64,000 nt of DNA, from the IMG/VR virus record IMGVR_UViG_3300045391_006539; one strand, given 5' to 3'. Position 1 is the first letter of the stretch; each line of letters starts with the position of its first letter. The notes under the pieces are model-generated. The model ran no database searches, was not told where the DNA came from, and saw only the letters and a list, made by a program, of their open reading frames with translations. A program made the translations under genes and the position numbers. Shown piece after piece: positions 1 to 64,000 of this stretch. The DNA comes from a virus. Lineage: Duplodnaviria; Caudoviricetes.

Positions 1-292
1 CCCTCACTCCACGGAGGTGGGGAACGGTGGCGCAGACCCGGGTGCGGAGGTAGACACACCCGAGACCGACCCGAGTGAGGCGGCAGACCCACCGAAGCCC
101 AAGCCCAAAGCCGAGGCCAAGGAGAAGACTGTCGAGAAGACCACCGAGAAGCCGGTGCCGGAGAAGATTGACGTCAAGACCTCTGAGAAGGAGGCGGCTG
201 CGCGCTTCAAGTTCGCTGCGGCTCGCTTGCGCTTCTCTCAGGCCGTGAAGGAGGCGCAGCCCGCGAACGGGCAGCGTCCCTTTCACCGCTGA
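1..292 (+). CDS. C-terminal part of a putative virion (K-x-A motif) protein; probably begins upstream of the window
   Basis: Open frame containing EKEAA, FKFAA and VKEAQ motifs; ends CCC TTT CAC CGC TGA. Confidence 0.6.
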   Translation, partial: PHSTEVGNGGADPGAEVDTPETDPSEAADPPKPKPKAEAKEKTVEKTTEKPVPEKIDVKTSEKEAAARFKFAAARLRFSQAVKEAQPANGQRPFHR

Positions 293-1043
293 GAAGACCG
301 CCGGCGTCGCCGCTCCCGCCACGGGTCTCCGTCGGGGGCTGCAGCTCATCTCGGGCAGCCGTCTCGGGCAGCTCGAGCAGGCAGCGGCGCAGCGGGGCGC
401 GGTGGCCGCGCGGCAGTCGGGTCTCGCCAACCACCACTACCGGGGCGCCTTCCACGCCGCCGACGAGGCGGCGAGCAGCCGCCTCTACCAGCGCTCGCTC
501 ACGAGTGCTCGGGGCTCGGCTCGGACCCATGGTGCCGCCGAGCGCGCCCAGCGCGCGCTCGGGGCGGAGCGGGCCGCAGTGCAGGGCGCTCGGGGTACGG
601 CGCTTCGGGCTGCTGGCGCCGGGGCGCTCGGGGTGGGTGGAGGTGCGATGGGCATGAACGCCGCCGAGGGTGGCCCCAAGCTCGCGAGCCCCCTGACGGC
701 CACCGTGGCCTCGGGCAAGCGCCTGGTCTCGGGGGCGGTCGACGCCCTCGGGAGCACCATGGCAGCGGCTCCCAAGGCCATCTCGGGCGTCGTGCCCAAG
801 GCGGTCGCCAGCGAGGCAGCGACCGCCGCGGGTAGCCGGCAGGCGGCGCGCGCCGTGGCGAACGAGCGTCGGGTGGCGCAGGCTGCTCGAGCAGCGGCAC
901 CCCCCGTGCCACCACCGGCCGCACCGGTGGCAGCCCCGGCCCTCGACCCGCGCGCTCGCGCACGGCGCATCATCGGCGGCGTGGGTCTCGGGGGTCTCGG
1001 TCTCGGCGCGGTCGCCGCCCACGGTCAACCCGAGGCACGCTGA
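285..1043 (+). CDS. Ala/Gly-rich K-x-A protein with a C-terminal glycine zipper; possibly a +1 frameshift extension of the preceding ORF
   Basis: Frame is open from 249 with TAEKTAG at 285, but the first start codon is GTG402; contains GALGVGGG and GGVGLGGLGLG. Confidence 0.55.
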   Translation, partial: TAEKTAGVAAPATGLRRGLQLISGSRLGQLEQAAAQRGAVAARQSGLANHHYRGAFHAADEAASSRLYQRSLTSARGSARTHGAAERAQRALGAERAAVQGARGTALRAAGAGALGVGGGAMGMNAAEGGPKLASPLTATVASGKRLVSGAVDALGSTMAAAPKAISGVVPKAVASEAATAAGSRQAARAVANERRVAQAARAAAPPVPPPAAPVAAPALDPRARARRIIGGVGLGGLGLGAVAAHGQPEAR

Positions 1044-1046
1044 GAC

Positions 1047-1943
1047 GTGGCCATCGGCATCTCCGTCGACGACGTGGTCGTGCGTTCCCTGGACGTCGAC
1101 CACTTCGAAGTCTCCTGGAAGCTCAAGCCGACGAGTCAGGACATTCTGGACTACACGTTCCAGGTCCTGCGCTCGGAGGCGGCGATGGGTCCCTTCGAAG
1201 CGGTCTCGGCGGAGATGGACGACCGGTTCTTCTTTGTCGACAACCGCATCGCCAGCGGCAACGACTTCCGGCAGTGGTTCTACACCATCCGGGTCAAGGA
1301 CAAGCAGTCGGGCGACACCAAGGACTTCGGTCCCGTCTCGCCCGGTGCTGACGCAGACCTCATCGCCGCGGAGCTGCGCAAACACATCAACCTGCTGATG
1401 CAGGAGTTCATCGGGCGCAGGTGCTGGGTCTTCCCCGTACGCACCTTCGGTCAACGCTGCTCGTGCTGGAACCCGACGTTGCAGAAGCGCACGCGGAGCC
1501 ACTGCCTCACTTGCTACGATACGGGCTTCGTGCGCGGCTATATGACGCCCATCGAAGTCTGGGCCAGCATCGACCCGGATACGAAGAACGAGCAGAACAT
1601 GACGCTGGGTCCGACCCAGCAGAGCAACACCTCGGCGAAGCTCGGCTTCTTCCCACCCGTCAAACCGCGCGACGTCATCGTCGAGGCGGAGAACATTCGC
1701 TGGCGCATCGTGACCGTGGGTGGGACCGAGCAGGTGCGTGCCCAAGTGCACCAGGAAATCACCCTGCACAAGATTCCCTCGACGGACATCGAGTATCGAC
1801 TACCACTCGACCCGGGCGGCGCGCTGCAGAACTTGTGGCTCTCGCCACCTCGGAACTTCAGCAACCCCCACAACTATGAGGGCTTCACGTCCGAGGACTA
1901 CATCAACGCCCAGCGTCTATACACCTCGCGGTTCCCCCAGTGA
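1047..1943 (+). CDS. Neck/head-completion protein
   Basis: RCSCW...HCLTCYDTGFVRGY motif as seen in large-myovirus neck proteins; lies upstream of the sheath gene. Confidence 0.65.
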   Translation: MAIGISVDDVVVRSLDVDHFEVSWKLKPTSQDILDYTFQVLRSEAAMGPFEAVSAEMDDRFFFVDNRIASGNDFRQWFYTIRVKDKQSGDTKDFGPVSPGADADLIAAELRKHINLLMQEFIGRRCWVFPVRTFGQRCSCWNPTLQKRTRSHCLTCYDTGFVRGYMTPIEVWASIDPDTKNEQNMTLGPTQQSNTSAKLGFFPPVKPRDVIVEAENIRWRIVTVGGTEQVRAQVHQEITLHKIPSTDIEYRLPLDPGGALQNLWLSPPRNFSNPHNYEGFTSEDYINAQRLYTSRFPQ

Positions 1944-2329
1944 TGGACAAGTTTTCGCACTGCCTCGACGTTCTCTCCAAACTGGCGGAGCTCGCGCCCG
2001 ACCCCATCAAACCGTCGCCGCCAGACCCGCAGATGCCCCCGGGTCGAGCGCTCAGCCTCGCCAAGACGCTCGGCGTCGGGACACTCGGCCTCGGTGCCGG
2101 TTATCTGGCGGGTGCAGGTCTCGGCAAGGGCATCGAGTACGTGATGGGGCAGCAAGGTGAGAATCCGGCCAGTGCTGCACGCGTCATCGCGCCCGTGGCG
2201 GGCGCCGCCGCCGGTATCATCTATCCTCTCTGGAAGGAACGGGAGCAGCAGGTGCTCCGTCAGGCGGTAGAAAAACGACATGCCTACGAGAGTGCACGAA
2301 ACCAAAACAGGGGCAGGCTTCCCGGGTAG
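1940..2329 (+). CDS. Glycine-zipper K-x-A putative virion protein
   Basis: SKLAE near the N-terminus; GTLGLGAGYLAGAGLG. Confidence 0.6.
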   Translation: MMDKFSHCLDVLSKLAELAPDPIKPSPPDPQMPPGRALSLAKTLGVGTLGLGAGYLAGAGLGKGIEYVMGQQGENPASAARVIAPVAGAAAGIIYPLWKEREQQVLRQAVEKRHAYESARNQNRGRLPG

Positions 2330-3170
2330 TAGTTTCAAGTACACCCCCCTGCAGCACGTGCGCGTGCTGTGCATCAGCTTCGTTCAGGGCCTCTTCGCCG
2401 AGGCCCCACCGGGTAACTACCGCTGGAGTCCCGATGACGAGCTCAGCGAAATCGTCATTCGTGACGAGAGTCCCATCCAAGTGCGGACCGTGGGTATGCG
2501 CCCCGCCATCAACTTCACGATGGGTAAGGTCAGCTTCTACAGCCTGGGCATGGATGACATGTTCACCTACGACTTCGATATCGGTCGCAAGGTGAAGGTA
2601 GTCCTGATACCTGGCACGATGAACATCAATGTCTGCTCACGGGTAGACATCGAGGCGCACAATCTGGCATGGGTCGTCTCCGAGCATCTCTGGCTCTTGC
2701 GCGAGCTCTTGCTCAAGGCCGGCTTCTTCGAGATTGGTCGGGGCATCGACGTCTCTCCGCCTTCTCCCGCAGGTTCCATCGTCGCCAATGACTCGGGTGA
2801 CGAGTGGTACTGCTCGTCTCTCACGCTGCCCTTCCAGTTCAATCGCAAGAGCGCCTTCACGCCACTCGGTGACAAGATTGCCGAAAGCATCGCACTACGC
2901 GTGCGCAGTCAGCTCGGTCTCATCGAAGAGGGGCGGGGTGGACCCGCGCTCGCGGGTCACGAGTACCCCGTGAAGGTCTCGACGCAGTTCCCGCCTTCGT
3001 TCGCGCCTCAGGCGAGCGACGTCTACGGCAAGACACCCGACCCAGCGGGTACACGGAACTACCAACTGCCCGTTGCACCGCACCCGCTCAACCCGAGCAA
3101 GCTCGTCGTCATCGAGACCGTGCGTCCCTGGGCAGCGAGTGCTCCGCCTCGTGGTAGACGCATCGTGTAG
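2280..3170 (+). CDS. Putative tail completion/terminator protein
   Basis: Position between neck and sheath genes; about 300-aa globular ORF. Confidence 0.5.
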   Translation: MPTRVHETKTGAGFPGSSFKYTPLQHVRVLCISFVQGLFAEAPPGNYRWSPDDELSEIVIRDESPIQVRTVGMRPAINFTMGKVSFYSLGMDDMFTYDFDIGRKVKVVLIPGTMNINVCSRVDIEAHNLAWVVSEHLWLLRELLLKAGFFEIGRGIDVSPPSPAGSIVANDSGDEWYCSSLTLPFQFNRKSAFTPLGDKIAESIALRVRSQLGLIEEGRGGPALAGHEYPVKVSTQFPPSFAPQASDVYGKTPDPAGTRNYQLPVAPHPLNPSKLVVIETVRPWAASAPPRGRRIV

Positions 3171-3252
3171 GAGAGGGGTGGTCTTCCCTTAATTCGAGGC
3201 TGCGTGGAAGGATTCCCCTCGACGACATGCACAGTCGAGAAGGAGCCGACCA

Positions 3253-6200
3253 ATGAGCGTCCAGCTTGCGCAGCCAGGGGTAGAAATCATCCAGGAGTTT
3301 CAGGCTGCGAGTCCCAGCATCATCACGCCGGCGCTCTTGCCCAACGTGGTCGGTGTCGCCAAGCAAGTCGTGGGACTCAATGTCTCCGACGGTGCGGGTG
3401 GTACGACGCTCAACCCGGACGCGCTACTCCAGCTGCCTGCGCAGTTCACGGCACTCGCCGGTAGCGGTAACCCCAAGGTCTACTCGGGACTCGATGGTCT
3501 CGACCTGGTTTTCTCCGTCAACAACGGCGTCGACATCACAGTCACCTTTGCGGGCAGCAGTCTGTCCGTCGACGACGTGGTGGCACAGGTCAACGCGGAA
3601 CTCACGAGCTCGGGTGTCTCGAGCGTCATCGCCGAGACCTTGGGTGATGAGGGCAACTGGACCCTGCGCACCATCGGTACTGGGTCTTTCCAGACCATCG
3701 TCGTCAAGGCGACGAGCGATTCGGCGGTGCTCACGGCCTTTGGCATTGGCGCAGGCAAGACCTACGCGGGACTCACTGTCTACAACCAGTACGAAGTGGT
3801 GGTGCCGCCAGCGAGTCTGCCCGACCCGCGTGACAACCTGGCAGAGCTCGCCGTCGAGCAGGACAGCATCCGGGTCTTCTTCTCGCTCGGCGGGTCCGCG
3901 GGGGTGTATGAAGCACTGCGCACCGAGGCCTTCCTCAAAAATGGCGAGGTCAATGATGCGGCCGTCATCACGGGCAACGTCTCGCTCGCAGGCCTGACCC
4001 TGCCGGGTGACATTGGTACGGGCACGTTGATGATTTCGGTCGATGGCGGCGCGGCCCAGACCGTCACTTTCAGCAACCCAGCCAACCCCGCCGCCATCGT
4101 CAGCCAGATTGCCGGGCAGCTCACGGGTGCGACTCCGTCCCAGTCGGGCAACTTCCTGCGTCTCACGACGACGAGTCTCGGCGCCGATGCCTCCGTGACC
4201 ATCACGGGCGGCTCGGTCGCGAGTACGCTCGGTGTCTCGGGTCTGACCGATACGGGCGAGAGCATCCAAGCCATCGACGACGGTGATGGTGATTCGCTCA
4301 CGAGTCTGCTCAAGTTCTCGGCCGAGAGTTTCACGGCGAGCGCCACGGCGGCGGTGGTGAGTGCCTTCACGGCAGCGACCAATCCTGCCGATGGTACGAC
4401 CCTCATCCTCTCCGATGGTGGGCAGCCACAGACCATCGTCTTCGACGGCGTCGCGGCCTTTGCCGATATCCTCGCCCAAATCAACGCGGTGGTGGGCACG
4501 GTGGCAGGCGGCAAAATCACGGCGAGCGACGCGGGTTCGAGCAAGCTGCGCCTCACGCACTCGGACACGGGCAGCGACTCGGTCATCAAGATTCTGGGTG
4601 GCACGGCACTGTCTGCGCTCGACCCGAGTACCCCGACGCTGGTGGTCGGCACCTACCGGGGTACGGCCAACGTGCCACTGCCGGGTGATGCGCTCTACAT
4701 CGATGGCGCTTTCTACGCCAACATCACTCAGGTGGCCCCGGGTGCAGTCGCGACCAACCTGAAAATCGACAAGCTCGTGCCGGTGAGCACGGACGTCGGC
4801 CGCTACTACTACATCGTGGCCAAGGGTCTACCGACGGCGAACCGTCCCGACCCCAATCTGGTGGTGGACGCAAACGGCAACGTCATCCTCAAGCCGGAGC
4901 AGTTGCGCGACGTCAACGGCAACCCGACGTCCGTGACGGCGCCGATGTACTTGTCCTACTCGGCGGTGCGCAAGGACGTCTCGGCGAGTGCCAACCAGCC
5001 GGGTCTACTGGTCTTCGACGACACGGCTCAGCTCGAGGAAGTGCTCTCGCCGGTAGACTCGACCAACCCGCTCGCGCTCGGTCTGTTCTTCGCCCTGCTC
5101 AACGCACCCGGCGCGCAGGTGACGGGCCTCGGCGTGGATGAAATCAGCGACGATGCGCCCTACGGCACGCTCGACGCTTTCAGCCGCGCCGCGGGGTTTC
5201 TCGAGGGCAAGGAGGTCTACGCCATTGCGCCGTTGACCCACGACCCCTCGGTGCACCAGGTCTTCAACACCCACGTCTCGGTGATGAGCTCGCCCTCGAA
5301 CAAGGCCGAGCGCGTCGCCATCATCAACGTCCAGACTCCGACCACCAAGCCTCACACGTTGGTGGCGAGCGGTGTCGGTGACCGTGCGAGCTCGACTACG
5401 TTCGACACGGGTATCTCGAACCTGACGGCGCTGGTCTTGAACCAAGGCATCACGCCGACCGGCACCATCCCCGCCGATGAAGGTCTGTTCCTCGACCTCG
5501 CGAGTGATGGCAACCGCTACTCCATCGAGAGCATCAGTGGTGACTCTGTCACCCTGCGCACGAGCTTCGACGCGGGCGAGAACGACGACGGGTTCTACAC
5601 CGCTGCAAACCTCGCCTCGACCGTGGTGCAGACCGCCTTCACGGTCAGCGTCCGGGGTGCAGACCTCACCATCGCTGGACTGCCCGACCTCAATGGCATT
5701 GCCGACACGATTGCCACGACGGGTCGCGGCTATGGCAACCGCCGATTGTGGATGACGTTCCCCGACCAGGTGGGTGCGACCGTCAACGGGCTCGAGAGTC
5801 TGCTGCCGGGTTTCTACGCCTCGGCCGCCATCGCGGGCATGGTCGGGCAGCAGCCGCCGCAGCAGGGCTTCACGCGCTTCCCGATGGCTGGCTTCACGCG
5901 TGTGGTGGGCAGCAACGACCGCTTCAGCACGACGCAGCTCAACGTGATGGCAGGTGGCGGCGCCTACATCCTCGTCCAGGAAGCCCCAGGCGCACCCATC
6001 ATCAGCCGCTTCGCCATCACGACGGACCTCACGTCCATCGAGGTGCGGGAGACCAGCATCACCCGCATCCTGGACTTCACGGCGAAGTTCTTGCGGCGCT
6101 CGCTGCTCAACTTCATCGGGCGCTTCAACATCACCCAGGGCTTCCTCGACACCCTCGGCAACGTCATCGAGGGTCTCGGCCAGTTCCTCATCGAGACGGG

Positions 6201-6327
6201 CGTCCTGCTCGGCTTCAACCTGAACCAGATTCAGCAGGACAAGGACGCGCCGGACACGGTGCTCATCGATGTCACGGTCGAGGTGCCCTACCCCTGCAAC
6301 TTCATCCGCCTGACGCTGGTCATCTGA
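3253..6327 (+). CDS. Contractile tail sheath protein with large insertion domains
   Basis: N-terminal QPGVEIIQEF; C-terminal sheath signature (ITTDLTSIEVRETSITRILDF...DKDAPDTVLIDVTVEVPYPCNFIRLTLVI); SD GGAG upstream. Confidence 0.9.
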   Translation: MSVQLAQPGVEIIQEFQAASPSIITPALLPNVVGVAKQVVGLNVSDGAGGTTLNPDALLQLPAQFTALAGSGNPKVYSGLDGLDLVFSVNNGVDITVTFAGSSLSVDDVVAQVNAELTSSGVSSVIAETLGDEGNWTLRTIGTGSFQTIVVKATSDSAVLTAFGIGAGKTYAGLTVYNQYEVVVPPASLPDPRDNLAELAVEQDSIRVFFSLGGSAGVYEALRTEAFLKNGEVNDAAVITGNVSLAGLTLPGDIGTGTLMISVDGGAAQTVTFSNPANPAAIVSQIAGQLTGATPSQSGNFLRLTTTSLGADASVTITGGSVASTLGVSGLTDTGESIQAIDDGDGDSLTSLLKFSAESFTASATAAVVSAFTAATNPADGTTLILSDGGQPQTIVFDGVAAFADILAQINAVVGTVAGGKITASDAGSSKLRLTHSDTGSDSVIKILGGTALSALDPSTPTLVVGTYRGTANVPLPGDALYIDGAFYANITQVAPGAVATNLKIDKLVPVSTDVGRYYYIVAKGLPTANRPDPNLVVDANGNVILKPEQLRDVNGNPTSVTAPMYLSYSAVRKDVSASANQPGLLVFDDTAQLEEVLSPVDSTNPLALGLFFALLNAPGAQVTGLGVDEISDDAPYGTLDAFSRAAGFLEGKEVYAIAPLTHDPSVHQVFNTHVSVMSSPSNKAERVAIINVQTPTTKPHTLVASGVGDRASSTTFDTGISNLTALVLNQGITPTGTIPADEGLFLDLASDGNRYSIESISGDSVTLRTSFDAGENDDGFYTAANLASTVVQTAFTVSVRGADLTIAGLPDLNGIADTIATTGRGYGNRRLWMTFPDQVGATVNGLESLLPGFYASAAIAGMVGQQPPQQGFTRFPMAGFTRVVGSNDRFSTTQLNVMAGGGAYILVQEAPGAPIISRFAITTDLTSIEVRETSITRILDFTAKFLRRSLLNFIGRFNITQGFLDTLGNVIEGLGQFLIETGVLLGFNLNQIQQDKDAPDTVLIDVTVEVPYPCNFIRLTLVI

Positions 6328-6335
6328 GGTCTTCG

Positions 6336-7550
6336 ATGCCCCAGAACACGGCACCCATCGCCCTCATCCGCAAGCTCGCGGCTGAGGGCGCGCCGGCGGA
6401 AGTCCCCGAGGGCTATGAGAAGCAGCTCGGCAAGGACTACCAGCGCACGCATCAGAAGCACGTTCAACGTACGGCTCTGCCCACGACCCTCGGTGCCCTC
6501 GGGGGCGCCATCGGTGGCGGTATCCTGAGCGAGCGGCTCACGCGCACGAAGCTGCCTGCGCTCGACTTCATGGGGCAAACGCTCTTACCCGAGTCCCACA
6601 TCGCTGGTGACCCGTTCATCGGCGCGCTCGGTGGTGGCGTCATGGGCGGCGCGCTCGGTCATGCTGCAGCCCACCTCTCACCGGAGACCCGGAAACTTCG
6701 CGACAAGATGCAGTCCATCCAGACCGAGCGTGACGCCCTTGGCGCACGTACGCCCGGGTCTACGACGGTCCTGACCGACGAGAACCTCGACCGGGACCGG
6801 TACGGGGAGCTCCGTGCCGATGCAGCGCAGGCTCGCCTGAACCTCCGTGAGGCGGGCAAGCCCACACGCGTGGGCGCAGGGCTCGGCGCGCTCGCTGGGG
6901 CAGGTGCCGGTCTGCTCTCGGGTTATCGTGCCAGTGGTGGCAGAGCGTCAGAGATGGCGGCTCACGGACTCCTCGGAACGAGCTTGGGAATCGGCGCCGG
7001 CGCCATCGGCGGCTCGTTGGCCTCTGGACGCTCTTTTCCTCTGGCAATCAGGCGGCAAATCCAGACCGAGGAAGCCCGGCAGCGCTTCCGTCGGGGCGCG
7101 CAGACGCTCGACGCAGAGAAGGAAGCGGCCGCGCGCGCCAACTTCGACAGTCTCTTCGTGGGCCCAGACCCCACACTCGAGGAGACCATCGACGAGCTCA
7201 AGTTCGCGGCCATCGCAGACCCCGAGCTCTTGAAGGTGGCCTACGTGCTCGCCGAAGACGACTTGCTCACGACCTACGAGGCGCTCGGTGGCATCTACAA
7301 GGTCGCCTTTGGTCAGCAGATGTTCGACACGAAGCAGCTCGCGGGTAGTCCTGCCCTCGCCGGTGGCATGAACCAGCGCGCCTCGACCGCCACTCCCACG
7401 CTCGCCCAGCCGGGTGCTCAAGCGCCGCAGTCGCCAGCGGCCCCCAAGGTGCCCACCAGTCAGCCGTCACAGGGTTCGAGCGCTCCTTCTGCTGCTTCGG
7501 CGACGTCCGCACCGTCGACCCCCGGTGCCACGACAATCACCGTGGGTTGA
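6336..7550 (+). CDS. Glycine-zipper K-x-A putative virion/ejected protein
   Basis: Likely true start ATG6336 after the sheath stop; RKLAA, EKEAA, LKFAA, LKVAY, YKVAF; several GALGG repeats. Confidence 0.65.
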   Translation: MPQNTAPIALIRKLAAEGAPAEVPEGYEKQLGKDYQRTHQKHVQRTALPTTLGALGGAIGGGILSERLTRTKLPALDFMGQTLLPESHIAGDPFIGALGGGVMGGALGHAAAHLSPETRKLRDKMQSIQTERDALGARTPGSTTVLTDENLDRDRYGELRADAAQARLNLREAGKPTRVGAGLGALAGAGAGLLSGYRASGGRASEMAAHGLLGTSLGIGAGAIGGSLASGRSFPLAIRRQIQTEEARQRFRRGAQTLDAEKEAAARANFDSLFVGPDPTLEETIDELKFAAIADPELLKVAYVLAEDDLLTTYEALGGIYKVAFGQQMFDTKQLAGSPALAGGMNQRASTATPTLAQPGAQAPQSPAAPKVPTSQPSQGSSAPSAASATSAPSTPGATTITVG

Positions 7551-7573
7551 TAGAATCGGACTAGGAGACGAGA

Positions 7574-8329
7574 ATGGCCGGTAACTACAGTGATTGGGCT
7601 CCATACACCAACTACGTCCAGTCGGGTATGGTGGACGGGGCGTACGCGAACGCCGGGTTCACGCTGCTCGCCGCAGGCCCGCCACGCATCGCCAACATCG
7701 GCGGTGCGGCTGCCTTTGCACAGTCCCTCAATGGGCAGGGGGCGAATCAAATCGTCTTCCCCATCGGCATCGTCCAGAACTTCAGCCTGAGCCACAGCCG
7801 CAACTTCTCGCGCATCTTCGAGATTGGCTCCGAGCGCAGCTACTTCATCGGTGGCCGCACCATCGGGCAGCTGGGTCTGGCGCGCATCTACTACCACGGT
7901 GCGTCTCTCCTGCGCGTGCTCTACGCGTACTACCAGGACCTCTTGCCGCCCACGGTGGTGCCGGCGATGTTCCCGAATGCGGGCGCGTCGGTGATGAGCA
8001 ACCCGCACGACGTGGTCATCCCTCCGGGATACGAGAACCTGTACATGAACCTGGCCTCGGACTTGTTCGCGCAGCCCGTGGGTATCATGATGTACGTGCG
8101 TGACGTCAACCAGGACGCCCTGGGCGCGATGTACTTCGAGGCCTGCTACCTGCCGAATCACAACTGGCAGACCGACAGTCAGGGCGTGCTCATTCAGGAG
8201 AGCGTCTCGGTCCAGTTCGAGCGCGCGGTGCCCGTCGCCATCTCGGCGCTGCAGCTCATCTCGAGCGCCAACCAGAATGCGGGTGGCGCGAACCTCTCCG
8301 AGACCTTCATGGGCATCCCGCAGAGCTGA
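7574..8329 (+). CDS. Tail tube protein
   Basis: PIGIVQNFSLSHSRNFSRIFEIGSERSYFI and MYFEACYL...VLIQESVSVQFER resemble myovirus tube proteins; follows the sheath; SD AGGAG. Confidence 0.8.
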   Translation: MAGNYSDWAPYTNYVQSGMVDGAYANAGFTLLAAGPPRIANIGGAAAFAQSLNGQGANQIVFPIGIVQNFSLSHSRNFSRIFEIGSERSYFIGGRTIGQLGLARIYYHGASLLRVLYAYYQDLLPPTVVPAMFPNAGASVMSNPHDVVIPPGYENLYMNLASDLFAQPVGIMMYVRDVNQDALGAMYFEACYLPNHNWQTDSQGVLIQESVSVQFERAVPVAISALQLISSANQNAGGANLSETFMGIPQS

Positions 8330-8718
8330 TGGCAGCCAAGCCCTACACCCTGAGCGCACTCATCCGCCTCCCGCCCGATGATGGGCAGGAGGCGGGCGTC
8401 CGTGAGTTCTCCACTGCAGGGGTCTTCTCCCACAAAGTGGAGGCCGAGCTCGTCTTCACGGGAACGGGTACCCACGTGGTGAACTTCGGGAGCATCCCGA
8501 GCACCGGTGCGAAGGCCATCCTGCTCGAGTACGAAGCGACCGACAGCTCCGACCAAGACCCGCTGCTCGTGAGCCTCAACGGCAGTGAAGACACGTTCCC
8601 GGTCTTCTCGGGTGGTGGTCTGATGCTCAGCAATCCCCTACCCGCCGGTGCCGGTGTCACGGCGCTCAGTGTCACGTATGCAGCCGCCTGCATCGTGAAA
8701 GTCACCCTGCTGGCGTAG
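8329..8718 (+). CDS. Hypothetical, probably structural beta-rich protein
   Basis: Translationally coupled to the tube gene (TGATG). Confidence 0.6.
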   Translation: MAAKPYTLSALIRLPPDDGQEAGVREFSTAGVFSHKVEAELVFTGTGTHVVNFGSIPSTGAKAILLEYEATDSSDQDPLLVSLNGSEDTFPVFSGGGLMLSNPLPAGAGVTALSVTYAAACIVKVTLLA

Positions 8719-8723
8719 TTCAC

Positions 8724-9095
8724 ATGTTCCTCGCACTCCTTCAGCCGGTGGCGCAAGTCCCGGCTGAAGTCGCGGCCAAGGCGGGGACTACACTGATAGA
8801 GAGCGGCATACTCGGTACGCTGCTCGTCGTCAGCGTACTCGGTAACGCGGCTCTCATCTGGCTCGCTCTCCGCACCATGAACAAGCGGGTGGAGGACGGC
8901 AAAGCCCTGCATGCCCTGAGCGAGAAGATGGTAACTACCTTCGCCAGCATGGAGACGGCAGTCGAAGACCTGAACGACGCAGACAAGGCTCAGACTATGG
9001 CTCTTCAATCCATGAAGAGCACGCTCGACACACTGCTCATGAGCATGGCTGTTCGTGGCGTACCGAACAACCACCCGCCGGGCAAGGTGCGGTGA
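8724..9095 (+). CDS. Membrane protein, holin-like
   Basis: One TM segment (GILGTLLVVSVLGNAALIWLAL) followed by a coiled-coil. Confidence 0.45.
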   Translation: MFLALLQPVAQVPAEVAAKAGTTLIESGILGTLLVVSVLGNAALIWLALRTMNKRVEDGKALHALSEKMVTTFASMETAVEDLNDADKAQTMALQSMKSTLDTLLMSMAVRGVPNNHPPGKVR

Positions 9096-9292
9096 TGCTC
9101 CAGGCTCTGCTACGGTATCTGGGACTCGATGCCGAGAGCAAACGGCAACGAGCGGAGACGAAAGAACGCCTCGACCGCGCCAATTCACAGCTCGACTTGC
9201 TTCAGAAGAAGCTCGAAGAGACCAGCCAGAACTCTTTGAAGGAGCAGAAGGCGATTCACAAGACCTTGAGCCAAGGTGGCAGCCGTGGATGA
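9092..9292 (+). CDS. Small coiled-coil protein
   Basis: Overlap-coupled ORF with heptad-like sequence. Confidence 0.5.
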   Translation: MMLQALLRYLGLDAESKRQRAETKERLDRANSQLDLLQKKLEETSQNSLKEQKAIHKTLSQGGSRG

Positions 9293-9767
9293 AGACACCA
9301 GACCCGTAGACCGTGACATCTTGCGTCAGGCCATTGCTGCTTTGCGCGAGGTCAACGCCAATCTCGAGAGCGTGATGCTCCGTAACGACAAGGTCATCCG
9401 CCGGCAGAACTGGCTCACGGGGCTGTTCCTACTGTCGCTCGGCATGCTCGGTGGGCAGCTCTTCCTGGGCCTTTCTCAGCAGGCGCTGCAGGAGTCGGCC
9501 AAGACCCAGCTCGCCGCACAGGAGCAAGGGCGCATCGAGATGCAGCGCGCGCTCGAGGCGGCCAAGATTCAGGTGCGCGAGCTCGAGACGTCGATGAAGC
9601 AGCAGCTCCAGGCCGTGCCCACGGTGACGAGTGACAAGGCGGGGCGGCTCAGTCTCGAGGTACCACTCGACGACGCCACCAAACAGGCGGTGAGTGCGAC
9701 TCCCACACTCCCTCCCGAGAAGGTGGTGATACCCTTGAAGCCGTCACAGGCGAAGCTCTCGAACTGA
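9276..9767 (+). CDS. TM plus coiled-coil protein (possible spanin-like lysis accessory)
   Basis: TM WLTGLFLLSLGMLGGQLFLGL followed by a coiled-coil. Confidence 0.45.
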   Translation: MAAVDEDTRPVDRDILRQAIAALREVNANLESVMLRNDKVIRRQNWLTGLFLLSLGMLGGQLFLGLSQQALQESAKTQLAAQEQGRIEMQRALEAAKIQVRELETSMKQQLQAVPTVTSDKAGRLSLEVPLDDATKQAVSATPTLPPEKVVIPLKPSQAKLSN

Positions 9768-9772
9768 GGTCT

Positions 9773-10546
9773 ATGGACAAGCAGGCAAACCCGGTCGTCG
9801 CCGCCAAGCTCATCGCCGCCATGCTCGGCTCGGGCTTGATGATGGCCGACAGTGCCCATGTCCAGGAACTCCAGGAAGAAGCGGCGGTTCTCAACGAGAT
9901 GAGCCGCATGTACGAGGCGAGGAAGATGCAGCAGACCATCGACAGCCTGAGCACCCAGAAGTTCGCTTCGGCCGAGTGGCATGCCCTGCGCGCGGTGAAG
10001 GTGGCGGCCGCCGTCACGGCCGCCGGCGGGGACTTCGACAAGCTCGCGGCCCTGCTCGAGGCGGAGGGCATGGACAAGGAGGCGCTCGGCGCGCTCATCG
10101 GAGGTCTCGCCCGGCTCGGTGGGGCCGCTCTCAAAGGCCTCGGCGGGGGCGCCAAGGCGCTCGGCGCCGCCAAGCTCCCCTCACTCGGGGGCTCCGGCGT
10201 GGGCGCGTTCCAGAAGGCCTGGCAGGGCGCCGCGCCGGCAGCGCAGGCTACCCAGGGGTACCTGCAGCGCGCTGGCGGCTGGCTCCAGGGACACGGCGCC
10301 TCGCTCGCCGCCAAAGGTCAGGCCAGTGTTGCGGCCGCCGCGCCGGCAGCCGCTGCGAGCAAGCCGCTGCTCGGCATGGGAACCAAGGCCAAGCTCGTCG
10401 GCGCGGGTGCGCTCGCTGGTGCGGGCTACCTCGGATACAAGGGTCTGCAGGCGGGACGAGACTACATGCTGGCGCCGCCGCGGCACAGCATTTACGGCAC
10501 ACCCGTCGCGAACAACATCAATCAATACGGAGTGCCGCAGTACTAG
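9773..10546 (+). CDS. Glycine-zipper K-x-A putative virion protein
   Basis: DKQAN, QKFAS, VKVAA, DKEAL motifs; GAGALAGAGYLGY. Confidence 0.65.
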   Translation: MDKQANPVVAAKLIAAMLGSGLMMADSAHVQELQEEAAVLNEMSRMYEARKMQQTIDSLSTQKFASAEWHALRAVKVAAAVTAAGGDFDKLAALLEAEGMDKEALGALIGGLARLGGAALKGLGGGAKALGAAKLPSLGGSGVGAFQKAWQGAAPAAQATQGYLQRAGGWLQGHGASLAAKGQASVAAAAPAAAASKPLLGMGTKAKLVGAGALAGAGYLGYKGLQAGRDYMLAPPRHSIYGTPVANNINQYGVPQY

Positions 10547-10863
10547 CGGAGCCAGCTAGGGATGACATCGGCGTTCGGAGGCAGGTCTTTTGGAGGCCTT
10601 TCCTCGAGCGCCTCATCGTCCGCCGGTGACGACGTCGAGGCTCTGGAGGAGCTCGCTGACCTTGTCTTCGCCGAGGAGCTCTCGGGATTCGAGGATGAGA
10701 CGGCGGTACTCTTCCGGTTGAAATCCAAGGTCGCATTGTCGAGCAGAGTCTGCTCCATTGGCGACAGGGTCTCGAGAGTCTTGCTTCCGCTCATCAGTTC
10801 CTGCAGCAGTTCGCTCACCCCCGTCTCGTATTTGCTCGGGTCTCGAAGCAGGTCGTCGAACAT
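10543..10863 (-). CDS. Hypothetical protein
   Basis: MFDDLLRDPSKYE... in the 10543..11061 frame; converges on the preceding gene. Confidence 0.45.
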   Translation of the reverse strand: MFDDLLRDPSKYETGVSELLQELMSGSKTLETLSPMEQTLLDNATLDFNRKSTAVSSSNPESSSAKTRSASSSRASTSSPADDEALEERPPKDLPPNADVIPSWLR

Positions 10864-11245
10864 AATCTCGGGGCTTCCAATGAGGTTGGAGAAGAGCCCC
10901 TGCGGACGCGAGGATGGCACGGAGTCGCTTCTTCGAGAGACCAGACTTGACCACGAAGGGAACGTGGGCGGGACTACTGGATGCAATTGCATCAATGTAA
11001 GCAAGGCCGAGGCCTGTAGTTTCGGCGTCTGTGAGCTCGCGCTGAACTTTCTCGAACTCATTCTCTATCCACCTGCGATGCGTGTGTAGATGGCTCGCAA
11101 CTATACCAGTGACCGTGCTGGTGACGCTCATGTACTCGTTGCCGCGCTGGGCCACGCGATGACTCAGAACGACGCAATACTTGCCCAGTAGACGCCAGAA
11201 GTAAGGCGTCATCTTGAGGGCTACCGTGGGAGCGTCTCTTCGCAT
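10613..11245 (-). CDS. Hypothetical protein
   Basis: 210-aa ORF downstream of an AT-richer intergenic region. Confidence 0.5.
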   Translation of the reverse strand: MRRDAPTVALKMTPYFWRLLGKYCVVLSHRVAQRGNEYMSVTSTVTGIVASHLHTHRRWIENEFEKVQRELTDAETTGLGLAYIDAIASSSPAHVPFVVKSGLSKKRLRAILASAGALLQPHWKPRDYVRRPASRPEQIRDGGERTAAGTDERKQDSRDPVANGADSARQCDLGFQPEEYRRLILESRELLGEDKVSELLQSLDVVTGGR

Positions 11246-11395
11246 AGACCCAGTAGATTCTCTCGAATTTTCAGTGGACTATGAACTATGAAGGATGCAC
11301 AGTCAAAGGGCCTGCGTCGATAGGGAAAAAGAGTGTGGGCGCGAATCTCGCACTAGAGGCAGGTTGCCCCTGAGAGCGTCGCGATAGGAGAGACC

Positions 11396-12127
11396 ATGGC
11401 AAAACTAGAGACTGCCGACCAATTCATCGAACAAGTCAAGAACGGGAAATACGAGACCAAGGTCAACGCGCAGCGTGCTGCGGGGCGAACCCGTCTGTCA
11501 GATGGCGAGAAGAAGAAGGCTTTCGCCTTCCTCGACAAGCACTTTGGCGTAGATGCCGCGCCGGCGTCAACCACCCCCAAGACTTCCAAACGTCTCGCGA
11601 AGGTTTCACGCAAGAAGAAAGTCACACGCCCGAAGAAGACTACCCCGAGCGAGGTCGCGGTGACCGAGCCCGCGGCGGCAGCCGCGTCCAAGCCAGCCAA
11701 GACGGCCAAGAAGGTCGTGACCAAGACCCGCAAAGCGCCGGTCGAGGCGGCTCCCGAGGGAACGCTGCCCATCAGCCCGAGCGAGGTCAACTCGGTCGCC
11801 GACGTGCTCAAGCTCATCGACTCCACCGTGAGTCAGAGCGTGTCCATCGTTGGCGCTCTGCGCACGGCCAACGACCTGCACGAAGCGGGCGACATCGCGA
11901 CGGGCGTCAGTACCATCAAGCTGGCCCTGGTGGGTGCAGCCCAGCTCCTGCATCAGAACGTGGTGGCGCCGCTCAACAGGGCGGGGACTCAGGCCGATGC
12001 AGAAGTGGCACAGCGACTGCAGGAAGTCATCAACGCGAGCGTCGACGGACCCGCTCAGCAGAATGCATCCGTGCAGCACGCGGGTTACGTGCCACCGCCA
12101 CCCGCGTTCGAGTCTCAACTGTCCTGA
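11396..12127 (+). CDS. Lys/Ala-rich protein (histone-like DNA-binding segment)
   Basis: KKKVTRPKK and KPAKTAKKVVTKTRK; SD AGGAG. Confidence 0.6.
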   Translation: MAKLETADQFIEQVKNGKYETKVNAQRAAGRTRLSDGEKKKAFAFLDKHFGVDAAPASTTPKTSKRLAKVSRKKKVTRPKKTTPSEVAVTEPAAAAASKPAKTAKKVVTKTRKAPVEAAPEGTLPISPSEVNSVADVLKLIDSTVSQSVSIVGALRTANDLHEAGDIATGVSTIKLALVGAAQLLHQNVVAPLNRAGTQADAEVAQRLQEVINASVDGPAQQNASVQHAGYVPPPPAFESQLS

Positions 12128-12564
12128 GCAGGTCGCCTCTTTCTCCACAGGATGCCGATGCTGTGAACGTCGTCCGTGACTTCGGGCTCTCCCAGCAGGC
12201 GTATGTCCCCACTCGTATGGATTGGAATCGACCAGCCTCGGCTTCCGTGGTGAGATTCTAAGACCACCGAGACTTCGCGCTCCTTCTGCTCGGCGAGGAG
12301 GAGCGCGTAGGCCCGGGTCTTTTGCACGAAGGCGTGCAGCGTCTCGGGCCAGCTCGTCTTGTTCGTGGGCAGGTCGAGCACGCACGCGCCGTTGACGGGC
12401 AAGCCATCCTCTCCGAGGATGGTCTCGCTCGGCCAAGCGATGACGAATGGGTCTACCTGGCGTCGCTCTCGCCAGCTCTCATAGACGCTCTTGAGACCGC
12501 GGGCGGCCTCTGCCTTGATATTGTCCCAGATGAAGCGTTCGCTCGTGTAGTATCGGTTGTCCAT
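12115..12564 (-). CDS. Hypothetical protein
   Basis: MDNRYYTSERFIW... globular ORF. Confidence 0.55.
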   Translation of the reverse strand: MDNRYYTSERFIWDNIKAEAARGLKSVYESWRERRQVDPFVIAWPSETILGEDGLPVNGACVLDLPTNKTSWPETLHAFVQKTRAYALLLAEQKEREVSVVLESHHGSRGWSIPIHTSGDIRLLGEPEVTDDVHSIGILWRKRRPAQDS

Positions 12565-12835
12565 GGCTGCTCGTGACAGCTTGGAGGGTCTACGCAAGGA
12601 GCTCAAGCTCCGTGAGTCGAGAATCGCTCGAGCCACGCATTCCCTACGGGTAGACGTGGGTCCACTGGAGGGTGATGGCTTCACCGTCACTGCGGTTTGG
12701 CCCCATGGGTCCTGGCAGCGACGCTTTTCGTACGCGGACTGTCATCAATTCGGGACCTTCCCGCCGCGTAAGAAGACAGGCTGTAGTCTCAGTCGAGACA
12801 TCATTCAAGCCATCCACACCCAACGAGGCATATGA
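12563..12835 (+). CDS. Hypothetical protein
   Basis: Coupled to the next gene by ATGA. Confidence 0.5.
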   Translation: MAARDSLEGLRKELKLRESRIARATHSLRVDVGPLEGDGFTVTAVWPHGSWQRRFSYADCHQFGTFPPRKKTGCSLSRDIIQAIHTQRGI

Positions 12836-13338
12836 GCAGACCGACCAGCATGGAGCATGCGAAACCCATTGAGGAGTACCTGGCCGCCGGCGAGGAGGTC
12901 GTGCCACGCACTACTTGGTTCTATTTTGGCTACGACTGGCAATCACGCGAGAAGCAGGTCTTCCTGAACGAGCCGAGCGAGGACCTCCAGCGCTCTCTGG
13001 TGCAGGAAGGCAAGTGGCACCATCTCTACAAGCTGCAGGTCGAACTGCCCGTACCTGCGGAAGTCGATGAGCGTACGGAGATTCGCGTCTCGGAGACCGC
13101 CGACCTGCGCGTCGAGGTCATGCTCGACGCAAAGGACTACGCCGAGAGTGAGCGGCTCTCCTATGCGTTCGCCCGCCGTCTGTATGGCATTACGCCGTAT
13201 GTGATACCGGCGACGAGGACCATCAAACAGACGAACTACACCTGGAAGACGAACCTGGATGAGAAAGGCGAGGGTCCACACGTCTTCATCGTGGAGCGTG
13301 ATGGGCAACGGCTCCGGGTTACAGTAGAGGAACTATGA
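12832..13338 (+). CDS. Hypothetical protein
   Basis: Coupled ORF. Confidence 0.6.
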   Translation: MSRPTSMEHAKPIEEYLAAGEEVVPRTTWFYFGYDWQSREKQVFLNEPSEDLQRSLVQEGKWHHLYKLQVELPVPAEVDERTEIRVSETADLRVEVMLDAKDYAESERLSYAFARRLYGITPYVIPATRTIKQTNYTWKTNLDEKGEGPHVFIVERDGQRLRVTVEEL

Positions 13339-14057
13339 TTATCGGCATCCTCGGATTCGCTCAGACAGGCAAAGATACCATCGCCAATCTACTCGCCGAA
13401 CATGGCGCCCAGAAGATTGGCTTTGCCGACGAGCTCAAGCGCATCACGATGCAGCTCTTCGGCTTCACTCCCGAGCAGATGTGGGGCACCAAAGAGCAGA
13501 AGGAAGCCCCGGATTTGCGATACCCGCGTCTCCATTCCATCACGTATTACAACGATGAGCCGGGCAGCGTCAGGGTCAAGTGCCTATGCTGCGGTCTCGA
13601 GAGTCCCAGTGACGACATCGATGTGGTCAACGCGACGTACGAGGCTCCGTGTTACCTCAACGGGCGCTACGCATTGAAGACCCTAGGTACCGAGGGCGCT
13701 CGTGCGTGCTGGGATGGTATCTGGGTGCAGAAGGCCGTCCAAAACGCTCGTGGGATAGAGCGCGGTCTTTGGTACGACGTGCGGCAGGGTTTCGGGACCT
13801 CGTTTCACGACCATGCGGCCCCAACGACGGCCGTCTTCATCGATTGCCGCTTCGAGAACGAGGTCGTGGGCATCCAGGCTGCGGGTGGTCGGGTCTACCG
13901 CATCAAACGACCGGGCTACGAGAAGCCCATGTTCGACCACCCGAGCGAGACGGAACAACTACGCATACCCGATGATAAGCTCCAGGGTGTGATTCACAAC
14001 GACGGCACACTGGAAGACCTGAAGGCGAAAGCCATCGGGCTCCTCTCGGAGAGGTGA
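13335..14057 (+). CDS. Deoxynucleoside monophosphate kinase (T4 gp1-like)
   Basis: IIGILGFAQTGKDT P-loop, FADELK, LGTEGAR, DCRFENE, HPSE, IHNDGTLEDL. Confidence 0.9.
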   Translation: MIIGILGFAQTGKDTIANLLAEHGAQKIGFADELKRITMQLFGFTPEQMWGTKEQKEAPDLRYPRLHSITYYNDEPGSVRVKCLCCGLESPSDDIDVVNATYEAPCYLNGRYALKTLGTEGARACWDGIWVQKAVQNARGIERGLWYDVRQGFGTSFHDHAAPTTAVFIDCRFENEVVGIQAAGGRVYRIKRPGYEKPMFDHPSETEQLRIPDDKLQGVIHNDGTLEDLKAKAIGLLSER

Positions 14058-14060
14058 GGC

Positions 14061-14450
14061 ATGACGGCACGTACGTTCCAGCTCTCTCAGGAGGAATACG
14101 AGTCGCTCATTGCGCTCGCACGCCAGGGCGCCCAGCTCTCGGGCAACCAGAGCCGTGTGCGCCAGCTCGAGGAATGGCTGAAGCTCATCGAAAAACAGAA
14201 TGGCGTGAGTCGAAGTGTGGTGACGGTCTTGTGGCAGGAGCTCGATGAGCCGCTACCTCCGGGCACGTTCTTCCCCACGACCTGGCCACCGACGCTCAAG
14301 CGCACCGTCGAGCTCATCGGTAGACTCGTCTCCCGCGCCGACATCGACGCGGTGCTCTCGGCGCATGCCAAGAACCCGACCAGCGTGATGTGTACCAAAG
14401 ACCCCAATGGAGTCGTGGGCCTCACGCCCATCGACCAATTCTTCGTTTAG
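14061..14450 (+). CDS. Hypothetical protein
   Basis: ORF with SD. Confidence 0.6.
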   Translation: MTARTFQLSQEEYESLIALARQGAQLSGNQSRVRQLEEWLKLIEKQNGVSRSVVTVLWQELDEPLPPGTFFPTTWPPTLKRTVELIGRLVSRADIDAVLSAHAKNPTSVMCTKDPNGVVGLTPIDQFFV

Positions 14451-14453
14451 CGC

Positions 14454-14720
14454 ATGCCAACCATCGATGTGAGTCAGCTGCCGTCCTACGTCCTCCTGTT
14501 CGAAGACATCGAGGCGACGTGTACGGTCGATGGCTGGAAGAAGAAGTTCAAATTCGTCAACGGCATGAGGCTTCGGGTGGGTGACCCTTTGCCTCGCGGT
14601 GAAGACCCGAACTTTGATACATGCATGCGATGCAAGAGAAAGTCGATGCGAGTGACGAAGGTCCCGGAGGCCCCGTCCCCACTCCCGCCACGTGGCTTCT
14701 GGAGGGTTCCCACCGAATAG
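14454..14720 (+). CDS. Hypothetical protein (CxxC)
   Basis: CMRC motif; operonic spacing. Confidence 0.55.
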   Translation: MPTIDVSQLPSYVLLFEDIEATCTVDGWKKKFKFVNGMRLRVGDPLPRGEDPNFDTCMRCKRKSMRVTKVPEAPSPLPPRGFWRVPTE

Positions 14721-14743
14721 TCGTCGGCCCAGAGCCAGGACAG

Positions 14744-15073
14744 ATGACGGTGCACGGAGACTTCGGTCCCGTCGCCGTCGTGGAGGGACAAGTCAGTTGC
14801 CGTCCCATCGAGAGTGCCGCTCAGCGCTTTCGTGGGGTGGTCTACGACTTCGACCACCTCTGGTGGACGCACACCGGGATGATTCTGCTCTTGCAGGGGG
14901 TCATCTTGCCGAATCTCGTTGGCCCCGTGATGACCATCATCCGTGGTCAGCACAGCGAAGTCTGGCGCCCACGTCCCTGCGTGCGTGACGTGCGCTTCGT
15001 AGTTCAGATGGACAATCCAGAGGGTCTGTCCTGCGGCGACATCTTCCAGCTCGCCGTGGGTCTAGGCCTCTGA
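14744..15073 (+). CDS. Hypothetical protein
   Basis: ATG14744 after AGGA. Confidence 0.4.
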   Translation: MTVHGDFGPVAVVEGQVSCRPIESAAQRFRGVVYDFDHLWWTHTGMILLLQGVILPNLVGPVMTIIRGQHSEVWRPRPCVRDVRFVVQMDNPEGLSCGDIFQLAVGLGL

Positions 15074-15104
15074 CTTCCCTTCTTGCTAGGATTGTATATA
15101 CGAT

Positions 15105-16403
15105 GTGTCGACAATTGAGAGGCCCATGGTCCGACGAACCGTGACGCAGGGCTCGAGCAAGGGCGTGGTGGAGCTCCCCAATCCCACCGGTGAGGTGTTC
15201 ATCGCGCCAGGCGTCGGTGCCGAAGGCACGGCCAAGGCGCAGGGCTACCAGGCGGGCATCCACGCGCGGCGTGGGTCGTTGCCCAAGCAGGACCTGCCCC
15301 TCAACCCAGACCGGCCACTGGTGCCACACCTCTCGGGTGGACCCACCTCGGGCGGACGTCCCCAAACGATGGCCGAGTTCGCCGCCAGCGAGCGCGGACA
15401 GATACCCAGGGGACCCGCACCCGCCCCGGGCGGGAACTCCATCATCATGGAAGGTGCGCCCCGCCCCCAGGCGCCCCCCGCCGCGCCGCCGCGGCTGAAG
15501 CTCCTCCCCAACGACGTCCTGCCGACCCAGGCCAAGGACGACCCCGAGTACCGCCAGGGCTACGGGTCCGAGTTCGCTGCCAACCAGCCCAACCTGGCGG
15601 CCAAGTACGGGGTCATCCGGGGCGGTACCTTCATCCCGCCTCAGAAGCTCGTCGCCGACACGGGGCAAGCCAAGCTGCGACCTGACACCGTGGCGGGCCT
15701 GCAGGCGCTTCAGCAGCACCTGCAGCAGGGAAATGCACCCGAGCCTGCGCCTGATGCCGAGGACCTCGCGGCGGAGAAAGCCGTGGCAGAGGGCCTCGGT
15801 GGCTCGGCAGCGCGCATCGGGGGCGTCGACCCGGGTTCGGAGACCAAGCCGCGCGACAGCGACGACGAGCGCGCCAAGGCCCTCAAGCGCGCCATCGACC
15901 AGATGGACGCCTTCGAGTTCAACCAGTGGCGCCAGCTCACCATGCGCCAGATTCTCCACTCCGAAGAGGAGCGCGAGACCATCGAGAAGCGTCTACAGCC
16001 GCTCGACATCGGCGACATCCTGATGAAGGGGGTCATCCGCCAACGCATCCCCATCATCCCCGGTAAGTACGAGCTCACGCTGCAGTCCTACGAGGGTCAG
16101 GTCGAGCTCGCGCTCAAGCGCCTGGTCATGATGGAGAGTCGCAGCGTCGACGTCGGTGAGCAATACCTACTCGACAAGCACTCGTTCATGAGCATCGCCG
16201 TCGGCCTGCACAAAATCAACGACACGGTCTACCCCGATGTCTTTGACGCCAATGGGGTCTTCGACGACAAGTTGTTCTTCACCAAATTCAACCGCGTGAT
16301 GCGCTTGCCACTGCACATGCTCGCCAGTATCGGGGTCAACCTGATGTGGTTCGAAATGCGGGTGCGCAAGCTCTACTCGGCTACCGCACTGGGAAATGGC
16401 TAG
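15105..16403 (+). CDS. Putative tail assembly chaperone (gpG-like)
   Basis: Ends ...ALGNG* across the slippery heptamer GGGAAAT (16391-16397). Confidence 0.55.
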   Translation: MSTIERPMVRRTVTQGSSKGVVELPNPTGEVFIAPGVGAEGTAKAQGYQAGIHARRGSLPKQDLPLNPDRPLVPHLSGGPTSGGRPQTMAEFAASERGQIPRGPAPAPGGNSIIMEGAPRPQAPPAAPPRLKLLPNDVLPTQAKDDPEYRQGYGSEFAANQPNLAAKYGVIRGGTFIPPQKLVADTGQAKLRPDTVAGLQALQQHLQQGNAPEPAPDAEDLAAEKAVAEGLGGSAARIGGVDPGSETKPRDSDDERAKALKRAIDQMDAFEFNQWRQLTMRQILHSEEERETIEKRLQPLDIGDILMKGVIRQRIPIIPGKYELTLQSYEGQVELALKRLVMMESRSVDVGEQYLLDKHSFMSIAVGLHKINDTVYPDVFDANGVFDDKLFFTKFNRVMRLPLHMLASIGVNLMWFEMRVRKLYSATALGNG

Positions 16404-16819
16404 GGACTCCCGAAGGCTGGTCACGAGCAAATCTCTTGCTCAAGACCCTGCGAGCGCCACCCGAACCCGGGACGCTTCGGGAGTCCATGCTGAATCTGCT
16501 GCTCATGAAGCAAGAAGCCATCGAGCACGCACGGTTCAGAGCGCTCTCTCAGATAGTCATCGACAAGGACAAGGGCATCGAAGCATTTGAGGAGTACATG
16601 AAGACGGCCTTCCCGTACTTGGAGGCCACGAAGAAGAAAGACCGCAAAGAGTCCATCGACAAGCTCCTCGCAGAGATTGGTAAAGGAGCCATCGCCATTC
16701 GTCCCATCGCCACCCCCACCATGCGCAGCCGTATCTCCGAGGCCAAACAGAAGCGCATCGCACCCCAGTCCAAAGAAGAAGAGCAGAAACTCTACAAGCG
16801 CATCGGCCGTAGCATATGA
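16391..16819 (+). CDS. -1 frameshift extension (gpGT-like)
   Basis: The -1 frame GKWLGTPEGWSRANLLL... is open to 16819. Confidence 0.55.
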   Translation, partial: GKWLGTPEGWSRANLLLKTLRAPPEPGTLRESMLNLLLMKQEAIEHARFRALSQIVIDKDKGIEAFEEYMKTAFPYLEATKKKDRKESIDKLLAEIGKGAIAIRPIATPTMRSRISEAKQKRIAPQSKEEEQKLYKRIGRSI

Positions 16820-17211
16820 CCACCATTCTCGGACCCAGACAGACCACGGCAGAGGCCTACTTCTGTCCAAAGTGCCAGAGCCCAGTCGAGGTGCCCGTGA
16901 CCCTGCTGGGCGTGCCTGGTGACGTGCGCTGCTCGTGTGGTTGGTACGGCATGCACACCGAGCTCGCCGTCTCCAAGTTCAAGCACGAGTTCGCGAGTGA
17001 CGAGGAGATTGCAAACCGCATGTCGAGTGACCTGCGCAATCTCCTCGCCAAGACGGCGGGTTCGAGCTACGCGGCGTTCCTGCTCAAGTGGGGCTTTCTC
17101 GACCAGCCTGTCCAGCGAGCGCAGCTCGCCCGTTATCTGCAGGACATCGCCAAGGCCGTCGTTCCAGCCATCATCGAGACGCGCAAGAAGCTGGTCGAGG
17201 AAAAGTCATGA
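16816..17211 (+). CDS. Zn-ribbon protein
   Basis: CPKC...CSCGW. Confidence 0.6.
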   Translation: MTTILGPRQTTAEAYFCPKCQSPVEVPVTLLGVPGDVRCSCGWYGMHTELAVSKFKHEFASDEEIANRMSSDLRNLLAKTAGSSYAAFLLKWGFLDQPVQRAQLARYLQDIAKAVVPAIIETRKKLVEEKS

Positions 17212-17540
17212 TGGATGACCCTCTTCGAGACGAAGACGACGAGGCGCCTCGAGCCCCGGAGGTCAAACCCGACAGCAACGGACTTTTCTGTTTTCTGAAT
17301 GGCGAGCGCGAATGCGGGGCAGACTGCATGGCCTACCTCACCGAGCCAAACAGCGAATCCCCGCATCTCGGTCTCCAACAGAAGAACTGCATACTGCTCG
17401 TGTCCGTCGAGCGCCTCGGAAGGTCTACTGCTGGCATCGCCAGTCTGGTCAACAAGGCCCAGCAGGCATCTGCTAAGGAGGCGGCTGACCGCATGCGACA
17501 GTCGCATCCCTCCCCTCCAGACCCACGAGGCACGAAATGA
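17208..17540 (+). CDS. Cys-rich hypothetical protein
   Basis: CFLNGERECGADCMAY. Confidence 0.55.
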   Translation: MMDDPLRDEDDEAPRAPEVKPDSNGLFCFLNGERECGADCMAYLTEPNSESPHLGLQQKNCILLVSVERLGRSTAGIASLVNKAQQASAKEAADRMRQSHPSPPDPRGTK

Positions 17541-18142
17541 AGGCCACCATCACCTCCGTCGACCAGAACTACGTGCTGGCAACGAAGTCGGTACTCAACT
17601 TCCTCACGTTCGAGTTGCCGAGTGGTCGGCGCTTCCAAGTCCCCGTCGATGACGGGGTGGTCGAAGCCATCATTGGTGAATCGAATCAGTCGAAGGCGCA
17701 CACGGACACCACTGGGTATCTACAACACGCGCCGGTCGAGCCCATACCATCCGTGAGCCGTCAGCTCGATTCTCTGTTCGAGGAGGCGCCACCCGCCAAC
17801 GTCTCCATCGAGACGAGTGTGCAGCACGTCGAATGGGCGAGTCTACCAGATGCTCAACTGCCCCAGCAGGCCAAGAACGTCATGCAGGCGAGCGGTGTCG
17901 CCCCCGTCCTTCCACGTGAGGACTTCGAGCGGCTGCGAGAGCAAATCATGGCCAAGCTCTCGCAACGTCAGGAAGTCGGCAAGGTGGATTGGAGCTCGGG
18001 TGCTCGACGCGCGCCGACGCGAGTTGCTCGGCGCACGGTGCCACAAGACGAGTTCGGCAACCCCATCCCACCGGGTGGCGTCATCGAACCAGACCCCGGT
18101 GAGACCCGTGACGAGGACGATGATGGGGTCCAACAGGCATGA
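17537..18142 (+). CDS. Hypothetical protein
   Basis: ATGA-coupled ORF. Confidence 0.6.
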   Translation: MKATITSVDQNYVLATKSVLNFLTFELPSGRRFQVPVDDGVVEAIIGESNQSKAHTDTTGYLQHAPVEPIPSVSRQLDSLFEEAPPANVSIETSVQHVEWASLPDAQLPQQAKNVMQASGVAPVLPREDFERLREQIMAKLSQRQEVGKVDWSSGARRAPTRVARRTVPQDEFGNPIPPGGVIEPDPGETRDEDDDGVQQA

Positions 18143-18612
18143 TTACCCTCGCCTGCCTCGAGTGCCGACTCGCGTTGCGCACGAGCAGCGAGAAGCACGA
18201 CGAGGTCAACTTCCTCATCGGGATGTACTCGGAGTGGTACCCCGACCGCTATCCGTGCCCACGCAGCGAGTGCAAGGGGAAGATGACACTCACCGACGCC
18301 ATCGCCGCGGACGAGCTCGAATATCTCGAGATGCACGACGTCACGCCACAGGAGGCGTTTCAGGCGCTCCAGGGTATGGGTCTACCGAGTGAGAAAGCGT
18401 GCACGGTCGAGGGCGTACGGGCGGCATTTGCCCAGAGAGTCATCGAGCTCGATGTCGCTCCCGTACCGGGCACGCAGCGGGTGCTGCTGCGCTCGCTCAA
18501 GGTCGAGGATGGAACGCGCCTGTTCGTCGCCTCCAGCCCCTTCGGAGCCGTCGTCTACCGCATCGCCCCACCTCGTTCCGTGACCCGGGAGGTTCTCAGT
18601 GAGAATCTTTGA
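18139..18612 (+). CDS. Zn-finger hypothetical protein
   Basis: CLEC...CPRSEC. Confidence 0.6.
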   Translation: MITLACLECRLALRTSSEKHDEVNFLIGMYSEWYPDRYPCPRSECKGKMTLTDAIAADELEYLEMHDVTPQEAFQALQGMGLPSEKACTVEGVRAAFAQRVIELDVAPVPGTQRVLLRSLKVEDGTRLFVASSPFGAVVYRIAPPRSVTREVLSENL

Positions 18613-19318
18613 CGACGTCGTCTTGCTCGAATACCGGCGTGAGAACGACGCCTACACTTTCGCGGGTAGTATCACCATCAAGGGGCAGCACGAAGAGGCC
18701 TTCCAAGGCGCCTCGTTTGTGGACATGCTCGAGCGTGCCGGGGCGGTGCTCCGGCAGTATCTGGGCTACCGCCTCATCCTCAAGCGGGGCGAAGCTCCTT
18801 ACCCCATGGCCTTGCCGGAGAACATCGAGGAACTACTCCGAGACGACACGGCCGAGGCAATTCGGAGGCTCACCATTCCCCCACAACGCATCGAGATTCG
18901 AGACCGACCCACCCGTGGCAAGAAAGACACCTTGCTCGGGGAACTTCGGCATGGCTTCGACACCCTCGCCGACGCCCTGGGCGACGAGCTCTACCTGCGA
19001 CTGCAGGTGCGCCGAGATGGGTCATGGGCAGAGGACCCGGCATCCGGGCGCTGGCTACCCGTCAGTGCAGACCAACTCTGTGGCAACCTCCGCATCGTCG
19101 AGGTCAGCCCCTATCGAGGGGCGTGGTGCACCGCTCGTACCAGCGACGTGCTCGCGCTCGGCCTCGGTCGTTACTACCTCCCACGCCGCTGGAATCCCAG
19201 CCGTGGCTGGATTTCACACACTGCTCTCGTCGAGATGTACGAGACCTATCAGAAGGAGAAAGCCGATGCTACCAGCACGAGGAGTGACGACTCCGCAGAA
19301 TCAGGGCTCCCCGCGTAA
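18599..19318 (+). CDS. Hypothetical protein
   Basis: 239-aa ORF with SD GGAGG. Confidence 0.6.
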   Translation: MRIFDDVVLLEYRRENDAYTFAGSITIKGQHEEAFQGASFVDMLERAGAVLRQYLGYRLILKRGEAPYPMALPENIEELLRDDTAEAIRRLTIPPQRIEIRDRPTRGKKDTLLGELRHGFDTLADALGDELYLRLQVRRDGSWAEDPASGRWLPVSADQLCGNLRIVEVSPYRGAWCTARTSDVLALGLGRYYLPRRWNPSRGWISHTALVEMYETYQKEKADATSTRSDDSAESGLPA

Positions 19319-19583
19319 CGAGGGTCCCGCCAACACCGTCGTCAGCGTGGCGCCAGCCCAGTTCGTCGCCGTCGAGTATTTCGACGCCGACGGCCGTCGA
19401 CACCGGGACGTGGCCCTGGATGTGGGTGGCGAGTACTGGTTCGCACGGGATGGGGAGGCGTGGACGGGTGACCTGCGTCAGGCCAAGCCGTGGCTGCGCG
19501 ATGGCATCAAAGCCAAACTGCCACTGCCCGAGGCGACCCGTATCACGGACAACGTGGACGTCCTACCCGCCGTCACTGCATGA
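19266..19583 (+). CDS. Hypothetical protein
   Basis: ATG19266 after AAGGAG. Confidence 0.55.
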   Translation: MLPARGVTTPQNQGSPRNEGPANTVVSVAPAQFVAVEYFDADGRRHRDVALDVGGEYWFARDGEAWTGDLRQAKPWLRDGIKAKLPLPEATRITDNVDVLPAVTA

Positions 19584-19936
19584 AGTTCCAGAGCCTCGGC
19601 AGCGACCGCGTTCTCGTACGTCTCGACCCCCGCCGGACCCACACGCGCGGGGGTCTCGTCATCCCTGACACCGAGGCGCAGATGATTCGCACCGGGGTCA
19701 TCTTGCAGACGGGCCCTGGCAAGTGGGTGAAAACCCGGCGTCGAGTAACCCAGGACTACCGCGAGGTTCTACGTCCCATCGAGGCGCGTGTAGGTGAAAG
19801 GGTAGCGTTTTTCATCGGTTCGGTAGATACTAAGAGCGGCCAAGCAGTTTCCTTCCATCTACGAGAGGACGAAAGACTGATTCGAGAAGAGGACGTGCTC
19901 TTCGTAATCGAGGAAGGAGACGTGGAGGTGACCTGA
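19580..19936 (+). CDS. groES: GroES/Cpn10-like co-chaperonin
   Basis: LGSDRVLVR..TRGGLVIPDT..GVILQTGPGK..VGERV..LIREEDVL. Confidence 0.85.
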   Translation: MKFQSLGSDRVLVRLDPRRTHTRGGLVIPDTEAQMIRTGVILQTGPGKWVKTRRRVTQDYREVLRPIEARVGERVAFFIGSVDTKSGQAVSFHLREDERLIREEDVLFVIEEGDVEVT

Positions 19937-20331
19937 TGGAACCCTTGAAGAACACCAAGCCGGTCATGGCGGAAATGCTCGTTCGGCACGTCTTTGGCGA
20001 GTCGGAGAGCTTCGAACGCGTGTGTGCTCAGCGCGGAATGAACCTGACGGAGGCCGTCCACCAAGCCCTCAAGAGCTGGGTGGGACAGGCACTCCTCACG
20101 GCTCACTCCGAGCCGGCGCTGCCCGTCATTGGCATGCTCCCCGACCCCTCGGACTGTCCGCATGGTCAGGAGGCGCACTTCATCGACCTGGTCGAGCATG
20201 ACCTGGCCGTACTCCGCCAGCGGCAGCAGGCCTGCTTTCGGGACAAGAACCAGGGTGAGCTCGCCAAGACCACCCAGGCCATCGAGACCCACATTCAGGC
20301 CTTGGCCGCGCTGCGCGAGCGGGTGGCATGA
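19936..20331 (+). CDS. Hypothetical protein
   Basis: Coupled ORF. Confidence 0.55.
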   Translation: MEPLKNTKPVMAEMLVRHVFGESESFERVCAQRGMNLTEAVHQALKSWVGQALLTAHSEPALPVIGMLPDPSDCPHGQEAHFIDLVEHDLAVLRQRQQACFRDKNQGELAKTTQAIETHIQALAALRERVA

Positions 20332-20588
20332 GATTCGTCCACCTCACGAGTCCCGGGCGCCTGGAGTTCAATTGGCTCTGGGCGCCGACGTGGGTCGGGA
20401 TGAACAACCAGTTGAAGGGTCAGCTCGAGCGGGACCTCGGTGAGGCAGTGCGTGTGGCGGGGATGCCCGCCACCGAGGAGAACCTCGACCAAATTCACGA
20501 GGTCTTGCTCGACTTGCTCGTCGAGCGTTACCCCGAGGTGCCGGGTCTGCGGGACTATCTCGACGGTATCAAGTTCGTACGGCCATGA
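20328..20588 (+). CDS. Hypothetical protein
   Basis: Coupled ORF. Confidence 0.55.
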   Translation: MRFVHLTSPGRLEFNWLWAPTWVGMNNQLKGQLERDLGEAVRVAGMPATEENLDQIHEVLLDLLVERYPEVPGLRDYLDGIKFVRP

Positions 20589-20767
20589 CGACCAAGAAGA
20601 AGGGAAAAGACTCCAATCCGCACGTCTCCATCCGCATCCCCTTGAAGCTTCGTGACGACATCAATGACTACGCCAAGCGTCACAACACGACGGTCTCGGT
20701 GCTCACGCGTAGTTATTACGAGCAGCTTCTCGCGGCAGATGGTCCGCAAGATGCAGAGCAAATCTGA
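20585..20767 (+). CDS. Ribbon-helix-helix DNA-binding protein
   Basis: VSIRIPLKLRDDINDYAKRHNTTVSVLTR fits the RHH pattern. Confidence 0.65.
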   Translation: MTTKKKGKDSNPHVSIRIPLKLRDDINDYAKRHNTTVSVLTRSYYEQLLAADGPQDAEQI

Positions 20768-21345
20768 TGGAAGGCTACGAGGAGAAGACCAGCTCCGTCA
20801 CGGTTCCAAAGAACACTGGCGTCGAGGGCTTCATGCGTACGCTCAGGGGCATCCTCGAGCTACGCAACGTGCAGAGCATTGCCATCGACGCACGTGGCAC
20901 GGTGAGTTACACGCGCTACGTTCGGCAAGGTGAGACTCCAGTCCAGCTCGCCGTCGACTATACGAGCGTCGAGCCTTGGGCCATCATCCGTAATGGCGAG
21001 CTCGAGGAGGTGGATACGCGAGGACTGCCCGCGGCGAGCGTCGTCGCACTCCTCTTCAACCGTGTGGCGAGTGAGGGGCTCGTACCCATCGCCTTTGCTT
21101 CTGGAGCAGGCACGTTCTTCTGGAGCTGGCACGAAGAAACGAGTGGCATACGCCTCTCGCGTCGTGGTCAGGTCTACGGACTGCCTCTCTACATCGACCG
21201 GCAGATGCCCGACCATTCCCTAGTTCTCTGTGCTGCCCATGTGCGCGGAAGTCTCGTAGACTGCCATCGTTTTCTCACGGTGACGATGGCTCTGCCGCTT
21301 TCGGTGCAGGCCATACCGCCGCCGACGGAGGTGCAGATACTATGA
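20767..21345 (+). CDS. Hypothetical protein
   Basis: Coupled ORF. Confidence 0.6.
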   Translation: MEGYEEKTSSVTVPKNTGVEGFMRTLRGILELRNVQSIAIDARGTVSYTRYVRQGETPVQLAVDYTSVEPWAIIRNGELEEVDTRGLPAASVVALLFNRVASEGLVPIAFASGAGTFFWSWHEETSGIRLSRRGQVYGLPLYIDRQMPDHSLVLCAAHVRGSLVDCHRFLTVTMALPLSVQAIPPPTEVQIL

Positions 21346-21830
21346 GCTACGAAAGCAAGGCAGCCGTGCTGCAGGCCGGCATCGTTCCAGAGACCATGCT
21401 CAAAGAGCTCGAGCGTTGGGGATTGTCCGTGCCGCCCACCATCATCGAGGAGAACCAGCGCCTCGCGCTCGAGAACATCCGCGAGGCACTCGAGAGCCGT
21501 GAGCTCGTAGAGGTGCGCATTACGGACCTCGATGCTCTGCGCTCGTATCACGAGAGGAGCCGCACCGGTCGCCTCTACTTCGGGGCACATCGGAACGGGA
21601 CCAAGAAGACCCCGACCTTCGTCGAGGTCACGTTCGTGAGGACGGCAGCCGGGGACTACCTCATCCCCTGGACGCACGAGGACATCTATGACCTCATGCT
21701 CGATGACACCACCTATCTCAAGCCGGTGGGTGAACCACGCGTCTACTTCTCCGACGTCTCGGAGCTCTATTACGGTAGGCGGAAGTTTTTCATGGTCTGC
21801 CGCCCCGCTCCCGAAGAGGTCAAGCGATGA
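21342..21830 (+). CDS. Hypothetical protein
   Basis: Coupled ORF. Confidence 0.6.
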   Translation: MSYESKAAVLQAGIVPETMLKELERWGLSVPPTIIEENQRLALENIREALESRELVEVRITDLDALRSYHERSRTGRLYFGAHRNGTKKTPTFVEVTFVRTAAGDYLIPWTHEDIYDLMLDDTTYLKPVGEPRVYFSDVSELYYGRRKFFMVCRPAPEEVKR

Positions 21831-22267
21831 GCCTCCAGGAGCGCTTCAGTGAACTCTGTGCCGCACTGCAGGCCAAGAGTGGCGCAACGGTAGTACCGGG
21901 TAGTGAGACCATCACCCCAACCCAGGTTCGTTTCAACGTCCGCGTCCAGCCTGGTAACGATGCCCGGCGTTGGCTCAAACTCACCAAGAACATCTTGATT
22001 CTGGCGCGTACGGCGCGTTGGACCACGGATATCTCTCGACAGTACTTCCTCGACCCTACGGACGAAGTCCGCTGGGGCTGGCGCCTCATCTTTCAGGGGC
22101 AGGAACTCGAGTCTTCCCTCGCTCTGCTCGCGCAGTCCGTGCGCAGTTACGCCATCCAGGCCTCACAGCAGCTCGAAGAAGTACCCCTGCATGGCAGCCC
22201 AAATCGTTCGAGGGGTGCCGGTCTCACGGGTACGGTACCCGTTGGTCCTTTCGCCACCCGAGGATGA
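21827..22267 (+). CDS. Hypothetical protein
   Basis: Coupled ORF. Confidence 0.6.
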   Translation: MSLQERFSELCAALQAKSGATVVPGSETITPTQVRFNVRVQPGNDARRWLKLTKNILILARTARWTTDISRQYFLDPTDEVRWGWRLIFQGQELESSLALLAQSVRSYAIQASQQLEEVPLHGSPNRSRGAGLTGTVPVGPFATRG

Positions 22268-22270
22268 GCC

Positions 22271-22918
22271 ATGCCCGTCGCTCCAGTTCTCTACTCCGAC
22301 ACTCCCGAAGCCACGCCACGCATCCTCACCGAGGAGGAGAAGGCAGCCCTGGCTCAGGACCAGGTCATCCAGGACTTGAAGCGCGCCGCTGCCGGCGTGG
22401 CCAAGTTCAAAATCGAGCTCATGTTCACGGCTCAGTTCTCCATCATCAAGCCCGTGCAGGGTGTGGTGAGCTTCTGGGAGAGTGGGTCGAAGCTGCACGG
22501 TGGTGGTGACACCATCATTCACTTCTGCCCCGGCAAACGGCTCGGTAAGAACCAGTGTGAGCACTACATCCCAGACCCTTCTCACGGCTATGGGTTTCTG
22601 GTCTGTCCGGCGTGCAACAACCTCTGGAACGGTGACCAGGTCTATGGCCAGGTCCTCGCTCGTCTCACGGCGCAGGACTGGGCGAAGCTGCTCGAAAAGT
22701 ACTACCGCAAGCTGGACATGAACTGCGATATCGTCATCAAGTACCAGCGTGAGGACATTCGCAATGCACATCGCCACCGGCTCCAGGTGGACAAGCTCGC
22801 CGACGTGCGTTCGGCGCCCAAACGGCTGCGGCGTATCTACACCCTGCAGAGCCTGATGGCAGACATGGCCGGTGGGTCGAGCCTGTACGATAGGATATTG
22901 TCCTTTGTGAAGGCCTGA
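22271..22918 (+). CDS. Zn-binding hypothetical protein
   Basis: FCPG...QCEH...VCPAC. Confidence 0.6.
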   Translation: MPVAPVLYSDTPEATPRILTEEEKAALAQDQVIQDLKRAAAGVAKFKIELMFTAQFSIIKPVQGVVSFWESGSKLHGGGDTIIHFCPGKRLGKNQCEHYIPDPSHGYGFLVCPACNNLWNGDQVYGQVLARLTAQDWAKLLEKYYRKLDMNCDIVIKYQREDIRNAHRHRLQVDKLADVRSAPKRLRRIYTLQSLMADMAGGSSLYDRILSFVKA

Positions 22919-22921
22919 ATC

Positions 22922-23287
22922 ATGTCCAAACCCCTCCGCACCAACCCCGCCTACGCCCACCTCGCCTATCAGAAGTCTCTCATCAACAAGACTATCCTGT
23001 ATTTGAGGCGGACCTTCCTGGGCGACGAAATCAGCGACCCACGCGAGATTCTGGTCTGTGAGGAGGTCTTCCAGCAAGACCAGCAGGTCCCGCAGGAGGC
23101 CGTACAGCACTACATCGAGAAGCTCACCGAGGAGGCGGCAGGTCTCGACGTGGAGCTCCGACGCTTCCAGCTCGTCGCTCCCATCAACTCTCCGCCAGGT
23201 CGCAATGAACAGAAAAACCAAAAGGGCCCAAGGAAGCAACACCCGAAGGGCGGTGCGCAGCACGGCCAAGGCCGCCGGACTCACTGA
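22922..23287 (+). CDS. Hypothetical protein
   Basis: Operonic ORF. Confidence 0.55.
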   Translation: MSKPLRTNPAYAHLAYQKSLINKTILYLRRTFLGDEISDPREILVCEEVFQQDQQVPQEAVQHYIEKLTEEAAGLDVELRRFQLVAPINSPPGRNEQKNQKGPRKQHPKGGAQHGQGRRTH

Positions 23288-23816
23288 GCCGACTGCCGAC
23301 GAGAAGGACCCTGCGTTCCTCGCGCTGCAGGTCAAGGCCCTGCGCACGAGCGTCCAGCAGCTCATCGACACCCAAGGACTCAACCTCCGGAGCATCTCCG
23401 AGGCATTCCAGATGGTGGACTTGCATCAGCAGGTGCTCACACGCGTTGCTCGTCACGTGACCGCGGCCGTGGTGCGCGTACGCAGGCTGCAAGTCGACGG
23501 GGACGTCGACATGCACACCTCCGACTTTGCCGAGCTCAAGCTGCTAGAAGAGGGCGGCCTCGACATGGAAGGCTACTACCGAGAGCGCACTCAGGTCATC
23601 GAGCTCGCTGGTAGTCAGGACCTCGCCGACCTCGCCGTGTCCTTCTGGGCCAAGGGACTATCGGTCGAGGATTCGATACGTCGTGCTAAGTTGAGCACTC
23701 GTAACGAACAGTCCGTCCCCGACTCGGAAGAAGAGTACGAGGACCAGTTCTTTGGAGGCACGAGTGGCCAAGATAATCACCAGCAAGTCCCGCCGAGCGC
23801 CAGTGAGGGTGGGTAA
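23205..23816 (+). CDS. Hypothetical protein
   Basis: ATG23205, MNRKTKRAQG... Confidence 0.55.
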   Translation: MNRKTKRAQGSNTRRAVRSTAKAAGLTEPTADEKDPAFLALQVKALRTSVQQLIDTQGLNLRSISEAFQMVDLHQQVLTRVARHVTAAVVRVRRLQVDGDVDMHTSDFAELKLLEEGGLDMEGYYRERTQVIELAGSQDLADLAVSFWAKGLSVEDSIRRAKLSTRNEQSVPDSEEEYEDQFFGGTSGQDNHQQVPPSASEGG

Positions 23817-23973
23817 CGTCGACGTCCACTACGGCAATGCGCCACAGATGGGCGGCTTCAAGCACTTTCGCGCGGGCTACGAGCTTGCCAAGCCCACAAC
23901 GCTCGCCGATGGTCGCGAAGGTTTCGTGACCCCCACGGGCAAGACCTTCACCATCAAAAAGATGAGTTCTTGA
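23752..23973 (+). CDS. Small hypothetical protein
   Basis: Short ORF; a GTG start follows GGAGG. Confidence 0.4.
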   Translation: MEARVAKIITSKSRRAPVRVGNVDVHYGNAPQMGGFKHFRAGYELAKPTTLADGREGFVTPTGKTFTIKKMSS

Positions 23974-24364
23974 GCATCGCCCAGCTGTAGTCCTGAGGCA
24001 TGGTGCCGACGATATCGAAACCATGCTTGCGGTAGAGAGCAAGGGCTGCATCATTGCCCTTGCGTACCGTGAGCATGGTTTTTGACGTGAGGCTGGATGC
24101 CGTTTTCAGGAGTGCCGAAGCGACTCCCGTTCGCCGATACTTCTCGCGCACACCGAGACGTAAGATGTCGGTGATGAGCTCGTCCCTGCGGCAGAGGGTG
24201 TAGCCCACGAGCGTTTCTCCGTCGTAGACTACCCAGCTCGTGCCTTGCTGAACTTCATGGGCCAGCGTACGCTCATTGAAGTTATTGTCGGGGAACAGTT
24301 CGTACTCGACGTCGAACAAGTTCTCGATGTCATTCTGATTTGCCAGACGGAGAGTGAATTTCAT
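23954..24364 (-). CDS. GNAT acetyltransferase (RimI-like)
   Basis: ILRLGVREKYRRTGVASALL (motif A); LTVRKGNDAALALYRKHGF (motif B). Confidence 0.85.
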   Translation of the reverse strand: MKFTLRLANQNDIENLFDVEYELFPDNNFNERTLAHEVQQGTSWVVYDGETLVGYTLCRRDELITDILRLGVREKYRRTGVASALLKTASSLTSKTMLTVRKGNDAALALYRKHGFDIVGTMPQDYSWAMLKNSSF

Positions 24365-24605
24365 GAGTTTAGACGTGTCGAAGTTGATGGTAGAGGTATG
24401 CGTCATCACTGATGAGAGCCTCGGTGCAGACTCCGTAGACGTGGACACTGCCGACCGTCAGGTCATTGAGGCTGTCGTAGACCAAGACATCGAAGCCTTC
24501 GCAGATTTCTATACCAGGTTTCTGAAGAACGGTAGTCTCATCCCATTTGAACGAGCTGCCATCAAGACCTACATCGCCTGGAAGCTCGGTCTCGGTAAGA
24601 AGTGA
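24363..24605 (+). CDS. Hypothetical protein
   Basis: ATG24363 after GGAG. Confidence 0.5.
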   Translation: MSLDVSKLMVEVCVITDESLGADSVDVDTADRQVIEAVVDQDIEAFADFYTRFLKNGSLIPFERAAIKTYIAWKLGLGKK

Positions 24606-24997
24606 TGCCGGGTCCCGCCATTCGGGGCCGCTGCATCAAGGAGATAGAAGTGCCCAAGAAATCTGGAGTCCACTACGAGTGTGAGCGCTGCGAGCGCGAC
24701 TGGTTCAGTGAGAAGGAAGTCGACACGGCCAAGATTGTCGTGCGCTTTCAGAGTCCGAGCGCGGCCTCGCTCGATGCGGAGTACGACATCCTCTGTGATA
24801 GTTGTGCCCAGACCGTGGAGAATCTAGTGCGTTCCATCGCGCGCGAGCTCAAGAAACTCCCTGCGGACAAGTCCAAGGCTAAGAAAGAGAGGCCGAGCCT
24901 CTCTCCCCCCAATGGCTCTATGACAGTCGCTGAGACAGAGCCACCATCGAGAGCGCTGGATGTCCATGCTCCCGCTTCCCACGCCAAGTCACGATGA
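24602..24997 (+). CDS. Zn-ribbon protein
   Basis: CERC...LCDSC. Confidence 0.55.
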   Translation: MMPGPAIRGRCIKEIEVPKKSGVHYECERCERDWFSEKEVDTAKIVVRFQSPSAASLDAEYDILCDSCAQTVENLVRSIARELKKLPADKSKAKKERPSLSPPNGSMTVAETEPPSRALDVHAPASHAKSR

Positions 24998-25580
24998 GCG
25001 TGTGTGGGATTCCTTGTAAGTCCCCACGCCGTTCGATTCTGAAGGACGCACTCGGTATCATCCGCAAGAGGTAGGCGTTACTTCCTTGCGGCATCTTGCC
25101 TTTGCACACGATGGTCACTCCTTGTGGGGGGAACATCGAATCGTAGGTTCTCCGAACGCGTTTCGTCTTTTCGTCCACCCACTCCGTGAATGCCGAGCTC
25201 TTGAATTTGACCCGGCCCTTCTGCTCCGTCGTCTCGACGAGGACTAGAGCATCATCGCTTCGTTCATGCTCCCGAATGACCACACCCGACCTCGATAGGT
25301 CGGCACGCAGGAGTGCTGGTGACTCTTTCTCCACGGTCATCACCAGCTTTCTGATTCGTCTGAGTTCTTCCTGACTCAAGCTCCTATCCTTGTACATCCC
25401 GCGAGAGAGGCACTCGCGCAACCGACTCGAGACTCGATAACGAGCGGCCAGTAGTCCACTACTGAGCCTCGAATCCAGTGCGACGCGTGCGTCGCCCACT
25501 TCTATGCAAAATCCCCCGGTCTCCGTCTCGCTCAAATGAATGCCGACGATGGCGTCCTCGTCGACACGATAACATCGCAT
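24918..25580 (-). CDS. Hypothetical protein (own promoter-like motif)
   Basis: SD GAGGAGG; upstream GGGATAA motif. Confidence 0.65.
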   Translation of the reverse strand: MRCYRVDEDAIVGIHLSETETGGFCIEVGDARVALDSRLSSGLLAARYRVSSRLRECLSRGMYKDRSLSQEELRRIRKLVMTVEKESPALLRADLSRSGVVIREHERSDDALVLVETTEQKGRVKFKSSAFTEWVDEKTKRVRRTYDSMFPPQGVTIVCKGKMPQGSNAYLLRMIPSASFRIERRGDLQGIPHTLIVTWRGKREHGHPALSMVALSQRLS

Positions 25581-25612
25581 TTCTCCTCCTCGATGAATGC
25601 GCTCTACATTTC

Positions 25613-25639
25613 TTATCCCGTCAGTCTCATCAATTTTTC
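25613..25639 (-). promoter_or_regulatory. Phage promoter-like motif
   Basis: gAAAAAT-N13-GGGATAA. Confidence 0.6.
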
Positions 25640-25664
25640 AGGCTAGTGAGAAGTCTGTCGTGGA

Positions 25665-25689
25665 CGCCGTGTCACTCATGGACACGGCG
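25665..25689. terminator. Stem-loop
   Basis: CGCCGTGTC-N7-GACACGGCG. Confidence 0.45.
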
Positions 25690-25721
25690 CCTCTCCTTTC
25701 TTCTCTTTCGGTCTACCGAGC

Positions 25722-26069
25722 TCAGCTCTGGGGAGCACCCAGCGCAAGGCGCACCTGACCCGACTCGATGAGTCCCTTGGTCGCGTCGATGGCCTGTTGT
25801 TCACGTGCACCTCGACCCCATTTGCTGCCGACATAGGTCACACCAGCGTAGGTGGCCACGAGGGTGACACCAACGACGACGGATGGGATGGCGACCTGTG
25901 CGAACTGCTGCGTGTAGGTCTTCGCAGACTGCCCATTGCCTGCCAGCTTCTCGAGGGCGGAGGTCAGCCGAGTGAAGCTGTCACCTTCCGTACCACCCGC
26001 GGGCGGGATGTCGGTCTTGTTGGTCTTGCTGGTCTTCTCGGTCTCGGTCTTCTCGGTCTCGGTCTTCAT
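25722..26069 (-). CDS. Small membrane protein
   Basis: Likely start ATG26069 (SD AAGGAG, internal promoter motif); TM VAIPSVVVGVTLVATYAGV; frame extends to 26225. Confidence 0.55.
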   Translation of the reverse strand: MKTETEKTETEKTSKTNKTDIPPAGGTEGDSFTRLTSALEKLAGNGQSAKTYTQQFAQVAIPSVVVGVTLVATYAGVTYVGSKWGRGAREQQAIDATKGLIESGQVRLALGAPQS

Positions 26070-26115
26070 GACTTCTAGTTCTCCTTCGAGGGGATAGTCT
26101 TCCCCTTCATCATCG

Positions 26116-26141
26116 TTATTCCCGGAATCGAGCCATTTTTG
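26116..26141 (-). promoter_or_regulatory. Phage promoter-like motif
   Basis: CAAAAA-N13-GGAATAA. Confidence 0.6.
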
Positions 26142-26234
26142 CTCGGGGTCCAGACTCGACAACTTGCCACCGGCGTTCTTCATCTCGCCTTGTAGCTCTC
26201 GTGACAGGTCTTCGATGTTGCCCATGTGAGCACC

Positions 26235-26495
26235 TCATCGCTGCTGTGCTGCTCTCCTGTAATGAGCCTGCAGCTCTACTCCACGAGCAAGGATGTCGAT
26301 GGCACCACGAGCCTCGAGTTCCGCGATATCTTCATTCGAGAGAGTGACGTCGAGCACGACGTTGTGGTGCTGCGTCGCACCCTCGGCTGCCTTCTTCAAG
26401 GCACGCCTGGGTATGACGATTTCTCGCAAGACGCGATTGGTGATGCCGACGACTGGGACTGCCGCGATGTATGCGATGACTGGGATGAAAAACAT
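26235..26495 (-). CDS. Hypothetical protein with a hydrophobic N-terminus
   Basis: SD GGAGG; promoter motif upstream. Confidence 0.55.
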   Translation of the reverse strand: MFFIPVIAYIAAVPVVGITNRVLREIVIPRRALKKAAEGATQHHNVVLDVTLSNEDIAELEARGAIDILARGVELQAHYRRAAQQR

Positions 26496-26514
26496 GTTCC
26501 TACCTCCAGATGTG

Positions 26515-26540
26515 TTATTCCCGAATCACCACTGGAATTG
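26515..26540 (-). promoter_or_regulatory. Phage promoter-like motif
   Basis: CAATTC-N13-GGAATAA. Confidence 0.65.
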
Positions 26541-26544
26541 AGTG

Positions 26545-26589
26545 GCTAAAAAGAGGCACTCGTGGGTGGGATAGCCCTACGAGTGCCTC
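26545..26589 (-). terminator. Intrinsic terminator
   Basis: GAGGCACTCGT...ACGAGTGCCTC stem followed by TTTTTAGC on the minus strand. Confidence 0.75.
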
Positions 26590-26677
26590 GGAGCCTGCAT
26601 CTGACTCCGACGGAAAGACGAGCATGCAGAGGCGTCGACTCACTCTGAATGGGAAGTCTCGTTCTCCATCAGATTGG

Positions 26678-26703
26678 TTATCCCAGGTCCCGCACCGTTT
26701 TTG
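26678..26703 (-). promoter_or_regulatory. Phage promoter-like motif
   Basis: CAAAAA-N13-GGGATAA. Confidence 0.6.
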
Positions 26704-26723
26704 CGGGGTGCTAGCATCTACCG

Positions 26724-29700
26724 ATGCCTCTCAGCAGCATGGAAATGGCCCAGATGACTGGCTTCTACCAGAACCAGTCTGCGCAGCAGATGCACAACGC
26801 CAGTATGATTGGTATGGGCATGCCCATCGGCGATGCCTTTGCCAGTGGCACCATGAATCGAGTGGGGGCAGTGGCTGGCCCTCTCGCCGTGGGCGCGCTC
26901 GGACTAGACCCACTGAGCATCGGTCTTTCTGCTGGTGCATGGGGTGCGAGTCGCGGCATGGGCATGATGGGCGCCGCTGGATTGGGCCTGGGTGCAGGCC
27001 TCGCTTCCATGCCCATCTCGATGGCCGTGGGTTACGGCGTCAATCAGATGTTCGCCGGAGCCCAGCAACAGCAGGCCTTCGGGGGCATGATGAACTCGAC
27101 CTTCCGCTTCGCCAACAACTACGGCGGCCATGGCTTCGGTCGAGGGGGTCTAGCCGACATCGGCAGCATGATGCGGAACATGTCGACCGAACAGGGTCCA
27201 GCGGGTCAGATGGTGGGCTTCGAGGAGCTCGGCCGACTCGCCTCCAACATGGGACGCATGGGCATGGCCCAGGGCGTACGTGACGCCAAGGACTTCAGCA
27301 CCAAGTTCCGGGAGATGGTCAAGACCGTCAAGGAAATCGCCGAAGCCATGGGCACCTCACTCGAAGAGGCGCAGAAGATGATGCAGGCCATGAAGGGGTC
27401 TGGGGTCTTCGGCAACCAGAACGCCGCGCAATTCGCCCAGCGCATCCGCTCGGGTGCCGTCGCCGGTGGCATGGCCACGAGCGAGCTCACGGGCATGATG
27501 AGTGTCGGCTCCCAGATATCCCGCATGGTGGGTGGGCGTGGTCGTGCCGGCGCCGCAGGTGGCATCGAGACCCTGACCAACATCGGCGTGGCGCAGCAGA
27601 TGGGTCTCCTCAGTGAGGAGGACGTCTACAACGTCACGGGTCTGACGGGCGCCGAGGGACGCCGCGCCATGGCCACCCGACAGATGGAGCAGAGCGCTCG
27701 CTTCCTTCAGTCTTCCAATGGTCGCCGCTTCCTCGCCTCCATCGCAGGCCGAGATGGGCAGCTCGACGCGGGCTCGGTCGCGGAAATCATGGCGGGTGGC
27801 GTGGGCACCGACCGCACCATGCAGATGGCTGGGCGGAACCTCTCGAAGATTGGTCGAGCCAACTTCATTCGCAATGAGGGGCGCTTGCGAGGCGCTGCGC
27901 TCGAGCAGTTTGGAGGCCTCGCTCCGATGCTGCAGATGAGCCAGTGGCTCGGTGAGCGAGGCATCGACGTCAACGAGGGCAACGACCGTGCCATGGTCTT
28001 CATGCAGCGGCACTTGGGCATGGGCAACGACGAGGCCGAGATGATGCTGCGCCAAGTGCGTGAGCTGCCACAGATTCTCCGCCAGCGCCAGCTCTCGAGC
28101 CAGGACGATGACTACTCGAAGCGCCTCAGTGAGCGCAAGAGCATGACTGGTCTCGAAGGCATCAAGAACAAGTTCGAGAAGGCCAAGGCCGAGGTCAACT
28201 CTGCGCTCCAGCAGGTGGGTGCCGACATCCACGATGGCATCGCCAGCTACATCGAAGGAGCCGTCAATCGCATGACAGATAACTATGTGAAGGAGACGCG
28301 GCAGGGCGTGTCCGAGGCCTTCCGCACGATGATGGGTGGTGGCGCGCTCGGTGCCGGTGCTGCTGCCGATGTCTTTGGCATTGGGGGTGGCGCGTTCAGC
28401 TCTTCGGCGGCGCGCTCGAGCACACTTTTCCGGTCGGGCCGGAGCGACCTCGCCATCTTCCAGGACCGAGACGCTACACGCTTTGCCAAGGCCGGCTTTG
28501 CTTTCAAGGGTGGGGACATCATGGCCCACACCAACACGGTTGCTGCAGTCAACAACGCCTTCCGGGGTGGAGACTCGAATCTCGCGGGGCGTGCGGGCAT
28601 CCAGTCACTCGGGGCTGCGGGTGCCGATGCCTTCAAGCAAGCCTTGCTCGGTCAGAGCATCTCGGGTCGCGGCTTCGACCGACTCGATAGCTTTGGTCAG
28701 TTCCTACTGGGCCAATCGGGTGGAAACCGTGCGGGTACGGACCTCTTCAACCGTTATCGGGGCGCGAGTCGTGAGGAACAGGCGCAAATCATGGCGGCCT
28801 ACTCGGGTGAGGGTGGCGCTGGACAGAGTCAGGCCGACTACTTCAGCGACCCAGGCTTCCGTGGGGTCTATGGCGTGAGCGGCAACTTCACGATGGGTGA
28901 GGGCGCCGACAAGGTCGGCAGCGCCTTTGGTCGGGGCGGCAAGCGCGGTATGTTCGCCGGGTCTGCAACGAGCGCCGACACGGCCGTGGGCAAGTTCCTG
29001 CTCTCCGAGGATGGCAAGAAGCTCACCGACCGCATGATGAGCAACAACGCCAAGACGCGCGACGAGGCCAAGCTCCAGGTCGAGAAGGAGATTCTCACGC
29101 TCCAGAAGAAGGAAGACCTGACCAAGGAGGAGACGGCACGCTTGCGGGGTCTGAAGGGCATGCTCTTCGCCCAGCGCCTCACTGAGATGGAGGTCAAGGG
29201 CGCCTCTGCCAAGGAACTCGATGCCGAAGCGGCACGCCTCGGTGACTTGTATGGCATCAGTGCAAACGAGGTCCGCAGCAACGCGGCGACCATCGGTGCT
29301 CTGGCCATTGGCAACAAGGACGCGGCGCTCGTGCAGGCCAGTGAGCAGTTTGGAGACCAGGCTAGGTTGAACGCTGCTGGTCTATCTCGTGCGGGTCTGG
29401 TCTCGGGCAGTGGTGCGACGCTCACACTCAATGCTGCTGCAGCCGATAAGCTCGGTGGTGGCACGGCGGGACAGGCCTTCCTCAAGGCCATGGTCACCAA
29501 GCAACAAGCTCTATCTCAGATGGGGCCTGGGGTGAGCGCCGACAAGATTCGAGAGCTGGCCGCCACGGCAAACAATGCAGCTCAGGGCATGAACGCCGAG
29601 CTCGCGAACATGAGCGTGGAGGACCAGCGCAAGTTCGCCCGTGCTCTCGCTGGTGTGGAGGGTGCCGAGGAAGAAGCGGGGACGGTCGGACGCGTGGCGA

Positions 29701-30176
29701 CGCTCAGTGGACGACTCAAGAAGGCGGGCAAGGGGGCTGGGGGCATTCTCTCGGCAGCGGGTGCGCTCGGTGCATCTGGACTCGACAAGGAGGGCATCCA
29801 GAAACTCCTCAAGGAGGGCGGCATTGGCGCCGTGGCCAAGGCCGTCGCCGGGAGCATTGGCAAGGGAGACCTGGTCAACAATTCGGGCTTCATGGCAGAC
29901 CTCGAGAAGACCCTCGGTAGTGTCGAAGGGGGTCAGTTCAGTGCTGGCGGTGTGGGCCTAGAAAAGCTCCTTGGCAACGAGACGGTCAGCAAGTCGCGAC
30001 TCGAGAAGGAAGCCGCCGAGGACCCGAACAAGAACCTCGCGAACATCGCGACCGATATGAAGACGTCGGCAGAGAAGCTCGGTCTCATTCACACGGTCCT
30101 CAGCGAGATGAAGGAGCGCGCCACCAAGAACCCCGAAGAGGGCTTCTGGGGCGGTATCATGGGAGGTGGCGGATGA
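26724..30176 (+). CDS. Tape measure protein
   Basis: 1150-aa Gly/Ala/Met-rich helical protein upstream of baseplate-type genes. Confidence 0.7.
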   Translation: MPLSSMEMAQMTGFYQNQSAQQMHNASMIGMGMPIGDAFASGTMNRVGAVAGPLAVGALGLDPLSIGLSAGAWGASRGMGMMGAAGLGLGAGLASMPISMAVGYGVNQMFAGAQQQQAFGGMMNSTFRFANNYGGHGFGRGGLADIGSMMRNMSTEQGPAGQMVGFEELGRLASNMGRMGMAQGVRDAKDFSTKFREMVKTVKEIAEAMGTSLEEAQKMMQAMKGSGVFGNQNAAQFAQRIRSGAVAGGMATSELTGMMSVGSQISRMVGGRGRAGAAGGIETLTNIGVAQQMGLLSEEDVYNVTGLTGAEGRRAMATRQMEQSARFLQSSNGRRFLASIAGRDGQLDAGSVAEIMAGGVGTDRTMQMAGRNLSKIGRANFIRNEGRLRGAALEQFGGLAPMLQMSQWLGERGIDVNEGNDRAMVFMQRHLGMGNDEAEMMLRQVRELPQILRQRQLSSQDDDYSKRLSERKSMTGLEGIKNKFEKAKAEVNSALQQVGADIHDGIASYIEGAVNRMTDNYVKETRQGVSEAFRTMMGGGALGAGAAADVFGIGGGAFSSSAARSSTLFRSGRSDLAIFQDRDATRFAKAGFAFKGGDIMAHTNTVAAVNNAFRGGDSNLAGRAGIQSLGAAGADAFKQALLGQSISGRGFDRLDSFGQFLLGQSGGNRAGTDLFNRYRGASREEQAQIMAAYSGEGGAGQSQADYFSDPGFRGVYGVSGNFTMGEGADKVGSAFGRGGKRGMFAGSATSADTAVGKFLLSEDGKKLTDRMMSNNAKTRDEAKLQVEKEILTLQKKEDLTKEETARLRGLKGMLFAQRLTEMEVKGASAKELDAEAARLGDLYGISANEVRSNAATIGALAIGNKDAALVQASEQFGDQARLNAAGLSRAGLVSGSGATLTLNAAAADKLGGGTAGQAFLKAMVTKQQALSQMGPGVSADKIRELAATANNAAQGMNAELANMSVEDQRKFARALAGVEGAEEEAGTVGRVATLSGRLKKAGKGAGGILSAAGALGASGLDKEGIQKLLKEGGIGAVAKAVAGSIGKGDLVNNSGFMADLEKTLGSVEGGQFSAGGVGLEKLLGNETVSKSRLEKEAAEDPNKNLANIATDMKTSAEKLGLIHTVLSEMKERATKNPEEGFWGGIMGGGG

Positions 30177-30439
30177 AATCACTACTCTTTCAGCAGGACG
30201 TCACCAACTTCGTAGAGCCCGAGTCGTGTGCTCCAGGGCGGCAGGAGAAGTCCATTGCCGTCAAGAAGGACGGGCGGGTCTATCGCTACGTCGTGCGGGA
30301 CAAGGTCTATCCCGAAGACCCATACCTCGTACTCGTTCGTGCAGCAGCCTTCGCCATCCAGACGGGTGAGCCTTACAACGGCACACCACCCAATCGCAGT
30401 GTGAGGGACTTTCTCATCAAACAGGCCATCGTCATCTAG
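30173..30439 (+). CDS. Hypothetical protein
   Basis: Coupled to the tape measure gene. Confidence 0.5.
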   Translation: MKSLLFQQDVTNFVEPESCAPGRQEKSIAVKKDGRVYRYVVRDKVYPEDPYLVLVRAAAFAIQTGEPYNGTPPNRSVRDFLIKQAIVI

Positions 30440-30451
30440 TAAATTGGGACC

Positions 30452-31912
30452 ATGTCGTTCTCCTTTGCTATTGCGCTAGACAAGCTCGCTGACATCTCGA
30501 CCGAGCTCAAGGACTACCAGCAGCGGGTGGTCGAGCGCATACAGGAGAAGGGTCGCCCGGGGCTCGTGGTTGCCCACGGTCTCGGTACGGGTAAGACCCT
30601 CTCTTCCATCGCAGCGCAGGACGCGCTCGAGACACCGGCGACGGTGGTGGTCCCCGCCGCACTCAAGGCGAACTACGAGAAGGAGCGGGCCCGACATCTG
30701 ACGGGTAAGAAGCAGCCCATCAAGCTCGAGTCGCTGCAGAACGTGGCGCGTGCGGGTATCCCCAAGAGCCAGCTCCTCGTCGTAGATGAGGCCCATCGGG
30801 GCCGAGACCCGGCGAGCGCCACCTTCAAGGCCATCCGAGATGCCAAAGCGGACAAGAAGATGCTGCTCACGGCCAGCCCCTTTTACAACAGCCCCCACGA
30901 CCTCGCCCCGCTCATCAACGTGGCGGCGAACGAGCGGGTGCTGCCCAACGACAAGAAGGAGTTCGACGCCCGTTACACACGCTTCCGCCCAGTCTATCCG
31001 AGTCTCTGGGGTCGGTTGCGGGGTGACAAACCTGGCGAGGTGCAGGAGCTCAACCCCCGTCGGCGTGGCGAGCTCAAGAGCATCTATGACAAGTGGGTGG
31101 ACTACCAACCGGGTGGCACCGAGGGCTTTCCCACTGTCACACGTGAAGACGTGGATGTGCCCATGAACAGCGAGCAGCTCGGGGTCTACGACACGTTGAT
31201 GGACACGGCGCCGAGCTGGGTCTCGCGCAAGGTGAAGAGTGGTCTGCCTCCCAGCAAGGCCGAGGCGACCCAGCTCAACGCCTTCCTCACCGGTGCGCGC
31301 CAGGCGAGTCTATCGACCGCACCATTCGTTCAGGGCGATACGAAAGTCCACGAAACCAAGATTCAAAAGGCCTTCGAGAACCTGCGGAAGGAGCTCGAGA
31401 CCAACCCTGACGCGCGGGCCGTGGTCTATAGCAACTTCCTCCAGGGTGGCATCCGTCCCTATGCCAATCGCCTCACGGCCGCCGGCATTCCCTTTGGTGA
31501 GTACACGGGCGAGATTCCCAGGACCCAACGCGACCAGCTCGTTCGGGACTACAACGAGGGCAAGAAGAGGGTGATGCTGCTTTCGAGTGCGGGTGGAGAA
31601 GGCCTAGACCTCAAGGGCACGCGCCTCATGCAGGTACTGGAGCCGCATTGGAACCGAGAGAAATTACTCCAGGTCGAGGGTCGCGGCATTCGCTATGGCA
31701 GCCACGAGCATCTTCCAGAGGACCAGCGCAACGTGCGCGTCCAGACCTATCGAGCCACGCGTCCTCGCCAGGGCTTGCTCGAGCACCTACACGTCAGCAA
31801 GCCGGGCGGTGGTGTAGACGAGTACCTGAGCACGCGCAGCAAGGAGAAGGAAGACTTGAACGAGCAGTTCCGGAGTCTCTTGGCTCAGCAGCGTGAAGAT
31901 AAGCAGGGCTAG
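30452..31912 (+). CDS. SNF2-like SF2 helicase/ATPase
   Basis: LKDYQ, HGLGTGKT, VVDEAH, LLTASP, SAGGEGLDL, EPHWN, QVEGRGIR. Confidence 0.9.
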   Translation: MSFSFAIALDKLADISTELKDYQQRVVERIQEKGRPGLVVAHGLGTGKTLSSIAAQDALETPATVVVPAALKANYEKERARHLTGKKQPIKLESLQNVARAGIPKSQLLVVDEAHRGRDPASATFKAIRDAKADKKMLLTASPFYNSPHDLAPLINVAANERVLPNDKKEFDARYTRFRPVYPSLWGRLRGDKPGEVQELNPRRRGELKSIYDKWVDYQPGGTEGFPTVTREDVDVPMNSEQLGVYDTLMDTAPSWVSRKVKSGLPPSKAEATQLNAFLTGARQASLSTAPFVQGDTKVHETKIQKAFENLRKELETNPDARAVVYSNFLQGGIRPYANRLTAAGIPFGEYTGEIPRTQRDQLVRDYNEGKKRVMLLSSAGGEGLDLKGTRLMQVLEPHWNREKLLQVEGRGIRYGSHEHLPEDQRNVRVQTYRATRPRQGLLEHLHVSKPGGGVDEYLSTRSKEKEDLNEQFRSLLAQQREDKQG

Positions 31913-31935
31913 AGAAAGAGCCCACGGGAGCTCTT
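31908..31935 (-). terminator. Intrinsic terminator between convergent genes
   Basis: AAGAGC...GCTCTT stem; TCTCTAGC tail on the minus strand. Confidence 0.5.
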
Positions 31936-31943
31936 CCAAGACT

Positions 31944-32546
31944 TCAGTTCGGGAGGTTGCGGACCCCCTTCGTGTGTCGGTGGAGTGAAAGTGTCTGACC
32001 AGCCGCTGAGGCTTGTTGCTGGAGTGGGGCAGAGAGGATTTGGACCTGCTCTCGTAGCTCAGTAAATTGAGTTGAGAGTGCTGTTAGGGCAGCTCTGAGC
32101 TCTTCATTCTCTGCCATCAACTGCTTGAGCTGCTCTTGGGATGGAGCGCCCAGAGGGATGTTAGCCCGACGCCACTCCTTCAAGTGCTGGGCGTTATGGA
32201 GGATGAACTGAGCTGCGCGTGGAGACCTGCTCAGCTGACAATGAACATACATATCGGTCTCAGTCCAGAGAACCATGTCTTTCCGAACTCGCTTCACACC
32301 GAAGCTATCTTTGTGCTCTCGCACTAGTCCAATGATGGACTCATGCAATGCGTTACGTGTACTTGAAGTACATCTAACCGGGTTGAACAGGGTTGGGTTT
32401 CGGTCGAAGTTCCTCCATATCGTCTGGGTTTCTACGTCCAGCGCTGACGCCAGCATGGGTGTGGTGGTCACTGCATCATCTGGTGGAAGGGCAATGATTG
32501 CGAAGTCGATGTCGAACAACTTGTACGAAGCAAACTGGTATTTCAT
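31944..32546 (-). CDS. Antirepressor-like DNA-binding protein
   Basis: LASALDVETQTI and VLWTETDMY...SRSPRAAQF recall phage antirepressor N-domains; coiled-coil C-terminus; lower GC. Confidence 0.5.
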   Translation of the reverse strand: MKYQFASYKLFDIDFAIIALPPDDAVTTTPMLASALDVETQTIWRNFDRNPTLFNPVRCTSSTRNALHESIIGLVREHKDSFGVKRVRKDMVLWTETDMYVHCQLSRSPRAAQFILHNAQHLKEWRRANIPLGAPSQEQLKQLMAENEELRAALTALSTQFTELREQVQILSAPLQQQASAAGQTLSLHRHTKGVRNLPN

Positions 32547-32584
32547 CTAGTCCTCCACGAACCAGGTTGTTTGGCTCGTATCTA

Positions 32585-32610
32585 TTATGCCGCTGCTCGT
32601 AGAGTTCTTG
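32585..32610 (-). promoter_or_regulatory. Phage promoter-like motif
   Basis: CAAGAA-N13-GGCATAA. Confidence 0.6.
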
Positions 32611-32632
32611 CAGGTTCCTGTAGACTAAGCTC

Positions 32633-34240
32633 ATGACTGTGTTTGTCGAATTGGTCACAGACGCGTTCGAGGAGAACCTCTCGAACCAGCTCATCAGCCG
32701 CGCCCGCAATGGCACGAGTGGCGGTGGCGCAGGCAATCGCGTCGCGCGTCGCCCCACACGCGGTCTCGAAATCAAGGACGACACCTACGCGGCGCTCAAG
32801 GTCGTGCTCAGCGATGGCAGCGAGCTCGAGCTCGTCGATTCGAGTAGTCCCACGGGCTACAGCACGACGGGCTATACCAACTTCATCCTCCAGAGCGTGC
32901 AGGAAGTGCGCATGGAGAAGCACCAACTCGTCGAGACGTTCGGGGCGAACTACATCTACTTCTTCGGAGAGAGTCCGCGCTTCCTCGACGTCTCTGCCGT
33001 CATCATCAACTCCCATGACTTCAACTGGGAGGCAGAGTGGTGGGAGAACTACGAGCAGAACTTCCGCGGCACGCGCCTCGTCGAGAAGGGCGGGCGGCTC
33101 TACATGTTCTACGACGACAACATCGTCGAGGGTTACATGCTGATGTGCCAGGCGAGCAAGCAGAGCTCGGAGCCGCATCTCATTCCCATCAGCTTCAAGC
33201 TCTTCCTCACGAACTACCGCAACATCAGTCGCATGTCGGACCCACACTTCCCCATCCGGGACGAGCTCGTGGTGGTCGACGTGGTCGACGTCCCGACCTC
33301 GGACCGGGGTGACAACCGCGGCGCGGCGAGTGTGGCAGCCCTCCCCGACCGGCAGTCCGTGGCCGACGCCGCCGAGGGGACCCTCGCCGAGGGTCCTCGC
33401 CTCTCCGAGGCCCTGCGCGACGCGCGGGCGCTCCCCCTCCGGAGCCTGACCGCCGACAACAGCGACGAGTTCGTGGGGCTCCTGCCCACACCGGCGGCGG
33501 CGCCCATGGCCATCGTCCCGGCGAGGAGCCGCGCGGAGGCCCTCGGCGTGCCCCCAGCCGACTTTCGGAGGCTCGAGACGGACGACCTGCACCAGACGAG
33601 CACCCGGGAGCTCGAGGCCTCTGGCGCGGAGGTGGACGACCCCTCGACCCTCTCCAGCCTGGGGCTCATGCCGACCTTCTCGAGCGACGCGCGCTCGGGG
33701 GCGACCTTCGGTCCCTCGGCCAATGCCGGGGTGGGTGCCAACGCGGGCTTCGGCATCGGCTTCGGCGGGGGCACCGAGACGCTCGGCCTGGCTGCGAGCT
33801 CGACCACTACCCTCGACCCCCTGGGCGCCATCTTCGGCGGCGGCAAGACCTCGAGCACCATCGACCCGGAGCTCGACAGCCGCTTCACCGAGGGCGTGGG
33901 TGACGCCGAGTACGGCTACCGGAGCGAGTTCTCACTCGGGCGCGCGGGCTTCGGGCAGGTGGGCTACGGCGACCTCGGTGGTCCTGGCTTCGGCGCGGGT
34001 GTCGGCGCTGCAGGCGACCCGGGCTTCAAAGACCCCTCGCGCTTCACGTTCGCCGGCGTCGTTCAGAACAAGGCGGCCTTCAACAAGTTCAAGAAGCCCA
34101 AGCCCACCCAGAACGTGTTTGGCGCCGGCGCAGGTCTCGGCTCGAGCTCGAGCGGGCTTTCGGGAGGCGCAGGTGTGCGTGTCGGAGGCAAGGTGAGTGC
34201 GTTCTCCTTCGTCAGTACCGGCGGGACGTTGAAGTTGTAG
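32633..34240 (+). CDS. Putative baseplate/tail-initiator protein
   Basis: NFILQSVQEVRMEKHQLVETFG..YFFGE; position after the tape measure gene. Confidence 0.5.
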   Translation: MTVFVELVTDAFEENLSNQLISRARNGTSGGGAGNRVARRPTRGLEIKDDTYAALKVVLSDGSELELVDSSSPTGYSTTGYTNFILQSVQEVRMEKHQLVETFGANYIYFFGESPRFLDVSAVIINSHDFNWEAEWWENYEQNFRGTRLVEKGGRLYMFYDDNIVEGYMLMCQASKQSSEPHLIPISFKLFLTNYRNISRMSDPHFPIRDELVVVDVVDVPTSDRGDNRGAASVAALPDRQSVADAAEGTLAEGPRLSEALRDARALPLRSLTADNSDEFVGLLPTPAAAPMAIVPARSRAEALGVPPADFRRLETDDLHQTSTRELEASGAEVDDPSTLSSLGLMPTFSSDARSGATFGPSANAGVGANAGFGIGFGGGTETLGLAASSTTTLDPLGAIFGGGKTSSTIDPELDSRFTEGVGDAEYGYRSEFSLGRAGFGQVGYGDLGGPGFGAGVGAAGDPGFKDPSRFTFAGVVQNKAAFNKFKKPKPTQNVFGAGAGLGSSSSGLSGGAGVRVGGKVSAFSFVSTGGTLKL

Positions 34241-34261
34241 TCCCTCATTAGAATCGAGGGC

Positions 34262-35284
34262 ATGGCTCTCAAAACCGGTACGATTCGAACCATCACCGAC
34301 GAGGAAATCGCACGCGTCGATGCCGAGGTACGTGACCTGCGTGCCCGCATCGCCGAGTACGAAGCCGCGGCGACACAACCCCTTCCTTCTGCGAAGACTG
34401 GGCTCTGGGTAGACGGCCCCACCCTCAAGACCAAGACGGGCGCACCTGCGAACTGGCGCGGCATGGAGCTCCTCTGGGGTCCCACCGCCGACAGTCAGGC
34501 GACCCAGCTCTGCAAGAACATCAAGGCTTTCGGTGCCAATGCCATCTCGCCCTTGTTCCAGCAGGGTCAGGAGGGCGTCATCGATGTGCGCGAGTGTTTG
34601 GCGGCTGCGCGTGCCGAGGGCTTGATGGTGGGTGTCAACGCCGACAACACGAGCGGTGGCACGGGCTGGATTCGCCGCAGTGACATCGTCGATGCTTGCA
34701 ATCACTCCGACCACGTCATGCTCGAAAGTGAGGTCGAGCTCGGGTCCATCGACACGATGACTCGGGACATCTGGTTCGCAAACGCCAAGAAGTTCATCAC
34801 GGGTATGCGCGATGCAGGTCATACGTCACCCATCAAGATTGGCGCGCCGACGGGTGGACGTCTACCGCACTGGTCGCTTCGGGTGGGCGACCTGCTCGTC
34901 GACCATGACCCACGGCACAATCTCATCTTCACATGGCAGGCGTACTGGGCTGCAGACCTCACCCGCTGGCAGTTCTCGACCGAGGCGGGCATGGAGAACG
35001 AAGGCGTCGCCGGCGCACTCGAGATGGCTGACGCCATCGCTGCGAGCGGCCTGTGCTTCATCGTGGGCCTCGACGGCGCCGATGACGTCGGGGTGACGCC
35101 CTGGAAGGAGCTCGCCACGCGCCTGCACCAGAAGGGCATTGGTTGGCAGTGGTGGGCCTGGATGGTGGGTGACTCGTTCGGCAACGGCATCGTGGCCAGC
35201 ACCATGGACACGTCGCCCAAGGGTCCCTTTGGTCCTGGCGTGCGAGACCTGATGCGCACGCAGTCCGCACTCGCGCAGCTCTGA
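34262..35284 (+). CDS. GH5-like (beta/alpha)8 glycoside hydrolase domain with an N-terminal coiled-coil
   Basis: IKAFGANAI, MRDAGHTSPI, DPRHNLIF, GIGWQWWAW resemble GH5 mannanases. Confidence 0.6.
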   Translation: MALKTGTIRTITDEEIARVDAEVRDLRARIAEYEAAATQPLPSAKTGLWVDGPTLKTKTGAPANWRGMELLWGPTADSQATQLCKNIKAFGANAISPLFQQGQEGVIDVRECLAAARAEGLMVGVNADNTSGGTGWIRRSDIVDACNHSDHVMLESEVELGSIDTMTRDIWFANAKKFITGMRDAGHTSPIKIGAPTGGRLPHWSLRVGDLLVDHDPRHNLIFTWQAYWAADLTRWQFSTEAGMENEGVAGALEMADAIAASGLCFIVGLDGADDVGVTPWKELATRLHQKGIGWQWWAWMVGDSFGNGIVASTMDTSPKGPFGPGVRDLMRTQSALAQL

Positions 35285-35314
35285 CGACCGGCCGCAGTTG
35301 GTAGAGTGACCTAG

Positions 35315-38300
35315 ATGGGCAACGCCTACGGGACACGTCTCCGACTGCGGCTCTTTCTCGAGGGCATCGAGGTGCCCATCATCAGCGCCAACGTGCGCTC
35401 GGCGCCGAATAGTCCTTCGGCCGCCTCCATTCAGATTCCACCCCTGCCCGAGGGCACGCGCTTTCTACCGCGCACGCTCGTACACGTCTACTTCCTCGAC
35501 CTCTACGAGCAGACGAGCCCCCTCATCCGCAAGCTGCCCGATGGCGCCGGCGCCCACCAGAAGGCGCTCGACGGCAAGCCACCGGCGACAGACCCGACCG
35601 AGGGCACGCAGAGTCTCGGGCAGGGGATGCTGGATAGTCCCAACGGGCAGTACAAGCTGCTGTTCGGGGGCGAGGTCGTCGGCTTCCAGTGGACCAAGAA
35701 CGCCTCGGCGCGCTCGCTCGTCTTGCAGTGCCTGGACTGGTCGAACTATTGGGACTATGCCTACCAGTGGGGCAACACCGACATCTTCGGCCCCGGTATC
35801 AAGGCGGTCTTTTCGGGCGGCGCGACCAATCTGTTCACGGACTTCTTGACCAGCAAGGGCAGCGCGCTCACGCGCATCGCCACCTCGGGCAAGTGCAACT
35901 CGTTTCCCAAGCTGCGGGGCCTCGCTGCGGGCATCGTCCGGCTCATCGAGGCCATCGGTGGGTCTTTCTACCCAAAGGCCTCTCCAGGACAAACGCCCAA
36001 GAAGCTCGCGGGTCAGAACCTGTTCTTCTCCAGTGCCGAGCTGCGTCTGCACATCACGCACATGGTGGCGGCCTTCGAAGACGACCCGACGAGTTCGAAG
36101 ATACTCCGGCGCCAGGGCTATGCCGGTATGTTCGACCGCATGCTGGGTGGGCTCGGAGCTCAGGTGAGCATCCGCAAGGCCATCAATGCCTTGCAGGGCG
36201 TGATGTTCCATGAGACGTACGGGCAGCCCTGTCCCTACTTCAAGCCGAGCAGCTCGAACCAGACCGAGACCGTTACGGTACGAGGTGCCGATGACCCCCG
36301 TCTCGCTCCACTCGTGCAAGCAGCCCAAGAGGCCCTCGGCGTGGTCAAGGGACTACGCTCGGCGCCGCGCGCCGACCTCATCGACATCGCAGACAACCCC
36401 GCGGCCGTCGCCTCCGCCGAAGGCGTGCGTAACACCCAGACCGAATTCCTGACCGTGGTACGCCAAAACCTGCGTCAGGCCATCGCTGCCATCGGGTCTC
36501 GCGCGCCGGCAAGTCTCACGGGCAAGCTGAGCCAGGCAGCCATGCTCAGCGGAAAAGCAGCCGTTGCGCGCAGCAAGGTCAGCGTTCAAGCCACCGAGCT
36601 CGGTTACAAGGACTACTACGCATTACTCGACAAAATCATCGCTCTTCTCACTACGGCAATCAGCACCAAGTCGGCGCGCGTGACGCGCATCATTCAGGGC
36701 GACCCGCCACGCTTGAACCAGCACATCCTGCGTCCCGACATCTGGTTCGGAGCCCCGCCGCGCTGCAACGTGCTCTTCCCCGATGACTACGACTCGCTCA
36801 GCTACCAGCGCATGTTCCTCGAAGAGCCCACGCGCTTCCTGCTCAAGACCAACGATGAGTTCTTCGGCGAGGACTTCCTCTTCGACAAGTTCTACTTCGC
36901 CCCGCAAGCAGGGAGTGTGAGCAAGGACAAGGCGCGCATCCTCGACGTGCTGAGGAACGACATGCTCGAGCACGAGCTCTTCACCGGCATCCTGCCCGTA
37001 TTCGAGAAGATGGGCGAGTTCAACGTCTTCGCTGCCAAGAGCGGCACCGACAAGACCACGAGCAAGAACGGCCTGGCCCAGCGCAGCACCAACTTCCTCT
37101 ACTTCAAGCACCGCTTCGCCTCACGCCAGATGCAAATCTCGGGGCGCTTCAATCCCTACATCGCCGTGGGCTTCCCGGGTCTCGTCATTGACAAGTACGT
37201 CGACCAGGTCACCATCCGCACCTACAACGACCTGCTCGCTCGCGAGAACGACCGGCGCACGGTCAACGGCCTCGACAACCTGAGCCCCTCGCGCGTGCTC
37301 GGCACCAATTTCCTCGCCAATTTCACCGAGGTGAGCCACCACGTCTCCCAGGCCGAGAGCACTGGACGCACGCTCATCAACTGCGGCTACGCTCGTCAGC
37401 CCGACGAGAGCATCGAGTTCCTCGGCGCTTTACCCGAGGAGCAGCTCGTACGCAAGCGGCAAGACAAGGACGCCCTGAGGGCGACAGACGTCGCCGCCAT
37501 CACACCCCCGAAACTCGGTGCCATCGGGCCCATGGGTGGCAAGATAGTCAACGTCACCGATGTCACGTCCCAATACACTCGGCAATCCGGGTCGAGCAAA
37601 CCTCTTCCTCTCTTTGGACGCACGCGCCGAGACCAAGGTGGGCAGCTCCGAGCCCCGCGCGTCCAAGTCGGGGTACCCACATCTGGAGCAGCTCTTCAGT
37701 CTCCCGATGTATCAACTCTCACAGGAGGACGAGATGTTCCTGTTGTCTTCCGCGCTTATCGAGTGGACGAGGAAATAGCGCGGTACAAGAAGGAGCCCGT
37801 CATCCTACCGGCGGAGGAGTTCATCCGCCCCGGTTGGTATGGTGACATCTGGAGTCCGCCCAACATCGGCAAGGTCTACGAAGACTTCTTCGGCACGGGA
37901 GCCATCACCGACTCCCAAAGCGTGACCGACGCAAACATGGGCAATCGCTCGGTGCCGAGTGAAGACATGGCCGATGCGAATCTCGAGGCGAGCCAAGCCG
38001 AGGCTTCTGACGACCCCCGGCGCTTTGCTCCAGCCGTGGTGGCTCTCGACAAGAATGCGAGCATCCAGCAAGCTGTGGACTTCCTTCTGCTCACCTACAG
38101 CTTTGCCAAGCTGAGTGGGGCAGACGTCGACCAATTCGTCAGGAGTTACACATGGCGACCCATCGCCACGATGGTAGATATGCTCGGCACCTCAGACCTG
38201 AAGTTCAGCAACGACGGTCAGAAGGTACTGAGCGGCATCGAAGGCTTTCACTCGAGAGCTTTCGGCCCGTACGACAACCTGTTCGGGCTCGTCAATCCAG

Positions 38301-38431
38301 AGATAGAAAACATTCTTGGCATCAAACGTGGGAGTACCGCCGCTCAAAAAGCCGATACTCGAAAGCGCAGATACGAGGCGGTGCAGAGCTATGTGAGCGC
38401 TCTGCTGTTCAGCCGTGGTTTGCTGGGTTGA
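35315..38431 (+). CDS. Large baseplate hub/tail-associated protein
   Basis: RLFLEGIEVP, LLFGGEV, PPRCNVLFP, FNPYIAVGFPG resemble large-myovirus hub proteins. Confidence 0.55.
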   Translation: MGNAYGTRLRLRLFLEGIEVPIISANVRSAPNSPSAASIQIPPLPEGTRFLPRTLVHVYFLDLYEQTSPLIRKLPDGAGAHQKALDGKPPATDPTEGTQSLGQGMLDSPNGQYKLLFGGEVVGFQWTKNASARSLVLQCLDWSNYWDYAYQWGNTDIFGPGIKAVFSGGATNLFTDFLTSKGSALTRIATSGKCNSFPKLRGLAAGIVRLIEAIGGSFYPKASPGQTPKKLAGQNLFFSSAELRLHITHMVAAFEDDPTSSKILRRQGYAGMFDRMLGGLGAQVSIRKAINALQGVMFHETYGQPCPYFKPSSSNQTETVTVRGADDPRLAPLVQAAQEALGVVKGLRSAPRADLIDIADNPAAVASAEGVRNTQTEFLTVVRQNLRQAIAAIGSRAPASLTGKLSQAAMLSGKAAVARSKVSVQATELGYKDYYALLDKIIALLTTAISTKSARVTRIIQGDPPRLNQHILRPDIWFGAPPRCNVLFPDDYDSLSYQRMFLEEPTRFLLKTNDEFFGEDFLFDKFYFAPQAGSVSKDKARILDVLRNDMLEHELFTGILPVFEKMGEFNVFAAKSGTDKTTSKNGLAQRSTNFLYFKHRFASRQMQISGRFNPYIAVGFPGLVIDKYVDQVTIRTYNDLLARENDRRTVNGLDNLSPSRVLGTNFLANFTEVSHHVSQAESTGRTLINCGYARQPDESIEFLGALPEEQLVRKRQDKDALRATDVAAITPPKLGAIGPMGGKIVNVTDVTSQYTRQSGSSKPLPLFGRTRRDQGGQLRAPRVQVGVPTSGAALQSPDVSTLTGGRDVPVVFRAYRVDEEIARYKKEPVILPAEEFIRPGWYGDIWSPPNIGKVYEDFFGTGAITDSQSVTDANMGNRSVPSEDMADANLEASQAEASDDPRRFAPAVVALDKNASIQQAVDFLLLTYSFAKLSGADVDQFVRSYTWRPIATMVDMLGTSDLKFSNDGQKVLSGIEGFHSRAFGPYDNLFGLVNPEIENILGIKRGSTAAQKADTRKRRYEAVQSYVSALLFSRGLLG

Positions 38432-38564
38432 CGGGCCCCACCGCGACGAATCACTGCGTCTACACCATCACCAATAGTGCGACGGGCTCGACGCTGGTCT
38501 ACGAGGATGGGCGCCTGCGGAAGATAATCGACCACAACACGGGCGGCCTCACCATCACTGTTTA

Positions 38565-38822
38565 CTAGTCTTTGGGCTCCATGGCAGTGGCGGCGCCCGA
38601 GAGATTGAGCTCGACTCCAGACGTTAGATAGTCGATGGCCTGCTTCAGGGCCTGGAGCTCATGTTCATCGAGAGTGACTCCTTCTCGTTTGTGTGAATGA
38701 GCATGCAGGCGCACGCCTACATCAGGATGAACGATGAGCCAGACACTGTCGTTCTCATAGACATCCTTGGGATGCTTGATGACCATCTCGAACCCGTCTT
38801 TTGGAAGTTTGAGTTTCTCCAT
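38565..38822 (-). CDS. Hypothetical protein
   Basis: MEKLKLPKDGF... Confidence 0.45.
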   Translation of the reverse strand: MEKLKLPKDGFEMVIKHPKDVYENDSVWLIVHPDVGVRLHAHSHKREGVTLDEHELQALKQAIDYLTSGVELNLSGAATAMEPKD

Positions 38823-38883
38823 GACGCGCAGGATGCCACCCGTCTTCCCCGAAATCCAGGCCGAGTGGTAAAACATCGGGACG

Positions 38884-40257
38884 ATGCCTTCACTCCTCCG
38901 CTGGAAGTTGCCGAAATCCCGGACTGGGCGTAGACCCATCAGCGTCGCCAAACTCTTGAAGCGGGAAGCAGAGGGTGTCGTCTTCAAGAAGCATGGCTTC
39001 AAGCTCGATGGGGAGACCACCTTTCAAGGACTCGGCATCGCCATCGAGAATGGCGTGGGTTCGACGCGCAAGGGAAAGGATGCTGACGGTACTCCGTGGT
39101 CTATTACCTACAAGTCTCCGTATGGTTATGTGCGGGGGACCAAAGGCGCAGACGGAGAAGAGGTCGATTGCTACGTCGGACCCGAGCGAGATGCCGATAC
39201 CGCTTACGTCGTTCACCAAAAGAAGGATGACGGTAGTTACGACGAAGACACGGTCATGCTGGGCTACGCTTCCAAAGCCGACGCCAAGGCTGACATTCTG
39301 CGTCACTACTCCAATCCCAAGTACGTTGGCGAAGTTGTCCCAGTCGCGATGGACCGGCTCCAGAAGCTTTTCTCTTCAGGCGAGAAACTGGTCAAGATTA
39401 GCGCTGCGACCCATGATTACGACTACCCCGAACTGGACCCTCACGAGACTGGCGGTGCTGCCCGCCCCTGGCGTCGGCGAGAGGAAGCACCTCCGAGAGA
39501 CGAGGTAGAAATCATGCCCACACCCAAGGTCGAGCAGCGCGGAGACTACGCAGGGACCTCTTACGCCGGCACGCTGGCGACTCCAGGTGGCTTCGAGGAC
39601 CTCGGCAAGACGGCGCAAGGCCTTCGGGCACTGAACTACATGAGCCGAGACTGGGTCAAGGAGGGCATGGACCCAGGTACGCCCATGAGCCCGCCCCGCT
39701 TTCCGAAGATGGACCGGGTGCGTGACAACACGCTCGAGCTCCAGAGTCACGGGTTGCACGTCAACGACATCTCGCCCGAATACGTGGCGGATAACAAGGA
39801 AGCGGCAGCACGCCGTGGCTTCTTCGACCATCTGCAGAAGGTGGCCTTCCAGAACGGCATCCCGCCCTGGCGGGGGTCACTCGGAGAGTTCGAGGCCTTC
39901 GTGAGCGAGAAGCTCGCCGAGGTGACGCGTGAACAAGCCAACGAGGCTGTAGAACGCCTCGATGCCATCGAGCACAGCCGGCCCACGCTCGGGCAGCTCT
40001 CGCGGGGCGCCCTCATCGGTTCGCTCGTGGGTCCTATCTCGAGCAACACGAGCAAGCTCATCTCGTCAGGGCATCTACACAGTCCACGAGACATCGCCGG
40101 GCAGATTGCCGGCGGAGTGGTCTTCGGTACGGCAGCACCTCTTCTCAAATACAAGGTCGAGAGCGGCGCCGAGCGCAAGGTCCTCGAGGACTACATCAAC
40201 CAGGGTCACGGGGGGCGTCTCGCCACCCAGATTGAACACAAGCTGGGAGAGTCATGA
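38884..40257 (+). CDS. InPase (inorganic-pyrophosphatase-like, polyvalent-protein type) domain fused to a K-x-A/Gly-zipper region
   Basis: FQGLGIAIEN..GSTRKG..YGYVRGTKGADGEEVDCYVGP..VVHQ..YDEDTVMLG. Confidence 0.7.
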   Translation: MPSLLRWKLPKSRTGRRPISVAKLLKREAEGVVFKKHGFKLDGETTFQGLGIAIENGVGSTRKGKDADGTPWSITYKSPYGYVRGTKGADGEEVDCYVGPERDADTAYVVHQKKDDGSYDEDTVMLGYASKADAKADILRHYSNPKYVGEVVPVAMDRLQKLFSSGEKLVKISAATHDYDYPELDPHETGGAARPWRRREEAPPRDEVEIMPTPKVEQRGDYAGTSYAGTLATPGGFEDLGKTAQGLRALNYMSRDWVKEGMDPGTPMSPPRFPKMDRVRDNTLELQSHGLHVNDISPEYVADNKEAAARRGFFDHLQKVAFQNGIPPWRGSLGEFEAFVSEKLAEVTREQANEAVERLDAIEHSRPTLGQLSRGALIGSLVGPISSNTSKLISSGHLHSPRDIAGQIAGGVVFGTAAPLLKYKVESGAERKVLEDYINQGHGGRLATQIEHKLGES

Positions 40258-40502
40258 AATTCGAATATTGCCTGGAAGCACTGGAGAAGCACGCGGGTCT
40301 CGGTGACAGCCTCAAGCGGCTGGCGCTGACGGAGATTCCGGGTACGAAGCCTTGGGTCATCCAGCCCGCAAAGGCCACGGCCTCAGCAGGCTTTGGCAAG
40401 GCCACGCGCAGTATGAGCGGCGTGCGCCCAGCCACCAAACGACTCGCGAGTGGTGCCTATGACGTGAGCCACATGGCTCGACAGATGGGGCTCGACAAGT
40501 AA
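40254..40502 (+). CDS. Small K-x-A protein
   Basis: LEKHAG at the N-terminus. Confidence 0.55.
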   Translation: MKFEYCLEALEKHAGLGDSLKRLALTEIPGTKPWVIQPAKATASAGFGKATRSMSGVRPATKRLASGAYDVSHMARQMGLDK

Positions 40503-40505
40503 GCC

Positions 40506-41591
40506 ATGCCTGCTTGGATTCACCAGAGGGCGCGGCACATCATGTCCAGGAACCCGGACATGGAGGAAGGACTCGCCTTTGCACTGGCGACACAGCAATC
40601 CCATGCGCTCGGGAAGAGTCCAAAGTCCTACGGTACGGAAGAAGGCCGCTCGACGGCCAAGAAGAAGTACAAGGACCCCAAGGTCATGAAGAAGACCGCC
40701 TTCGTCGAAGCGCTGCCGAGTCTCACGGGACTCGCCACGGGCTATGGTCCAGGGCGCGGCATTGCCGGCAACACGGCGGCCGTGCTCGCGCCCGAGGGCC
40801 GCGTGCATCGGTCGGACAACATGGCCCGCAATCTCGGAGCCGTGGCCGTACCCGTCGGTGGTCTCGTGGCCATGGGCCTCACGCATCACAAGGGCCTGGC
40901 GGGCAAACTCGGCAAGCTGGTCGAGGGCAAGTTCCCAAGAGGCCTCATCGCCGACCCGAACATCGAGCAGGAGCTCGTGCGGGTGGGTACTCCTGCCGCT
41001 GCAGCCATGGGTGGCAGCCTCGCCGGCGGTGCCCTCATGGGTGGCCTCGTGGGTGGCATTCAGAGACTCCGTGGCCCCCTCGGTCGTGACAAGGAGGCCT
41101 CCATCGACATGGGCGCAACCATGTTCACCCTGACCAAGAGCGCCTTCAACACCAACCAGTACTCGGGCGTGATGAACCCACCGAGCATGGTCTACGCGAG
41201 TGGCATTCCAGGCTTCCAAGAACCGCCCGTGAAGACGGCAGGGCCACCGCCGCCCGAGGAGGATGAACCTCTACCCCGGTCCAAGATGGCGAGCGCTCTC
41301 GAACAACTCGAAGAGCGCGAGCTTCATGGGCCTGGCATTCGCGTGCCCAACGTGGTGCTCTCGGCCGTGGAGGATGGCGTGCGCTTTGGTCGGCGCTACG
41401 TGCACGCGGAGGACCAGGAGAAGACGGGTGCCTCGGGCATGTTCACACCCATGAGCCAGCTCGGCAAGGCCAAGAGCGTGGGTCTACCCAAGGTGACCAC
41501 CCCACCCGGTCCCTCCATCGCCCAAATATCGAAACCCACAGGGTTTGGTCGCCCCATCTCGGGAGCCGCGAAGGGCAACAACATCATCTGA
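40506..41591 (+). CDS. Multi-K-x-A glycine-zipper virion protein
   Basis: KKTAF, DKEAS, TKSAF, VKTAG, SKMAS; GGSLAGGALMGGLVGG. Confidence 0.65.
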   Translation: MPAWIHQRARHIMSRNPDMEEGLAFALATQQSHALGKSPKSYGTEEGRSTAKKKYKDPKVMKKTAFVEALPSLTGLATGYGPGRGIAGNTAAVLAPEGRVHRSDNMARNLGAVAVPVGGLVAMGLTHHKGLAGKLGKLVEGKFPRGLIADPNIEQELVRVGTPAAAAMGGSLAGGALMGGLVGGIQRLRGPLGRDKEASIDMGATMFTLTKSAFNTNQYSGVMNPPSMVYASGIPGFQEPPVKTAGPPPPEEDEPLPRSKMASALEQLEERELHGPGIRVPNVVLSAVEDGVRFGRRYVHAEDQEKTGASGMFTPMSQLGKAKSVGLPKVTTPPGPSIAQISKPTGFGRPISGAAKGNNII

Positions 41592-41604
41592 GAACCTGGG
41601 ATAA
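41579..41604 (+). promoter_or_regulatory. Phage promoter-like motif
   Basis: CAACAT-N13-GGGATAA, 8 nt before ATG41613. Confidence 0.6.
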
Positions 41605-41612
41605 TGCCGGTG

Positions 41613-42230
41613 ATGAAAGACACCGGCTGTCCCATCGTGGATAGGTGCCTCGAGTACCTGCGCGCAGCCGCCGACTTGCGCCTCATGGCGACGGTGGGCG
41701 CCGTTCACGAGCTTCTCTACCGCTACGACTCCATCCCCTCGTCGCCTTACCATACGCAACTTCGTGGCTTCATCGCCATCGAAGAGATGGTCAGGGCGAC
41801 AAATTACTACATCCGAGCGCAGGGACGCAACGAGCTCCTGTGCTCCTGCGCTCGCTCTTGGGCAGGGCTGACACAGCAGCTCGACCAGTTGAACGAGCTC
41901 CGTGGGTCGCTCGAGCTCGAACGCACGGAACTCGAACTGCAAGGGGCTCCAAGAACCCTCGAGCTCAGCCTTCCACTCTCTTCCACACGTGAACAGACGG
42001 AAGCACGGTTCCGGCTCTTTCGCGAGTATCGCGTCACGACCCATCTGCTCACCGTCTACGGGGGCATAGAGAACGCCGTGCGAGTCTTGCGCCCATACCT
42101 CAGGAACTATCTGGTCTCGGTGTCTTCCGTGGGCGTAGACCTCACACAGGTCTTTCACGAGGTGTACGGAGAGAAGGCCATTAATGAGATTCTCCAAACG
42201 ACGAACATCATGATGAGTGTGCAGCTATGA
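41613..42230 (+). CDS. Hypothetical protein
   Basis: ORF following the promoter motif. Confidence 0.55.
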   Translation: MKDTGCPIVDRCLEYLRAAADLRLMATVGAVHELLYRYDSIPSSPYHTQLRGFIAIEEMVRATNYYIRAQGRNELLCSCARSWAGLTQQLDQLNELRGSLELERTELELQGAPRTLELSLPLSSTREQTEARFRLFREYRVTTHLLTVYGGIENAVRVLRPYLRNYLVSVSSVGVDLTQVFHEVYGEKAINEILQTTNIMMSVQL

Positions 42231-42556
42231 CGGAACCGAGATACGTCACATTGCGAATGACTGCCGAGCACACACGCCAGCTCGCGGGTGGTGATTGGTG
42301 GAACGGGACTCTCGAGGTGAGCTTCGAGACCCTCTACCCAGACATGGTGGGCATCATCGCCAAAAAACTCGATGGCATGGTGGTTCACGAAGGTGACAGC
42401 ATGAGCGGTCAAATCATCGACATGCTCAAGGAGCAGCTCGAACAGAAAGACCGTGAGATGGCCATCTACAAATTCAACACGGAGGCTGAACTCCAGCGGC
42501 TGCGAGCACTGGAGGCGCAGCTCAATTCCTTGGCTGCAATGCAGGTGATACGATAG
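42227..42556 (+). CDS. Hypothetical coiled-coil protein
   Basis: Coupled ORF. Confidence 0.55.
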   Translation: MTEPRYVTLRMTAEHTRQLAGGDWWNGTLEVSFETLYPDMVGIIAKKLDGMVVHEGDSMSGQIIDMLKEQLEQKDREMAIYKFNTEAELQRLRALEAQLNSLAAMQVIR

Positions 42557-42561
42557 ACCGC

Positions 42562-42924
42562 ATGAAGAGCGAGCAAGACTTCCTCACCTATCTCGACAAG
42601 ACCTCCGAAGCCCTGGAGACCAACGACACGACCTCGACGAGCGCCACTGCCGAGGTCTACTCTTCACAGAAGAGTGAGGAGTGTACCGACCACGAACCCG
42701 TGGAGTTCTCAGACACGGCGCAGAGCAGCAGCAAGGACGTGCGTGAAGGTGTCCTCGACCGCGTGCTCATCCACACGCAGAAGGAGCGGGCCCTCATCGG
42801 CAACATCCTCGACGGCAAGAGCGTCGAAACACAAGCCATCCAACTCCGCCCTGTCGAGAAGGTCTCTCACCCCCGTTCTCAGACATTGATGGAGCAGACC
42901 CGAAATCTCCTCAACCGAGTCTGA
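42562..42924 (+). CDS. Hypothetical protein
   Basis: TACGAT 7 nt upstream of the ATG. Confidence 0.55.
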   Translation: MKSEQDFLTYLDKTSEALETNDTTSTSATAEVYSSQKSEECTDHEPVEFSDTAQSSSKDVREGVLDRVLIHTQKERALIGNILDGKSVETQAIQLRPVEKVSHPRSQTLMEQTRNLLNRV

Positions 42925-42949
42925 AAGACTCACGGTTAGAGAGGAATAA
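42922..42949 (+). promoter_or_regulatory. Phage promoter-like motif upstream of the sigma gene
   Basis: tgAAAGAC-N13-GGAATAA. Confidence 0.5.
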
Positions 42950-42954
42950 CGACC

Positions 42955-43719
42955 ATGGAGGAAACCATGGCAAAGAAAACTCCAATCGACGAGTATTTCT
43001 CGGCAAAACTGGAGAAGCACGCGCAGCGTGACGCACGTGACATCGAGATGTGGCAGACGTGGAAAGGTAACCCCAACCCCACGACGCTCGAGCCCCTCCT
43101 CGACCGCTTCAAACCGACGTTCAATACGGCCGTGCGTAATTGGAAGGCGCCCAATACGAACGAGGCAGCGTTTCGAGCCGAGCTCATGACGCATGCCATC
43201 GGCGCCTTCGAGAACTACGACCCCACGCGTGGTGCGAGCCTGTCGACGCACCTCACTCGGCGCATCGAGAAGGCCAAGCGTTTCAACACGCGAGTCCAGA
43301 ACCTCGCATACATCCCCGAGGACAAGGTCAAGTACATCGGCCCCATCGACTCGGCTGCCGACGACCTGCGTGACGAGCTCAATCGAGACCCGACCCACGC
43401 CGAGATTGGGGCGCGTGTGGGCCTCTCCGGCAAGCGAGTCAAGGAGATTCAGAGTCTACGCCGCGCCGACATCCGTGGCTCGGCCTTCGCGAGCGACCCG
43501 GTGGGCCACACCTCGAGTCGGGACCAGGAAGTCATTTCCCTCTTGCGTCACGAGCTCAAGCCGGGGGATGAACAAACGGTCTTCGACCACATCTACGGTC
43601 TCAACGGCAAGGCCAAGAACGAGAGCACGGGCACCATCGCTCGTCTCATGGGCAAGAGCGAGTCCCAGATATCTCGCATCAAGAATACTATCGCCAACAA
43701 GTACAAGCAGTTCGCTTGA
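42955..43719 (+). CDS. Sigma70-family group 3 (FliA/SigB-like) RNA polymerase sigma factor
   Basis: Region 2 AFENYDPTRGASLSTH; region 3 LRDELNRDPTHAEIGARVG; region 4 HTH TGTIARLMGKSESQISRI. Confidence 0.85.
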   Translation: MEETMAKKTPIDEYFSAKLEKHAQRDARDIEMWQTWKGNPNPTTLEPLLDRFKPTFNTAVRNWKAPNTNEAAFRAELMTHAIGAFENYDPTRGASLSTHLTRRIEKAKRFNTRVQNLAYIPEDKVKYIGPIDSAADDLRDELNRDPTHAEIGARVGLSGKRVKEIQSLRRADIRGSAFASDPVGHTSSRDQEVISLLRHELKPGDEQTVFDHIYGLNGKAKNESTGTIARLMGKSESQISRIKNTIANKYKQFA

Positions 43720-43722
43720 ATA

Positions 43723-43789
43723 GTCCCGCTTCGAGCGGGCATCTGACGGCCATCGAGGGTTTTCTCTGACTTTCCCCTCGGTGGCCGTC
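43723..43789 (+). other. Two tandem stem-loops after the sigma gene
   Basis: GTCCCGC-TTCGA-GCGGGC and a 15-bp stem GACGGCCATCGAGGG/CCCTCGGTGGCCGTC. Confidence 0.6.
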
Positions 43790-43804
43790 GCCATTTGGAG
43801 GTTC

Positions 43805-44086
43805 ATGAACGAAGTAGAAGTGAGAAGTGACGGTAGGACCGTGTGGGTGAACAGTGGGGTCTCTGGAGCGTGCGTCGGGCGCTTCAGTCGGTTCGGTATC
43901 GACATCCACAACGACTTGGAAGTACAGATGGCGAACGGTGGTCAGTGCCTCGACTGCACGCACCACCATCCAAGTCTCGCTGACTGGCAACGGTTTCGCA
44001 AAGGCATGCTCGACTTCTATGAGGTCGAGGTCGAGGAGAAGCATAGACCCCGCTGGGTGAAAGCCGATGACACCCAAGCGCCGTGA
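43805..44086 (+). CDS. Hypothetical protein
   Basis: SD GGAGG; CLDCTH. Confidence 0.55.
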   Translation: MNEVEVRSDGRTVWVNSGVSGACVGRFSRFGIDIHNDLEVQMANGGQCLDCTHHHPSLADWQRFRKGMLDFYEVEVEEKHRPRWVKADDTQAP

Positions 44087-44267
44087 GGAACTACGCGGTC
44101 TCGACGCGTCTCTAACTGTCGAGGAGATGAAAGAGGGCTGGCATTGGTGCGATGAGTTCGATGGACTGCTGACGCAGGGCGAGATAATGAGCGAGAAAGA
44201 CAATCTCGTCTGCCTCTGCGGGTTCGACCGTAGGCGGGTGGACGAGTACCTAGCGGAGAAGAAGTAG
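44067..44267 (+). CDS. Hypothetical protein
   Basis: GWHWCDEFDGLL...CLC. Confidence 0.55.
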   Translation: MTPKRREELRGLDASLTVEEMKEGWHWCDEFDGLLTQGEIMSEKDNLVCLCGFDRRRVDEYLAEKK

Positions 44268-45218
44268 ATGGCACGTTCTGTAAACATACTCCTCGATTCC
44301 ATGTCCCCGCGTGGTCACCGGCTGACCACGTATCTCGTCTCCATCCCGCGCATCCTGCTGGCGGAGTGGAATACGCACTGCGTGTTCGCACGCAACAGTG
44401 CCAGCAGTCGTGCGGTGCCCACGAAAAAGATGATTGAACGGGTCCAGACCGACCCGTTCATCCCCTCGAAGTGGGGCAAGAACCAGAAGGGGATGACGGC
44501 GGTCGAGGAAATCATCGGGGAGCTCGCCTTCGAATGTGAGCGCGAATGGCTGCACGCTCGCGACAACGCGGTCTACCAATCCCAGAAGCTGCTCGAGCTG
44601 GGTGTACACAAGCAGCTCACCAACCGTTTGCTCGAACCCTTCATGTGGCATGAGCTCATCAACACGGCGACCGAGTACTCGAACTTCTTCAATCTGAGGA
44701 ACCACAAGGAGGCTCACCCTGACTTCCAGCCCATCGCCGCCGAGATGGAGAGGCTCTACAGGGTCAATGAGCCCGTCCATCTCGGGGAGGGGTCATGGCA
44801 CGCTCCCTTTGCCAAGTACGACGAGAACCTCGGCTCCCAGATGCGGGAAATCACCGCAGGGCGTTGTGCTCGTCTCAGCTACTTGACCCATGACGGGGCA
44901 TATGACCCGCCTGCCGACATTGGTGTCCATGACAAGCTCCTGAGCAATGGACACATGAGCCCGCTCGAGCATGCAGCTCGTCCCATGGATGACCGGGAGT
45001 ACGAATACTTCTTCAAACAGCCCAAGTTCGAGTGGGACCGCATCAACCAGATGTTCATTCATCTGAGTGACCCAGAAGGCGGCCTTCTTTACACTCACTT
45101 TTGCGCGAAGTTCCAGGGCTGGGTTCAGTACCGCAAAGAGATTCCTCATGAGGAGGACTATCTTGGGTACTTGAAGCAACGTGAGCAGCAAGTAAAAACC
45201 CAGAGCGATGCGGAATGA
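44268..45218 (+). CDS. thyX: Flavin-dependent thymidylate synthase (phage Thy1 type)
   Basis: LAEWNTHCVFARNSASSRAVP, VHKQLTNRLLEPF, NFFNLR, RCARLSYL, HMSPLEH. Confidence 0.88.
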   Translation: MARSVNILLDSMSPRGHRLTTYLVSIPRILLAEWNTHCVFARNSASSRAVPTKKMIERVQTDPFIPSKWGKNQKGMTAVEEIIGELAFECEREWLHARDNAVYQSQKLLELGVHKQLTNRLLEPFMWHELINTATEYSNFFNLRNHKEAHPDFQPIAAEMERLYRVNEPVHLGEGSWHAPFAKYDENLGSQMREITAGRCARLSYLTHDGAYDPPADIGVHDKLLSNGHMSPLEHAARPMDDREYEYFFKQPKFEWDRINQMFIHLSDPEGGLLYTHFCAKFQGWVQYRKEIPHEEDYLGYLKQREQQVKTQSDAE

Positions 45219-45236
45219 GACTGACGGAGGTCCCAT

Positions 45237-45644
45237 ATGACTATGAAGAAGCTCATCGCTCTATCGCTCGTTCTGTTCTGTGGTTGCGAACAACAGGAAG
45301 TCGGCTTCGACACACTGGAAACGGCGCGTCTTCAGGCCCGTGAGAACGCCAAGTGGAATGCCCAGAACTTTCGGCAGAACGACCCACGCTTCACTGGTAT
45401 GGACATAGTAGTTCGAGGTGACAGCACCCAAGCCCCGAACTGCCCACAAGGTGATGGCTGGGCGAGTGTGGACTATCTGTCAACAGACAAAAAGACCACC
45501 ATCAAGGCCAAGTGCTCCACGGTCTCGGCTGCCGTGAGTTGCATGACGGACGAGGATTTCAAGAGCAAGTCGTACGCTCAAGAGGATGGGCACTGCCAGA
45601 ACACCAACAAGGTGCCCTTCCCGTTCCGTAAAATCGTCGAGTGA
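45237..45644 (+). CDS. Putative lipoprotein
   Basis: MKKLIALSLVLFCGC signal peptide with Cys. Confidence 0.6.
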   Translation: MTMKKLIALSLVLFCGCEQQEVGFDTLETARLQARENAKWNAQNFRQNDPRFTGMDIVVRGDSTQAPNCPQGDGWASVDYLSTDKKTTIKAKCSTVSAAVSCMTDEDFKSKSYAQEDGHCQNTNKVPFPFRKIVE

Positions 45645-46321
45645 TGCTCAGCTACCTGCAACAATACGGCTTACAGCTCATCGAGCAGACTCGAGTAGAT
45701 TACGTCATCGGTATCGATGAGGTCGGGCTCGGCGCGTGCGCCGGGCCCCTGCTCGTCTGTGGCGCGGTCTTCGAGAAGAGCTGGCGCCATCCCGAGGTCA
45801 AGGACTCCAAGCAGTTCTCTGGTGGTGGACGCATCGCACACGAGAAGCGCATACGAGTCCTCGAGCAGCACATCAAGCCCGCCGTGCGTTTTCAAGCCTT
45901 GGAACTCGTCACGCACGGTGATATCGACAAGCTCGGGCTGGAAGACGCCGTCCAGGATGCCACTCGGCGTGTCGCCATCCGCTGTACGCGCTACTACCGA
46001 GACCAGCTCGTGGTGGTGGACGGTGACCATTTCCCCCGTCTCAGCCGAGTCAAGGCTGTCGTGGCCATACCCAAGGGTGACGCGCTGGTCCCTGCCGTGA
46101 GTGCCGCCAGCATCATCGCGAAAACGACGCGGGACGCCGCAATGTTGCTTTCTGCAGAGCTATATCCTGGTTACGGCTTCGAACAGCACATGGGCTATGG
46201 CGTCCCCAGTCACATTGAAGCAATCAAACGACTCGGCCCTTGTCAAATCCATCGCTTGAGTTACAAGCCCGTGCGCGACGCAGCAACATCGTGGGCCGCG
46301 CGCCAGCCGATGGTACCCTAA
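45641..46321 (+). CDS. rnhB: Ribonuclease HII
   Basis: GIDEVGLGACAGPL, KDSK, VVDG, KGD..VSAASIIAK..RD, YGFEQHMGY, IHRLSY. Confidence 0.92.
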   Translation: MMLSYLQQYGLQLIEQTRVDYVIGIDEVGLGACAGPLLVCGAVFEKSWRHPEVKDSKQFSGGGRIAHEKRIRVLEQHIKPAVRFQALELVTHGDIDKLGLEDAVQDATRRVAIRCTRYYRDQLVVVDGDHFPRLSRVKAVVAIPKGDALVPAVSAASIIAKTTRDAAMLLSAELYPGYGFEQHMGYGVPSHIEAIKRLGPCQIHRLSYKPVRDAATSWAARQPMVP

Positions 46322-46394
46322 TGAAGCGGCATGTCATCTGGCGAATGTGGCCGCCGAAGCAGGGTGGCATGCCGCCCTTCGGGTAAAATGCGTC

Positions 46395-46616
46395 ATGGCC
46401 GTTTCCATCGAAGAGCGCAATGCCCGTCTCGACGCCCTCGGCACCGCCATCTCTCAGTGGGCGGCACAGCGCCGAGACTACCTGCAGAAACAAGTTGCAT
46501 TCAGTAAACGCTTGCTCAAAGGTAGGACTGGGTCGGAGCGCCTCAACCAAGCCTCCGTGGAGAGCGCGACGGCACTCACCGTAGACCAAATCAACGAATT
46601 TCTTACAGGTGGTTGA
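46395..46616 (+). CDS. Hypothetical protein
   Basis: TAAAAT 5 nt before the ATG. Confidence 0.55.
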   Translation: MAVSIEERNARLDALGTAISQWAAQRRDYLQKQVAFSKRLLKGRTGSERLNQASVESATALTVDQINEFLTGG

Positions 46617-46640
46617 TGCGAGTACCAACTTCACCGGGGA

Positions 46641-46934
46641 GTGAGCATGAGCGAAACTGTAGATGAAGTGGGCGCGGGCACAGAGACACCCGCGCCCCCG
46701 ACGCACGTGAGCGACATCGAACGGCTGACGGTGGCGAATCTGGCGCTGACCAGCCGCGTGCTCTTGAACGACCGCAAAGAGCTCATCGTGCAGCTGCAAA
46801 AGACGGACATCAAGCTCGCCGAGACCCGCGACCTCATCCGTAAGGCGCAGGAAGAACTAGCGAAGAAGTACGGCATCGACTTCTCCAAACAGCAGATTGA
46901 GGTCGATACTGGGCGCATCATCCCCGCACCCTGA
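46641..46934 (+). CDS. Coiled-coil hypothetical protein
   Basis: ORF with SD. Confidence 0.55.
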   Translation: MSMSETVDEVGAGTETPAPPTHVSDIERLTVANLALTSRVLLNDRKELIVQLQKTDIKLAETRDLIRKAQEELAKKYGIDFSKQQIEVDTGRIIPAP

Positions 46935-46946
46935 AAGACCTCATCG

Positions 46947-47969
46947 ATGCCAAACGTAGTCCTCAGCGCCACGCCCATTGCGACGCGCGGCGAAATCATG
47001 CTCGTCGAGCTCCAAGCCGTGACCCAGGACGAGGACTGGGTCGGTCTCTACAGTCAACTGCAGTTCTTCCGCTCGACCCAGGGTCCCTCGGGGCCTTGGG
47101 AGGAGCTCACGGCGCCCACGTGGACGCGGCCGCGACTGCCCGCCGGCGCGGGGGATGCGCCGGTAGACCCCGTCACCGGCCCAGCTCTCTTCATCGTGAA
47201 TGCCGAGCTCGTGCTCGTGAACAACGGGCAGACCCGGACTATCACGTTCACGGGTTCGGACCCTCTCACCACGGCGCAAGCGGCAGCGCAGGTGGTGAGT
47301 CAGGGTGGCGGCCTCTTCGATGCCCATGTCGCCGAGAATGGTCAGTTCGTCGTCGAGGCCACCCTGCCTGGTCTACAGAGCCAGCTCATGGTTTTACCGA
47401 GTGATGGCTCCATCATTCTCGGCTTTTCCACGACCGAGCCGGGCAACACGGCCACTGGTCGTGACGTGCGCCTCGGACTCGTCGAGGGCACGACGACCTA
47501 CCCGCTCATCGACTACTTCGGAAGTCGGGACTACTACTACCGCACGCGCTACTTCGACCCGCTCACGGGCGCCCAGAGCGAGCCGAGCGCCGTCTTTCAG
47601 GTAGGCACCCCCTTACCACCCGAGGACATCGTCATCGGCTGGGTCTCCATGGTGGACGGACGGGGTGTCCCCATGTCGTATGAAGTTCGTGTCTACACGG
47701 AATCCAGTGGTGGACCAGTCGACGCGTTCGTGGTCGTGGGCAGCACCCAGGTTGCCCGCGGCGACGAGAACGGGCGCGCCGAGTTCCGCTTGCTGCGTGG
47801 GCAGCGCGTCAGCGTATCGATTCAGGGCACCAACCTCGTGCGCACGCTCACCGTTCCCATCGACCCGGACGTGACGAGCTTCAACCTACTCGGCAGTGAT
47901 GTCGGGCCCTTCGACGTCTATCGGGCTGCAGTCCCCGAGCTCATCACAGCCGAACGCCGCACGCTGTGA
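46947..47969 (+). CDS. Putative virion structural protein
   Basis: Beta-rich; TITFTGSDPLTTAQAAAQV resembles the sheath insertion repeats. Confidence 0.55.
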   Translation: MPNVVLSATPIATRGEIMLVELQAVTQDEDWVGLYSQLQFFRSTQGPSGPWEELTAPTWTRPRLPAGAGDAPVDPVTGPALFIVNAELVLVNNGQTRTITFTGSDPLTTAQAAAQVVSQGGGLFDAHVAENGQFVVEATLPGLQSQLMVLPSDGSIILGFSTTEPGNTATGRDVRLGLVEGTTTYPLIDYFGSRDYYYRTRYFDPLTGAQSEPSAVFQVGTPLPPEDIVIGWVSMVDGRGVPMSYEVRVYTESSGGPVDAFVVVGSTQVARGDENGRAEFRLLRGQRVSVSIQGTNLVRTLTVPIDPDVTSFNLLGSDVGPFDVYRAAVPELITAERRTL

Positions 47970-48274
47970 GCATCGACATCGACACGGTCCTGCGCGTCCT
48001 CGACGCATGTGACCGTGAGTTAGAGAAAGAACCTCTCATTAGCTTCGTAGTCCCCAAGCGAGGGGGCGGCACGGGACAAGTGTTTCTGAAATGGCGTCGG
48101 GGCTGGGGTCTCAAGGACTACATCAGGGACCCAGCTCTCACTGGCATCATCAGCTTGTACCAGGCTGCTCACTCGCGTATCGTTGACCATCGCAACATCA
48201 AGCGACGTCTGACGTACACGCCGAATCAGGGGGACGAGATTCGGTTCATCAGAACGAAACCATCTCGAGTGTGA
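47966..48274 (+). CDS. Hypothetical protein
   Basis: Coupled ORF. Confidence 0.5.
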   Translation: MSIDIDTVLRVLDACDRELEKEPLISFVVPKRGGGTGQVFLKWRRGWGLKDYIRDPALTGIISLYQAAHSRIVDHRNIKRRLTYTPNQGDEIRFIRTKPSRV

Positions 48275-48277
48275 CCT

Positions 48278-49150
48278 TTGGCAAATGAAGCCGTAGACGT
48301 GTTCGTGAAGGACCAGCTGGACCAATCGCTCTCGGGCGTCATCGTCCGCATCTTCAATCCCACGACGCACGTTCCGTACACGCAGCAGGAAACAGACACC
48401 AATGGACAAGCGAGTTTCCTGCTCGAACCAGGCAATTACGAGATGCGGTTCTATCGCTACCGCACCACGTTTTCCCAGCCCCAGTTCTTCGAGGTGGTCG
48501 CCGACCAGCTCAATCAGTTCGACGTCAGCGCCGAAGTTTTCATCCCTCCCATCTCGAACGATGCACGCCTCTGTCGCTGCTCGGGGCTCTTTCGAAACCC
48601 CGATGGGTCAGCGCAGGCGTATCTCGACATGAGCTTCTATCCCGACTTCGCACCCATCTTGCTCGAAGAGACGGGCGTCGTGCCGAGGCACGTGAACATC
48701 CGCACGAACGAAGATGGCTACGCCAGCATCGATTTGATTCGTGGTGGCTGCTACCGAGTGACGGTCGAGGGTCTCGACAACGAAGAGCGCTACGTGCGCG
48801 TGCCGCTGCTCGCGAGCACGAATCTACCCGACCTGCTCTTCCCCGTCGTCGAACGCATCGTCTTCGACCCCGCGGGGCCCTGGACCATCGCCGTCGATGC
48901 CGAGCTCGAGGTGACGCCCACGGTCTATGACAGCGCCGGCGCCATCCTCGCGGGCACGGGTCAGAACGACGTCGACTGGCGCTCGAGCGACCTCGACGTG
49001 CTCGGACTACAGGTCAAGCAGACCACGCTCGTCTTGCGCGGCATCGCGACGGGCTCGGCCGAGCTCCGCGCGGGGCGCCGTGACCTCTCCATCATCGTCA
49101 TCCCCTCCATCCCCATTGCCGGACAACCCATTGCAGTGACGGTACCGTGA
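48278..49150 (+). CDS. Ig-like/transthyretin-like virion protein
   Basis: LSGVIVRIF..ETDTNGQASFLLEPGNY repeat; C-terminal Big-2-like VDWRSSD. Confidence 0.55.
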   Translation: MANEAVDVFVKDQLDQSLSGVIVRIFNPTTHVPYTQQETDTNGQASFLLEPGNYEMRFYRYRTTFSQPQFFEVVADQLNQFDVSAEVFIPPISNDARLCRCSGLFRNPDGSAQAYLDMSFYPDFAPILLEETGVVPRHVNIRTNEDGYASIDLIRGGCYRVTVEGLDNEERYVRVPLLASTNLPDLLFPVVERIVFDPAGPWTIAVDAELEVTPTVYDSAGAILAGTGQNDVDWRSSDLDVLGLQVKQTTLVLRGIATGSAELRAGRRDLSIIVIPSIPIAGQPIAVTVP

Positions 49151-49968
49151 CAGACACCCACGCCCTGCTCACCCTCCAGGCCGCTCAGGTCGCCGCCATG
49201 GCGCTCCGAGCCATCTCCAGCATCCAGCCAATCCTCGGGCCGCCCAATGGCGAGGTGAGCGGGTTCCGCGAGGCCCTCACGGCCCTGCGCGCGCTCTACC
49301 AAGAGCCCGGGATACCGGTACCCAAGGCCCCGCGTCGCCTGCGCCGGCGACCCCAGGCCCAGCCCCGGGTGCACCTGCCCAAACGGCTCTCCGAGCGGCC
49401 CCCACCGCCCCCTCCCGAGCCCGTGGCGCTCGAGGTGGACGAGGAGAGCCCCTGGGACCCCGAGCCCCTCTACGAGGCCTCCCGGTGCCAGGCGTTCCTC
49501 ATGGAGGTCATCCGGCGCGCGGCCCACGACTATGTGCTGTACCGCCAGCACAAGCGCATGGACCTCAAGATGCTGGCCGAACAGGCCTTCACCTGGCTCT
49601 TCGAGGAGGAGCCTGGTCACCCGGCCTGGAAGCAGCGCGAGCGAGCGCTGTTCAAAGTGGTCGATGGGGTTTCGGGGGACGAGGTGGTCGAGGTGGGCAG
49701 TCGGCGGCTGACGAGCTTCCTGTCCATCTGTGAGGCATGCAACCTAGACCCTGGGGCAGTGCGCGACAGAGTCCGCGAGATGACTGTCGAATCCATCATG
49801 CGCACGGGTAGACACGTCGAGCGTCGCAAGCCGCGCGCCAACGCAGACGCGACCAGTATCGAGACACATGCCATCGTCGTAGACATCGACATGGACGCGC
49901 TCGATGCCGAGGCTCAGAGCGACTACTACGATTCGCGTGACTCCTATGGCATAGACCATTCGTGGTGA
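49147..49968 (+). CDS. Hypothetical protein (possible transcription regulator)
   Basis: VIRRAAHDY..AFTWLF..SFLSICEACNLDPGAVR. Confidence 0.55.
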   Translation: MTDTHALLTLQAAQVAAMALRAISSIQPILGPPNGEVSGFREALTALRALYQEPGIPVPKAPRRLRRRPQAQPRVHLPKRLSERPPPPPPEPVALEVDEESPWDPEPLYEASRCQAFLMEVIRRAAHDYVLYRQHKRMDLKMLAEQAFTWLFEEEPGHPAWKQRERALFKVVDGVSGDEVVEVGSRRLTSFLSICEACNLDPGAVRDRVREMTVESIMRTGRHVERRKPRANADATSIETHAIVVDIDMDALDAEAQSDYYDSRDSYGIDHSW

Positions 49969-49972
49969 CACT

Positions 49973-49998
49973 CAATTCTTCCCCGAACGCCGGGATAA
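49973..49998 (+). promoter_or_regulatory. Phage promoter-like motif
   Basis: CAATTC-N13-GGGATAA. Confidence 0.65.
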
Positions 49999-50039
49999 AA
50001 CGGGTGTAGGACCACAACCTGCATCAATGGGAGAACGTA

Positions 50040-50618
50040 ATGAGTGATGAACGGAGTGGGGAGAAGAAGCGCTGGCTCGTGCGGACTTGGGATGTCCCTA
50101 CGACCATGTCTGGAGTGAACAAGACTGTCGAGGCTGCAAACATCGAAGCGCAGCTCAACGAGCTCGCCGCCAATGACTACGACATCCATGCCGTCGACCT
50201 CGACCAGAAGCTCGTGGTCGGTCGCCTCGATGACGAAAAAGTACAGAGCCATGTCTTTGCAACGTTCGGGAGCAACGCGCCAGTGCAGCCCCAGCCCACC
50301 GAACACCCCTCAACGGACAGCTCTACAGAATTCGAGCTCATGGGGATGCACACGACTGAACTGCTCAACAATCTGAGTTCGGTCGTTGCTGCCATCCGCT
50401 ATCTACCCGAGAGTGTCGTCAACGACCGCATCACCTTCCTCGCCAGGGAGTTCGGTCGTGGCAAACCACATGATGAAGTCGTCAAGAGCCTCGACGACAT
50501 CAAGAGATGTCATAGCACTCATCTCTCGCACTGCTCGGCGGGCTGCCCTCGAGACAAGGTCTACGCGATGGTGACCAAGAGTCTCCAGGACCATCTCGCA
50601 GCGAACCCTTTGAGTTGA
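50040..50618 (+). CDS. Hypothetical protein
   Basis: SD GGAG; promoter motif upstream. Confidence 0.6.
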   Translation: MSDERSGEKKRWLVRTWDVPTTMSGVNKTVEAANIEAQLNELAANDYDIHAVDLDQKLVVGRLDDEKVQSHVFATFGSNAPVQPQPTEHPSTDSSTEFELMGMHTTELLNNLSSVVAAIRYLPESVVNDRITFLAREFGRGKPHDEVVKSLDDIKRCHSTHLSHCSAGCPRDKVYAMVTKSLQDHLAANPLS

Positions 50619-50621
50619 GGG

Positions 50622-50657
50622 GCTAAAGAAAGCGCGCCCCATGTAGGGGGCGCGCTT
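50622..50657 (-). terminator. Intrinsic terminator between convergent genes
   Basis: AAGCGCGCCCC-N6-GGGGCGCGCTT; TCTTTAGC tail on the minus strand. Confidence 0.75.
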
Positions 50658-50676
50658 CCTGCGTTCTGCTTAGCAT

Positions 50677-51306
50677 TCAGTTCGAGTAGCAGAGCGCACG
50701 GGCGAGAATCTCGACGCCGCCCGGATTGGTTTTGCTGTAGAAGCAGGACCAGGTGTTGAACTCGACATCCGGGAAGCTGCCCGTGATGGCCACCGTCGTG
50801 CCACCCGAGGTGATGACGCAGCCGCCACCGATGAGCGTGTCACCCTCGTCGCAGGGCGAGAGTACTTGACCAGACATCGCACTCACACTGCCACGGCTGT
50901 CAGCTTGGTAGATGTGGCTCGAGTCGAACCCGCCTGCTACCCCTGCGGGGCCTTGTAGACCACGTGGGCCTTGCGCGCCCTGAGCGCCCGCGGGACCCTG
51001 CGGTCCTTGAGCACCTGCCGAACCCGCGGGACCTGCCGGACCACGCTCGCCAGCGGGGCCCTGCTCGCCTTGCGCACCCGGCTCGCCCTTGGAGCCTCGA
51101 GGTCCCTCGGGACCAGCAGCACCGGGTTCGCCTTGTGGACCCTGGGGGCCCGGTTCTGCGGAACACTCACACGAGGCCGGCTGCTCCTCGGTAGTCTCGT
51201 CAGCTTTCGCGTCTGGCGCGAAGTCGACTTTCATGCCGCCGCAGGCGACGAAGGCGATGGTGATGATGGACGTGATGATGGACTTCGAAACGTTGGACTT
51301 CTTCAT
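50677..51306 (-). CDS. Collagen-like lipoprotein
   Basis: [13 protein letters not shown] lipobox; about 24 Gly-X-Y triplets; Cys-rich C-terminal domain. Confidence 0.75.
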
Positions 51307-51332
51307 GGTTGTTGTTTTCCCTCTCGATATAG

Positions 51333-51358
51333 TTATGCCCGAAATCCGATAGAATTTG
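51333..51358 (-). promoter_or_regulatory. Phage promoter-like motif
   Basis: CAAATT-N13-GGCATAA. Confidence 0.65.
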
Positions 51359-51363
51359 CGTCC

Positions 51364-51516
51364 ATGGACACCGTTGCAGTCATCATCACCATCCTGCTCT
51401 GGCTCGCTGTTGCTCTCATCATGAATAAGGCCTGGGTCTCGATAGCCTGCATGGTCATGATTGCTCTCACGTGTATCGCGTACGTCGTCCCTCTCCTCCG
51501 AAAGCGAAAAGAATGA
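51364..51516 (+). CDS. Small 2-TM membrane protein
   Basis: [20 protein letters not shown]... Confidence 0.5.
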
Positions 51517-52160
51517 GTAACTCACCCCTCTCCGAGGCCCTCTATCGCAAGAACATCTTCACACCGCGCGTGCTCATCGATGTCGATGACGTCTGCGCGC
51601 AGTTCCGTGCTGCGTACGTCGCTCTCGCCAACCAGTACTACCAAGAATCAGCCGTCAATCCCAAGTTCTGGTCTGTCGAAGACACCCATTCGGCCTGGGA
51701 CGTGGAATCGGCGATGGGCCTCACTCCAGCCGAGCAGGCAGCCATCTGGCAGCAGGTCAATACGAGCTCGTTTGCTGCCCAGCTCGAACCTGTGACTGGG
51801 TCTGTGCAGGCCATCAAGCGCATTGCCAAGCGCTACGAGGTCGGCTTCGTCACCAAGCCCTTGAAGAGTAGCCCCACATGGACGTACGACAGGAAGAAGT
51901 GGCTCAAGAAGCACTTCGGACAGCTCGGTGAGAACGTCGTGAGCACGGCCCTCAAGGGTTGGGTCGATGGGGACTATCTCATCGAGGACCGATTGCCCAT
52001 GGCGCAGCAGTGGGTCGAGCAACGCCTCTTACGTGGGCATCCACGCATCACGCCCATCGGCATCATCTACGCCTGGCCCTACAATGAACTACCCGAGGTC
52101 TACCACAACCTCGTGCGCTTCTCGGACTGGGAAAGCATCTTGGACTATCTCGGATGTTGA
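51513..52160 (+). CDS. 5'(3')-deoxyribonucleotidase (NT5C, HAD family)
   Basis: [26 protein letters not shown]. Confidence 0.85.
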
Positions 52161-52528
52161 GCATCACAGAGCCTGCACCTGCCCCAGTCTGGTTGAGAAT
52201 CGTCGTGGCCTTGTTCATCGCAAGTATCATGCTCGCGCTGGTGGTCTACGTCCTCTGGGTCGAACTCGGAGTGAGGCGCGAGAAGTTCGCAGGCATTGCA
52301 CGTATCCGAGAAGATACACGACTCCTGGGAATATACGGCGAGTGGTTCAACTCTCTATCTGCGGGTGACCTACCACCCGATTACTTCAAGGCCATCCTTC
52401 ACGAGAGCGATATCATCCTAGACCGAGCCAAGAAAGACCAGCCCATCTATGACCTCATCCAAATCAGGCTCCGGGGAACCCCCTACGAGCGAAAACTGCG
52501 AGAAGGACAGTCAGACAAACGTCGATGA
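52154..52528 (+). CDS. Membrane protein
   Basis: N-terminal TM segment. Confidence 0.5.
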   Translation: MLSITEPAPAPVWLRIVVALFIASIMLALVVYVLWVELGVRREKFAGIARIREDTRLLGIYGEWFNSLSAGDLPPDYFKAILHESDIILDRAKKDQPIYDLIQIRLRGTPYERKLREGQSDKRR

Positions 52529-52850
52529 GCCCAAGCCCAGCGAGGTGAAGACTGAGGAAGTAGTCATGGCCAAGGTCCTCGACATTCGCGACCGGCTACC
52601 CCCACTCGTTTTAGGGGATAACCCTTGTGGACGAGTCGCAACCAAACTGCTCGCCGTACTCACCAACGACGAGAACGAACCCTACGTGCACATCGCTGCA
52701 TTGATTGTCACGAGCCATACGCTCCAGCGTCTGCTCAAAGAGGGCTATGGCACGAGTGAAGAAGAGATGCACTACATCCGTGAGCGCGCACACGAGATGG
52801 CCGAGAACATGCGCGTCGAACTCACCTTCAAGAAAGGACCCATGAAGTGA
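52449..52850 (+). CDS. Hypothetical protein (likely start 52566)
   Basis: ORF coupled to the next gene. Confidence 0.5.
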   Translation: MTSSKSGSGEPPTSENCEKDSQTNVDEPKPSEVKTEEVVMAKVLDIRDRLPPLVLGDNPCGRVATKLLAVLTNDENEPYVHIAALIVTSHTLQRLLKEGYGTSEEEMHYIRERAHEMAENMRVELTFKKGPMK

Positions 52851-53053
52851 GACTGAACCGCGTTGGAGAGGTCTATGGCCGACTCCGTGTCTTGAGGGCG
52901 ATGGGCGTCCTGGTCACCCATGACGGACGTACACAGTCATTGTCACAATGGTCGAAGGAACTCGGGATAGGAACGAGCACCCTATCGAGTCGTTACCACC
53001 GAGGTTTACCAGCGAAGGAGATACTCAGCCGTGTCGGTCTCAGACGTCGATGA
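52847..53053 (+). pseudogene. Internally deleted HNH homing-endonuclease remnant
   Basis: N-terminal GEVYGRLRVL joined directly to the C-terminal DNA-binding part THDGRTQSLSQWSKELGI..TLSSRY..G; no HNH core. Confidence 0.6.
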
Positions 53054-54176
53054 ATGGAATGGTGTTGGTCCGCTCCCTACTCTCTATGGACGTGCCGCAG
53101 GAGGTGCCACTCAAGAATGGGTGTGCTGGGTTGAAGGCTCAGACGTATGTGTACGCTGGGGGCAGCGTGGTGGGCAGATGCAAACCGCCCGATTCACATG
53201 CGTTGCCAAGAATGCGGGTAGGGTGAATGCCACAACAGCTGAGCAGCAAGCTGTGAAAGAGGCTCGCTCGAAGTGGCGCAAAATGGTCAAGGTCAAATAC
53301 AACGAGAACATCGAGATGGCAGGGGTGACCGAGCGCATCAAGCCCATGCTCGCAGAGACCTTCGCAGAACACGAGCACAAGCTGAAATACCCGGTCACCG
53401 TCCAACCCAAGCTCAATGGCCATCGTTGCCTCGCGTATCGAAAGAACGGCGAGGTGTTTCTACAGTCACGCAAGGGTGACCAGATTCGTTTGCCTCACGT
53501 CATCAACGACCTCCAGAACGTGCTCACTGGGTCTGGTCCCGTCCTAGATGGAGAGCTGTACATCCATGGCATGAGCCTCCAGAACATTGGCGCGCTCATC
53601 CGCCGTCCGAGACCCGAATCGCTCGCACTCGTCTACTGTGTCTTCGATGTACTTTTCACCTCCGGGGATACAGGTTCGTGGCTGGACCGATTGACGTGGC
53701 TCGAGAGCTTCTTCCAAACGTATAGCCACCACTATCCGCTCGGAAGAGCTCTCTGGAAGGTTCCAGGTATCGACGCCCACTCCAAGCAGGAGGTCATCGA
53801 CATCAAAAAGATGTTCATGAACGAGGGGTATGAGGGCGCCATCGTACGGGCCCATGAAGGCGAGTATCGAATGGGCCATCGCAGTGCAGAACTCCTGAAG
53901 CTCAAGGACTGGAAAGATGGTGAGTATCCCATCGTCGGCTTCACCGTGGGTCGCGGCAAGTTCGAGAACGCGCCCATCTTCACGTGCAGAACCCCAGAAG
54001 GCAAGGACTTCGAGGTGACGCCCATGGGCACAGCCCCGGAACGCTATCAACTCCTGCTCGAAGCTCCGGGGCTCATTGGCAAATTGCTGACTGTGAAATA
54101 TGCCGAGCTCACCGAAGAGGGGAAACCCTCTCATGCCCGTGGCGTGGCAATTCGTGACGAGAGTGACCTCTCGTGA
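53031..54176 (+). CDS. lig: ATP-dependent DNA ligase
   Basis: PMLA, VQPKLNGHRC (motif I), LDGELY, VFD, YEGAIVR, LLKLKD, TVKYAELT. Confidence 0.92.
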   Translation: MSVSDVDEWNGVGPLPTLYGRAAGGATQEWVCWVEGSDVCVRWGQRGGQMQTARFTCVAKNAGRVNATTAEQQAVKEARSKWRKMVKVKYNENIEMAGVTERIKPMLAETFAEHEHKLKYPVTVQPKLNGHRCLAYRKNGEVFLQSRKGDQIRLPHVINDLQNVLTGSGPVLDGELYIHGMSLQNIGALIRRPRPESLALVYCVFDVLFTSGDTGSWLDRLTWLESFFQTYSHHYPLGRALWKVPGIDAHSKQEVIDIKKMFMNEGYEGAIVRAHEGEYRMGHRSAELLKLKDWKDGEYPIVGFTVGRGKFENAPIFTCRTPEGKDFEVTPMGTAPERYQLLLEAPGLIGKLLTVKYAELTEEGKPSHARGVAIRDESDLS

Positions 54177-54778
54177 ACCCCGCAACACAGACTGGACACA
54201 TCAGCGACTGGAAGGTCACTTATCAGAACCTGACCCGTTGGCAGCGATTCAAGGCTCATGCCTGGGGCACACTGGCCTCTCACACAGAAGCCCAGTGGTT
54301 GAAAGCCAATGGTTGGACGTGCGTGGGTCCCAACCAATGGCTCTTGCCACTGTGGCATCCGCACAAGGAGAGAGCCTCATGCCCCAGTCGTGGGCACTCG
54401 CGCTTCGACCACTCCTCAGTCGATGGGGAGCGTCGGTCACGCAAGATAGCCGAACCCTACGACCAGAACCACGCAGCAAACTCTCAGCGGAAGTACTTCC
54501 GTGCTGAACACATTTGCCCCGCCACGGGGCAAATCTCATCCACGGCTCGCTACTCGAGATTCGTGTACATCTCGCATTGGTTACACGGTGTGGGCCTCGC
54601 ATGTGCAGCCTATGGAGGAGGGGCTTACGGGCGTGCAGGGTCTCTCGGGTGGCGACCCGGTCTGTTTTTCCTAGCGGCCGCCCTGTGCTTGTGTTTATCT
54701 TGGCTCAGTTTCTTCAAGTCCCGACGTGAGTTCGAACTCGACCTCGTGGAACGAAGACTCGGAAGGCAAGGTTCATGA
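54173..54778 (+). CDS. Hypothetical membrane protein
   Basis: Two C-terminal hydrophobic segments. Confidence 0.5.
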   Translation: MNPATQTGHISDWKVTYQNLTRWQRFKAHAWGTLASHTEAQWLKANGWTCVGPNQWLLPLWHPHKERASCPSRGHSRFDHSSVDGERRSRKIAEPYDQNHAANSQRKYFRAEHICPATGQISSTARYSRFVYISHWLHGVGLACAAYGGGAYGRAGSLGWRPGLFFLAAALCLCLSWLSFFKSRREFELDLVERRLGRQGS

Positions 54779-54813
54779 CATGAGCGCATTGGTGGCCATC
54801 GAATTGGTGGTAG

Positions 54814-55206
54814 ATGCAAAACGAGTGGAGCAAGAGAACGCGCTATTGGTCACGGTGGGCACCCATCGTGAGAACGACTCCGAGCGGCAAGACAATGTTC
54901 GTCTGCCTCATCTGCGGCGAGTCGACTCCAGCACCGAGAAACGATTGTCCGGAGTGGGAAGAACCACACGGAGAGCGATTCGACCGTCTCGACCCGAGAC
55001 TCGCTGATAGGTTCGAGAGCGACTTTCACAACCTCAATTCATGCAGGAGTGTCGAACTACTCATCAATGTAGCCATCGACCGACACGCAGATAGATTCAA
55101 AGAGGACCTGGTCGAAGACCATCTTCGACCAGAATCCGAGAAGTATTGTGGGCTCTGCCATGGCTGGGGCTGTCAATCGTGCCTCGGCAAAGGCACGCGG
55201 TGGTGA
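54814..55206 (+). CDS. Zn-finger protein
   Basis: CLICG and CGLCHGWGCQSCLGKG. Confidence 0.55.
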   Translation: MQNEWSKRTRYWSRWAPIVRTTPSGKTMFVCLICGESTPAPRNDCPEWEEPHGERFDRLDPRLADRFESDFHNLNSCRSVELLINVAIDRHADRFKEDLVEDHLRPESEKYCGLCHGWGCQSCLGKGTRW

Positions 55207-55541
55207 TTGACATGACACTCATCCTCGACAGGCTCGAACACATCCTCACATCAAAGACGGTCGATGAGCTCGACCTCGTCGAGGAGACACTGCACGCAGG
55301 GCTTCGTGGTGAGGTCTTGCAAGAGCTAGTCCTGACACCATATGGACAGCGCGTGCGCACGTGGTATCGCTTTGCAGCCATGTACAAGCGCATCTATGGA
55401 CCAGGCTGGAAAGAAGTCGTCTCTGCTCGACTTCATGCAGGTCATCTGGAGTACTGCTCTCGACATGCAAAGAGGGGTTGCATGGAACTTGCACTCGGTG
55501 GACTTTGCGACCAGTGTATCCTTCAGCAAGGATACGTCTGA
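55146..55541 (+). CDS. Hypothetical protein (start probably about 55200)
   Basis: Cys-rich C-terminus. Confidence 0.5.
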   Translation: MWALPWLGLSIVPRQRHAVVIDMTLILDRLEHILTSKTVDELDLVEETLHAGLRGEVLQELVLTPYGQRVRTWYRFAAMYKRIYGPGWKEVVSARLHAGHLEYCSRHAKRGCMELALGGLCDQCILQQGYV

Positions 55542-55576
55542 CGATGACACTGGTGTAGAATGGGTTCACTGCAGAC

Positions 55577-55927
55577 ATGCAACAGTACATCACCTCCGCG
55601 GAGGCGTGTCAGTTACTCGACCGAGTCCTTCAAACCGTCCAATCGCTCAACGCAGCGTTTTCTGCGCTTTTCCCACCTCCCGCTACCATCCCAGAAGTGA
55701 GAGCCCTCGAGGCCACCGTGCCAGAGCCATCGGTGGTACCAGCGCCTGAGCCCGTAGCACCGGTACTGACCATCAAACTGAGCGACTTGGTTCGCGCCAG
55801 CGACAACGTGCAAAGACGCAACAAGCAACACAAGCGTCATCAGCGGCAGAACCACCAGCCCCGACACGAGCGCAGAGTGCGCAACGTGGAGGTGGTCTAC
55901 CGCAGAGCGTTCCGAATGGTTTCATGA
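55577..55927 (+). CDS. Hypothetical protein
   Basis: TAGAAT upstream. Confidence 0.5.
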   Translation: MQQYITSAEACQLLDRVLQTVQSLNAAFSALFPPPATIPEVRALEATVPEPSVVPAPEPVAPVLTIKLSDLVRASDNVQRRNKQHKRHQRQNHQPRHERRVRNVEVVYRRAFRMVS

Positions 55928-55934
55928 GGCGAGA

Positions 55935-56255
55935 TTGATTCGATATGTAGTCACTCGGACGTTCAACGCGACCGAGTGGGCCATGGCCGAAGATACAGGC
56001 CAATCAAACCAAGACATCTACATGAGTGAGGACGGGCGCAGCATGCGACCCGTCCTTCGCTTTTGGGCCCCTTCCTGGATGGATGCCAAGCCCATCTACG
56101 ACTGGGCCTGCCGGCGCCTCGACTGGCGCTACGAGAAAGGGGTGAAGAGCTGGTCGGAGGTTAGAATCCTCAGCGGACTCGACCAGGAGACACTCAGTGC
56201 CCAGCTTCCTTTGGCCTTTCCGAAAGAAGAGAAACCCAGACCACGAAACGTGTGA
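55935..56255 (+). CDS. Hypothetical protein
   Basis: ORF with SD. Confidence 0.45.
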   Translation: MIRYVVTRTFNATEWAMAEDTGQSNQDIYMSEDGRSMRPVLRFWAPSWMDAKPIYDWACRRLDWRYEKGVKSWSEVRILSGLDQETLSAQLPLAFPKEEKPRPRNV

Positions 56256-56377
56256 CTGCACCGAGCTCACCCAAGTCGAGGGTGACCGGCGCAAGTATTG
56301 GCCCAAGCTCAAGGGCAGACCCACGGGACATCACCCTGACTGTGAGCACTATGTTCCGCCACCCGTGGAGCGGAAAG

Positions 56378-56557
56378 ATGAGTGATGATGAAGAGACTGC
56401 GGAGAACGAGTGGCAATGGCTCGTTGAATTCTTCTGTCTACCACCCGGCACCCGAGTGACACGAGAGATTGTCTATGGAAACGTGATGGAGATTCATGTC
56501 GAACTACCGCCGAGCGGACTCGACCACGTCGAGTTCGAGCTCGACTTGACCATATGA
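56378..56557 (+). CDS. Small protein directly upstream of the Zn-finger array
   Basis: ATG56378 after GGAG; contains CLPPGTRV. Confidence 0.5.
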   Translation: MSDDEETAENEWQWLVEFFCLPPGTRVTREIVYGNVMEIHVELPPSGLDHVEFELDLTI

Positions 56558-56847
56558 CCGTCGAAGACGCGGTCGAAGAACTCCTTCAAGGGGCCACCAT
56601 CCCGTGTGGTCCCTGCAAGGGCTCGGGCATTGCTGGGATGAGCGCCACGGGCCCTGACCCATGCGGTGACTGCCATGGAGCAGGTCACTTCGTGCGTGAT
56701 AGATGGCTCAAAGCACGCGAGCTCCTCGGCAGCAGCACCCCAGTCCCTTACGGCAGACCCTGGTCCGAGTATCAGCAAGAGGAGTTCGAGTATCAGCGGG
56801 AGGAGTTCGAGCGCTGGGAGCGTACTGACAGGACATGTGGTCTATGA
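56554..56847 (+). CDS. Zn-finger array paralog 1
   Basis: MTVEDAVEELLQG..CGPCKGSG..CGDCHGAG..WLKARELLG..P. Confidence 0.75.
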   Translation: MTVEDAVEELLQGATIPCGPCKGSGIAGMSATGPDPCGDCHGAGHFVRDRWLKARELLGSSTPVPYGRPWSEYQQEEFEYQREEFERWERTDRTCGL

Positions 56848-57212
56848 CGGTCGAAGAAGCCACGGAAGAGATACTCCAAGGCGCGTTCGAGCCATGTGAG
56901 CATTGTAAGAGCGACCCAGGAGGCATGCGCATCCACGACGAAATCAGCATCTGCTACTACTGCAAGGGTCACGCCCAGGTCTATCGCAAGAAGTACCTCC
57001 TCGCATGCAGAACACTCGGCAAGGAACCAATACCCATCCCCAAGAGTCCCTTCCAGTTACAGGAGGAGGAGGTGTGGACACACATGTTCGAGAAGGCGGG
57101 CATCCTTCAAGAGGACATGAAGAAGCAGAGGTTCTCATCGACTACGCAGCTCTCGAAAAACTGGTCTACGCCGAACAGCAGAAGCGTGTCCAAAGGATGG
57201 AAAGGAAACTGA
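56844..57212 (+). CDS. Zn-finger array paralog 2
   Basis: MTVEEATEEILQG..CEHC..CYYCKG..YLLACRTLGKEP. Confidence 0.75.
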   Translation: MTVEEATEEILQGAFEPCEHCKSDPGGMRIHDEISICYYCKGHAQVYRKKYLLACRTLGKEPIPIPKSPFQLQEEEVWTHMFEKAGILQEDMKKQRFSSTTQLSKNWSTPNSRSVSKGWKGN

Positions 57213-57316
57213 GACTGCGCTGGCGGGTGGAGGAATTCAAAGGGGACACGGTCACAGACCCGCCTCCCTTGCCGAGCGTCATTCATTTGACGGCCACACC
57301 CGTGCAACTCAGCACT

Positions 57317-57748
57317 ATGAGCCGCGAGGACGCGGTCGAGATAGTCCTCTCCAAGCCGCTCTACTCGACATGTCCGTACTGTGAGCGAGGGCGCTATCGA
57401 GGTGCCATTCGTAATCCGATGGAGTGCGTCACGTGCAATGGCTGGGCGCTCGTTCCCAACCCCGAATACGTCAACGCCTGCAAAGTGCTCGGCAAAGAGC
57501 CACCTCCTCCCATGCAGATGTCGAGGCGGATGTACAAGAACATCTCCTTCGGACAGGCTTACGGCATGAGTGCCAGTCGTATGAGTTCACCCCAGCCCAA
57601 CCTACAGAACCCCCACTCATCCAGGGTTGATTGGGTCAAGGTCATGATGAGCCTTCCTGCACCGACCGTAGCGAGCTACTCTGAAACGGATGCCACGCTC
57701 ACGGCCTCCGCCATTACCGGCTTCCTATCCAACACTGCAAAGCGTTGA
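57317..57748 (+). CDS. Zn-finger array paralog 3 (frame open upstream to 57005)
   Basis: MSREDAVEIVL..CPYC..CVTCNG..YVNACKVLGKEP; Pol A-like tail. Confidence 0.75.
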   Translation: MSREDAVEIVLSKPLYSTCPYCERGRYRGAIRNPMECVTCNGWALVPNPEYVNACKVLGKEPPPPMQMSRRMYKNISFGQAYGMSASRMSSPQPNLQNPHSSRVDWVKVMMSLPAPTVASYSETDATLTASAITGFLSNTAKR

Positions 57749-57992
57749 AGAAACAGTCGAAGCCATCGAGTATGTGAAGTGCGAGACCTGCCACGGGTCT
57801 AGGCGCATAACGCGGGGAGTAGCCTGCGAAAACTGTGATGGGTGGGGGTATCACGTCTACCCCACCGAGTCTGCGGAGCGCTTCGCACTGAACCTGCGAG
57901 CGCTCCTCAGCACATCCGTTCTGTATCTATCTAGCCCCACAAGGCGTTTACGTCTACCCTCGAGGTCTCCCTGGAGGCTGCGTGGAACGTGA
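57690..57992 (+). CDS. Zn-finger array paralog 4 (divergent)
   Basis: EETVEAI..CETCHGS..CENCDGWG. Confidence 0.55.
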   Translation: MPRSRPPPLPASYPTLQSVEETVEAIEYVKCETCHGSRRITRGVACENCDGWGYHVYPTESAERFALNLRALLSTSVLYLSSPTRRLRLPSRSPWRLRGT

Positions 57993-58383
57993 AGAGGCTG
58001 TCGAGATAGTTCTGAAAGAGCCCGCTTGGCTCTCATGTGACGAGTGTGATGGTGATGGGATGCTCATCTCCACGCGTGAATCCTGCGAGTACTGTGAAGA
58101 TGGGTTCGTCTACAACCCCGATTTCCAGCTCGCATGCGACGTACTCGGGCGGGCCATGCCACCCAGACCCGTTCGCTCGTTGCTGGGACCAACAGGTCCC
58201 ATAGGCCCAACCGGTCCGAGTGGACCACCAGGCATATCCGTCAACTTTCAGGCCTGGAACGAGATACTCACAGCAGAACAAATAAAGGCGGTCTATGACA
58301 ACGACTTCATCGCGCGAATCGTGGATGCAGAACCTGGACCTCTTGGACCCACCGGCGGCTGTGGAGAGGATTCTCCAGGGTAA
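57982..58383 (+). CDS. Zn-finger array paralog 5
   Basis: EREEAVEIVL..CDECDGDG..CEYC..FQLACDVLGRAMP. Confidence 0.75.
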   Translation: MEREEAVEIVLKEPAWLSCDECDGDGMLISTRESCEYCEDGFVYNPDFQLACDVLGRAMPPRPVRSLLGPTGPIGPTGPSGPPGISVNFQAWNEILTAEQIKAVYDNDFIARIVDAEPGPLGPTGGCGEDSPG

Positions 58384-58762
58384 TGCATGGACCAAGTGCC
58401 ATGCCTGTTCTGCAGGCAACGTCATCACCATCGACGAAGATATGGTTCCCGAGTTCGAACCCTGCAAAGAGTGTAAGGGCTCGGGTTTGATACTCGACGA
58501 GAGCTACGCCCAAGCCTGCATGACGCTTGGCAAGCCCATCCCTGAAGAACCACACACCTCTTGGAACTCGGCCTTCGACCTCAGTGCCGAGGCTGCTAGT
58601 GCAGTGATAGCTACGTGGTACAAGGCCCAGTCGGGTGTGCTGGATGCAACCGTGAGTGCAGACCCAGCCAACCCTACGATGGCCAACGTCGAGCTCGTGC
58701 TCGAACAGCCGCTGAAGTACATCTCGTGTAATTTCTTCATCAAGGACCCCGATGGAGCGTGA
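58325..58762 (+). CDS. Zn-finger array paralog 6
   Basis: AAVERILQGNAWTKCHAC..CKECKGSG..YAQACMTLGKP. Confidence 0.75.
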   Translation: MQNLDLLDPPAAVERILQGNAWTKCHACSAGNVITIDEDMVPEFEPCKECKGSGLILDESYAQACMTLGKPIPEEPHTSWNSAFDLSAEAASAVIATWYKAQSGVLDATVSADPANPTMANVELVLEQPLKYISCNFFIKDPDGA

Positions 58763-59051
58763 GCAGGCTGTCGAGGTCATCCTTCAGGGCCAGGCTTGGG
58801 ACCCGTGCCGCAGGTGCAAGGGTCTAGCCAAGAATGGCATGTTTGCCTGCAAGCCCTGTCACGAGACGGGTTATACCAAGAACGATGAATATCGAGAGGC
58901 ATGCGTCGTCATCGGTAAGGAGGACTATCCCGAGATACCCATGACTGCCGGAGAGAAGATTGCTATTGCTCTCGGCAAGGGCATTCTCGAAGAAATGCGG
59001 CGCCCGAGCCTGGCACTTACGGCACTCCCACCGAAGATTGTGGACGAATGA
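58752..59051 (+). CDS. Zn-finger array paralog 7
   Basis: MEREQAVEVILQGQAWDPCRRC..CKPC..YREACVVIGK. Confidence 0.75.
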   Translation: MEREQAVEVILQGQAWDPCRRCKGLAKNGMFACKPCHETGYTKNDEYREACVVIGKEDYPEIPMTAGEKIAIALGKGILEEMRRPSLALTALPPKIVDE

Positions 59052-59257
59052 AGATAAACCTCATCAATGTGGCCACACTCCTCGTGCTTTGCCTCGCCTC
59101 GCTCGGGGTGGGGTGGCTGCTCGAACTGGTGGCCAGTTCGACGACAGACGACTGCGTAATAGTCATCTCCATCGTCACGGCACTCGCGCTCTTCTCACTC
59201 ATCAGCGCCCTTTTCATTCAAACCATGCAGCGATGGAAGAACAGAGACCCTCGATGA
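59048..59257 (+). CDS. Small 2-TM membrane protein inside the array
   Basis: Two hydrophobic helices. Confidence 0.55.
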   Translation: MKINLINVATLLVLCLASLGVGWLLELVASSTTDDCVIVISIVTALALFSLISALFIQTMQRWKNRDPR

Positions 59258-59454
59258 GCGGACTGAACTGGCCCGATGACTTCCTCGATTGCATCAGCTA
59301 CGGACCTTCCGAGGGTGAGGAAGGCTACATTGGGGACTACTTCCAACCTCTCGAATACCCTTGCAACTGTTCGACCTGCACACGCGAGTGGCGAGAGGCG
59401 ATGGGACTAATCGATGAAGACGACTCCGGCGATGAGCCTGGAGCAAGCGGCTGA
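59254..59454 (+). CDS. Small Cys-containing protein inside the array
   Basis: MSGLNWPDDFLDC..PCNCSTC. Confidence 0.5.
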   Translation: MSGLNWPDDFLDCISYGPSEGEEGYIGDYFQPLEYPCNCSTCTREWREAMGLIDEDDSGDEPGASG

Positions 59455-59740
59455 GGCCATCCTTCAGGGTAACCCTTGGCTCGAATGCTCCATCTGCCAT
59501 GACGGCAGCCAATCGCGCTGGTTTGGTGTACGAGGCGAGGACCTCAAGTGCCCCGCCTGTGCGGGAACTGGCTATTGTCCACGCAAGGAGTACGCAGAAG
59601 CATGTCGGACCCTCAATCGCGAGATGCCTCCTCGTCCAGTCACGAGGAGCGGCAAGAAGACCCTGACCGCGCGCGAGAACAAGATGACACTGCGTGGCCT
59701 CTTCAAGCGACTACCGAGAACCCGTGGCCCGAAGACATGA
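59414..59740 (+). CDS. Zn-finger array paralog 8
   Basis: MSLEQAAEAILQGNPWLECSIC..CPACAGTG..YAEACRTLN. Confidence 0.75.
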   Translation: MKTTPAMSLEQAAEAILQGNPWLECSICHDGSQSRWFGVRGEDLKCPACAGTGYCPRKEYAEACRTLNREMPPRPVTRSGKKTLTARENKMTLRGLFKRLPRTRGPKT

Positions 59741-60009
59741 CCCGAGAGGAGGCCGTGGAGGTCATCCTCAAGGGCCATCCTTGGTGCGCGTGCTGGCTTT
59801 GTCTCGGCAGCGGTCGGGGCACTGACGGCAAGATACACACGTGCACGCTCTGTAAGGGCGAGAAGAGCATCGTGCGCGCGCCCTACGCCAAGGCGTGTGA
59901 GCTCCTTGGCAGACCACTGCCCAAACTGCCACCCAAGACCATCGGCTTCGAGGTCAGCGAGGAGCTGGTCATCTCCATTTTCCACCCTAGAGCCATACCC
60001 AAGCTCTGA
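59737..60009 (+). CDS. Zn-finger array paralog 9
   Basis: MTREEAVEVILKGHPWCACWLCLGSG..CTLCKG..YAKACELLGRP. Confidence 0.75.
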   Translation: MTREEAVEVILKGHPWCACWLCLGSGRGTDGKIHTCTLCKGEKSIVRAPYAKACELLGRPLPKLPPKTIGFEVSEELVISIFHPRAIPKL

Positions 60010-60018
60010 AAGCAACTG

Positions 60019-60219
60019 ATGACACCTGAAGAAGCCGTAGAAATCATTTTGCTCGGGGAGGCCTGGTTGTTCTGTGAAGCATGTGGCGGATGCGCCTTGC
60101 CACTTTGTGCTCGATGTAGGGACTATGGTGGCGCCATCCTCGTACCCTCCTATGCTGAAGCATGTCGCGTTTTGAACAAAGCACTCCCCATCCATCGGTA
60201 TGACCATGGCCCTGACTAA
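60019..60219 (+). CDS. Zn-finger array paralog 10 (almost no tail)
   Basis: MTPEEAVEIILLGEAWLFCEAC..CARC..YAEACRVLNK. Confidence 0.75.
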   Translation: MTPEEAVEIILLGEAWLFCEACGGCALPLCARCRDYGGAILVPSYAEACRVLNKALPIHRYDHGPD

Positions 60220-60940
60220 GGAAGAGGCAGTAGAGGTCATCCTCCAAGGGAAGGCATGGCTCAAGTGCCCAGCCTGCGACGAGGATGGTCTACCCCACCC
60301 CGAGCCCAAGACCGTGAATGGCATCGCGGGCAGCGTCCTTACCATGCGGCGGTGTTCGCTCTGTGAGTACGGCTATACCCTCCGCCCCGAGTACCGGCAG
60401 GCGTGTGAGGCTCTCGGTAGACCCATACCCCAACGAGACAACCCCTTCTCCTTCGAGCTCCCAACCACACCAGGCAGGACCCTTCAGGCGGGAGAGGCGG
60501 TGCAGATGGTCTATCTCAACGGGCGCTGGGTCGCCATGGCAGCCGGCGGCGCTGGAGGTGGAGAAGTCCCAGACTCACTGAAGAAGCACCTCCCGTCCCA
60601 TCCCCATCAGGGCGACTACACGACTGTCGTCACGGCTCCTCCAGGACAGGGAGGGTCAGGCCCGAGCGTGCAGGTCATGATGCCCCGGGGTGAGTTCGCG
60701 GTGCAGATAGACGAGCGCATCGAGACCCTGCGCTTCGACCCGCGAGGCACGGTCACCATCACGGGCTTCCAAGCGCCCGTAGACCCCAACGCGCCGGTGC
60801 TACCGTCGGTCCATCTGGTGAAGACCGGAGGAGGCGAATTAGTCCTGGGTCGAGAAACGCGTGATGAACCCTCGGATGACCACCTCATGTCCCAGTCACT
60901 ACCCTCGTGGGCACTGACTCACGAGGACCCGGAGAAGTAG
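60200..60940 (+). CDS. Zn-finger array paralog 11 (long tail)
   Basis: TKEEAVEVILQGKAWLKCPAC..CSLC..YRQACEALGRPIP. Confidence 0.75.
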   Translation: MTMALTKEEAVEVILQGKAWLKCPACDEDGLPHPEPKTVNGIAGSVLTMRRCSLCEYGYTLRPEYRQACEALGRPIPQRDNPFSFELPTTPGRTLQAGEAVQMVYLNGRWVAMAAGGAGGGEVPDSLKKHLPSHPHQGDYTTVVTAPPGQGGSGPSVQVMMPRGEFAVQIDERIETLRFDPRGTVTITGFQAPVDPNAPVLPSVHLVKTGGGELVLGRETRDEPSDDHLMSQSLPSWALTHEDPEK

Positions 60941-60987
60941 AGTCGAAGACCTCGTGTTCTATGCTCGTTCATCGAGAAACGAGCTGA

Positions 60988-64000
<3,013 letters not shown>

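Follow-up and report, generated by a model that had tools for sequence, protein, structure and literature searches.

Eleven paralogous ORFs (p1 to p11) lie back to back on the + strand at 56554-60940 of the window, the 64-kb stretch of DNA analysed here, which comes from an uncultured phage of roughly 200 kb (Table 1). They encode mini-proteins of ~65-250 aa. They were located with regular-expression and ORF scans, and a six-frame profile scan of the whole window returned exactly these 11 members, all within this interval on the + strand, with no further family member elsewhere in the 64 kb; since the profile was derived from the same 11 paralogs, the scan shows merely the absence of a twelfth copy. 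The description of the locus in an earlier note, as about 11 adjacent, mostly overlap-coupled ORFs with a common module, is borne out by the regular-expression, ORF and profile scans and by the measured overlaps. Those at p1/p2, p7/x1, x1/x2 and p8/p9 are of 4 nt (ATGA); p4 shares 11 nt with p5, as does p6 with p7, and 59 nt are shared by p3/p4 and by p5/p6. Because start and stop codons overlap in this way, the paralogs may well be co-produced from one transcript. The array also encloses two non-member ORFs: x1, which is predicted to be a membrane protein, and x2, which is not picked up by the module profile and is possibly a decayed, degenerate half-module. The public gene caller missed paralogs 4 and 10.

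Table 1. Genes of the array and its two syntenic anchors (window positions).
Feature	Position	Strand	Description
DNA ligase, ATP-dependent	53031..54176	+	Pfam; syntenic anchor upstream of array
Paralog 1, 97 aa	56554..56847	+	module and acidic Glu/Phe-rich tail; both knuckles canonical CxxCxGxG
Paralog 2, 122 aa	56844..57212	+	RIHDEISI between knuckles; tail ending ...NWS...GWKGN
Paralog 3, 183 aa per public assembly call	57197..57748	+	module start 57317
Paralog 4, 100 aa	57690..57992	+	divergent module from about 57735; basic tail
Paralog 5, 133 aa, GTG start	57982..58383	+	module, (GXY)5 collagen-like run, WNEILTAEQIKAVY, second short GXY run
Paralog 6, 145 aa	58325..58762	+	module and 71-aa tail; start uncertain (58295, 58325 or 58361)
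Paralog 7, 99 aa	58752..59051	+	ORF and profile scans
x1, 69-aa ORF, non-member	59048..59257	+	two hydrophobic stretches; ATGA overlap on each side
x2, 66-aa acidic ORF	59254..59454	+	keeps just C-x-C-x-x-C...EWREAMGLI (by eye)
Paralog 8, 108 aa	59414..59740	+	module with DGSQSRWFG insert; basic tail
Paralog 9, 90 aa	59737..60009	+	ORF and profile scans
Paralog 10, 66 aa	60019..60219	+	module, nearly tailless
Paralog 11, 246 aa	60200..60940	+	ATG 60200 or 60206; 170-aa tail including VYLNGRWV
Collagen-like tail fibre gene, open at window end	60997..63999	+	ORF scan; syntenic anchor downstream of array

In the module, an N-terminal helix is followed by two Cys-x-x-Cys knuckles and by another helix, at whose end Y-x-x-A-C-x-x-L-G is found; then come a Pro-rich linker and the tail peculiar to each paralog. 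When the 11 modules are aligned, the motif proposed earlier, [MT]xEEAVE[VI]ILxG...CxxC...CxxC...YxxACxxLGxxxP, proves correct; four Cys and one Glu are invariant in 11/11 paralogs, and the full CxxCxGxG is seen in just ~7 of the 22 window knuckles. The four Cys, which are also nearly invariant in 120-135 relatives, give the capacity for one zinc, and zinc binding is predicted. In the AF2 model of paralog 3 the pLDDT is above 90 for the module and 50-60 for the tail, where a helix covers the motif B-like stretch discussed below. Anti-TRAP chains are the top Foldseek matches of the module, weak as they are (E about 1, TM by target about 0.5), and Anti-TRAP is its sole VIA-align match (Z 2.5, rmsd 3.2 Å over 45 residues).

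Anti-TRAP (RtpA) of Bacillus (PF15777; PDB 2bx9, 3ld0, 3lcz), the best structural match, is a small protein-binding inhibitor of about 53 aa that binds TRAP in trimer/dodecamer assemblies; it has two DnaJ-type Cys knuckles with one zinc, then a helix, an arrangement that the module probably shares. The window proteins differ from it in their conserved N-terminal helix, Pro-rich linker and long variable tails, in their occurrence in phage arrays, and in scores far under the cut-offs: p4 reaches 18.4 bits against a cut-off of 65 (PF15777 / NF058604), and the weak PF15777 matches in 35 of 135 family members (E >= 1.5e-4, below 32 bits) all stay under the gathering cut-off. With the DnaJ Cys-rich domain and the BSD2-type stand-alone zinc-finger chaperones (PF00684, PF25436) they have CxxCxGxG knuckles in common, but there are two knuckles instead of four, many of them degenerate, and neither a J domain nor the DnaJ C-terminal domain. 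Pfam DnaJ_CXXCXGXG (PF00684) is weakly matched by 85/135 members, with best scores of <=19.6 bits among the window paralogs and 25.8 bits in the whole family, all under the gathering cut-off of 32.7; DnaJ models in NCBIfam are also weakly matched, and four members match the BSD2 domain. The module resembles both Anti-TRAP and the DnaJ Cys-rich domain, though only below the thresholds of either family.

The array belongs to a large metagenomic family without a name. Searching metagenomes with a profile of the scaffold, as the earlier note had proposed, gave 709 cluster representatives and arrays of 7-14 copies on four further contigs, of which three share the window's synteny (DNA ligase, array, tail fibres); the clade that keeps the array comprises uncultured phages of about 165-200 kb. 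The window ligase is 52% identical to its L003 ortholog, the small genes between ligase and array have 1:1 orthologs in L003, and the N-terminal 134 aa of the window fibre show 57% and 44% identity to the two fibre genes that follow the L003 array. Within the array the tails, of 10-170 aa, are mutually unrelated, as had been claimed. The pooled tail codons (GC3 0.68, GC2 0.50) are similar to those of the modules, so the tails look coding, and the homologs found outside the window indicate that they are more than chance ORFs: six or seven of the ten testable window tails have relatives elsewhere. The paralog 2 tail is homologous to that of P0090, the paralog 9 tail to those of P0067 and P0143, and a motif of the paralog 11 tail is common to P0031 and P0042 (scores reached by 0/100 shuffles in each case), while the paralog 7 tail is similar to the P0078 and P0030 tails (1/100 shuffles). 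Paralog 4 has orthologs in L002 (at 287) and L022 (at 9392) in which the basic tail is conserved, and the paralog 8 module is 63% identical to that of P0028. No homolog scoring above shuffles was found for the paralog 1 tail, and neither homolog nor family match for that of paralog 6.

These conserved tails, together with the finding that for 38 of 46 modules the nearest relative sits in another phage, do not agree with the hypervariable, payload-swapping tails proposed earlier; the paralogs are old and are not hypervariable cassettes. That the repeated 5' module is a recombination cassette, a swap site for payload tails between copies, is extremely improbable. The 5' ends are indeed recognisable as DNA repeats, and the best module relative often differs from the best tail relative, but the repeats have just 60-78% identity, which is too low to support such a cassette, the nearest neighbours of the modules lie in other genomes, and module features and tail class are inherited jointly in subfamilies, GPY...W.RGDY modules going with one tail class and IHDE-loop modules with tails ending in NWG.

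The tail of paralog 3 carries a Pol I motif B-like stretch, RRMYKNISFGQAYGMSA, followed immediately by RMSSPQPNLQN. It matches Pfam PF00476 at profile positions 193-228 only (E 0.011, 15.1 bits, cut-off 34.3) and NCBIfam 'pola' (E 0.009). In PDB searches, 22 of the 23 matches of this tail are to Pol I and 36 of the 37 matches of a second family tail are to family A polymerases; DNA_pol_A is also the sole Pfam family matched by more than one of 97 tails. Taken one by one, the polymerase matches are weak (E 0.01-0.2; 4-20 bits). An independent in-house Pol I profile was run against 162 family proteins and 4860 shuffles. Above the 99th percentile of the shuffles were 14 proteins (1.6 expected), above the 99.9th percentile 6 (0.16 expected) and above the shuffle maximum 5 (0 expected), while the reversed-profile control gave 2, 1 and 0; by this sequence statistic the polymerase-like pieces are real at the family level, beyond chance. 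Paralog 3 alone among the window paralogs passes the test, with motif B and RLSSxxPNLQN. Each match covers a single piece, 12-40 residues long, and the pieces do not follow the polymerase order; no uninterrupted polymerase domain holding motifs A, B and C in sequence scored above the PF00476 gathering threshold. Besides motifs A, B and C, a subset of members resembles the beginning of the polymerase domain, the thumb helix (ILEYRxLxKLxSTY) and RLSSxDPNLQNIP. These segments are found in tails, in N-terminal extensions or in the inter-knuckle loop. P0120 and P0090, relatives that have the same inter-knuckle loop as paralog 2, align there to motif C of Pol I; paralog 2 itself does not score significantly with the Pol I profile. 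In paralog 3, the stretch from the C-terminal helix through the linker to motif B runs collinear with residues 737-770 of E. coli Pol I (z = 6), and comparison with its L003 ortholog reveals synonymous codon differences at the conserved motif-B residues, so that conservation is at the protein level and not the DNA level.

Some phage PolA enzymes have a DnaJ-type two-knuckle insertion (PMC9038755). In the HMO-2011-type phage DNA polymerase (NC_021864 gp12; PMC9038755), a family A enzyme that has a partial DnaJ domain, a two-knuckle CxxCxGxG insertion is joined to family A polymerase sequence, the only such case known. Its knuckles, at residues 292-331, are matched by the module profile, the flanking helices lying outside the similarity. 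That enzyme is complete, at 680 aa, and its motifs follow the normal order, whereas the array family has scrambled polymerase-like pieces of 20-40 aa on proteins of 90-250 aa.

Most tails match nothing known. The earlier view of the tails as patchworks of motifs from essential phage proteins holds only for paralog 3, with its likeness to family A polymerase, and for paralog 5, with its likeness to a collagen-like fibre; for capsid in paralogs 7 and 9, sheath in paralog 6 and portal in paralog 5, PHROG and Pfam matches are absent. Paralog 5 matches tail-fibre PHROGs (E 5e-4), and its WN..L[ST]AE motif aligns to one class of tails within the family (hhalign P 0.0013). When the tails were compared with the window's own genes, the collagen of paralog 5 was found to resemble the neighbouring fibre gene, and the remaining tails did no better than shuffles; against Pfam and PHROGs, the 97 tails match at about the chance rate overall. 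Terminase PHROGs (2 / 5653; Terminase_6N) match the tails of two relatives weakly (E 0.0032 and 0.06). A PDB search gave no match for these, a test against six terminases showed no enrichment, and no window paralog falls clearly in this tail class. The terminase likeness is weak. No defence or anti-defence family was matched, the PADLOC library lying outside the search. An array of RiPP precursors, in which a conserved leader read by a nearby modifying enzyme would precede short Cys/Ser/Thr-rich cores and a cleavage motif would be present, was considered and rejected: the "leader" would be a confidently folded zinc domain in the AF2 model, and the tails reach 170 aa. No RiPP-modifying enzyme was found among the Pfam-scanned window ORFs or the precomputed genes of neighbouring loci.

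The array thus represents an old, operon-embedded multigene family of zinc-knuckle mini-proteins. The best explanation that can be offered, and it is a tentative one, is that the tails set the partners and the polymerase-like members act by mimicry; titration of a polymerase-binding factor is our leading guess. The zinc domain would be a stable scaffold that may oligomerise, and the partner protein of each paralog would depend on its tail. The polymerase-like members would show polymerase surface or active-site peptides that compete for a factor normally contacting family A polymerase. Candidates for this factor are a host sensor of the pattern-recognition kind, an inhibitor, or replisome partners of the phage itself. 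In favour of this explanation are the arrays, their synteny, the old paralogs with conserved tails, the protein-level conservation of motif B, the confidently modelled module with its Anti-TRAP and DnaJ likeness, the Pol I enrichment, and, as context, the sensing of family A polymerases by Avs19 and the two-knuckle insertion of some phage PolA enzymes. Against it are the weakness of the individual polymerase matches, the single window paralog that passes the Pol I test, the many unmatched tails, the prospect that a 20-40-aa peptide may not reproduce the whole core fold that Avs sensors are reported to read, and the chance that the pieces are evolutionary leftovers without current function.

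In a second account, doubtful though not negligible, the family descends from a truncated gene for a family A polymerase with a zinc finger, or from polA fragments that were captured repeatedly, with pieces that are now decaying and proteins that would serve an unrelated role, or do little at all. The existence of PolA enzymes with a two-knuckle insertion that the module profile matches, the collinearity of paralog 3 with Pol I and the scrambled order of the pieces, as expected from deletions and duplications, all fit this, but the HMO-2011 match spans the knuckles only, and the survivors are the most conserved polymerase motifs, kept across phages whose ligases are at 52% identity, which neutral decay would not favour. 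Less probable is the special case of mimicry put forward in the earlier note, an immune decoy in which the tails would imitate conserved epitopes of core phage proteins and would bind host sensors such as Avs or CapRel without activating them. Its context is plausible, since bacteria have sensors for family A polymerases (Avs19) and for terminase (Avs1-3) (PMC13581612), and the statistically real polymerase-like pieces and the two terminase-like tails of another class agree with it, as does the copy number of 7 to 14 among relatives. Loci involved in conflict typically hold arrays of small genes with fast turnover. On the other side stand the unsupported capsid, portal and sheath readings, the lack of enrichment against the six terminases, the absence of defence-related matches already noted, and the report that Avs sensors recognise whole folded cores and not short linear peptides (PMC13581612).

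It is quite unlikely that the proteins are assembly helpers, that is, DnaJ- or BSD2-like holdases aiding the folding or trimerisation of the collagen/LamG fibres and other large phage proteins. The fibre genes always lie directly downstream of the array, the paralog 5 collagen triplets resemble those of the fibre, and the zinc domain is of DnaJ type with BSD2 matches in four members; most tails, however, are unlike fibres, the polymerase-like tails are ill-suited to such a role, and the J domain is absent. Still less likely is that small zinc fingers have expanded in this lineage as nucleic-acid-binding regulators, either transcription factors or DNA-binding proteins. The strongly basic tails of p4 and p8 would suit this, but the tails are mostly acidic or neutral, DnaJ/Anti-TRAP-type knuckles are known as protein-binding modules, and no repeated operator-like DNA motif was noticed. 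There is a precedent in the jumbo Bacillus phage G, whose roughly 35-copy paralogous expansion of small Zn-ribbon proteins, function unassigned, has been proposed to consist of transcription factors or DNA-binding proteins (Iyer et al. 2021, PMC7824862); by its description, its zinc-finger type differs from that of the window proteins, and neither the scaffold-plus-tail design nor polymerase-like pieces are described there (PMC7824862).

The mimicry reading can be carried further, to a peptide-display family in which the zinc-knuckle scaffold presents miniature motifs of family A polymerase, and perhaps of terminase, as decoys or poisons. Such a function is improbable on the present sequence data. 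If it were true, Avs19-type and Avs1-3-type receptors would be blunted, or the enzymes of competing phages poisoned, and this would be the first anti-sensor strategy to work by motif mimicry.

Eleven small genes (paralogs p1 to p11, in gene order) have been identified by ORF and pattern scans of the window; a six-frame profile scan of the 64 kb gave these eleven paralogs and no further member. Each encodes a common module of ~64 residues, in which an N-terminal helix, M-T-x-E-E-A-V-E-x-I-L-x-G, is followed by two Cys-x-x-Cys knuckles spaced 8-30 residues apart, a helix Y-x-x-A-C-x-x-L-G and a linker rich in Pro; none of the four Cys varies among the 11. Beyond the module lies a tail of 10-170 residues, different in each paralog, with the same GC3/GC2 codon pattern as the modules. 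The genes overlap by 4, 11 and 59 nt, and the p4/p5 and p6/p7 junctions are alike, the upstream TGA lying inside the downstream Glu-Arg-Glu codons (..GG[AG]CGTGA[AG]..). Many tails end in RGT or DGA in the array and in KKP or DDD in relatives, KEP and DDT being further endings in the family; since these residues are an out-of-frame reading of the Shine-Dalgarno/ribosome site and the ATGAC...GAAGAG start that belong to the next gene, they should not be taken as functional motifs. Also inside the array are two non-member ORFs, one of 69 aa and hydrophobic, the other of 66 aa and resembling a decayed half-module. Small overlapping genes are under-annotated in this region: the public gene caller missed p4 and p10 on the identical JGI contig, though orthologs of p4, their basic tail conserved, are present in two other phages. 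A scan for sigma-70 promoters and terminators inside the array gave nothing convincing. The copy of GGGATAA, the phage's promoter-like motif, that precedes the ligase gene could be the head of a transcript running through the array; five copies are present in the window against ~2 expected, which is not significant. A reading of the array as RiPP precursors was considered and rejected.

Positions of the features discussed, and segments of E. coli Pol I (family A DNA polymerase) matched by family proteins
Feature	Sequence	Position	Remark
GGGATAA copy	window	52615-52621	~400 nt upstream of ligase gene
130-aa knuckle gene	window	54814-55206	between ligase and array; two adjacent C-terminal CxxCxGxG knuckles (CGLCHGWGCQSCLGKG)
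Array, p1-p11	window	56554-60940	+ strand
Motif-A-like VLIDYAALEKLVYA	window	57131-57172	upstream of p3 ATG; overlaps p2 tail in another frame
p3 ATG	window	57197	public assembly
p4	window	57690-57992	
p4/p5 junction	window	57988-58014	
p6/p7 junction	window	58758-58784	
p10	window	60019-60219	
Fibre start	window	60997-61400	first 134 aa
18-nt indel	window	62259-62274	collagen-like fibre gene
Fibre gene	L003	12948-15785	57% identity to fibre start
Fibre gene	L003	15850-16467	44% identity to fibre start
Matched segment	E. coli Pol I	527-557	start of polymerase domain
Matched segment	E. coli Pol I	607-646	
Matched segment	E. coli Pol I	661-678	
Matched segment	E. coli Pol I	691-714	motif A; one tail and one N-terminal extension
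Matched segment	E. coli Pol I	748-767	motif B
Matched segment	E. coli Pol I	872-890	motif C, QVHDE; inter-knuckle loop of one subfamily

The module family is large and its scaffold-plus-tail design is clear. Against 1.84 billion cluster representatives, the module profile turned up 709 metagenomic proteins at E <= 0.001, of which 93 reach E <= 1e-10; most of the 709 are 64-250 aa long with an N-terminal module and a variable tail. Ten sampled members came from metagenomes only, and none carried an informative name (nine were unnamed or "hypothetical protein", one a "RecJ-like exonuclease"). No match was seen with blastn and tblastn in 50,697 deposited phage genomes. A degenerate nucleotide pattern encoding the N-terminal helix gave 17 hits in IMG/VR, all due to chance, and at least 120 in bacterial and archaeal genomes, where all among the matches listed were chance. 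With the ligase as query, no IMG/VR relative was found, and word-index homolog searches with p3 and with the module returned self matches only.

AlphaFold gives the module a pLDDT above 90 and the tail one of 50-60. In structure searches the module comes closest to Anti-TRAP chains (Foldseek TM by target ~0.5, E ~1), and Anti-TRAP is the only match from VIA-align (Z 2.5). Pfam gives weak matches, always below gathering scores, to DnaJ_CXXCXGXG in 85 of 135 members and to Anti-TRAP in 35 of 135; NCBIfam and the ESM Atlas agree with this picture. From these likenesses the module is predicted to work like a zinc knuckle of the DnaJ/Anti-TRAP type. Judged by the thresholds of those families it belongs to neither, and neither the paralogs nor 97 tails pass any family threshold in Pfam, PHROGs or NCBIfam.

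Module arrays have been found on four other contigs: L002 (at least 10 copies in 3.8 kb), L003 (7 copies, 89-kb contig), L022 (13 copies plus 1, 165-kb contig) and L023 (7 copies). The gene order of L003 and L022 is that of the window -- NT5C, then ligase and a few small genes, followed by the array and by collagen/LamG fibre genes -- and the flanking genes are 1:1 orthologs (ligase 52% identical, fibre N-terminal domain 57%). The 130-aa knuckle gene is kept in L003 at 42% identity and is missed by the array module profile. The fibre start recurs at the beginning of two different L003 fibre genes, which would fit a shared attachment domain with exchangeable distal parts. The source contig of the array is 200,805 bp long; a further contig, L001, is the same phage in another assembly, identical over 13.8 kb save for one 18-nt collagen repeat indel. 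This amounts to two GGACCCACG units (Gly-Pro-Thr) more or fewer, and looks like a fibre length polymorphism within the population.

The array paralogs are old, and not the hypervariable, payload-swapping cassettes suggested in the earlier note. The 5' DNA repeats of the genes are only 60-78% identical, the nearest module lies in another genome for 38 of the 46 modules in the five arrays compared, and module features and tail class travel together within subfamilies; the gene order is partly common to the L002 and L022 arrays. When each tail was compared with those of all other members, with 100 shuffles per tail, the tails of p2, p9 and p11 outscored every shuffle, while the real score was reached by one shuffle in 100 for p7, two for p4, three for p3 and seven for p5; for p1, p6 and p8 no relatives were found among other members' tails. 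Copy number and content vary between relatives (11, 7 and 13), which points to gene turnover, though not through tail swaps on a constant cassette. A recombination cassette, with the repeated 5' module as tail-swap site, has been rejected and is scarcely credible.

Several tails had also been read as patchworks of motifs from essential phage proteins. Weak matches of the 97 tails in PHROGs and Pfam are near chance in total (17 and 13 against ~10 expected). The assignments capsid (p7, p9), sheath (p6) and portal (p5) found no match in PHROGs or Pfam. In tblastn comparisons with the other parts of the window, run with shuffled controls, only p5 beats its shuffles, through collagen; its collagen run and tail-fibre PHROG matches are real and of low complexity. 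A terminase likeness seen by eye in one tail class, absent or degenerate in the window, goes back to two weak PHROG matches. It fails against six terminases, profiles of these tails gave nothing relevant in the PDB, and the p1 tail is not significantly related to that class; this likeness appears weaker than that to polymerase.

The family A polymerase likeness is real, as judged by sequence enrichment against controls, the individual matches being weak. The p3 tail matches Pfam DNA_pol_A (E 0.011), the sole Pfam family with matches in two tails, and NCBIfam "pola" (E 0.009). Of its 23 matches among all PDB sequences, 22 are to Taq or Klenow, the alignments spanning motif B and, as a separate stretch, the conserved RLSSSDPNLQN; for another tail, from L022, 36 of 37 PDB matches are to family A polymerases, on the thumb helix ILEYRxLxKLxSTY. 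Single-sequence Smith-Waterman comparisons with E. coli Pol I give z up to 5.3 for control proteins as well, so that this method alone is no proof of the p3 likeness and a profile test was needed. A search with T7 gp5 gave T7-like polymerases only, too narrow a set to be of use. An independent profile was built from ten bacterial Pol I sequences, that of E. coli among them, and run against 162 family proteins and 4860 composition-matched shuffles. Fourteen proteins score above the 99th percentile of the shuffles (1.6 expected), six above the 99.9th (0.16 expected) and five above every shuffle; the reversed profile gives 2, 1 and 0 at these levels. The stretch of p3 from its C-terminal helix through the linker to motif B runs collinear with Pol I 737-770, and the L003 ortholog of p3 keeps the key residues with different codons. 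The inter-knuckle loop of p2 reads RIHDEISI, but the score of p2 itself against the profile is not significant. Within the window, p3 alone carries clear polymerase-like pieces. The motif-A-like stretch picked out earlier lies upstream of the p3 start as called and is probably not translated in the motif-A frame; clearer motif-A look-alikes occur in the relatives P0014 and P0106.

The comparisons show a conserved scaffold-plus-tail family in arrays, whose paralogs are old and some of whose members carry polymerase-like pieces. In the mechanism proposed, the zinc domain would be the scaffold and the tails would give binding specificity. That the tails would act by mimicry or titration is our tentative reading. 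Bacterial Avs sensors read core folds, Avs19 that of family A polymerases and Avs1-3 that of terminase (PMC13581612). The version in which the tails would be decoys for immune sensors is unlikely. The same pieces might instead be polymerase fragments, domesticated or decaying, with no mimicry role, which we consider rather doubtful. A two-knuckle DnaJ insertion is known from the family A polymerase of HMO-2011-type phages (PMC9038755); the array module profile aligns to this insertion at the knuckles only.

The neighbouring fibre genes and the collagen run of p5 bear on the suggestion that the array proteins are fibre or assembly helpers; p5 is the one tail so matched, and we regard this role as improbable. 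Small zinc-finger gene expansions are known in jumbo phages, without explanation. For the zinc-ribbon expansion of phage G, nucleic-acid-binding regulators have been proposed (PMC7824862); by analogy the array proteins might be such regulators, which seems highly improbable.

That tiny proteins carry isolated look-alikes of the best-conserved segments of family A polymerase is a statistically supported oddity. Taken with the bacterial sensing of such core phage proteins, these look-alikes offer a concrete candidate for a mimicry-based counter-measure; if mimicry fails, the family would still document an essential enzyme split into domesticated fragments.

Follow-up and report, generated by a model that had tools for sequence, protein, structure and literature searches.

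A zinc-ribbon mini-protein from a tandem phage gene array carries motif B-like and pre-motif-A-like segments of family-A DNA polymerase in reversed order

The DNA analysed here (the window) is a stretch of 64,000 nucleotides from a Caudoviricetes virus record, IMGVR_UViG_3300045391_006539, and its GC content is 61%. About eleven small genes, mostly overlapping, stand in tandem from 56554 to 60940. They have a common N-terminal module of ~60 residues, and each has a different tail. The module is composed of a helix (E/D)EAVE(I/V)IL, a CxxC knuckle, a loop, a second CxxC knuckle, a helix PEYxxACxVLG and a proline-rich linker, and the tails take up the space between modules and run into the gene that follows. 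A small Cys/His-rich gene (56197-56385; …CDCxELTQV(E/D)G…GHHP(D/E)CE…) lies directly upstream of the array and is kept at positions 9708-9884 of another metagenomic contig, L031.

Two other tails were looked at individually. That of paralog 5 (57982-58383) has collagen-like GPLGPTG triplets, similar to those of a collagen-repeat fibre gene starting at 60997 (Pfam Collagen, E = 8e-95), a likeness of low complexity only. In the tail of paralog 6 (58295-58762), EPHTSWNSAF after the linker is loosely like GRIHTSFNQ of family-A DNA polymerase (Pol A), with 22 bits and an E-value of 0.25 against one Pol A. A previous reading of this DNA made from the sequence alone (the sequence-only reading) had also suggested that other tails copy sheath or capsid segments. 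This found no support in the one case tested, the paralog 6 tail against the C-terminus of the phage's sheath protein, as the match of CNFFIKD with CNFIRLT was not significant by shuffling (P = 0.055 and 0.34).

Paralog 3, the third gene of the array, is the ORF at 57317-57748 on the plus strand, encoding a protein of 143 amino acids (P0001). In public assemblies the gene is called at 57197-57748 (+) with a product of 183 amino acids (P0002), which has a 40-residue N-terminal extension, the module and the tail. An identical 183-residue product is called on a JGI contig and on a Logan contig. Thus the residues quoted in the sequence-only reading, which lie exactly at 57524-57703 in the frame of the 57317-57748 ORF, belong to a protein present in two further assemblies. 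The JGI contig is 99.9% identical to positions 47197-64000 of the window and runs 3.7 kb past its last base (L001:16787-20552), and the record runs ~11 kb further still, so the end of the window is an assembly end and not a genome end. Contigs matching the stretch were identical or nearly so, with two differences in a 235-base riverine contig, and gave no polymorphism; among the sequencing runs listed for it there was no RNA data set. The array region had no match in the phage collection searched, and in IMG/VR neither paralog 3 nor the conserved gene next to the array had a relative. A 40-mer from the window start had no exact match in metagenome contigs, extension upstream from contig to contig ended with a 33-kb contig, short of the replication module and any polA of this phage, and word-based homologue searches returned the protein itself only.

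All features of paralog 3 are on the plus strand. The zinc-ribbon module occupies 57317-57496 (residues 1-60 of P0001) and contains the helix EDAVEIVL, CPYC, a loop, CVTC and the helix PEYVNACKVLG. It is followed by the proline-rich linker EPPPPMQM (57497-57520), where most paralogs have LG(K/R)xxPxxP. The tail begins with a look-alike of Pol A motif B, the O-helix (SRRMYKNISFGQAYGMSAS, 57521-57577), then comes RMSS (57578-57589), which we propose as a junction, and then PQPNLQNP (57590-57613), which matches the remainder of the signature preceding motif A in Pol A (TGRLSSxxPNLQNIP; pre-A in the following). The last 44 residues (57614-57745) include the segment MMSLPAPTVASYSETDATLT (57644-57703), which had been claimed to be ExoIII-like. 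From ~57134 to 57700 the reading frame of paralog 3 has a GC3 of 0.70-0.76, a level that the module shares, so that by this measure the tail, too, is coding-like in the frame.

Searched exhaustively with phmmer, a set of 1.84 billion representatives yielded 24 proteins (clusters) at E-values up to 0.001, with lengths of 64-232 aa, all of them matching through the module. When 41 family members were compared with Pfam, DnaJ_CXXCXGXG was matched by 13 (best E = 1.3e-5), Anti-TRAP by 9 (best E = 3.4e-5), DUF5351 by 8 and BSD2_CRD by 2. The four cysteines of the two CxxC knuckles (C19, C22, C37 and C40) are invariant or nearly so across the 41 members. On paralog 3 itself the Anti-TRAP profile scored 13.8 bits against a cut-off of 32. 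The AF2 model gave the module pLDDT values of 73-98 by blocks, most 10-residue blocks being above 90 and the knuckle loop at 73-77. Anti-TRAP was the top Foldseek match, a weak one (E = 1.2, TM = 0.43 by target), VIA gave similarly weak scores for Anti-TRAP (Z = 2.2) and BSD2 (Z = 2.1), and the fold searches returned no Pol A match. On these profile matches the module belongs with the DnaJ-type zinc fingers, with a predicted zinc site. Two homologues, P0003 (183 aa) and P0006 (232 aa), have two complete zinc-ribbon modules in one protein, which is consistent with fusion of neighbouring paralogs.

The sequence-only reading had claimed three Pol A resemblances in the tail of paralog 3, to motif B, to the pre-A signature and to an ExoIII motif; our analysis bore out the first two, and the third is treated below. 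The segment RRMYKNISFGQAYG fits the pattern R-x3-K-x3-[FY]G-x2-YG and is the sole such site in the six frames of the window, with 0.0008 expected. All four spaced residues of motif B are present, together with FG and YG. Likewise, RMSSPQPNLQN is the sole match in the window to R[LIMF]S[STM]-x(1,2)-PN[LIVM]Q[NQ], with ~0.00002 expected. PSSMs built from ~13 non-redundant Pol A sequences were applied to the window in all six frames. That for motif B scored 21.8 bits in the tail (next best in the window, 10.8 bits) and that for pre-A 17.9 bits (next best, 12.7 bits). When 20 Pol A proteins were searched against the window with tblastn, the five best matches all fell inside the paralog 3 tail.

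The best Pfam family for P0001 was DNA_pol_A (PF00476), the family against which the sequence-only reading had proposed to check the tail, with a gapless match of residues 56-90 to profile positions 193-227 (E = 0.014). The score of this match, 14.8 bits, lies below the gathering cut-off of 34.3 bits, as does that of the best family member (P0004, 23.4 bits). In a phmmer search of PDB with paralog 3, Pol I accounted for 22 of the 24 matches, at an E-value level of 0.05, and Taq polymerase has 13 of 24 residues in common with paralog 3, including YGMSAHRLS against YGMSASRMS. AF2 run on a single sequence was uninformative; run on the 41-sequence family alignment, it predicted that the motif B segment (residues 66-81) is helical, with pLDDT of ~78-93 and low confidence beyond.

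Chance resemblance is hardly credible as an account of these motifs. Taken singly, the database E-values are weak (Pfam, 0.014; PDB, 0.05; phage database, 1), but two canonical patterns, with expectations of 8e-4 and 2.5e-5 per window, stand in one frame at a distance of 18 residues, and both recur in homologues on other contigs. No source of the paralog 3 tail, and no polA-like source, was found elsewhere in the 64-kb window. On the minus strand at 21883-21924, WVGVMVSLPGTTVA shares 10 of 14 residues with WVKVMMSLPAPTVA of the tail (E = 0.034 in a tblastn search within the window), a likeness that is probably due to chance.

In Pol A the motifs come in the order pre-A, A, B, C. In paralog 3, motif B stands before pre-A and directly abuts it, the reverse of the polymerase order, as the sequence-only reading had described and the PSSM scans confirmed. 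Its further argument, that a simply truncated polymerase pseudogene cannot give such a tail, was upheld by the pattern matches, the PSSMs and a profile of the Pol A stretch preceding TGRLSS (dGRIHxxFxQxGT). These results bear on a very improbable alternative, that the tail is a colinear Pol A fragment running from a GRIHxxFNQ stretch via TGRLSS-PNLQN to motif A, in which the look of motif B is coincidental. In BLAST, tail residues 6-52 and 23-74 do align colinearly, with 38-42% identity, to two Pol A proteins from phages. However, the profile of the preceding stretch scored below zero throughout the tail, at best -6.9, against +21.8 for motif B, all four spaced residues of motif B are there with FG and YG, motif A scored -0.1 bits, and extension past PNLQN added almost no score.

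The catalytic motifs of Pol A were not found in paralog 3. For motif A (DYSQIELR, with the catalytic Asp), SYSETDAT scored -0.1 bits and VLIDYAALEKL, further upstream, 3.7 bits; neither is among the six best motif A scores of the window, which run from 9.7 to 6.3 bits. For motif C (VHDE, with the catalytic Asp/Glu), there is no HDE in paralog 3. Pol A is recognised by pre-A, A, B and C within a domain of ~400 residues, and here B precedes pre-A in a tail of 84 residues. Paralog 3 cannot be a polymerase, because the tail is 84 residues long, motifs A and C are absent and the scores are below the Pfam cut-off.

Strings of the form (V/I)HDE(L/I/C)(I/S), resembling Pol A motif C (QVHDELV), are found in the loop between the zinc knuckles of four other members, namely paralog 2 (56835-57212, at residues ~30-40), P0004, P0013 and P0015. 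Against a null maximum of 12.6 bits, the motif C score was 20.2 bits for LINTRIHDEIISES of P0015, 10.1 bits for P0004 and 2.2 bits for P0013.

The ExoIII claim, which concerned YSETDATLT in the last part of the tail, was not substantiated. Residues 95-143 had no Pfam match of any kind at E-values up to 10, and hence none to PF01612, the comparison that had been proposed. With a 23-residue ExoIII PSSM the site was marginally the top one in the window (11.0 vs 10.5 bits), and with a 16-residue block it was unranked; one viral Pol A of ~20 shares 11 of 20 residues with the stretch. Two other readings were considered. One, which was dropped, saw motif A in YSETDATLT, in line with PNLQN and at a distance like that in short-spacer Pol A proteins, and it scored -0.1 bits and was not supported by an anchored BLOSUM comparison. 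The other, a continuation of the fingers past helix O1, came from one gapped alignment that added 0.4 bits to motif B alone (31.2 vs 30.8). We leave the last 44 residues unassigned. They have three weak and mutually exclusive Pol A readings (ExoIII, the region of motif A, and the stretch after helix O1), none of the searches found a relative of them, and their AF2 pLDDT values are 52-71.

A motif-B-like string right after the module and linker is also carried by homologues of paralog 3, here called B-type: RTMAKNIGFGLHYGMSPEKLSSQF in P0004, RRMRMKNASLAMNYGMAPAKLSQDL in P0013, RALQKNILFGVTYG in P0015, RRVFKNLKLAEAYG in P0017 and RRAVSKSLNLGLAYGTGPAKL in P0020, and a sixth case is L034:2704-3099. 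The six scored 13.7-33.4 bits with the motif B PSSM, against a null maximum of 10.8 bits. R70, K74, Y82 and G83 do not vary in the alignment of six proteins (paralog 3, P0004, P0013, P0015, P0017 and P0020). Of the seven other contigs described below, five were reached via B-type members, which had been retrieved by a query that itself carries a B-type tail; ascertainment has therefore inflated both how often B-type tails are seen and how constant these four residues look. For the same reason a count of arrays with a B-type member (6 of 6) was rejected as circular, since the arrays had been fetched through B-type proteins. The "KN" in motif B was likewise dropped as a family-specific marker, because a viral Pol A clade has KN too.

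P0004 alone matches PF00476 with an E-value of 3.5e-5, over 40 residues (86-125 on profile positions 203-242), and it is 51% identical to one viral Pol A over 41 aa, through helices O and O1 and beyond. The six-protein profile gave Pol I for all of its top 24 PDB matches (best E = 0.009), the alignment starting at ACkVLG of the module. In hhalign the B-type subfamily matched a Pol A alignment over 41 columns (E = 1.5e-4), and three family members matched DNA-polymerase families of PHROGs. No family member attains the Pfam gathering score, and the motif matches are short. In the protein atlas P0004 was nearest to short clusters annotated as Pol A, at 0.77-0.78, which is under the level that counts. 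We take the B-type tail to reproduce a segment of the Pol A fingers, probably comprising the end of helix N, a loop, helix O (motif B) and helix O1, and to retain the four residues (Arg, Lys, Tyr and Gly) with which real polymerases line the dNTP site. A search of IMG/VR with the degenerate DNA pattern for KNxxFGxxYGM found Pol A genes and no zinc-ribbon mini-protein. On the IMG/VR contig 3300048998_000119 (L087), a 155-aa ORF has VAKNMAFGLSYGMG with neither a zinc ribbon nor other Pol A context, and could be a piece of Pol A in a different phage.

Tandem arrays of the family are present on seven other metagenomic contigs (L029, L030, L031, L033, L034, L035 and L036). L031 (89 kb; ENA ERZ27298651, k119_236480) is syntenic with the window, with NT5C, an ATP-dependent ligase, a conserved 199-aa gene, small Cys-rich genes, the array and LamG/collagen fibre genes. 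The first array gene on L031 encodes P0013, the positional orthologue of paralog 3. The alignment with P0013 covers residues 11-131 of the 183-aa product and takes in its N-terminal extension, its module and its motif B, the two proteins being no less alike in motif B than in the module. P0013 stops ten residues after KLSQ and is without the pre-A part, the 52 residues after RMSS being extra in paralog 3. Since P0013 carries motif B at the same position, the motif B helix is an inherited feature of the paralog 3 gene.

Pre-A tails are found on separate paralogs of other arrays, and form a second tail type with the motif TGR(L/M)SSxxPN(L/I/V)QN. In L030:1935-2291 the tail has ...EPRTGRMSSSQPNIQNLRPGIVAD... 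(32.9 bits; Pfam profile positions 117-131, E = 0.065), and L036:308-616 ends in ...HWGSRTPNVQNIPSRR (23.3 bits). Their signatures, TGRMSSSQPNIQNL and GSRTPNVQNIPSRR respectively, are near-perfect for the Pol A stretch before motif A. L036 was reached via P0005, a member without a Pol A-like tail, so its pre-A instance is not an artefact of the search; none of its nine paralogs is B-type, in an array cut at the contig end. On L030 a B-type paralog is followed by the pre-A paralog, two genes apart. Motif B and pre-A look-alikes on the mini-proteins of related phages thus appear to be a conserved feature.

Further tail types are kept between contigs, as in the pairs L035:860-1234 and L036:2500-2874, P0016 and P0019, and P0011 and L036:308-616 (e.g. 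...GQW...LGLP...EEPESSPFR), and it follows that not all tails are fast-decaying spacers. This bears on the idea that the tail past motif B, or even the whole tail, is a functionless translated spacer in which the pre-A string is a decaying remnant, an idea that we hold to be distinctly unlikely. It would suit the last 44 residues, with their want of relatives and low AF2 confidence, and the position of the array tails, which span the space from module to module and extend into the following gene. It does not suit the coding-like GC3 through the tail, the conservation of motif B relative to the module between paralog 3 and P0013, or the recurrence of several tail types between phages, for example L035:860-1234 and L036:2500-2874.

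We think it rather probable that paralog 3 belongs to a zinc-ribbon mini-protein family in which it joins two Pol A-like tail types at a shared (K/R)(L/M)SS. The family consists of rare phage mini-proteins of about 65-230 aa, built on a four-cysteine zinc ribbon of the DnaJ/Anti-TRAP type and encoded in tandem arrays. After YG, B-type tails have xxx(K/R)LS(S/Q), in register with Pol A helix O1 (EKLSS in P0004, HRLSQ in Taq). Pre-A tails start with TG-R-(M/L)-S-S (GRMSS in L030), and RMSS of paralog 3 fits both tail types. The most likely cause would be that, at the RMSS overlap, a B-type paralog recombined with a pre-A paralog lying downstream of it, by deletion or unequal crossover. A fusion at these four shared residues would place motif B directly before pre-A, the order then deriving from the order of genes in the array and not from that in Pol A. 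We infer this fusion event, with RMSS as the recombination joint, from the overlap at the protein level; a DNA-level joint or a parental pair was not seen in this phage.

The sequence-only reading had explained the tail by piecewise capture of the most conserved segments of a polymerase gene. It was correct that genuine Pol A-type motifs stand out of order, but capture in this gene is not the best account of them, because the B-type helix is already in homologues, pre-A is on separate paralogs, and the junction falls on the shared (K/R)(L/M)SS. Direct capture would mean that two or three polA pieces, from this or a co-infecting phage, were inserted serially by microhomology or template-switching, and that only their conserved parts are still recognisable. 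We consider this unlikely, though it would account for motifs that are not colinear, for a short shared stretch at the junction, for an ExoIII-like third block that is marginally the top one in the window, and for the finding that, among Pol A proteins, a single viral clade with KNxNFG and SSSTPNLQN(I/L)PSR comes nearest to both tail types. Against it, P0013 and five other homologues already have a B-type tail at the same position, pre-A tails occur separately in other arrays, no polA-like source lies within the window, and the ExoIII block is not significant. As the nearest Pol A proteins are of one viral clade, it is possible that tails were repeatedly captured from the phages' own polA.

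Under the fusion that we favour, a function of the tail could be of the following kind. By analogy with Anti-TRAP and BSD2, zinc-finger proteins that act through binding other proteins, the tail might be a displayed peptide which mimics Pol A active-site elements or competes for a partner of them. As a working model, offered with low confidence, the scaffold would present the Pol A-like helix to a putative partner that normally contacts such elements; in paralog 3 the PNLQN loop would be presented as well. A wider and quite doubtful proposal is that the arrays are a panel of zinc-ribbon scaffolds, each showing a short copy of a conserved element of an essential phage protein, as decoys or competitors. 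The displayed elements would then be the Pol A O-helix, the PNLQN loop and perhaps the VHDE hairpin in some homologues, the target might be a host defence sensor or a factor of a rival phage, and paralog 3 would be a decoy with two epitopes.

We found no description of copies of polymerase active-site motifs on a small unrelated scaffold in the searchable literature or in current annotation. If the copies are under selection, they would point to an interaction that reads Pol A motifs, whether by a regulator, a chaperone, a defence sensor or a competitor's weapon, and the family would be a compact handle on such a partner. If they are recombination relics only, the array would be a clear case of tail shuffling between tandem paralogs via a four-residue overlap. 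In either case, small phage ORFs whose match to PF00476 is at motif level should not receive an annotation as polymerase fragments.

Like Anti-TRAP (PF15777; PDB 2bx9 and 3ld0) and BSD2 (PDB 6ekb), the members of this family are small proteins with two CxxC(xGxG) knuckles around one zinc site, predicted in the present family, and a C-terminal helix after them. Unlike them, the family has an N-terminal helix of its own, EEAVEIIL, and variable tails, and the fold matches are weak (Foldseek E ~1, VIA Z 2.1-2.2). To our knowledge, neither tandem arrays nor polymerase-like tails have been described for Anti-TRAP or BSD2.

The tail of paralog 3 is like the Pol A fingers (PF00476; helix O, or motif B, with R754-K758-F762-Y766 in Klenow) in the pattern and spacing of motif B, which runs into YGMSxxxLS as in Taq, and in the spacing from the preceding A-x-V-[LF]-G, and it has the PNLQN of TGRLSSxDPNLQNIP. 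It differs from Pol A in having 84 residues against a domain of ~400, in the absence of motifs A and C, in the reversed order, in scores below the Pfam cut-off and in its fusion to a zinc ribbon. Pol A sequence outside a full-length gene is known from split or truncated phage Pol A genes, such as the separate exo and pol genes of T7-like phages and the CCPols (PMC10201439), a paper in which the word "zinc" is absent. Split Pol A genes and CCPols keep whole, colinear and functional domains, via frameshift, whereas paralog 3 has motif segments of 20 residues on another scaffold.
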